A stretch of 20,000 nt of DNA from Candidatus Tectimicrobiota bacterium (lineage in GTDB: Bacteria; JACPUC01). The notes under the pieces are model-generated. The model saw only the letters and a program-made list of their open reading frames with translations, searched no databases and was not told the origin of the DNA. The position numbers were made by a program, and so were the translations under genes. Location of the stretch: contig JACPUC010000012.1 in the NCBI GenBank assembly GCA_016192455.1, forward strand, positions 109,735 to 129,734, read 5' to 3'. Position 1 is the first letter of the stretch. The number at the start of each line of letters is the position of its first letter. This document shows, one piece after another, positions 1 to 20,000 of the stretch.

Positions 1-348
1 CGAGTGCGCGGCGGCGAAGGCCCCTGCTTCATCGAAGCCGCCACCATCCGCTGGCCCGGCAACTTCGGCTTGTGGCCGGAGCTGCCGATGGGGCTGACGA
101 ATTTGGCCTGGGTCTGGGGCGCCGGCGAGGGCCCGGCAGCGTACGAGGGCTGGTTCCGCGAGCAGGACCCCCTGCTGCGCTACCTGCGCGAGCTGCAGGC
201 CGCCGGGATCGCCGATCGCGACACCATCTTGGCGTGGGATGAGGCGGTGAGGAAGGAGGTCGACGCGGCAGCGCAGTTCGCCCTCGGCAGTCCCTCACCC
301 GAGCCGGCCGAAGCCCGGCGGCATGTCTTTGTGGAGGCCGGACGATGA
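1..348 (+). CDS. ThDP-dependent dehydrogenase E1 alpha subunit (PdhA/AcoA-like), C-terminal part; 5' end outside window
   Basis: RGGEGPCFIEAATIR...DPL...EVDAAAQFALGSPSPEP..RHVF matches the E1-alpha C-terminus. Its stop overlaps the E1-beta start (ATGA, 345-348). Confidence 0.88.
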   Translation, partial: RVRGGEGPCFIEAATIRWPGNFGLWPELPMGLTNLAWVWGAGEGPAAYEGWFREQDPLLRYLRELQAAGIADRDTILAWDEAVRKEVDAAAQFALGSPSPEPAEARRHVFVEAGR

Positions 349-1322
349 GCGAAATGACTTACGCCGAGGCCAAGGCGGCTGCACTGCGGCAGGTTCTGGA
401 AGAGGATGAGCGCGTCACCCTCATCGGTTCCTCCTTTTTCGGGTTGAGCCCTTTTCGGCGCCTCACCGATAGCCTGCCGGCGGAATACCCGACGCGCGTC
501 TACAAGATTCCCATCGCCGAACTGGGCGCCTGCGGCTGCGGGGTGGGGGCGGCAATGGCGGGGCTGCGTCCCATCGTGGACATCTCCACCGCCAGCTTCA
601 TTTTCGAAGCCTGGCCGCAGGTGGTGAACGAAGCCCCGCACGTGCACTACATGTCCGGCGGCCGCGCCCGGGCGCCGGTGGTCTTCCATGTCCTCCACGG
701 CCTGCGCGGCGGCGGCGCGGCGCAGCACTCGCACAGCCCCCAGTCGATGCTCTGGAACACGCCGGGGCTGGAGATCGTGCTGCCGGCCTCGCCGGCCGAC
801 GTCAAGGGTCTGCTGATCAGCTCCGTGCGCAGCGATAACCCCACGGTCTTCCTGGATCAGCCGGTGCTCTTCGGCATGCGGGGCGAGGTGCCGGAGGGGG
901 ATGCCGCCATTCCCCTCGGCAAGGCCGAGGTCAAACGAGCGGGCAAGGATGTCACGGTGGTGGCCACCTCGGCGGCGGTGCAGCAGTGCCTGAAGATTGC
1001 CGCGGCGTTGGCCGGCGAAGGGATCGACGTCGAGGTCGTGGACCCGCGCACCCTCGTCCCCTTCGACGCGGAGACGATCTACGCCTCGGTCGGCAAGACC
1101 GGGCGGCTCGTCATCGTTGATGAGACGCACCAAAGCTGCGGCGTCGCCAGTGAGATCGCCGCGCGCGTCGCGGAGGAGGCCTTCGACGCCCTGCGCGGGC
1201 CGATCCGGCGGGTCTGCACGGAGGATGTGCCCATCCCCTTCGCGCCGGTGCTGGAGACGGCGATCAGCCCGAACGAGGAGAAGATCATCCGGGCCATCAA
1301 GCTGGCGGTGGGCGCCGCGTAG
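345..1322 (+). CDS. ThDP-dependent dehydrogenase E1 beta subunit (PdhB/AcoB-like)
   Basis: 325 aa. Motifs PIAE (ThDP-activating Glu), GAAMAGLRPIV, AAQHSHS, DNPTVF, EVVDPRTLVPFD and KTGRLVIVDE. RBS GGAGG upstream. Confidence 0.95.
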   Translation: MSEMTYAEAKAAALRQVLEEDERVTLIGSSFFGLSPFRRLTDSLPAEYPTRVYKIPIAELGACGCGVGAAMAGLRPIVDISTASFIFEAWPQVVNEAPHVHYMSGGRARAPVVFHVLHGLRGGGAAQHSHSPQSMLWNTPGLEIVLPASPADVKGLLISSVRSDNPTVFLDQPVLFGMRGEVPEGDAAIPLGKAEVKRAGKDVTVVATSAAVQQCLKIAAALAGEGIDVEVVDPRTLVPFDAETIYASVGKTGRLVIVDETHQSCGVASEIAARVAEEAFDALRGPIRRVCTEDVPIPFAPVLETAISPNEEKIIRAIKLAVGAA

Positions 1323-1578
1323 CAGGCTGGGGAGGTGGCCCGTCGGCTGGGAGAGAGCCTTGCCCACGTGAAGTGGTCGGTGCCGGTCCATTCAGGTGGT
1401 GCATCCAGGCCGAAGCTTCCTGCTACGCTCGCCAGGTTCACGAAGGTTGCTCGAAGCGCACAATGTCAACCTACAAGGCTTGACCCTACGTATGCGCACA
1501 CTGGGGTGACGCTTCGCTGGTTTCGAACACGTAACCGAAGGCGTTGAAGTCCTAGAGGCGATGGAGTAGGAGTCTTCA

Positions 1579-2031
1579 ATGAAGAAAATCAAAGATGTCA
1601 TGACAGACAGGCCCATAGTAATCAATAGCAATGCTACAGTCTTGGAAGCGCTAAAGCTCATGAGCAGCGCTGGCGAGATTCGGCACCTTCCGGTCATGGA
1701 TGGGCAACAACTCGTTGGCATCGTTACGTCACGAGATCTGAAATCCTATGTCGGTCACTGGTCCAGCATGTCTATAGATGGGCTCTTAAAAAAGGAGCGT
1801 CTGGATCGTCCGATCTCGCGCTTGATGACGAGGAATGTAACAACGGTATCGCCCGAGGACTCTGTTGTCAAAGCAACCAAACTTTTTGGCAGTAAAAAGA
1901 TTGGAGCGCTGCCTGTTATTGAAGATGGGAAGCTCGTCGGCATCATCAGCTATGTCGATCTCCTGAATCGTTTCATCGTGCCTTCTATTTTAGAGACACA
2001 AGAGAAGAACCCGGAAACCAAGGAGGGGTGA
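1579..2031 (+). CDS. Tandem CBS-domain protein (AcuB-like CBS pair, no ACT domain)
   Basis: 150 aa with two CBS repeats: IKDVMT..IRHLPVMDGQQLVGIVTSRDL and LMTRNVTTVSPED..IGALPVIEDGKLVGIISYVDL. RBS AGGAG upstream. Much lower GC than the flanks. Confidence 0.92.
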   Translation: MKKIKDVMTDRPIVINSNATVLEALKLMSSAGEIRHLPVMDGQQLVGIVTSRDLKSYVGHWSSMSIDGLLKKERLDRPISRLMTRNVTTVSPEDSVVKATKLFGSKKIGALPVIEDGKLVGIISYVDLLNRFIVPSILETQEKNPETKEG

Positions 2032-2471
2032 TGCGCGCGTTCAGTAAGAGGAAGTTGAGCTGGGCGATTATTGTGATGGTTTGGAGAATGAAAAGGAGTC
2101 AAATCTTCTCTTAGTTGGGCAGCAACCCGTTCTCTCACACTGACACGTAGCTTCTTTGTCAGCCCCTATTTTGATCGCATCGGATCGCACCCTCTTCTCC
2201 CACTCCAGAGATTCAAACGCCAAAGCACGCAGCAGTTACTCGCACGGTCAGGTCGTAGAAACGCTGCTCGAAAAGCATCGTGACCTTCCTCGGCGCATTT
2301 CCTGGAAATTGAATGCAAAGCGGGCAAGCCCGAAGGGCGCCAAAAGGCGCCCGGGGAGAACTTCGTGTCACTATCGAGACTGAGATTAAGACCCAGCCTT
2401 CGCAGCCGTTTGGGCCAGAGGAACTTCTTCAAAGTTTCAGTTTCCAGTTGCCTATGGCGTAATGGGACAAC

Positions 2472-3761
2472 TCATGAACCGCGTGCTGCCGCGGCAGCGG
2501 TGGCGGCGGCCGCCACCGGGAGGATGGGGCTGACGGTGAAGCGCAGGGCGCGGTGGGCTTGGCGCAGAGCCTGCTCGACCTGCTGCGGCGAGTCGCCGCG
2601 GGCGAAGATGAAGCCGAGGTAGCTCCCCCCCTCCGGCAGCGGCAGGAGCGCCTGCGAGCTCTTCGCGGTGATGGTCACCTCGTCAATGCCGTCGACGGCG
2701 CGGGCGGCCTCAATCCCCTCCACCCGCTCGTAGATGCCGGGCCGTTCAATCGGCAGCATCATCACCCCGACGGCCCGATCCTCCCGCCGCGGCTCGATCT
2801 CCAGGCCGAGGGCGTGGCGGATGATGAGCTCCTCCAACGACATGCCGGTGCCGAAGCGCAGGGTGCGCGAGCAGAGTCCACCGATGGCGCGCGCGGCGAT
2901 CTCGAGGATGCGCGGCCCCTGCGGCGTCAGGCGCAGCTCGGCGTGAATCGGTCCGCGCACGAGCCCCAGGGCGCGGCAGGCGCGGTCGACCTCCTTGACC
3001 ATGGCGGCCTGCGTGGCCGCGTCTTCGCGTGACGGCGTGACGAAGAGCGTCTCCTCGAAGAACGGCCCCTCGAGCGGGTCGGGCTTGTCGAAGATCGCCA
3101 GGACGCGCAGCACGCCGTTGTCCAGCAACCCCTCCAGCGTCGCCTCGCGCCCCTCAAGGTAGCCCTCGACGAGAATCCAGTCGTCCGCCTCATCGCGCCG
3201 CACGCGCACCTCCGCGGTCCGCAGGAGCGCCGCAACGCGGCGGAAGGCGACGACGAACTCCGCCGGCCCGCCGGCCCGCACCACCCCGCGGCTGGCGGAG
3301 AGCGCCAACGGCTTCAGCACGCAGGGGTAGGCCACCTGGCGCGCGGCGTCCGCCGCATCGGCGTCCAGGGGGAAGCGCGCGAACGGCGGCACGCTCACGC
3401 CCGCGGCGCGCAGGAGCCGGCGCGCCAGGTACTTGTTGCGGCAGGCCGCGGCCGCGGTACTCGGGTTGTGGGGCAAGCCGAGCCGGGCGCTGGCCAGCGC
3501 CGCCGTGCGCACCGGCAGGTCGCCCACCGCCACGATGCCGTGGATGGGATGCTCGCGGGCGTACCGTTCGATGACGCGCGCCGCCGTCCGCGGTTGGTTG
3601 AACCGCAGCGCCAGGGCGCCATCGTGCCAGGGGTCGTCGAGGGAGTGGCAATGATCGGTGCCGAGGGTCACCGCCACGCCGAGCCGCTGGGCGGCGGCGG
3701 CGAAGTCGCGTCCCTCGTACCCCGTCGTGGCGAAGAGGAGGAGGAGCCGTTTCTCATCCAT
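2472..3761 (-). CDS. ATP-grasp domain protein, L-amino-acid-ligase-like
   Basis: Motifs CRNKY..R, YPCVLKPLALSASRGV, ILVEGYLEGRE, HAELRL, LEIAAR and a C-terminal LAL-type domain (VEGIEAARAVDGI...YLGFIFARG). Start placed at MDEKRLLLL (3761); in-frame upstream starts exist up to 3830. Confidence 0.88.
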   Translation of the reverse strand: MDEKRLLLLFATTGYEGRDFAAAAQRLGVAVTLGTDHCHSLDDPWHDGALALRFNQPRTAARVIERYAREHPIHGIVAVGDLPVRTAALASARLGLPHNPSTAAAACRNKYLARRLLRAAGVSVPPFARFPLDADAADAARQVAYPCVLKPLALSASRGVVRAGGPAEFVVAFRRVAALLRTAEVRVRRDEADDWILVEGYLEGREATLEGLLDNGVLRVLAIFDKPDPLEGPFFEETLFVTPSREDAATQAAMVKEVDRACRALGLVRGPIHAELRLTPQGPRILEIAARAIGGLCSRTLRFGTGMSLEELIIRHALGLEIEPRREDRAVGVMMLPIERPGIYERVEGIEAARAVDGIDEVTITAKSSQALLPLPEGGSYLGFIFARGDSPQQVEQALRQAHRALRFTVSPILPVAAAATAAAAARGS

Positions 3762-3884
3762 GGCGCCGATCTTCCCGCGGGAACGTGAGGTCATCCTGAT
3801 TGAGCCGGCAGCCATGCTACCCCGGCGCACCTAGGCCTCGGGCGTACCCGATCATCCCTCTGCTGCCAGTCGATCTCTACGCGG

Positions 3885-5300
3885 TTACAGGAGAGCTACC
3901 TGCTCTTCGGTCGGTTCAGCTCAGCAGTACCAGGGCTCGTTCAGGAAGGGGATGCCCTGCCTCAGCGTGCCGCGCATCGCCAGCGACGGCGGCGTCCGCC
4001 CCGCCGCCTCGTGGGCCGCCTGCCAGAGCTGCGCAAAGAGCCGCCGCCGCGTCAGGCCCTGCTGCTCCCCCTCCTTGACGAGCGCCTGCAGGGTCCAGCA
4101 GAGCGTATCCAGGCGGGGATCGCTGTGCGACCAGGGGTAGGAGAGGGAGTCGGGAGCAAAGTCGCCGACCAGGCGCTGCACCTCCTGCAGCTCCAACAGC
4201 CGCGACCCGGCAGGGAGGAGGAGACGCATGGCGAGCTGGATGGGCGCCACGTTCTCGACCAGGTCGAGCTCGACGAGCACCCGCAGGAGCTCCAGGTAGG
4301 TCTCGAAGGTCGTCCAGGGCGAGAAGGGAACGAAGGTCGGCGCCAGCGTCACCCCCGCCTCGCGGCAGCGCGCCGCCACGCGGTGGAAATCGTCGCGCGT
4401 ATGCCCCTTGTCGAGGAGGCGGAGGAAACGATCATCGACCGACTCGACGGCGCTGGTCACGAAAGCGCAGCCGGTGCGGCGCAGCGTTTCGAGGTGCTCC
4501 GCATGCCGCAGCAGGTGCTGCACCTTGATCGTCACATCGTAGGTGAGGGCGGGGAACTCGTCGTGCAGCGCTTCCACCAGGGCCAGCGCGTGCCGCACGC
4601 CGTTGAAGAAGTCGGGATCGCCGAAAGTGAGGTGCCGCGCCCCCGCCGCCACCTGCTGCCGGATGTCGGCCAGGACCACCTGGCGCTGCACGATGCGGAA
4701 CTGTCCGTTGTAGACGGGCACGATGGGGCAATGCCGGCAGCGGTGCTTGCAGCCGCGGCTCGCCTCGGTGTAGCCGGCGAGGCGCGTCTCGCCATCGGGG
4801 AGGAGGAGCTGGGCGTAGCGATGCAGGGGGGGCAGCCCACGGCGCTCGGGCACCTTGAAGGGGAGCTTGTCGAGGGAGATGACCGGCTCGCCCTGCGATT
4901 GGTCGCGGCGCGCGGCGCCCGGGGAGGCGCCGGCGAGACGCAGGCGCTCCACCATGCGCACCAGGCCGGGTTCGAACTCGCCGCCCAGGATGGTCTGCGC
5001 CCCGAGCCGCCTGAGGTACGCCTCGTTCATCGGCGCGTAGAGTCCGTAGAAGCAGAGGTGCGCGCGGGGATTGAGTTGCCTCACCCTGTCGAGCAGGCGC
5101 GCCGCCAGCTTGGTGGCGGTGTGCATCGGCACGTAGAAGGCCACCGCATCGGCACAACTCACCTCGTCCTCGCGCAGCGGCTCCTTCGCCAAGTCCTGGC
5201 AGGAGACGGCGACGCCCGCCTGCGTCAGCCACGCCGCGGGCGAGGCGAGGCCGAAGGGCTGGCGGCCGAGGTCGTAGGTGGAGATGAGGACAACCCGCAT
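3885..5300 (-). CDS. CUAEP/CCAEP-tail radical SAM selenoprotein (471 aa if the UGA at 3921-3923 is read as Sec)
   Basis: CxxxCxxC motif (SRGCKHRCRHCP), N-terminal B12-binding-like domain, TFGDPDF. The 3' end reads TGG TAC TGC TGA GCT GAA CCG ACC GAA GAG CAG GTA GCT CTC CTG TAA = WYC-U-AEPTEEQVALL*. Confidence 0.9.
3892..3906 (-). promoter_or_regulatory. Putative bacterial SECIS hairpin
   Basis: Minus strand AGAGC-AGGUA-GCUCU: a 5-bp stem with a G-containing loop that begins 20 nt after the in-frame UGA. Confidence 0.65.
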
Positions 5301-5372
5301 GGGATCGGACGTTTCTGAACGGCGCTCGGGTGAGCCTAATGAGGGATGGGAGGCCGGCCTCGCGGCGCCGGC

Positions 5373-5678
5373 TTACATCTTGCCTTGCGGCGGCACATAG
5401 CCCGGCGGCAACGCGGCATCCTCGCCAAAGAAGAACTCTTCCATCTGAGAGAGGATGAGCTCGTCCGATTCAGGCTCCGACGGCGTGAGCCGATACTCAT
5501 TGATGACCATGATGAGGAACTCCTTCCACATCTCCCACGCCCGCTGCGAGACGTTCTCGTAGATGCGCGCGGCCAGCTCTTCCGGAGCCATCAGCTTGAC
5601 GATCTCGTAGGTCGTCTCATCAATGCCGGGGAGCTCTTCTGACAGCTTGATGCACTTCACCATGCGCGGCTCGGCCAT
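5373..5678 (-). CDS. yggX: Fe(II)-trafficking / oxidative damage protection protein YggX
   Basis: RMVKCIKL...RIYENVSQRAW..W....MVINEYRL...QMEEFFFG......GYVPP is the YggX signature. RBS AAGGAG lies before ATG 5678. 101 aa. Confidence 0.9.
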   Translation of the reverse strand: MAEPRMVKCIKLSEELPGIDETTYEIVKLMAPEELAARIYENVSQRAWEMWKEFLIMVINEYRLTPSEPESDELILSQMEEFFFGEDAALPPGYVPPQGKM

Positions 5679-5744
5679 ACCGTGTCTCCTTGTGGCGAAA
5701 CCCTTGCGCCAACGACCATGCGAAGGCGGCCCATCCTGAGCTTC

Positions 5745-5772
5745 AGTATAGTACACGAGCGGGGGGGAACAA
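5745..5772 (-). promoter_or_regulatory. Putative sigma70 promoter upstream of yggX
   Basis: Minus strand TTGTTC-16 nt-TATACT, about 67 nt upstream of the yggX start. Confidence 0.45.
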
Positions 5773-5810
5773 GCGCTTCTGCCGCCGCGATGTCGCGCCG
5801 CCCCGCCCCC

Positions 5811-6671
5811 TCAGCGGAAGAGCGTCACCAGGCTGGCGCCCAGCACGATCAGGCAGGTGGCGGCGACCACCCGCGTCGTGATGAACTCGCTGTCGCGCAG
5901 CAGCAGGAGGCTGAGGACCATCGAGAAGAGCGGCGCGGTGTTCATGAGGGTGGTCACCACGATGATGTTGCCGAGCTGCAAGGACTTGAAATTGGCGTAG
6001 ACCGCGACCAGGGAGAAGACGCCGGCGCCGCTGAAATGCAGGAGACTCCGCCTGTCGCCGACGAGACCGCGGCCGTGGCTGCGCAGCAGGGAGACGCCGA
6101 CGAGGCAGAGCATGCCGCTCGTGATGGTGATCGCCGCGCCGGCCATGGCATGCGGGTAGAGCTGCAGGCCAAGCTGGCGGAGATTGACCGACACGCCGAA
6201 GGTCAGGGCCGAGAGAATCGGGAAGAGGAAGGCCGCCCGTTGCCTCCGGCCTTCCTCGCGTGGCGCCGTGAGCAGCGCCACGCCACCCACGCAGACGAGG
6301 GTCCCGAGCACCAGCGGCAGCCGCGCCGGCTCGCCGAACGCCGCGATGGCGACCAGCATGGTCACGATCGGCATGGTGGCGATCACCGGGTGGGCGCGCG
6401 TGACGCCCAGCCGGGCGATGCCAAGGAAGCCGAAGTACCTCCCCAGCGCCGGCGAGAGCAACCCGGCGAGGATGAAGATGACGAGGGCCTTGGCGGGGAT
6501 GCTGTCGATCCCACCCGTCCCCAGGAGGATCGACCAGTAGACGAGAATGTTCACGAAGGTGGAGATGACCGTTGCGGAGATCGGTGAGGCGGTGCGCATG
6601 CCCCACTTGGCGAAGATGTTGCTGGCGCCGAACCCGAAGGCGCTGAGCAGGGCGAAGGCCACCGCGAGCAT
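5811..6671 (-). CDS. DMT/EamA family transporter
   Basis: About 286 aa of repeated hydrophobic segments in two EamA halves (ALLSAFGFGASNIFAK...GIARLGVTRAHPV..TMP; ..LQLGNIIVVTTLMNTAPLF). Start moved to ATG 6671, which has GAGG upstream. Confidence 0.9.
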   Translation of the reverse strand: MLAVAFALLSAFGFGASNIFAKWGMRTASPISATVISTFVNILVYWSILLGTGGIDSIPAKALVIFILAGLLSPALGRYFGFLGIARLGVTRAHPVIATMPIVTMLVAIAAFGEPARLPLVLGTLVCVGGVALLTAPREEGRRQRAAFLFPILSALTFGVSVNLRQLGLQLYPHAMAGAAITITSGMLCLVGVSLLRSHGRGLVGDRRSLLHFSGAGVFSLVAVYANFKSLQLGNIIVVTTLMNTAPLFSMVLSLLLLRDSEFITTRVVAATCLIVLGASLVTLFR

Positions 6672-6892
6672 GGTTGCCTCGACAGCGGAGAGCAGGGTGC
6701 GGCGCCGAGCGAGGCCGCGGAGGCGCCCGCGCGGCCGCCGGGCAGGCGAGCGCCGGTGGACCGCCGCGAAGTTTCGCGCCATACTTCCGGCCGGCGTTGC
6801 CGGCGACGGCCCCTGAAGGGGATCGGGGCGCCCCCCACCGGGCCGGGCAGCTCCGCAGGCCCGCCCGCCGCCCTCGGCCGCGAGGAGGTACG

Positions 6893-8284
6893 ATGACCGT
6901 CGATCTCGCCATTGTCAATGGTACGGTGGTCACACCCGCCGGCCCTCAGCCGCTCACGGTCGCGGTGCGCCAGGAACGTATCGTTGCCCTCAGCGATCGG
7001 GCGCATTGCCCCGCGGCGCGCGAGATCCTCGACGCGAGCGATCTGCACGTGCTTCCCGGGCTGGTGGAGGGGCACGTCCACTTCCGTGAACCGGGCCTGA
7101 CTCAGAAGGAGGACTTCGGCAGCGGCTCGGCGGCCGCGGTCTGCGGCGGGGTGACGACGGTGATCGACATGCCGAACACCGTGCCGCCCACCGCCGACGC
7201 GCAGAGCCTGCGGCAAAAGCAAGCCCTGGCGGAGGCCAAGTCGTTGGTTGATTTCGGGCTGCTGGGGGTCATCCTGCCGAACAACCTGCGGCAGCTCCGC
7301 GGCCTGGTGGAGGCCGGCGCCCTGGGGTTGAAGGTCTTCATGGGGATGACGGTGGGCAATCTGCCGGCGCCCGAGGACGGCGACATCCTCGAGGCCTGGA
7401 GGCTGGCCGCAGAGCTGGGAATTCCGGTGGCGGTGCACGCCGAGAGCAGCGTCCTTGTGCACCACTGCACCGAACGGCTGCGCGCCGGCGGCCGCAGCGA
7501 CGCCCTGGCGCACTATGAAGCCCGCCCCGAGATCGCCGAAGAGGAGGCGATCCAGCGCGCCATCCTCCTGGCGGCGGCGGCGGGCGCGCGCCTGCACGTC
7601 CTGCACGTCAGCACGGCCCAGGGGGCGGCGCTGGTGGGGGCGGCGAAACGCCGCGGCGGCGCGGTGAGCGCCGAGACGACGCCGCACTACCTGCTCTTGC
7701 AGAGCGCCGACGCCGCGCGCCTCGGCAACACCATGAAGATCAACCCGCCGGTGCGCGCCGCCGGCCACGCGGAGCAGCTCTGGCAGGCCCTGCGGGGCGG
7801 CGCGATTGACAGCATCGCCACCGACCACGCTCCCCACCTGCCGGAAGAGAAGCGCCGGCGGAACGTCTGGGAGGCCCCGTCGGGGTTCCCCGGCGTGGAG
7901 ACAGCCCTCCCCCTCATGCTCACCCAGGTGAACGCCGGGCGCATGCGCCTCGAGGAGTACGTGCGCTGGCACTGCGAGAACCCGGCGCGCATCTGGGGAC
8001 TCTACCCCCGCAAAGGGGTGATCCAGGTCGGCAGCGACGCCGACCTGACCCTCGTCGATCTCTCCCGCCGCGACGTCATCAGGGCGGCGAACCTGCACAG
8101 CAAGAGCAAGGTAACGCCCTATGAGGGGTGGGAGGTGCAAGGCGTGCCGGTCTGCACCCTGGTGCGGGGCCAGATCGTCATGCGGGAGGGACAGCTCGTG
8201 GGCAGGCCGCGGGGACGGATGCTCTGGCCAAGCCGCGAGGCAAGGGCGGGCAGGGCCTCTGATGACGCCGCGCGACTCGCATGA
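6893..8284 (+). CDS. Cyclic amidohydrolase, allantoinase (AllB) / type I dihydroorotase family
   Basis: Motifs PGLVEGHVHFREPG, GGVTTVIDMPNT, KVFM, HAE, LHVS, ETTPHYL, KINPPVR, ATDHAPH and APSGFPGVE. RBS GAGGAGG before ATG 6893. Confidence 0.92.
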   Translation: MTVDLAIVNGTVVTPAGPQPLTVAVRQERIVALSDRAHCPAAREILDASDLHVLPGLVEGHVHFREPGLTQKEDFGSGSAAAVCGGVTTVIDMPNTVPPTADAQSLRQKQALAEAKSLVDFGLLGVILPNNLRQLRGLVEAGALGLKVFMGMTVGNLPAPEDGDILEAWRLAAELGIPVAVHAESSVLVHHCTERLRAGGRSDALAHYEARPEIAEEEAIQRAILLAAAAGARLHVLHVSTAQGAALVGAAKRRGGAVSAETTPHYLLLQSADAARLGNTMKINPPVRAAGHAEQLWQALRGGAIDSIATDHAPHLPEEKRRRNVWEAPSGFPGVETALPLMLTQVNAGRMRLEEYVRWHCENPARIWGLYPRKGVIQVGSDADLTLVDLSRRDVIRAANLHSKSKVTPYEGWEVQGVPVCTLVRGQIVMREGQLVGRPRGRMLWPSREARAGRASDDAARLA

Positions 8285-8346
8285 ATGTCGCAGCGCTGCC
8301 GTCGACCGGAGGGATTCCGCCGGCAGCGGCGCCTCGCGCGACTGCC

Positions 8347-9765
8347 TTACGCCGACGTGGATGCGGAGATCGAGGCTGCTTCGCGCAGTCGATTCACGCA
8401 GTCGAGGGCGGCCACCTTGTAGCACTCCGCCAGGGTGGGGTAGTTGAAGACCATGGTGAGGAAGTAGTCGATCGTCCCCTGGAAGTACATCACCGCCTGA
8501 CCGATGTGGATGATCTCCGTGGTGCCGGTGCCGATGCCGTGCACCGCGAGGAGGCGCCGCGTGTCCTGGTGCACGAGGACTTTCAGCATCCCCACGTCCT
8601 CGCCGAGGAGCTGGCCGCGGGCGATCTCGCGGTAGCGGGCCCGGCCTTGCTCGTAGGGCACTCGCGCCTTGGTGAGCTGCTCCTCCGTGGGGCCGATCAT
8701 GGAGATTTCGGGGATCGTGTAGATGCCGAAGGGGAGCAGCTCGGGCGTCGAGGCGCACTGCTCGCCGAAGGCGTGGCAACTGGCCAGGCGGCCCTGCTCC
8801 ATGGCCGTGGCGGCCAGGCTCGGGAAACCGATGACGTCCCCGGCGGCATAGATGGTGGGGACGCTCGTCTGGTAACACTCGTTGACCTTGATGCGGCCGC
8901 GCTCGTCGACCTCGATGCCCACCTTCTCCAAGCCCAGGCCGTCGATGGCGCCGGTCCGTCCCACCGCGTACAGCGCCGTGTGGGCGGTGATGCGCTTGCC
9001 GCTCAGCAGCTCGGCGACGACGCGGCGCTCGGCGCTCTTCGCCAAGCTCGCCACCTCCTCGCCCAGCAGCAGGGTCACCCCTTTCTGGCGCATGTGGTAG
9101 GAGAGCGCTTCAGAGATCTCGAGGTCAAGGAAACCGAGCAGGCGCGCCGACCGTTCCACCAGGGTGACCTTGACACCGAGGGCGGCGAACATACTGGCGT
9201 ACTCAGCGCCCACGATGCCGCCGCCGATCACCAGGAGGGTCGGCGGAATTTCCGCCAGGTGCAGGATGCCCTTCGAGTCGACGATGATCTCATCATCGAA
9301 GGGGATATGGCTGGGTCGGGTGGGGCTGCTGCCGGTGGCGATGACGATGAAGTCGGTGCTGCAGCGACGGTCTCCATCACCGCTTTCGATAAAGAGGGTA
9401 TGGGGGTCGATGAGGGCGGCGGCGCCGTAGATCACCTCAACGTTGTTGCGGGTGAGCTGCGACCGCACCACGGCGATCTCGTTGCGGATCACCTGCTCGC
9501 AGCGCGCCAGGAGGTCCGCCATCGCGATGCGCCGTTTCAGAATAAGGTTGGAGTCGTAGAAGGAGCGCTCGCGCAGCCCAGCCAGATAGATCACCGCTTC
9601 GCGCAGGCTCTTGCTGGGGATGGTGCCGGTGTTGATGCAGACGCCGCCGACGACGTGCTGGCGCTCGATGACCGCCACACTCTTGCCGAGCTTCGCCGCC
9701 TGAATCGCGGCTTTCTGACCGCCCGGCCCGCTGCCGATGACGACAAGATCATAGTGCTGAAGCAC
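8347..9765 (-). CDS. sthA: Soluble (Si-specific) pyridine nucleotide transhydrogenase
   Basis: Motifs IGSGPGGQKAA, GGVCINTGTIPSK (CxxxGT, with the second Cys replaced by Thr), IGGGIVGAEY, GDVIGFPSLA and FNYPTLAECYKVAA. Confidence 0.93.
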   Translation of the reverse strand: MLQHYDLVVIGSGPGGQKAAIQAAKLGKSVAVIERQHVVGGVCINTGTIPSKSLREAVIYLAGLRERSFYDSNLILKRRIAMADLLARCEQVIRNEIAVVRSQLTRNNVEVIYGAAALIDPHTLFIESGDGDRRCSTDFIVIATGSSPTRPSHIPFDDEIIVDSKGILHLAEIPPTLLVIGGGIVGAEYASMFAALGVKVTLVERSARLLGFLDLEISEALSYHMRQKGVTLLLGEEVASLAKSAERRVVAELLSGKRITAHTALYAVGRTGAIDGLGLEKVGIEVDERGRIKVNECYQTSVPTIYAAGDVIGFPSLAATAMEQGRLASCHAFGEQCASTPELLPFGIYTIPEISMIGPTEEQLTKARVPYEQGRARYREIARGQLLGEDVGMLKVLVHQDTRRLLAVHGIGTGTTEIIHIGQAVMYFQGTIDYFLTMVFNYPTLAECYKVAALDCVNRLREAASISASTSA

Positions 9766-10291
9766 GGTCCGGCATCCCTCATTGCGATGGGTTTCCGGCT
9801 CGCCCCTCGGCTGCGGGCGGTCGGGGACCTTCCCGGGCGGAGCGCCCGGCTCGTACCAGCGTCGCCGCCTCAGCTACCGGGAAGACGCGACCGCCGTCGG
9901 CTGCTCCTCGGGCTCGCCCTCCTCGATGCAGTGTGCGGGAAAACCGCGTTCATCGCAACCCTTCGTCAACGTCGGGCAAGGAGCGCCCGCGCCCTTCCAG
10001 GTGGCAAGCTCCGGGGAGCCGGAGTGGACCCCAGGGCCACCCCGAGCGGCGCAGCTCCTCGGCCGCGGGCGCCGCGCACCTCGGCCCTGCCTGCCGCGAC
10101 CGCGGCCCAGGCCGGCCGCCACCGGCAGGCGCGGAGAGGCGCCCCTTCTCTTGATCCCGGCGTCTCCGGCACTCGCCGTGCTCGGAAGTGTGGGAGATGC
10201 GTGGTCAACGACCGCCTGGCAGCGTGACGAGAGCGGCTGGAAGGGGATGCCTCTCAGCCGAGGCACGCCGTGTCACGAAAATGCTTGAGAC

Positions 10292-10320
10292 ATTCTACGG
10301 TCAGTATTACTCTTTGGCCA
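10292..10320 (-). promoter_or_regulatory. Possible sigma70 promoter facing sthA
   Basis: Minus strand TGGCCA-17 nt-TAGAAT in the AT-rich patch between the divergent sthA and RND genes. Confidence 0.3.
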
Positions 10321-10546
10321 TCACTTCTCTCGTGAAACGTTGACAGATTCCTCTAGCTGCGTGCTTGGAAACTACGGTAGAATTTGGGTAAACAAAAACC
10401 TCTTCGTTCTGGACCCTTCCTCGTGCACTGTTGTCTCTTTGGGTAGTGCCCCATCCCACCCCCAGGAAGAGGAAGCAGCGACGCAGCGCCCTGGCGGGAG
10501 AAGGCGGCTGCATGCACCCGAGAACGCCCTAAGGTGAGGCTAGACG

Positions 10547-12457
10547 ATGTACCTCTCGGCGCCCCTTGCACATTGGTCGGCGCGTCGTGCCCTGATGTTC
10601 CTCGCCCTCCTACCGGCCCTCCTTGCCGGCTGCACGTCCGACACCTCCCCCGGCGCTGGGGGCCCTCGTCCGCGGCTGATCGCCGTGCGCGCCGTGCCCG
10701 CCAAGCCAGGACAGCTTGAGCGCTCCATCACCAGTACCGGGACGACCTTCCCGCTCGCCGAGGTGAAGATCATGCCGCGCACTGATGGGCAGATCGCCAC
10801 GATCACGGTGCGCGAGGGGAGCGCGGTGCGGAAAGGCGACCTCCTCATCCAGCTCGATGATGCCATTGCCAGCCACCAACTGGCGCTGGCCGGGGCCGAG
10901 CTGGGAGCGGCGCGGGCGCGCCTGAAGAAGCTGCGCGCCGGGAACCTGCCCGAGGAGATCAAGCGGGCCGAAGCCGAGATGCGCCAGAGCCGCGAGGCGG
11001 TGAACCGGACGAAGGCCGAGCTGGCCTCGGCGCAGGCGCAGCTCCATGAGGCGAAGGAGAACCTGGCCGCCTTCGAGGACCTCTTCCGGCAGGGGGTCGT
11101 GAGCTCGCAGCGCCGACTGAACTGGCAGACGACGGTGGGGACCACGACCGCGCTCCTCGCCGAGAAAGCCGCCAAGCTGCGCGAGCAAGACGAGCAACTC
11201 GCGGTGGCCGAGGAGAAGCTGGTCCTGGTGCGACGCGGCTCGCGCAGCGAAGATATCGAAGCGGCGGCCAACGAGGTGCAGCGCGCCGAGGCGAACGAGC
11301 GGCTCCTGCGGACGCGGCTCGAGTACACGAAGATCACTGCTCCCTTCGCCGGCATCATCGCTGAGCGACTCGTCGAGGAAGGCGATCTCGCCTCCCTCGG
11401 CAAGCATCTGCTGACCCTCGTCGATCTTGCCGAGCTGCGCGCGCGCGCGCCGGTCTCGGAGATCGACCTGCCGGACCTGCGCGTGGGCCAGGACGCGACG
11501 ATCCACTTCGACGCCTTCCCCAAGGGGGTGTTCCATGGCCGCATCGCCAGCATCTTCCCCACCATCGATCCGGTCTCCCGCCAGGGGACCGTGGAGGTGG
11601 TGTTGCCGAATGCGAGCGGGGAGCTCAAAGCGGGCCTCTTTGCGCGCCTGAGCATGAGTCTCGGCAAGCGATCGTCGGCGCTGCTCATCCCGCGCAGCGC
11701 ATTGGCCCGATTGGCGGACGGGGAGATGTCGGTCTTTGTGCTTGATCCGGCGGCTGGCGAGGGAGGCCCCCCTGGCGGCCCGCGCGCGCAGGGGGCCGGA
11801 GGAGGCGCGGCGGGAGCGGGGGGAAAGCCGGGGGGGAGGCAGCGACCGCCGAGCCAGGGAACCGCCGAGGCTCCCGGCCTTGCGGCGAAGCGTCCGCAGG
11901 ATGTGGCGATGCGCCCGCCCGGCGCGGCAACCGCTGACCACGGTGGCCCCGCCGCCGAGGGAGGGAGGGGGGAATTACCCGCGAACCGGGAGAGTGCCTC
12001 GGAGCGGCAGGAGCGCGTCACCATGCAGTTCGGCGTCGATGGCGTGGTGAGCCAGGCGGAGGCCGCGGACCCCGGCGCCTCCCAGGGACGGCCGCAGGCG
12101 ACACGCGGAGAGGCGCCGGGCGGGGCGGCGCCGAGCGACGGCCAGAAGGGCGGCGCGCCGGCTGGCGAAGGCCGGGCGAGGCCGCGTGGGCAGGCGGTGC
12201 AACCGGGCGCTGCTGGGGGAGCGCCGCGGGGTGGTCCCCCGAGCCGCGTCCCTGGGCAGGCAGGAGGCGGGCCGGGCGGAGGCGGACCGGGCGGGCCGCA
12301 GGGACCGCTCTACACCGTGCGGCGCGTGGTCGTGCAGGTGGGTCTGGTGCAGGACAACACCGCCGAAGTGCTGGGCGGCCTGGGCGAGAATCAGCTCGTC
12401 CTGCTCTCTGGGCTCAGCGAGATCCCTGTCGGCGCGCGCGTCCGCGTGCGTGAGTAG
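10547..12457 (+). CDS. RND efflux periplasmic adaptor (MFP) lipoprotein with a large low-complexity insertion
   Basis: Lipobox LAGC (C29), lipoyl halves GQIATITVREGSAVRKGDLL and ITAPFAGII..VEEGD, a long coiled coil, IFPTIDPVSR, LKAGLF, and terminal EVLGGLGENQLV. Confidence 0.93.
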   Translation: MYLSAPLAHWSARRALMFLALLPALLAGCTSDTSPGAGGPRPRLIAVRAVPAKPGQLERSITSTGTTFPLAEVKIMPRTDGQIATITVREGSAVRKGDLLIQLDDAIASHQLALAGAELGAARARLKKLRAGNLPEEIKRAEAEMRQSREAVNRTKAELASAQAQLHEAKENLAAFEDLFRQGVVSSQRRLNWQTTVGTTTALLAEKAAKLREQDEQLAVAEEKLVLVRRGSRSEDIEAAANEVQRAEANERLLRTRLEYTKITAPFAGIIAERLVEEGDLASLGKHLLTLVDLAELRARAPVSEIDLPDLRVGQDATIHFDAFPKGVFHGRIASIFPTIDPVSRQGTVEVVLPNASGELKAGLFARLSMSLGKRSSALLIPRSALARLADGEMSVFVLDPAAGEGGPPGGPRAQGAGGGAAGAGGKPGGRQRPPSQGTAEAPGLAAKRPQDVAMRPPGAATADHGGPAAEGGRGELPANRESASERQERVTMQFGVDGVVSQAEAADPGASQGRPQATRGEAPGGAAPSDGQKGGAPAGEGRARPRGQAVQPGAAGGAPRGGPPSRVPGQAGGGPGGGGPGGPQGPLYTVRRVVVQVGLVQDNTAEVLGGLGENQLVLLSGLSEIPVGARVRVRE

Positions 12458-12768
12458 GAACTTCTTCCCCGACCCGCCGCGCCTCCGCATGGTGGCCGCG
12501 CGGCTGCCGCAGGGTGGCGCCGAGGCGCCGCCCCGAGGCCACAACCGTGGGGGGCGATCCTGGCGGCAGCAGTGGCACGGGGGAAAGCTCTCTTCCCGGA
12601 GGTCCGCGGGACAGGGTCGTGGTGCGGCACTCCTTCGCGGGAGGGAAAGCCGACATCCCGCAGCTAACCTGAGAGCTTGTCGGAGCGTGGTGATTGCGGC
12701 GCCGGGCGGCGACCTTCGCCCCGTGAAGGCGGACCGGTCATCCCTGCTGCCGGTGAGGAGGTTGAAGG

Positions 12769-15700
12769 GTGTCAGTCAGTGGGCTCTCCATTCGTCGCCC
12801 CGTGGGCGTTCTCATGCTTGGGCTCTGCGTCCTGGTGCTCGGCGGTTTCTTCCTGGCGCGCCTCCCCGTCGATCTCCTGCCGTCCATCGTCTACCCGCGC
12901 ATCGTGGTGATCGTGCCGTACCCCGGCGCCGATCCCGCCATCGTCGAGGAGCAGGTGACAAAGGTCCTGGAGCGCGAGCTCGCCACCACCGACGGCGTGG
13001 CGAAGATTCGCTCCACCACCCGCGAGGGGATTGCCTTCGTCAACCTCTTCTTCAACTTCGGCCGCAACATCGACGTGGCGCTCCAGGATACCGTCGCCCG
13101 CCTGAGCGTCGCCCAGGGGAACCTGCCGGAGGACGTGGACCCCGCCCGCGTCTTCAAGTTCGATCCCTCGCAATTGCCGATCATCGAGTTCGCCCTCAGC
13201 TCGGCGACGGTGACGGGCTCCGAGCTGCGCATCTATGCCGACGAGATTCTCTCCCGCCAGCTCGGCACGGTTCCCGGTGTGGCGGCGGCCCTCGTGCTGG
13301 GCGGCCAGAAGGAGGAGGTGCGGGTGCTGGTTGATTTCCCGCGCCTGCAGAGCTACGGCATCGGCGTGACCCAGGTGCTCGAAGCGCTGCGCAAGGAGAA
13401 CCTCGATGTCGCCGGGGGCCGGGTGACCACCCAGCTCCAGGAGTTCCAAAGCCGCACCTCCGGGAAGTTCGCCTCGGTCGATGAGATCGGCGGGATTCCT
13501 TTCCTGACGCGGGCCGGCAAGAAAATCTACCTGCGGGACTTCGCCGAGGTCGTGGACCTGGGGGCGGAGCAGCGCGTCTTCGCCTGGTTCGACGGCGCCG
13601 AGGCGATCAAGCTCTCGATTCTGAAGCAGCCGGACGCGAACACCGTCAGCGTCGCCGATGCCATCCGGGAGCGCATCCGGGAGCTGCGCGCCAGCGGCAT
13701 CCTGCCGCCGGCGATGGAGCTGCGACCGATCTACGACCAGAGCTGGTACGTGCGCACCTCGATCGATAACGTGTCGGTGGCGGCGGGTCTCGGCGGCCTG
13801 CTGGCGACGCTCATCGTCTTCTTCTTCCTGGGCAGTCTGCGCCGCACCTTCATCATCGCCCTCTCCATCCCCCTGGCGATCTTCGTCACCTTCATCTTCA
13901 TGGGGCTGGGCGGGCTGACCCTCAACATCTTCAGCCTCGGCGGCCTGGCGCTGGGGGTGGGGATGCTGGTGGACGGCGCCGTGGTGATGCTGGAGAACAT
14001 CCATCGCCACCAGCTCCACAAGGAGGAGCCCCTGCACGCCGCCCAGGTCGCCGGCAAGGAGGTCGAGTCGCCCCTCGTCGCCTCGACGCTCACGAACATC
14101 GTGGCCCTGGCGCCCTTCCTCCTCCTCGGCGGCTTCACCTCGCTCCTCTTCAAGGAGCTGATCCTCACCGTCATCTTCGCCTTCGCCGGCGCCCTCGTCG
14201 TGGCGCTCACCCTGGTGCCGATGCTGAGCGCCCGCTTGCTCGCGCTGCCGCGCACCAGCGGCTTGAACCGCACCCGCTTCTTCCGCGCCATCGAGCGCCT
14301 GCAGATCGCCATGACGACACGCTACGTGGGGGCCGTCGGGCGCGTCATCCGCCACCCCGCCCCATTCCTCATCGTGGCCCTCCGCCTCTTCGCCGCCAGC
14401 CTGCCCCTGGCAACCCAACTGGGCGCTGAACTCCTGCCGCAGAGCGATGACCATCGCGGCTCGATCTTCATCCGCCTGAAGCCCGGCGTGCGCCTGGCGG
14501 AGAACATCGAGACGGTGCGCCGCGTGGACAGCGTCGTGCGGCGCGATCCGAACGTGCTCGCCACCTTCGCCGTGGCCGGCGGGCGCATTTTCTCGCGTTC
14601 CACGTCGGAGGATGTGACGCGCGGCCAGATCGACTTCGAGGCGCGCCACACTGTCCCCACGTCGGTCGTCGCCAGCCAGTTGATGCGCAAGCTGCAGACG
14701 CTCGGCATTCCGGACACGCGCATCTTCGTCCGCGCCGCGAAAATCCGCGGCGTCGCCACCTCCTTCTCTACCCATAACAAGGACATCGGCTTCATGATTC
14801 AGGGCCCCGAGCTGCCGGTCTTGACCCAGCTTGTCTCCCTGGCCATGGACGCCGTGCGCCGGGTGCCCGGCCTGCTCAACGTCGATACGGAGGCGGACGA
14901 GCCCTCGCCGGAACTGCAGGTGGTCGTTGATCGGGAGCGGGCCATCGAGCTGGGCTTGCGGGTGGAGGACGTGGGGAACATCGTGAAGACCGCAGTGGAT
15001 GGGGTGGTGCCGACCCGCCTGCGGCGCGGCGACCGCGAGGTGGACCTGCGCGTGGAGTTCGCCAACACGAAAATCCGCAGCCCGAGCGACCTCGAGCGCT
15101 TGGCCCTGTTCACGCCAGGCGGGCAACGGGTGCCGCTCTACCATCTGGCGCGTGTCGTGGCGGCGATCGGCCCGGCCAGCATCACGCGCAACGACCAGTC
15201 GCGCATGATCGAGATCGCCGGAGATATCCGCGGTCGCAGCCTGGGCGAGGTGGCAGCGGACATTCGCGCCGCGCTGCGCACCCTTGATCTGCCCCCCGGC
15301 TACCACGTCGTGGAGGGGGAGGAGGAGCGCTCCCTGCGGGAGACGAACCGGAACCTCTTCATCATTGGGCTGCTGGCCGCCTTCCTCGTCTACGTCGTCA
15401 TGGCGGTGCAGTACGACTCCGTCATCAATCCGCTCGTCATCATGGGGACCGTGCCGCTGGCGCTGACCGGCAGCATCGTGGGCCTCTACGTCACGAAGAC
15501 GCCGCTGGGGGCGACGGTGCTCCTGGGGGTTATCCTCCTCGTCGGCATCGTGGTGAACAACGCCATCATCATGATCGAGTACATCGAGCAGCTCCGCAAG
15601 GAGCACGGCTACCCGCGCGCCCAGGCGGTGGTGACGGCGTGCGGTCTGCGCCTGCGACCCATCCTCATGACGAGCATCACCACCGTCGTCGGTCTGGTGC

Positions 15701-16188
15701 CGCTGGCGCTGGGGGTCGGGGAGGGCTCGGAGATGACCGCCCCGCTCGGCATCGTAGTCCTCTCCGGCGTTTCGGTCTCACTCCTGCTCACCCTCTTTAT
15801 CATCCCCTGCCTCTACCTCACCTTCGAGGACCTCGCGAACCTCGTGCGCCGCCTCGTCGGCGTGGCGCCACGCCTTGCCGCGGCGGGCCCCACTTTCGAT
15901 CCCGCCAACGTGCTCAATCCCATTGAGGAGCTGCGCATCAGTCTCAGAAGCGCGGCGAACGGCCGACCGTCCCCGGCGGTTGCGGCGCTGCCGGTCGACG
16001 GGATGGGCGACGGGATGGGCGACGCGGCGGCGTCTGCCGCGGGCAAGGAGGTTGGCGGCGCCGCCGCGGAGCCGCCTGAAAGCGCTGCCGCGCAGTCGCT
16101 TGCGAAGCCTGCTCAGGAAGCGGAGCACGACCACGATGGCGCGCCCACTAGCTCGTCGAAGCTGGAACGGGGGCAGTGGCTGATCTGA
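12769..16188 (+). CDS. RND efflux permease (AcrB/AcrD/AcrF family)
   Basis: 1139 aa. Motifs SIRRPV, LPVDLLP, YPGADP, DANTV, LNIFSLGGLALGVGMLVD, GIVVNNAI and RLRPILMTS. GTG start with GAGGAGG upstream. Confidence 0.96.
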   Translation: MSVSGLSIRRPVGVLMLGLCVLVLGGFFLARLPVDLLPSIVYPRIVVIVPYPGADPAIVEEQVTKVLERELATTDGVAKIRSTTREGIAFVNLFFNFGRNIDVALQDTVARLSVAQGNLPEDVDPARVFKFDPSQLPIIEFALSSATVTGSELRIYADEILSRQLGTVPGVAAALVLGGQKEEVRVLVDFPRLQSYGIGVTQVLEALRKENLDVAGGRVTTQLQEFQSRTSGKFASVDEIGGIPFLTRAGKKIYLRDFAEVVDLGAEQRVFAWFDGAEAIKLSILKQPDANTVSVADAIRERIRELRASGILPPAMELRPIYDQSWYVRTSIDNVSVAAGLGGLLATLIVFFFLGSLRRTFIIALSIPLAIFVTFIFMGLGGLTLNIFSLGGLALGVGMLVDGAVVMLENIHRHQLHKEEPLHAAQVAGKEVESPLVASTLTNIVALAPFLLLGGFTSLLFKELILTVIFAFAGALVVALTLVPMLSARLLALPRTSGLNRTRFFRAIERLQIAMTTRYVGAVGRVIRHPAPFLIVALRLFAASLPLATQLGAELLPQSDDHRGSIFIRLKPGVRLAENIETVRRVDSVVRRDPNVLATFAVAGGRIFSRSTSEDVTRGQIDFEARHTVPTSVVASQLMRKLQTLGIPDTRIFVRAAKIRGVATSFSTHNKDIGFMIQGPELPVLTQLVSLAMDAVRRVPGLLNVDTEADEPSPELQVVVDRERAIELGLRVEDVGNIVKTAVDGVVPTRLRRGDREVDLRVEFANTKIRSPSDLERLALFTPGGQRVPLYHLARVVAAIGPASITRNDQSRMIEIAGDIRGRSLGEVAADIRAALRTLDLPPGYHVVEGEEERSLRETNRNLFIIGLLAAFLVYVVMAVQYDSVINPLVIMGTVPLALTGSIVGLYVTKTPLGATVLLGVILLVGIVVNNAIIMIEYIEQLRKEHGYPRAQAVVTACGLRLRPILMTSITTVVGLVPLALGVGEGSEMTAPLGIVVLSGVSVSLLLTLFIIPCLYLTFEDLANLVRRLVGVAPRLAAAGPTFDPANVLNPIEELRISLRSAANGRPSPAVAALPVDGMGDGMGDAAASAAGKEVGGAAAEPPESAAAQSLAKPAQEAEHDHDGAPTSSSKLERGQWLI
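15997..16020 (+). repeat. 12-bp tandem duplication (GACGGGATGGGC x2) in the RND C-terminal tail
   Basis: Exact in-frame duplicate encoding DGMG DGMG. Confidence 0.8.
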
Positions 16189-16414
16189 GGCGGAGCGCCC
16201 GACGAGGTGCGGCGTCCCGCTTCCGAGCGAGGCGGCGGGCGCCTGGCGGCAAATTCCGCACGGAGCCCCGCGGCCGCGCGGGAACGCCGTGCTCGCTTTG
16301 ATTGGGGGGTGGAAGGGATTACTGATCCGCCGGAAGGCTTTTCCGGACGAAGGCAGGCTGAGGCGAGCCGCGCTCAGGCGCCGCTGTCTCTTCAGGGGAT
16401 TGCAGGCGTTGCCG

Positions 16415-18019
16415 TCACTCTGCGGGGCGCCTTCGCCTCCGCAGCTTCTCGCCGGTGCGGTAGTGCTCGCCTTCGATGGCGAGGCGGGCCTCCTCGTCGA
16501 GCTCCTCGTCCCACTGGCCCAGGGAGTAGCCGTGCCAGGGCTGGCGCGGCGTCAGCTCCGGCAGGTTCAGCTCCTGCCAGATCTTGCGGGCGTTCTCCAT
16601 GAACTCGCGCTTCGGCAGGGAGATCGGCGGGTAGGGCTCCTTCAGGATGGCGTTGACGAGCATCGCCGAATCATCAGCGGCGAGATCGTAGGACACCCGC
16701 TCCTCCGCCTCGCTCGTCCCCGCGAAGGGGGGCGCATGCCCCTTGCTGCGGCCGCGCAGAATCTGCACGTCGAGGTGCGGCTTCATGCGGTAGCACATGG
16801 CCCAGAAGACGGCATCGGCGTCCCAGGGATTGATGTCCTCGTCCACCGCCACGATGATCTTGCCGACGCCGGGGTGGAAGACCGCGGCGCCGTTCAGCGC
16901 CCGCCACACCTCGGCCTCATCCGGGTGGGCCATCTGCACCACGAGGAGCTTGCGCAGGTTCGTGAGAGGCTCGTGCATGGCGACGCGGACGACGCTTTTC
17001 AGCCCCAGGTCATCCCGCAGGAAGCGGGTGAAGAGCGGCTCGTAGCCGACCTTCTTGATGACGCTGCTCTCGCTCGGCGTCACCTGGCTGATGAAGGAGA
17101 CGTAGATGGCATCGCGCCGGTGCGTGATGGCCGTCACCTCCATGAACGGGTTGAGCTGGCGCGGGTGCATGTAGCCATGGGACTCTCCGAACGGTCCCTC
17201 CGGCTCCAGCTCCGTGGTGTCGATCCTCCCCTCGATGACGATCTCCGCCGTCGCCGGCACCTCGAGGTCCACGGTTTTGCAGCGCACCAGCTCCATCGGC
17301 TCGCCCGCCAGCCCTCCCGCCACGGCCAGCTCATCGACGCCGAACGGCACCTTCTGCACCGTGGCGTAGGCGATCACCGGTGGCCCGCCGATGACCACCG
17401 CCGCCTCGAGGGGCCGGCCTTTCGCCCGTGCCTTCTCCCAATGCAGGTAGATGTGCTGTCCCAGTCCCGAGGGGAAGAGGCCGAGGCGCAGCGGGCTCTT
17501 GATCTGGCCGCGGTAGTTGCCGGAGTTGCGGATGCCGGTCTGCGGGTCTTTGGTGATCCAGTGCGAGGCGGTGGTGTAGGGTGCGTTGTCGAACCCCGGC
17601 GTCGAGATGGGCACGGGGATCATGCCGAGGCCGCCGGCCGCCTCGAGCTGGGCGCCGGTGTGGACGACATCGTGCACCGGCCCCCGCTCGATGATCACCG
17701 GCTCGACGGGTTGGGCAAGGGCGTGGTTCCACCGTTCCCCCACCTCCTCCTCGCTGCAGCCCATCCCCAGGCAGTAGATGAGCGGCGACGCCGCCAGCGC
17801 CCCGACCACCACCGGGATGTCGTAGCGCTTCCCTTTGCTGTCGGTCACGTGCTCGAAGAGGAAGGCGGTGCGGCGCTCCTCCGGGATGCCGCCGCGGAAC
17901 TGCCAGCGCACCAGGGGGTGAATCTCGGTATCCTTGTTCATGGGCCGCGTCACGCGCACCAGGAGGCCTCGCTCATCCAGGAGGCGCAGGTGGTCGCGGA
18001 GGTCGCGGGAGGGTGGCAT
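16415..18019 (-). CDS. UbiD-family (prFMN-dependent) decarboxylase
   Basis: Motifs DLRDHLRLLDERGLL, TKDPQTGIRNSGNYR, VPATAEIVIEG, EPEGPFGESHGY and KIIVAVDEDINP...VFWAM. RBS GAGGA upstream. Confidence 0.95.
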   Translation of the reverse strand: MPPSRDLRDHLRLLDERGLLVRVTRPMNKDTEIHPLVRWQFRGGIPEERRTAFLFEHVTDSKGKRYDIPVVVGALAASPLIYCLGMGCSEEEVGERWNHALAQPVEPVIIERGPVHDVVHTGAQLEAAGGLGMIPVPISTPGFDNAPYTTASHWITKDPQTGIRNSGNYRGQIKSPLRLGLFPSGLGQHIYLHWEKARAKGRPLEAAVVIGGPPVIAYATVQKVPFGVDELAVAGGLAGEPMELVRCKTVDLEVPATAEIVIEGRIDTTELEPEGPFGESHGYMHPRQLNPFMEVTAITHRRDAIYVSFISQVTPSESSVIKKVGYEPLFTRFLRDDLGLKSVVRVAMHEPLTNLRKLLVVQMAHPDEAEVWRALNGAAVFHPGVGKIIVAVDEDINPWDADAVFWAMCYRMKPHLDVQILRGRSKGHAPPFAGTSEAEERVSYDLAADDSAMLVNAILKEPYPPISLPKREFMENARKIWQELNLPELTPRQPWHGYSLGQWDEELDEEARLAIEGEHYRTGEKLRRRRRPAE

Positions 18020-18216
18020 GGCGTGGTTCCTCGGCTTTTAGTCGCAGGATTTCTGCGAGGGAGCACCGCCCCTTCGCGCACCCCATTCGCGCGAGCGGCT
18101 GGGCAGCTCGCGGTGAGAGGGGCGGGTGGGGAAGCAAGGGTCTTCCACAAGATCCCTTCTTAACTAATGCTGCGCACAACCCCGTAAATCTGTCAGGGAA
18201 CTCTTACGACGCGATC

Positions 18217-19323
18217 TCAGCCCAGGTTATACATGCGCGCCGCGTTCTCGCCGAGGACCTTGCGCTTCGAGTCCTCCGAGAGGTCGTTGCGGCCGCGAAC
18301 GGTTGCCACGCACTCGGGGAAGCGGCAGTCGCCGTGCGGGTAGTCGGAGGCGAAGACGACGTTGTCGTCACCCAGGAGCTGGATGAAGGCCGGCAGCATC
18401 TTCTCGTCCGGCTCGCAGCTCACGAAGAAGTTGTCGCGGGTGAGCACCGTGCTGGGGCGTCCCACGAGCTCCGGCACCAGCTTGTGGAGGTCGCCGTACA
18501 TCTCGTGCTTCTCGTAGTGCTCGTCGAAGCGCTCGACCCAGTAGGGCGCCCAGCCGCAGCCGATCTCGAGGAAGGCAAAGCGCAACTTCGGGTGGGTGGT
18601 GAAGATGCCGCCGCGCATCAGGCTCACCAGGCCGGTGAAGACGGCAAACGGCATGGCTACCATGTGGGCCGACCAGAAGTCGTCGAAAAGGTGCTGGCCG
18701 GGGATGTCGTAGCAGCCGGTGACGGCGTGCACGCCGAGGAGAGTGTTGAGGCGCGCCGCCTCGGCGAAGAAAGGCCGCAGCGAGGGGTGATCAAGCCGCT
18801 TGTCGGGAAGGAAGCCGGGGAGCACCGCGCCGACCATGCCTAGCTCGGTGACGGCATGGCGCAGCTCGACGATCGCCGCCTCCGGGTCCTGCAGGGGGAC
18901 AACCGCCACGGCTTTCAGACGGTCGCGGTGCGAGCCGATGCTGTCGTGGACCCAGGTGTTGTAGGCGCGGCACATGGCCGCGGCAAGCTTCGCCTGGCGC
19001 ACGTAGCAGGCGCCGAGCATCAGGGTGGGGAACATCACCTGCGCGTCGATGCCCTCAACGTCCAGGTCCGCCAGGCGGCCGCTGAGGTATTGCAGACCAT
19101 AGAGGTCCTTGAAGCCGCGGTTGGCGCCGGGGGTCACGAAACCGCGCGTGGTGCCCGGTCCGGTGCCGGCCGGTTTCGGCACCAGGGCGCCCTCCACCAG
19201 CCAGTACTGCCACCCCTGCCGGTTCGTCACCAGCTCGGGACGGCGGTCCTGGAACTCAGGCGCGAGGTACTTCTCGAAGACGGCCTCCGTCTCGATGATA
19301 TGGCCATCGGCATCGATGATCAT
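18217..19323 (-). CDS. Amidohydrolase_2 family protein (ACMSD/LigW/LigJ-like decarboxylase or hydratase)
   Basis: Motifs IIDADGHIIE, DLDVEGID..VMFPT, RAYNTW, VPLQDP, HPKLRFAFLE.GCGW and FASDYPH. RBS GAGGAG upstream. Confidence 0.92.
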   Translation of the reverse strand: MIIDADGHIIETEAVFEKYLAPEFQDRRPELVTNRQGWQYWLVEGALVPKPAGTGPGTTRGFVTPGANRGFKDLYGLQYLSGRLADLDVEGIDAQVMFPTLMLGACYVRQAKLAAAMCRAYNTWVHDSIGSHRDRLKAVAVVPLQDPEAAIVELRHAVTELGMVGAVLPGFLPDKRLDHPSLRPFFAEAARLNTLLGVHAVTGCYDIPGQHLFDDFWSAHMVAMPFAVFTGLVSLMRGGIFTTHPKLRFAFLEIGCGWAPYWVERFDEHYEKHEMYGDLHKLVPELVGRPSTVLTRDNFFVSCEPDEKMLPAFIQLLGDDNVVFASDYPHGDCRFPECVATVRGRNDLSEDSKRKVLGENAARMYNLG

Positions 19324-19563
19324 GAAATGCTCCTCTATAAGCTATAGCTGGAGTGGGCCAGGATGGTGAGTGACTTCCCATCAGTATACCCCAGCTTGCC
19401 GGGGATTTCCTGGGGGGGAGGGTTGCCGAGTGTGCGAGGCGCCTCGGCTGCTTGCGCGGCAACTCGTATTGAGAGCGAGGGCTTCCGGCGCCGTGAGGAG
19501 GGAAGGCACCGTCCTCGGGGTGCTCCTCCTCCGCGTTGCGTCGCAGGATGCGCTTCTCCCGGC

Positions 19564-19859
19564 TCAGTCGCGACGGGTTCGATAGCTGCGCAGTTCTTCC
19601 GAGCTCAGCTCCTCTGGCGGAACAAGCCGGTAATGTTTCTCCAGGGCGATGACAACACCGCTCGCGGATTCTTCCAGCTCGAAAAGCTTATCAAGTCGTC
19701 GTTCATGAACTGGGCTGCAATCGGACGGGAGATGAGCGAGGAAAACTTTTCAGCGCACACTGCGAGATCTTGCTCGACTTGTACGATGCTGAGGCCATCG
19801 CTCCTCCCCTTGGCCTGCACGGGAAAGACGTAGTGCGCGCCGCGACGGTCAACTCCTAC
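19564..19859 (-). pseudogene. C-terminal remnant of a putative restriction-endonuclease-like gene, frameshifted and IS-interrupted
   Basis: Reads VGVDRRGAHYVFPVQAKGRSDGLSIVQVEQDLAVCAEKF..RPIAAQFMNDDLI, then after a 1-nt frameshift near 19687 continues LFELEESASGVVIALEKHYRLVPPEELSSEELRSYRTRRD*. It has a QxK nuclease-type motif. The family call is from recall. Confidence 0.7.
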
Positions 19860-19861
19860 TA

Positions 19862-20000
19862 CTACTGTGTCATAAATCTATTGCCTTGGCTTTGCGGGTG
19901 TGGTACCTTTGGGGTATGAGGAGGATGCCCGGAGGTTCCCCGCAGCGCTTTCAGGAGTACCTGGACCATTTGGCCCAGGCGGTGGGCCACGCTGATCGTC
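19862..20000 (+). mobile_element. Left end of an IS701-family insertion sequence (continues beyond the window)
   Basis: Terminal-repeat-like CTACTGTGTCATAAAT (19862-19877; the true end may be a few bases further left) followed by a transposase N-terminus. Confidence 0.8.
19916..20000 (+). CDS. IS701-family transposase, N-terminal 28 aa (partial)
   Basis: MRRMPGGSPQRFQEYLDHLAQAVGHADR. The RF..Y...L....GHADR pattern is typical of IS701 transposase N-termini. Confidence 0.8.
   Translation, partial: MRRMPGGSPQRFQEYLDHLAQAVGHADR

Follow-up and report, generated by a model that had tools for sequence, protein, structure and literature searches.

A widely conserved bacterial gene set combines YggX, a putative CUAEP-tail radical SAM selenoprotein and an ATP-grasp enzyme

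A gene set consisting of yggX, a radical SAM gene whose product ends in a CUAEP tail and a gene for an apparent L-amino-acid-ligase (LAL)-type ATP-grasp enzyme is widely conserved in bacteria, and the EamA gene that accompanies it in the window (the whole 20,000-nucleotide stretch of DNA that was analysed) is a local neighbour. We propose that the three genes, EamA excluded, act as one functional module that makes an amino-acid-derived intracellular small molecule, and we put the probability of this reading at roughly 45%. The mode of SAM cleavage, the acceptor and the product suggested below are all argued by analogy with ArsL, a relative that is only 33–35% identical.

Results

Inspection of the ORFs and the sequence shows that positions 2472–6671 hold four genes, all on the minus strand, and recomputing their spacing gave the 132, 72 and 123 bp already listed in the first-pass annotation. 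The EamA/DMT transporter gene (5811–6671) starts at the Met at codon 38 of a long ORF, and its product matches PF00892 over two stretches. It is followed by yggX (5373–5678), encoding a 101-aa Fe(2+)-trafficking/oxidative damage protection protein (NF003817, 91.8 bits with a cut-off of 74; PF04362, 87.8 bits with a cut-off of 27), with AGGAG upstream of its ATG at 5690–5686. Then come the genes for the 471-aa radical SAM protein (3885–5300) and for the 429-aa ATP-grasp enzyme (2472–3761), the start of which, MDEKRLLLL, agrees with the ortholog consensus. Of the separate promoter previously suggested before yggX, a possible minus-strand match (5745–5772; TTGTTC at 5772–5767, a 16-nt spacer and TATACT at 5750–5745) is visible by eye, but it is absent from the output of the consensus promoter scan.

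Read across an in-frame TGA, the radical SAM protein is a member of NF040546, matching model positions 1–467 of 468 with 629.2 bits (622.6 bits in the genome search; curated cut-off 500 bits), and it also matches PF04055. The CX3CX2C cluster motif (C184, C188 and C191) is invariant. The tail reads C459-U460-AEPTEEQVALL and is followed by TAA; A461, E462 and P463 are invariant and Q467 is conserved at 90% or more, in the Cys forms as well. NF040546 is named among the few families with an adjacent Cys-Sec pair and labelled uncharacterised in the available part of a survey that also describes the CU dipeptide as rare and as occurring in metal-handling selenoproteins (10.1101/2022.07.06.499078).

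The sequence evidence indicates that the UGA (TGA at 3921–3923, minus strand; codon 460) is decoded as selenocysteine, since the genome encodes tRNA-Sec, SelA, SelB and SelD and a downstream hairpin is conserved in the Sec forms. The codon in this column is TGA in 57 and TGC or TGT in 24 of the 82 loci. In the window, the SECIS-like hairpin AGAGC-AGGUA-GCUCU (3892–3906, minus strand) begins 14 nt past the TGA; it is kept at the same place in the Sec forms, where several compensatory variants of the stem occur, and the 33-nt stretch folds with a mean energy of −10.9 kcal/mol in 56 Sec forms versus −6.4 kcal/mol in 24 Cys forms. Taken by itself, the 65-nt sequence of the window is no more stable than shuffled sequences.

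The runner-up family for the radical SAM protein is that of ArsL, the enzyme of arsinothricin biosynthesis that makes its carbon-arsenic bond. The ArsL model NF040542 aligns with residues 4–412 at 287.7 bits (E = 1.8e-85), which does not reach its curated cut-off of 450 bits. Over residues 1–411 the protein is 33–35% identical to proteins with an RCCLKC tail, and the sequence around the cluster motif and an FGDPDFFN/FIDADFFN stretch are common to both. Judged by sequence, the CUAEP radical SAM is a sister family of ArsL, and the relationship to ArsL that had earlier been put forward from recall is thus real by both the second-best match and the identity. Two further cysteines, Cys83 and Cys278, are invariant in the CUAEP family and missing from both ArsL-family proteins compared.

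The AlphaFold2 model of the radical SAM protein has a pLDDT of 88.3 and a pTM of 0.88, with low confidence for residues 445–471, i.e. the tail, which is what a mobile arm would give. In a Foldseek search, the predicted fold is closest to those of AprD4, TsrM, OxsB and MiaB. Pfam found no B12-binding domain in the protein.

In the ATP-grasp enzyme, PF13535 (ATP-grasp_4, 91.6 bits), PF18603 (LAL_C2, 63.9 bits) and PF18130 (ATPgrasp_N, 42.1 bits) are recognised, and among solved structures the closest is BL00235 (3vot; E = 1.2e-42 for residues 24–402), followed by BacD (3vmm). By its domains and best structure the enzyme is of the LAL type, in good agreement with the first-pass assignment. It is not a member of the BacD family (NF053745, 45.9 bits with a cut-off of 850) or of the DdaF family (NF041595, 36.5 bits with a cut-off of 840), and it has just two conserved cysteines.

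Of 81 related loci, 65 have a ligase ortholog (43–62% identity) next to the radical SAM gene. Nine of the 16 loci without one stop less than 1.3 kb beyond the radical SAM gene, and for four of five genomes whose locus had none the ortholog is located elsewhere in the genome; two genomes carry the radical SAM gene without any ligase ortholog. A phylum sample of 301 genomes contains 49 with both genes, one with the radical SAM gene alone, six with the ATP-grasp gene alone and one weak match. The radical SAM gene thus occurs in about one in six of these genomes, and the ligase is present in 49 of the 50 that have it, while the radical SAM gene is absent from 6 of the 55 ligase genomes. In five genomes the ATP-grasp gene sits with an Nfu-type gene and there is no CUAEP radical SAM; the ligase is therefore not strictly dependent on the radical SAM enzyme. 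The two genes also lie side by side in loci labelled Methylomirabilota, Latescibacterota and Verrucomicrobiia, as well as in the isolated lineage of the window, i.e. the module recurs in several phylum-level groups. Co-occurrence of the two enzymes had been named as the test of their partnership; run here, it finds them together and mostly adjacent. Because the pairing recurs across loci and genomes, the gene arrangement is more than chance, although the ATP-grasp tree shows that related genomes share arrangements and that raw counts overstate the number of independent events.

The third conserved part of the module is YggX or, at some loci, an NfuA-type carrier instead. A YggX homolog is found in 57 of the 81 related loci, and NfuA-type genes replace it in one clade and stand in for it at loci L033, L038 and L070, which bears out its earlier placement in the unit. 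The window YggX is the sole PF04362 match in the assembly. Among 54 ATP-grasp loci, 44 have a YggX or Nfu-type gene within 4 kb, compared with 28 for the radical SAM gene, and of the 26 loci with separated enzymes, 19 retain the helper beside the ligase, a pattern not predicted by a role confined to supplying the radical SAM enzyme with Fe-S. The helper genes are mostly convergent with the ligase and most are hence not co-transcribed with it, and on the ATP-grasp tree the helper was retained in about six and lost in about six independent separations. In the 301-genome sample YggX occurs in 120 genomes and the module ligase in 55; in module-free genomes, none of 20 YggX loci has module genes within 6 kb.

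None of the 81 related loci has an EamA homolog, and EamA export therefore lies outside the conserved unit. The first-pass idea that EamA exports the product finds no support here; moreover, ArsQ, the exporter of arsinothricin, is not an EamA protein and is described as GntP-related in the accessible part of the source (PMC8552651). The module is neighboured by housekeeping genes: a divergent aconitase gene accompanies the radical SAM gene in 48 of 82 loci, and other TCA genes lie near lone ligases. None of the recurrent neighbours is a conserved gene for a small precursor. A search with ten arsenic-island proteins against 139 module loci and the window found homologs of ArsR, ACR3, ArsC, ArsD, ArsI, ArsN1 and MIP in none of the 139 loci and none in the window; homologs of arsenic-island proteins are present in the ArsL-family loci L161 and L162. 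On Priestia and Bacillus plasmids, an ATP-grasp gene lies about 3 kb from the ArsL-family genes.

Discussion

[quoted passage not shown] Arsenic would be a less likely acceptor than an endogenous chalcogen or some other nucleophile made by the cell. The ATP-grasp ligase would then link the methionine-like amino acid so formed to a second one, and YggX, or NfuA in other lineages, would supply or repair the Fe-S cluster of the radical SAM enzyme. The published ArsL work, in the parts available, reports that its C-terminal tail binds the acceptor, with three Cys binding As, and that it makes an ACP species despite a canonical cluster motif (10.64898/2026.04.29.721666); the chemistry is described as passing through an Fe-C(gamma) ACP species (10.1101/2024.02.01.577332; 10.64898/2026.04.29.721666).

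A bolder version, which we offer tentatively and against the odds, makes the CUAEP enzymes a second and far wider ArsL-type branch. Here an Fe-bound ACP would be caught by the selenolate/thiolate arm or by an arm-held chalcogen or cluster-derived atom, Cys83 and Cys278 would form a further metal or cluster site, and the ligase would immediately mask or finish a methionine-like, possibly selenium-bearing, amino acid as a dipeptide. The dedicated YggX or NfuA would stand beside these genes because the Fe-S centre is consumed or damaged at every turnover. If this were true, many soil and groundwater bacteria would hold a hitherto unrecognised class of metabolites.

The two enzymes could also work in the reverse order, with the ATP-grasp enzyme building a dipeptide-like scaffold that the radical SAM enzyme tailors with a 5'-deoxyadenosyl radical, the Cys-Sec pair serving as a redox or H-atom-donor arm and not as a substrate holder. 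The asymmetric dependence of the two genes (49/50 versus 6/55 without the radical SAM gene) is the usual pattern of tailoring on a scaffold, the CX3CX2C motif and PF04055 fold are canonical, and mammalian thioredoxin reductase, with its C-terminal Cys-Sec redox arm, provides a precedent. We nevertheless hold this order to be unlikely: ArsL, the closest characterised relative, has the same motif yet makes an ACP species and binds its acceptor by the tail, and a toxic intermediate that needs ligation fits the asymmetry equally well. That the radical SAM enzyme and the ligase modify a protein, or the enzyme's own tail, and make no free metabolite seems far-fetched to us. It would explain why AEP and Q467 are conserved in the Cys forms too, which is more than a two-residue binding site needs, and peptides are indeed substrates of some ATP-grasp enzymes; however, this ligase matches a free-amino-acid ligase over its whole length and carries LAL_C2, and the recurrent neighbours include no conserved small precursor gene.

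The neighbourhood data bear on two further explanations. The ATP-grasp enzyme and YggX or NfuA could be the core of a system for making or using a small compound that handles iron, with the radical SAM enzyme as an accessory. The closer association of helper and ligase (44/54 loci within 4 kb versus 28 for the radical SAM gene), the five genomes that retain this pair without a CUAEP radical SAM, the divergent aconitase (48/82), the TCA genes beside lone ligases and the location of YggX elsewhere in module-free genomes (0/20) all speak for it. Yet helper retentions and losses balance at about six each, most helper genes converge on the ligase gene and hence are not co-transcribed with it, only two Cys of the ligase are conserved, YggX (120/301) is far commoner than the module (55/301), and the TCA neighbours may be lineage synteny; we regard an iron-handling core as quite improbable. 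A strict arsinothricin-like pathway, close to the first-pass proposal, would start with As(III) or Sb(III) bound at the tail and end with the organo-metalloid amino acid masked as a dipeptide; it draws on the sister relationship with ArsL, on the ATP-grasp genes about 3 kb from the plasmid-borne ArsL-family genes of Priestia and Bacillus and on the rare CU dipeptide, seen in metal-handling selenoproteins in the available part of the survey (10.1101/2022.07.06.499078). Against it stand the lack of arsenic-gene homologs in the 139 loci and the window, the housekeeping neighbours, the presence in roughly a sixth of the phylum sample and the two tail chalcogens where ArsL has three Cys, and we consider it very unlikely.

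Several known systems resemble parts of the proposed YggX–radical SAM–ligase module. In the models, AprD4, TsrM, OxsB and MgmA, which have an N-terminal cobalamin-type Rossmann domain, and MiaB/RimO show a fold likeness to the window radical SAM protein (Foldseek E 2.8e-18 to 1e-10, TM 0.55–0.67), but are only 14–19% identical to it. The CU selenoproteins of metal handling (HgcA variants, the SAO locus and MerT-like proteins) have the rare Cys-Sec pair in common with NF040546, whereas their folds are unrelated. The window ATP-grasp enzyme aligns over its full length with BL00235; unlike BacD and DdaF, it is partnered by a radical SAM selenoprotein and not by a bacilysin or dapdiamide pathway. 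In the radical SAM enzyme LipA, the sacrificial cluster is rebuilt by NfuA, according to the accessible text of one report (PMC13692748), and here likewise a gene for an Fe-S carrier stays next to a radical SAM module, although the helper is often nearer to the ligase gene than it is to that of the radical SAM enzyme. The closest parallel is ArsL itself, which has the same domain order, the same CX3CX2C motif and a flexible, Cys-rich C-terminal tail. The ArsL tail is R-C-C-L-K-C with three Cys (the family ends in KRCCLKC), whereas the CUAEP tail, C-U-A-E-P-T-x-x-Q, offers two chalcogen residues; and the CUAEP loci lack the ars operon context and the partners ArsM and ArsQ, with the ATP-grasp enzyme and YggX or NfuA in their place.

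A conserved module of radical SAM enzyme, ligase and helper

Four minus-strand genes occupy positions 2472-6671 of the window, whose G+C content is high: an EamA gene (5811-6671, two EamA domains), yggX (5373-5678; NF003817 and PF04362), a radical SAM gene (3885-5300) and an ATP-grasp ligase gene (2472-3761; ATP-grasp_4, LAL_C2 and ATPgrasp_N). The radical SAM protein scores 629.2 bits against NF040546, the family of radical SAM (seleno)proteins with a CUAEP/CCAEP tail, for which the cut-off is 500 bits. On recount, the gaps between the four genes have the same values as in the first-pass annotation (132, 72 and 123 bp). The flanking genes are ordinary: they encode PDH E1 alpha and beta, a CBS pair, a dihydroorotase/allantoinase-like amidohydrolase, SthA, an RND pump and a UbiD decarboxylase. 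Scanning the window with Rfam at gathering thresholds gave no match, no tRNA genes were found in the window, and a promoter and terminator scan detected nothing within 2472-6671. A search for sequencing runs covering 2300-6900 brought up DNA runs only, four of which may derive from the source sample. The yggX stop codon directly precedes a G+C-rich hairpin (5353-5372, minus strand; GCCGGC, 8 nt, GCCGGC), which has no T run downstream and was not flagged by the terminator scan. The RND adaptor protein (10547-12457) has 636 residues, and with its HlyD-type domains stopping near residue 400 it carries a long additional C-terminal part.

Relatives of the radical SAM protein are encoded by at least 590 species genomes in one scan. 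Acidobacteriota predominate among the best 80 of these at least 590 loci, which also carry Methylomirabilota/NC10, Dormibacterota, Chloroflexota, Latescibacterota, Verrucomicrobiia and Entotheonella labels; in a search of relatives (same-domain genomes), one of 40 carries the CUAEP family. We surveyed the neighbours of the radical SAM gene by tblastn in the best 80 loci and one further locus, L008 (n = 81). A ligase ortholog (43-62% identical) is present in 65 of the 81 loci, nearly always immediately downstream on the same strand, and YggX in 57. EamA, which had originally been listed as a possible part of the pathway, has no homolog in any of these 81 loci by tblastn and so lies outside the conserved module; the amidohydrolase, CBS protein, SthA and PDH-beta were likewise each found in none of the 81. 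As to the 16 ligase-less loci, nine stop less than 1.3 kb beyond the radical SAM gene, and whole-genome search for five of the other seven located an ortholog elsewhere in four. The fifth, genome G041, is without a ligase ortholog even by profile search.

At the genome level, we sampled 301 genomes of one phylum, the one to which G042 belongs (source of locus L066; label Acidobacteriota). The radical SAM gene occurs in 50 of them (49 above the cut-off) and a ligase ortholog in 55, plus one weak match that is 31% identical; 49 genomes have both genes, 244 have neither, and in 28 of the 49 the two genes are no more than 5 kb apart. The single genome with the radical SAM gene and without the ligase, G078, holds just an 84-bit paralog by profile. 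Six genomes have the ligase without the radical SAM gene (G068, G083, G122, G171, G181 and G309), or five leaving out G068; in these five the CUAEP radical SAM is absent, the best match being 62 bits. The distribution is therefore asymmetric, with the ligase found in 49 of 50 radical SAM genomes and the radical SAM gene in 49 of 55 ligase genomes. Both surveys bear out the co-occurrence of radical SAM and ATP-grasp, whose absence the first-pass annotation had named as refuting its proposal.

Other genes accompany the module at some loci. At five loci a DUF169 (PF02596) gene separates the radical SAM gene from the ligase gene, and at one it follows the radical SAM gene (L084:4543-5262; L070:9529-10242; also L024, L032, L044 and L092); it could be a fourth, non-obligatory component of the module. 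At L033, L038 and L070, all of which are without YggX, an NfuA-type gene (Fe-S_biosyn plus NifU) sits between the ligase and the radical SAM genes. In 48 of 82 loci, aconitase is divergent from the radical SAM gene. Genes of central carbon metabolism are seen repeatedly near the module (window 1-1322, PDH E1 alpha and beta; L066:4827-7508; L114, L118, L123 and L151), which may reflect lineage synteny.

Selenocysteine decoding

The radical SAM frame is interrupted directly after ...NEPWYC by a TGA (3921-3923), past which read-through gives AEPTEEQVALL and then TAA. The assembly containing the window (4.46 Mb, 31 contigs, 88% complete) encodes tRNA-Sec, SelA (596 bits), SelB (366 bits) and SelD (389 bits; G000:C3:190907-191827, locus L009). 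The SelD gene has an in-frame TGA of its own and, since this TGA falls within a full-length match, SelD is probably a selenoprotein itself.

We compared the tail across 82 loci (the window, L008 and 80 from the genome scan): at the Sec position, 57 have TGA, 24 have Cys and one is cut off. Folded alone, the window's 65 nt 3' of the TGA are no more stable than shuffles (z = +1.3). Comparison across loci uncovers a hairpin that begins 14 nt 3' of the TGA, with compensatory co-variation in its stems (GGGACC/GGUCCC, GGAGC/GCUCC, CCGGCC/GGCCGG and, in the window, AGAGC/GCUCU) and with AGUU or AGGUN loops. The mean fold energy of the 33-nt stretch is -10.9 kcal/mol in 56 Sec forms versus -6.4 in 24 Cys forms whose coded peptide is the same; the associated p value (Mann-Whitney, p = 6e-8) is only indicative because related genomes are not independent. 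We take the post-TGA hairpin as a putative SECIS element.

A Sec form also occurs in a cultured organism, Thermomicrobium roseum DSM 5159, where it is mis-annotated as truncated: the CUAEP-family gene on megaplasmid NC_011961.1 (L160:7935-9440) is annotated to ...TESWFC, the next codon is TGA, and AEPLED follows. This gene is adjoined by genes for a PLP aminotransferase and an MFS transporter, and a search of the megaplasmid found no ligase ortholog. NF040546 is listed among the few Cys-Sec selenoproteins and is there called uncharacterised (10.1101/2022.07.06.499078). Searching the literature on CUAEP, CCAEP and ArsL with ATP-grasp, a search whose coverage took in a minority of subscription journals, found nothing else relevant.

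Helper genes accompany the ligase

Of 54 ligase genes of the 301-genome sample (G068 left out), 24 have YggX within 4 kb on either side, 20 have an Nfu-type gene and 28 have the radical SAM gene. YggX and radical SAM genes occur together at 19 loci and Nfu and radical SAM genes at six; Nfu stands as the only such neighbour at 14 loci, YggX at five and the radical SAM gene at three, and seven loci have none. A helper, be it YggX or Nfu-type, is kept at 19 of the 26 ligase genes without a neighbouring radical SAM gene, but is found at only one of seven lone radical SAM loci (L058); the YggX gene of G116 is a neighbour of the radical SAM gene. A tree of 94 ligases has one Nfu-linked and one YggX-linked clade, and the separations mapped on it amount to about six in which the helper was kept and about six in which it was lost, so the raw counts overstate the signal. 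The seven helper-less ligase loci adjoin citrate synthase, 2-oxoglutarate dehydrogenase E1, malate synthase and enoyl-CoA hydratase genes.

YggX is encoded in 120 of the 301 genomes (a count that includes G190) and as a single copy in the window's genome. In 20 module-free genomes there is no aconitase, Nfu, ligase or radical SAM gene within 6 kb of YggX, and with none of these 20 loci showing it, we rejected the idea that YggX adjacency is a relic of an older aconitase-YggX pair. We also rejected the ATP-grasp as an Fe-S client: its conserved Cys are limited to Cys147 (93%) and Cys297 (100%). In the case of LipA, the sacrificial cluster is described as being rebuilt by NfuA (PMC13692748).

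Relation to ArsL

The relationship to the arsinothricin enzyme ArsL, which the first-pass annotation had drawn by analogy, turns out to be real on computing. The ArsL family NF040542 is the second-best match of the window enzyme (287.7 bits, E 1.8e-85, residues 4-412), under its 450-bit cut-off, and identity to RCCLKC-tail proteins of Priestia and Bacillus plasmids is 33-35% over residues 1-411. The surroundings of the cluster motif and an FGDPDFFN / FIDADFFN stretch are common to both. Cys83, Cys278 and His60 are invariant in 39 members of the CUAEP family and Cys34 is conserved in 87%, whereas Thr, Val and Val/Ile replace those Cys in the two ArsL-family proteins compared. These residues could make up an additional metal or cluster site.

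An AlphaFold2 model built from 39 sequences (pLDDT 88.3, pTM 0.88) is of low confidence in the last ~27 residues. Its Foldseek matches are AprD4, TsrM, OxsB, MgmA and CysS, then MiaB and RimO (E 2.8e-18 to 1e-10), so that the predicted fold consists of a Rossmann-type N-domain and, after it, the radical SAM barrel. Searching solved structures by sequence gave none at E 0.001 or better, and a profile search of PDB sequences to place the N-domain Cys on MiaB gave weak core matches only.

About 3 kb upstream of the RCCLKC-tail gene, two ArsL-family plasmid loci carry a small operon for a CMD-family protein, an ATP-grasp and ArsR (L161:2178-3999 and 6001-7275, Priestia megaterium; L162:2139-3967 and 7001-8275, Bacillus cereus). 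This ATP-grasp, found near the ArsL-family gene in both of the plasmid records examined (two out of 37), is 27% identical to the window's ligase; given its proximity, a ligase could be a partner in the ArsL branch too. ArsQ is described as GntP-related, not EamA (PMC8552651).

Discussion

We show here that a CUAEP radical SAM protein, in most cases a selenoprotein, forms a conserved module with a LAL-type ligase and an Fe or Fe-S helper. [quoted passage not shown] Given a tail of two residues and housekeeping surroundings, we favour an endogenous acceptor over arsenic.

The main rival, a pathway in which the ligase acts first, is unlikely in our estimate. The asymmetric distribution of the two genes is compatible either with that order or with a toxic intermediate that needs ligation. 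We consider an iron-handling role built on the pair of ligase and helper less probable still. A strict organo-arsenical pathway is improbable, as tblastn with ten arsenic-island proteins of Priestia and Bacillus (two ArsR, ACR3, ArsC, ArsD, ArsN1, ArsI, MIP, a CMD protein and a CobW-like GTPase) produced no match in 139 module loci or the window. Protein modification seems the least probable of these alternatives.

Identifying the product of the proposed ACP transfer and ligation would reveal whether ArsL-type chemistry serves a general, non-arsenic role, would tell what one of the few Cys-Sec selenoproteins does, and could lead to a novel amino acid or dipeptide from soil bacteria. With only three genes to transfer and with Cys forms available (24 of 82 loci), it is practical to express the module in a heterologous host that has no selenoprotein machinery.

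To our knowledge, ArsL is the sole canonical-fold radical SAM enzyme so far known for an ACP species. It is restricted to arsenic gene clusters, and its CUAEP sister family is far commoner (at least 590 species genomes; 50 of 301 in the phylum sample), mostly Sec-bearing and fixed in its partners. ArsL is described as yielding an ACP species and methylthioadenosine with arsenite bound by the tail (10.1101/2024.02.01.577332); a further account has arsenic bound by all three tail Cys and an Fe-C(gamma) ACP organometallic species arising (10.64898/2026.04.29.721666). The two families differ in tail and setting: the ArsL-family tail is KRCCLKC and, in the two plasmid records examined, the genes sit amid arsenic-island genes, whereas the CUAEP family ends in C-U/C-A-E-P-T-x-x-Q plus 8 to 47 more residues and its 139 module loci gave no match to the ten island proteins.

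Follow-up and report, generated by a model that had tools for sequence, protein, structure and literature searches.

Radical SAM proteins with a CUAEP or CCAEP tail were named by Haft in 2022 as an uncharacterized family, in a text that, in its accessible part, also describes CU motifs as clustering in heavy-metal-handling proteins (bioRxiv 10.1101/2022.07.06.499078). The family is curated as NF040546, an equivalog profile for CUAEP/CCAEP-tail radical SAM (seleno)proteins with a cut-off of 500 bits. The initial annotation knew of no established reaction for it, and we likewise found none, in keeping with the word uncharacterized in the accessible part of Haft's preprint. More is known about ArsL, the namesake of the RCCLKC-tail profile NF040542 (cut-off, 450 bits). 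ArsL joins carbon to arsenic on its Cys-rich tail in the biosynthesis of arsinothricin and, according to the parts of two reports available to us, generates an ACP radical with no 5'-dA chemistry (10.1101/2024.02.01.577332, 10.64898/2026.04.29.721666). The three Cys residues of the tail are described as binding the As(III) substrate (10.64898/2026.04.29.721666), and removal of the tail is described as leaving the iron and sulfur contents unchanged (10.1101/2024.02.01.577332, accessible part).

The DNA analyzed here (the window) is a stretch of 20,000 nucleotides from a Candidatus Tectimicrobiota genome, which was the sole representative of its phylum in the genome set that we searched. On its minus strand, a radical SAM gene starts with an ATG at 5300-5298 and runs to ...GIPFLNEPWYC, where Cys459 (TGC, 3926-3924) is followed by an in-frame TGA. 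A plain list of open reading frames ends the protein at this point (459 aa, 3921..5300), as does the database entry, a truncated form of the same length. The initial annotation had instead read the TGA as selenocysteine within a 471-aa protein bearing a vicinal Cys-Sec pair near its C terminus. Rereading the sequence confirmed that the frame continues past the TGA as GCT GAA CCG ACC GAA GAG CAG GTA GCT CTC CTG to a TAA, and that 3885-3923 covers exactly the TGA, the tail codons, and the true stop. By chance alone, a frame staying open for eleven codons past a stop would be nothing unusual, and it is homology that makes this feature more than that. The features of the locus and of the genome are collected in the table.

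Table. Features of the radical SAM locus in the window and selenocysteine genes elsewhere in the genome (positions refer to the window unless a contig is given)
Feature	Position	Strand	Remarks
L-amino-acid-ligase-type ATP-grasp protein, 429 aa	2472..3761	-	Follows the radical SAM gene after 123 nt
Radical SAM selenoprotein gene (very probable)	3885..5300	-	471 codons plus TAA; NF040546 member
TAA, true stop	3885..3887	-	
Post-Sec tail AEPTEEQVALL	3888..3920	-	A461, E462 and P463 invariant across NF040546
SECIS-like hairpin AGAGC-AGGUA-GCUCU	3892..3906	-	5 bp, 5-nt loop; stem begins 17 nt past the U of the UGA
In-frame UGA, codon 460, directly after Cys459; probably read as Sec	3921..3923	-	TGA/Cys alternation among 85 loci
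Cys278, family-specific invariant Cys	4467..4469	-	Val in two RCCLKC-tail relatives
Radical SAM cluster motif CxxxCxxC (C184, C188, C191)	4728..4751	-	Invariant in 78/78 aligned sequences
YggX-like Fe(2+)-trafficking/oxidative-damage protection protein, 101 aa	5373..5678	-	Precedes the radical SAM gene by 72 nt
selA	C23:42751-44103		596 bits
selB	C23:40655-42544		366 bits; adjoins selA
selD	C3:190907-191827		389 bits; U at catalytic site
tRNA-Sec (selC), anticodon tca	C8		

When the readthrough protein was compared with the NF040546 profile, it scored 629.2 bits, well above the curated cut-off, with residues 3 to 469 aligned to profile positions 1 to 467 of 468, so that the alignment runs through the UGA almost to the end of the profile. 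This agrees with the earlier claims that a named CUAEP/CCAEP-tail family exists and takes in this protein, and it supports the length of 471 residues with a Cys-Sec pair near the end. A profile search of the whole genome gave 622.6 bits for the same family with one TGA, and the general Radical_SAM domain (PF04055) scored 51.8 bits on the window protein. Besides the full-length match, the protein shares with the family the CxxxCxxC motif (here C184-K-H-R-C188-R-H-C191), the tail motif EPWYC-U-AEP (here W-Y-C459-U460-A-E-P-T), and the alternation of Sec and Cys at one column. No defining difference was found. Its tail is shorter, with 11 residues after the Sec compared with 25 to 30 in many Acidobacteriota copies, and its YggX gene lies upstream on the same strand, whereas elsewhere it lies downstream on the opposite strand. 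Across the 78 aligned sequences, C459, position 460, A461, E462, and P463 are invariant. The pair sits within an invariant nine-residue motif and is followed by 11 to 50 further residues. Judged by its sequence, the window gene is a genuine member of an already curated selenoprotein family.

We then read the equivalent codon at 85 homologous loci. It is TGA at 54 of them and a Cys codon at 31 (TGC at 26 and TGT at 5), as expected by the initial annotation for a position shared by Sec and Cys. In the aligned homologs, the Cys forms place their Cys opposite U460, and AEPT..Q is conserved in UGA and Cys forms alike. AEP follows the codon at 84 of the 85 loci, the remaining contig stopping after AE. 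Such a pattern, in which an in-frame UGA alternates with Cys ahead of conserved coding sequence, is that of a selenoprotein gene. The TGA might instead be a real stop, with a 459-residue product ending in ...WYC and AEP... as the relic of a former Cys-form gene. This is what standard open reading frame calling returns, and 108 of the 120 best database homologs end exactly at EPW[YF]C, which fits equally the earlier prediction that standard gene callers would truncate the protein. A relic should decay, yet all 53 UGA-form sequences have AEP directly behind the UGA, with the first two codon positions fixed and the third positions free (4, 2, and 4 bases for Ala, Glu, and Pro, respectively), and the frame is still open to the end of the conserved tail at 84 of the 85 loci. 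It also speaks against a real stop that UGA forms predominate in two independent genome samples: all 5 carriers in a random sample of 101 genomes had one TGA, and so did 28 of the 31 carriers in an even sample of 201 Acidobacteriota genomes.

The sequence following the UGA was further compared for structure. In the homologs a hairpin lies about 15 to 30 nt past the UGA, and it is kept in the UGA forms. The mean folding energy of positions +13 to +38 is −10.6 kcal/mol in 53 UGA forms versus −3.8 kcal/mol in 31 Cys forms. With the UGA forms assigned by best pairing to two register classes, a choice that inflates the percentages, 90.1% and 90.0% of the cells are paired. Pairing drops to 50 to 60% and 32 to 60% when the partner is slid by 1 to 3 columns, compensatory changes occur at 5 and 2 pairs in the two classes, and 0 of 500 shuffles reached the observed pairing. 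The same structures imposed on the Cys forms paired 45.6% and 51.6% of the cells, no better than shuffles. RNAalifold on all 53 UGA forms unsplit recovered only 3 pairs, a consequence of the helix occupying two different registers. A hairpin that carries compensatory changes and is kept in UGA forms only is hard to reconcile with a real stop. The window's own hairpin, taken alone, is weak and not significant (−6.0 kcal/mol, with 20 of 200 shuffles folding equally well), which leans toward a real stop; among folds of the 45 nt past the UGA, the one of minimum energy is a different hairpin (z = −0.02), longer single-sequence folds past the UGA gave no significant structure (z = +1.17 and +0.65), and Rfam at gathering thresholds had no match in the whole window. 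In the selD gene of this genome, the UGA is followed by a hairpin at an equal distance. The comparison strongly supports a predicted SECIS-type stem-loop, in two registers that were chosen by best pairing and with a window hairpin that is not significant by itself.

The genome was searched for the selenocysteine machinery that the initial annotation had named, and selA, selB, selC, and selD were all found. A complete machinery, along with a second Sec gene in selD, also weighs against a real stop, a reading that we consider very improbable. Gene 5300..3885 (minus strand) thus very probably encodes a 471-residue NF040546 selenoprotein, in which SelA, SelB, SelC, and SelD would decode the UGA as Sec with the hairpin at 3906..3892 as guide, giving a vicinal Cys459-Sec460 pair. 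The earlier description of the Sec as hidden stands as far as it was missed by naive open reading frame calling; it does not stand beyond that, because NF040546 already has a name and a curated entry as a selenoprotein family. The finding adds no new concept to that curation. In Thermomicrobium roseum, another carrier of the family, the gene lies on NC_011961 and is annotated as ending, truncated, at ...WFC; a search of the megaplasmid alone gave neither selA nor selD.

Two genes accompany the radical SAM gene. The downstream product has the domains ATP-grasp_4 (PF13535, 91.4 bits), LAL_C2 (PF18603, 64 bits), and ATPgrasp_N (PF18130, 41.5 bits). Its best match among solved structures is BL00235 (3vot; E value of 1.2e-42, residues 25 to 403), and it also matches BacD (3vmm) at about 1e-13. 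It shares with both the ATP-grasp fold and the C-terminal domain of L-amino-acid ligases, but no NCBIfam equivalog reaches its cut-off. According to Table 2 of a review (PMC6920838, accessible part), BL00235 forms Met-Gly and Met-Met. The ATP-grasp gene adjoins the radical SAM gene at 70 of the 85 loci and is missing from 7 of the 77 loci whose sequence extends far enough downstream. The upstream product matches PF04362 (87.8 bits; cut-off, 27) and NF003817 (91.8 bits; cut-off, 74), and a YggX homolog lies within the locus at 55 of the 85 loci. The EamA transporter gene farther upstream (6782..5811) was rejected as part of the module, since it adjoins at 1 of the 85 loci, the window itself. 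Genes for glucose-6-phosphate dehydrogenase (G6PD), glucokinase, Lgt, and a HAD hydrolase were also rejected, their recurrence as neighbors reflecting synteny of the Acidobacteriota lineage. No ars genes (arsM or arsenic resistance and transport genes) were found among the genes of the window.

After NF040546, the second-best profile for the window protein was that of ArsL (NF040542) at 287.7 bits, with an alignment that ends at residue 412. This score is below the cut-off, and both the RCCLKC motif and an arsenic gene context are absent; the protein does not belong to NF040542. It is 35% identical to an RCCLKC-tail protein of Priestia over 420 aa, and ArsL appears from such matches to be its closest and its sole characterized relative. 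The two share an N-terminal Rossmann-like domain followed by a radical SAM barrel and a Cys-rich C-terminal motif. The ArsL tail is RCCLKC (its relatives end in ...KRCCLKC), whereas the C-U pair of the window protein lies within EPWYCUAEP, some 47 residues more distant from the core. Cys278 and Cys83 are specific to NF040546, the RCCLKC proteins having Val and Thr, respectively. On plasmids of Bacillus and Priestia, the RCCLKC genes stand in arsenic islands, unlike the window gene. A PDB sequence search with the radical SAM protein gave nothing at an E value of 0.001. The AlphaFold model has a mean pLDDT of 92.4, with 82 for the motif block at 451 to 460 and 66 for the linker before it. A fold search found only distant class-B-like relatives (AprD4, TsrM, and OxsB; TM scores of 0.65 to 0.68), and no ArsL structure was among the matches.

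Family membership, the recoding signals, the Sec genes, the recurrent pairing with the ligase gene, and the ArsL homology are observed, whereas we infer from these comparisons how SAM is cleaved, which atom is the acceptor, what Cys278 does, and what the ligase uses as its substrate. By analogy, we tentatively prefer a transfer like that of ArsL, with the Cys-Sec tail as either its acceptor or its agent. SAM would be cleaved at its C-gamma-S bond as in ArsL, Cys278 may serve as a third ligand, and the reaction would yield an amino acid resembling methionine, from which the neighboring L-amino-acid ligase would build a dipeptide; the role of the YggX-like partner would be to protect the function of the oxygen-sensitive iron-sulfur cluster. 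A more specific proposal, possible but doubtful, is that Cys-Sec and Cys278 form a three-chalcogen site in place of the three Cys of ArsL, and that an iron-bound ACP intermediate yields a C-Se, C-S, or C-metalloid bond and a new methionine-like amino acid that then enters a dipeptide. The preference for Sec at such a site would follow from the superior nucleophilic or ligand properties of a selenolate. Several observations count against an ArsL-like mechanism, namely, the sub-cut-off NF040542 score, the different tail, the lack of ars genes in the window, the 7 of 77 loci without the ATP-grasp gene, and a regiochemistry of SAM cleavage that cannot be read from sequence.

Mammalian thioredoxin reductase has a C-terminal Gly-Cys-Sec-Gly redox arm, and MerA has a C-terminal vicinal Cys pair on its flavoprotein disulfide reductase arm. 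The window protein likewise has a chalcogen pair near its C terminus on a predicted linker of lower order; its fold and cofactor are unrelated to theirs, and its pair is followed by more residues and lies inside an invariant motif. The Cys-Sec tail could by this comparison be a redox arm that passes electrons or a hydrogen atom to a radical intermediate and so quenches it through a selenenylsulfide/selenolthiol couple, perhaps alongside ordinary 5'-deoxyadenosyl chemistry. A vicinal Cys-Sec pair near the C terminus is a hallmark of arms of the thioredoxin reductase type, and the tail offers two chalcogens, where three bind As(III) in ArsL. The nearest solved fold, AprD4, is a diol dehydratase of the 5'-dA type. 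The module also occurs without ars genes and in genomes with neither selD nor selA found: among the 31 Cys-form carrier genomes, selD was found in 25 and selA in 25, and four had neither, including a Nonomuraea genome of 10.8 Mb. The closest sequence relative, ArsL, uses its tail as a substrate-binding site and has no 5'-dA chemistry, and the nine-residue motif is modeled as docked (pLDDT of 82) and not as a free tip, which still leaves room for a redox role. We regard a redox arm as rather unlikely. A role of selenium itself as the substrate was not supported, since Cys-form carriers are not enriched in selD (25/31) over the phylum background (163/201, with the three unpublished genomes G179, G276, and G154 counted in).

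Four conserved chalcogen positions, C278 (80 of 80 sequences), C83 (76 of 80), C459 (80 of 80), and position 460 (79 of 80), raise a further alternative. Cys83, Cys278, Cys459, and Sec460 could ligate an auxiliary iron-sulfur cluster that is consumed or used for the insertion of sulfur or selenium, as would suit the auxiliary-cluster enzymes MiaB and RimO among the structural neighbors. It would account for a dedicated YggX or Nfu-type helper, and an iron-handling gene does accompany the module at 55 of the 85 loci. Two adjacent residues rarely ligate one cluster, though, C83 is not invariant, and profile searches detected no Cys-rich domain of the SPASM/twitch type. The unchanged iron and sulfur of tail-less ArsL (10.1101/2024.02.01.577332, accessible part) points the same way, and we find an auxiliary cluster improbable.

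Among soil bacteria, the module is widespread. NF040546 is common, occurring in 31 of the 201 sampled Acidobacteriota genomes and with at least 594 confirmed matches. Database entries for the window gene and for most of its relatives are truncated and lack the residues that likely do the chemistry. The family is tightly paired with an amino acid ligase, and its only studied relative carries out a rare radical SAM reaction. Learning what the Cys-Sec tail attacks or carries would reveal a reaction that is new and, probably, a natural amino acid or dipeptide that is new as well; if Cys-Sec and Cys278 do form a three-chalcogen site, the dipeptide may serve as an antimetabolite or in the handling of metals. 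The family has a carrier in culture, Thermomicrobium roseum DSM 5159, in which the function can be tested.

The plain list of open reading frames ends the radical SAM protein at 459 aa, as does its database copy (P0002), in front of a TGA that forms codon 460 (U460). The initial annotation had read this codon as selenocysteine followed in frame by AEPTEEQVALL and a TAA, and both its coordinates and its wording proved exact; the gene caller truncation and the CUAEP/CCAEP-tail family that it had named were borne out as well. For the family search we used the 471-aa read-through protein with U entered as C. Pfam returned Radical_SAM only, and the NCBIfam model NF040546, "CUAEP/CCAEP-tail radical SAM (seleno)protein," matched with 629.2 bits against a curated cutoff of 500, over profile positions 1 to 467 of 468. 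The runner-up, NF040542 (ArsL, RCCLKC tail), scored 287.7 bits, under its cutoff of 450, and its alignment stops at residue 412, short of the tail. The window gene adds a member to a selenoprotein family that is already known and curated. A phylum-restricted search of the one-genome-per-species set returned the window's own genome only, and its lineage is alone at the phylum level in that set.

Among the best 120 database homologues, 108 end exactly in EPW[YF]C and 12 run on with CCAEP; in the alignment, the second Cys of these Cys forms lies opposite U460, and AEPT..Q comes next in both forms. We collected 85 DNA loci, namely, the best 80 of at least 594 confirmed matches in contigs of the one-genome-per-species set, four from 100 other genomes, and the window. 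The initial annotation had proposed looking for Cys opposite the UGA and for conservation of AEP(T) after it: the codon is TGA in 54 loci and Cys in 31 (TGC in 26, TGT in 5), and AEP follows in frame in 84 of the 85, the last contig running out after AE. Across 53 UGA forms, the three codons next to the UGA (Ala, Glu, and Pro) are invariant at positions 1 and 2, while their third positions take four, two, and four bases, which is the signature of a translated sequence. That the TGA is a true stop, as the many database entries ending at this point would have it, is therefore very improbable. UGA forms also prevail in genomes not picked for the feature: all 5 carriers in a sample of 101 genomes have the TGA, as do 28 of the 31 carriers found in 201 Acidobacteriota genomes. 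The tails after the Sec/Cys codon (loci L018 to L097) fall into length classes of 11 to 13, 18 to 19, and 25 to 32 residues, and the long ones share a conserved end, [AS][DE]x[FY][VIL].

The window genome (4.46 Mb, 31 contigs, 88% complete) encodes adjacent selA and selB, selD, and a tRNA-Sec with anticodon tca, so that the selA, selB, selC, and selD that were to be looked for are all present. Its selD (C3:190907-191827; locus L010:1441-2520) is itself a selenoprotein gene, in which an in-frame TGA occupies the position of the catalytic site (VKVAG-U-AAKLGPGDL) and is followed, about 15 nt on, by a small hairpin, the same spacing as in the radical SAM gene. This second Sec gene argues that the Sec system is in use. 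A cultured carrier is Thermomicrobium roseum DSM 5159, whose megaplasmid NC_011961 has a UGA form of the family (L098, 5935-7440) annotated as ending in ESWFC, with the frame running on as U-AEPLEDPSGP. It neighbors genes for a PLP-dependent aminotransferase and an MFS transporter; an ATP-grasp gene is absent there, and neither selA nor selD was found on the megaplasmid.

Folded alone, the window RNA gave nothing significant (z = +1.17, +0.65, and -0.02), its minimum-energy fold uses another hairpin than the comparative one, and RNAalifold on all 53 UGA forms returned three pairs only. Inspection of the 53 sequences revealed a single helix in two registers, one with a 5-nt loop AGGUN/AGUUN (n = 23, window included) and one with a 4-nt loop AGUU (n = 30). 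Paired cells amount to 90.1% and 90.0%, respectively, with classes picked by best register, a choice that favors pairing; sliding the partner by 1 to 3 columns lowers pairing to 50 to 60% and 32 to 60%. Compensatory changes occur in five and two pairs (e.g., G-C, A-U, and C-G at one position), and none of 500 shuffles matched the observed pairing or covariation score. Two controls are independent of the register choice. Mean folding of +13 to +38 was -10.6 kcal/mol in UGA forms versus -3.8 in Cys forms, the sequences being related and a p-value not meaningful, and the same two structures imposed on 31 Cys forms left pairing at 45.6% and 51.6%, a level not above that of shuffles. In the window, the distance from the U of the UGA to the loop G is 23 nt, inside the 16- to 37-nt spacing range of bacterial SECIS elements. 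Loop size follows tail class, with 5-nt-loop hairpins in short-tail sequences and 4-nt-loop hairpins in UGA forms with long tails.

Features of the radical SAM gene and its neighbors in the window
Feature	Position	Strand	Basis or remark
EamA transporter	6782..5811	minus	
YggX-like protein	5678..5373	minus	
Radical SAM ORF, to ...GIPFLNEPWYC	ATG at 5300	minus	translation
CxxxCxxC motif, C184/C188/C191	4751..4728	minus	read from translation
Codon 460, TGA	3923-3921	minus	read from sequence
Post-UGA tail AEPTEEQVALL, then TAA stop	TAA 3887-3885	minus	same frame
SECIS-like hairpin AGAGC-AGGUA-GCUCU, 5 bp, -6.0 kcal/mol	3906..3892	minus	20/200 shuffles fold equally well
ATP-grasp enzyme	3761..2472	minus	

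The EamA, YggX-like, radical SAM, and ATP-grasp genes are codirectional, with gaps of 132, 72, and 123 nt, and a scan of 2000-7000 showed no terminator-like site between them. All promoter-like and terminator-like sites that the scan detected fall in the stretch 1392-2432, which includes a CBS-domain pair protein (1579..2031, plus strand) and has a third-position G+C of 0.56 to 0.58 versus about 0.9 in adjoining genes. When all ORFs around the 85 loci were clustered, 70 had the ATP-grasp gene immediately downstream in the same orientation, and in 8 of the other 15 the downstream sequence is shorter than 1.6 kb; tBLASTn with the window protein found it in 69 of the 85. YggX occurs in 55 of the 85 loci, mostly past the ATP-grasp gene on the opposite strand. 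EamA, beside the radical SAM gene only in the window, was rejected as a module partner, as were the remaining recurrent neighbors, which reflect housekeeping synteny. The ATP-grasp gene is missing from seven loci whose downstream sequence extends for 3.9 kb or more, and two of these have other candidate partners. In one of them, from a Terriglobia MAG (L056:9461-11050), DUF169 and SAM-dependent methyltransferase genes adjoin the radical SAM gene, an arrangement reminiscent of the ArsL-ArsM pair; another, from Nonomuraea (L057:6129-11625), has a GCS2-type carboxylate-amine ligase and a class I/II aminotransferase. By its domains, the ATP-grasp protein is classed as an L-amino-acid ligase. Among solved structures, BL00235 is its best relative (E value, 1.2e-42) and is tabulated in the accessible part of a review as a maker of Met-Gly and Met-Met (PMC6920838).

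ArsL is the sole characterized relative of the window protein. According to the accessible text of its preprint, its cleavage of SAM yields MTA and an ACP radical, and its RCCLKC tail is required for As(III) binding and C-As bond formation but dispensable for SAM cleavage and iron-sulfur content (10.1101/2024.02.01.577332). A later preprint, as far as accessible, has arsenic bound by all three tail cysteines and proposes that an arsenic nucleophile attacks an organometallic Fe-C(gamma) species (10.64898/2026.04.29.721666). A Priestia RCCLKC-tail protein is 35% identical to the window protein over 420 residues. In comparison, the CUAEP family is longer in its C-terminal region, has just two chalcogens in the tail, and contains two cysteines specific to it, Cys278 (80 of 80 sequences) and Cys83 (76 of 80). 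These counts agree with a 78-row alignment and omit six of the 85 loci, in which an N-terminal anchor motif was not recognized; RCCLKC proteins have Val and Thr there. An auxiliary cluster ligated by the four family-specific residues is a rival mechanism that we consider improbable. The AlphaFold model (78 sequences; pLDDT 92.4, pTM 0.91) scores 66 in the linker 441-450, 82 in the motif block 451-460, which has short strand bridges, and below 55 in the final residues. The better-scored block and its bridges suggest that the EPWYC-U motif docks rather than dangles. A thioredoxin-reductase-like redox arm, which the Cys-Sec pair calls to mind, is in our estimate rather unlikely.

The RCCLKC-tail genes on Bacillaceae plasmids (Priestia megaterium, L099, 1483-6275; Bacillus cereus ATCC 10987 pBc10987, L100, 1444-7275) lie in arsenic islands with aquaporin, a CobW-like GTPase, ArsR, ArsI, ArsN1, and arsRBCDA. 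There, beside an ArsR gene and 3 to 4.5 kb from the RCCLKC-tail genes, is an ATP-grasp gene whose product shares 27% identity over 240 aa with the window's ATP-grasp protein, so a ligase may accompany both sister families.

The reading that we tentatively prefer, as possible and with every step inferred, is an ArsL-like transfer of ACP to an atom held by the Cys-Sec tail or to the tail's own selenolate. A third ligand might be provided by Cys278, the ATP-grasp enzyme would ligate the methionine-like product, and in aerobes YggX would shield the cluster. Selenium as the substrate, which predicts selD enrichment among Cys-form carriers, was not supported: selD is in 25 of 31 Cys-form carrier genomes versus 163 of the 201 genomes sampled from the phylum, a comparison resting partly on the unpublished genomes G179, G276, and G154. 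In four Cys-form carriers, neither selD nor selA was found.

A full-text literature search for "CUAEP" and "CCAEP" gave one relevant paper, the 2022 preprint of Haft, whose accessible text lists NF040546 as an uncharacterized CU-motif selenoprotein (10.1101/2022.07.06.499078). Among the papers listed for radical SAM together with selenocysteine, ATP-grasp, and ACP, no characterization was found, and the ArsL preprint, in its accessible part, treats its own RCCLKC family only (10.1101/2024.02.01.577332). The initial annotation, which knew of no established reaction, agrees with this literature and was correct in observation and interpretation.
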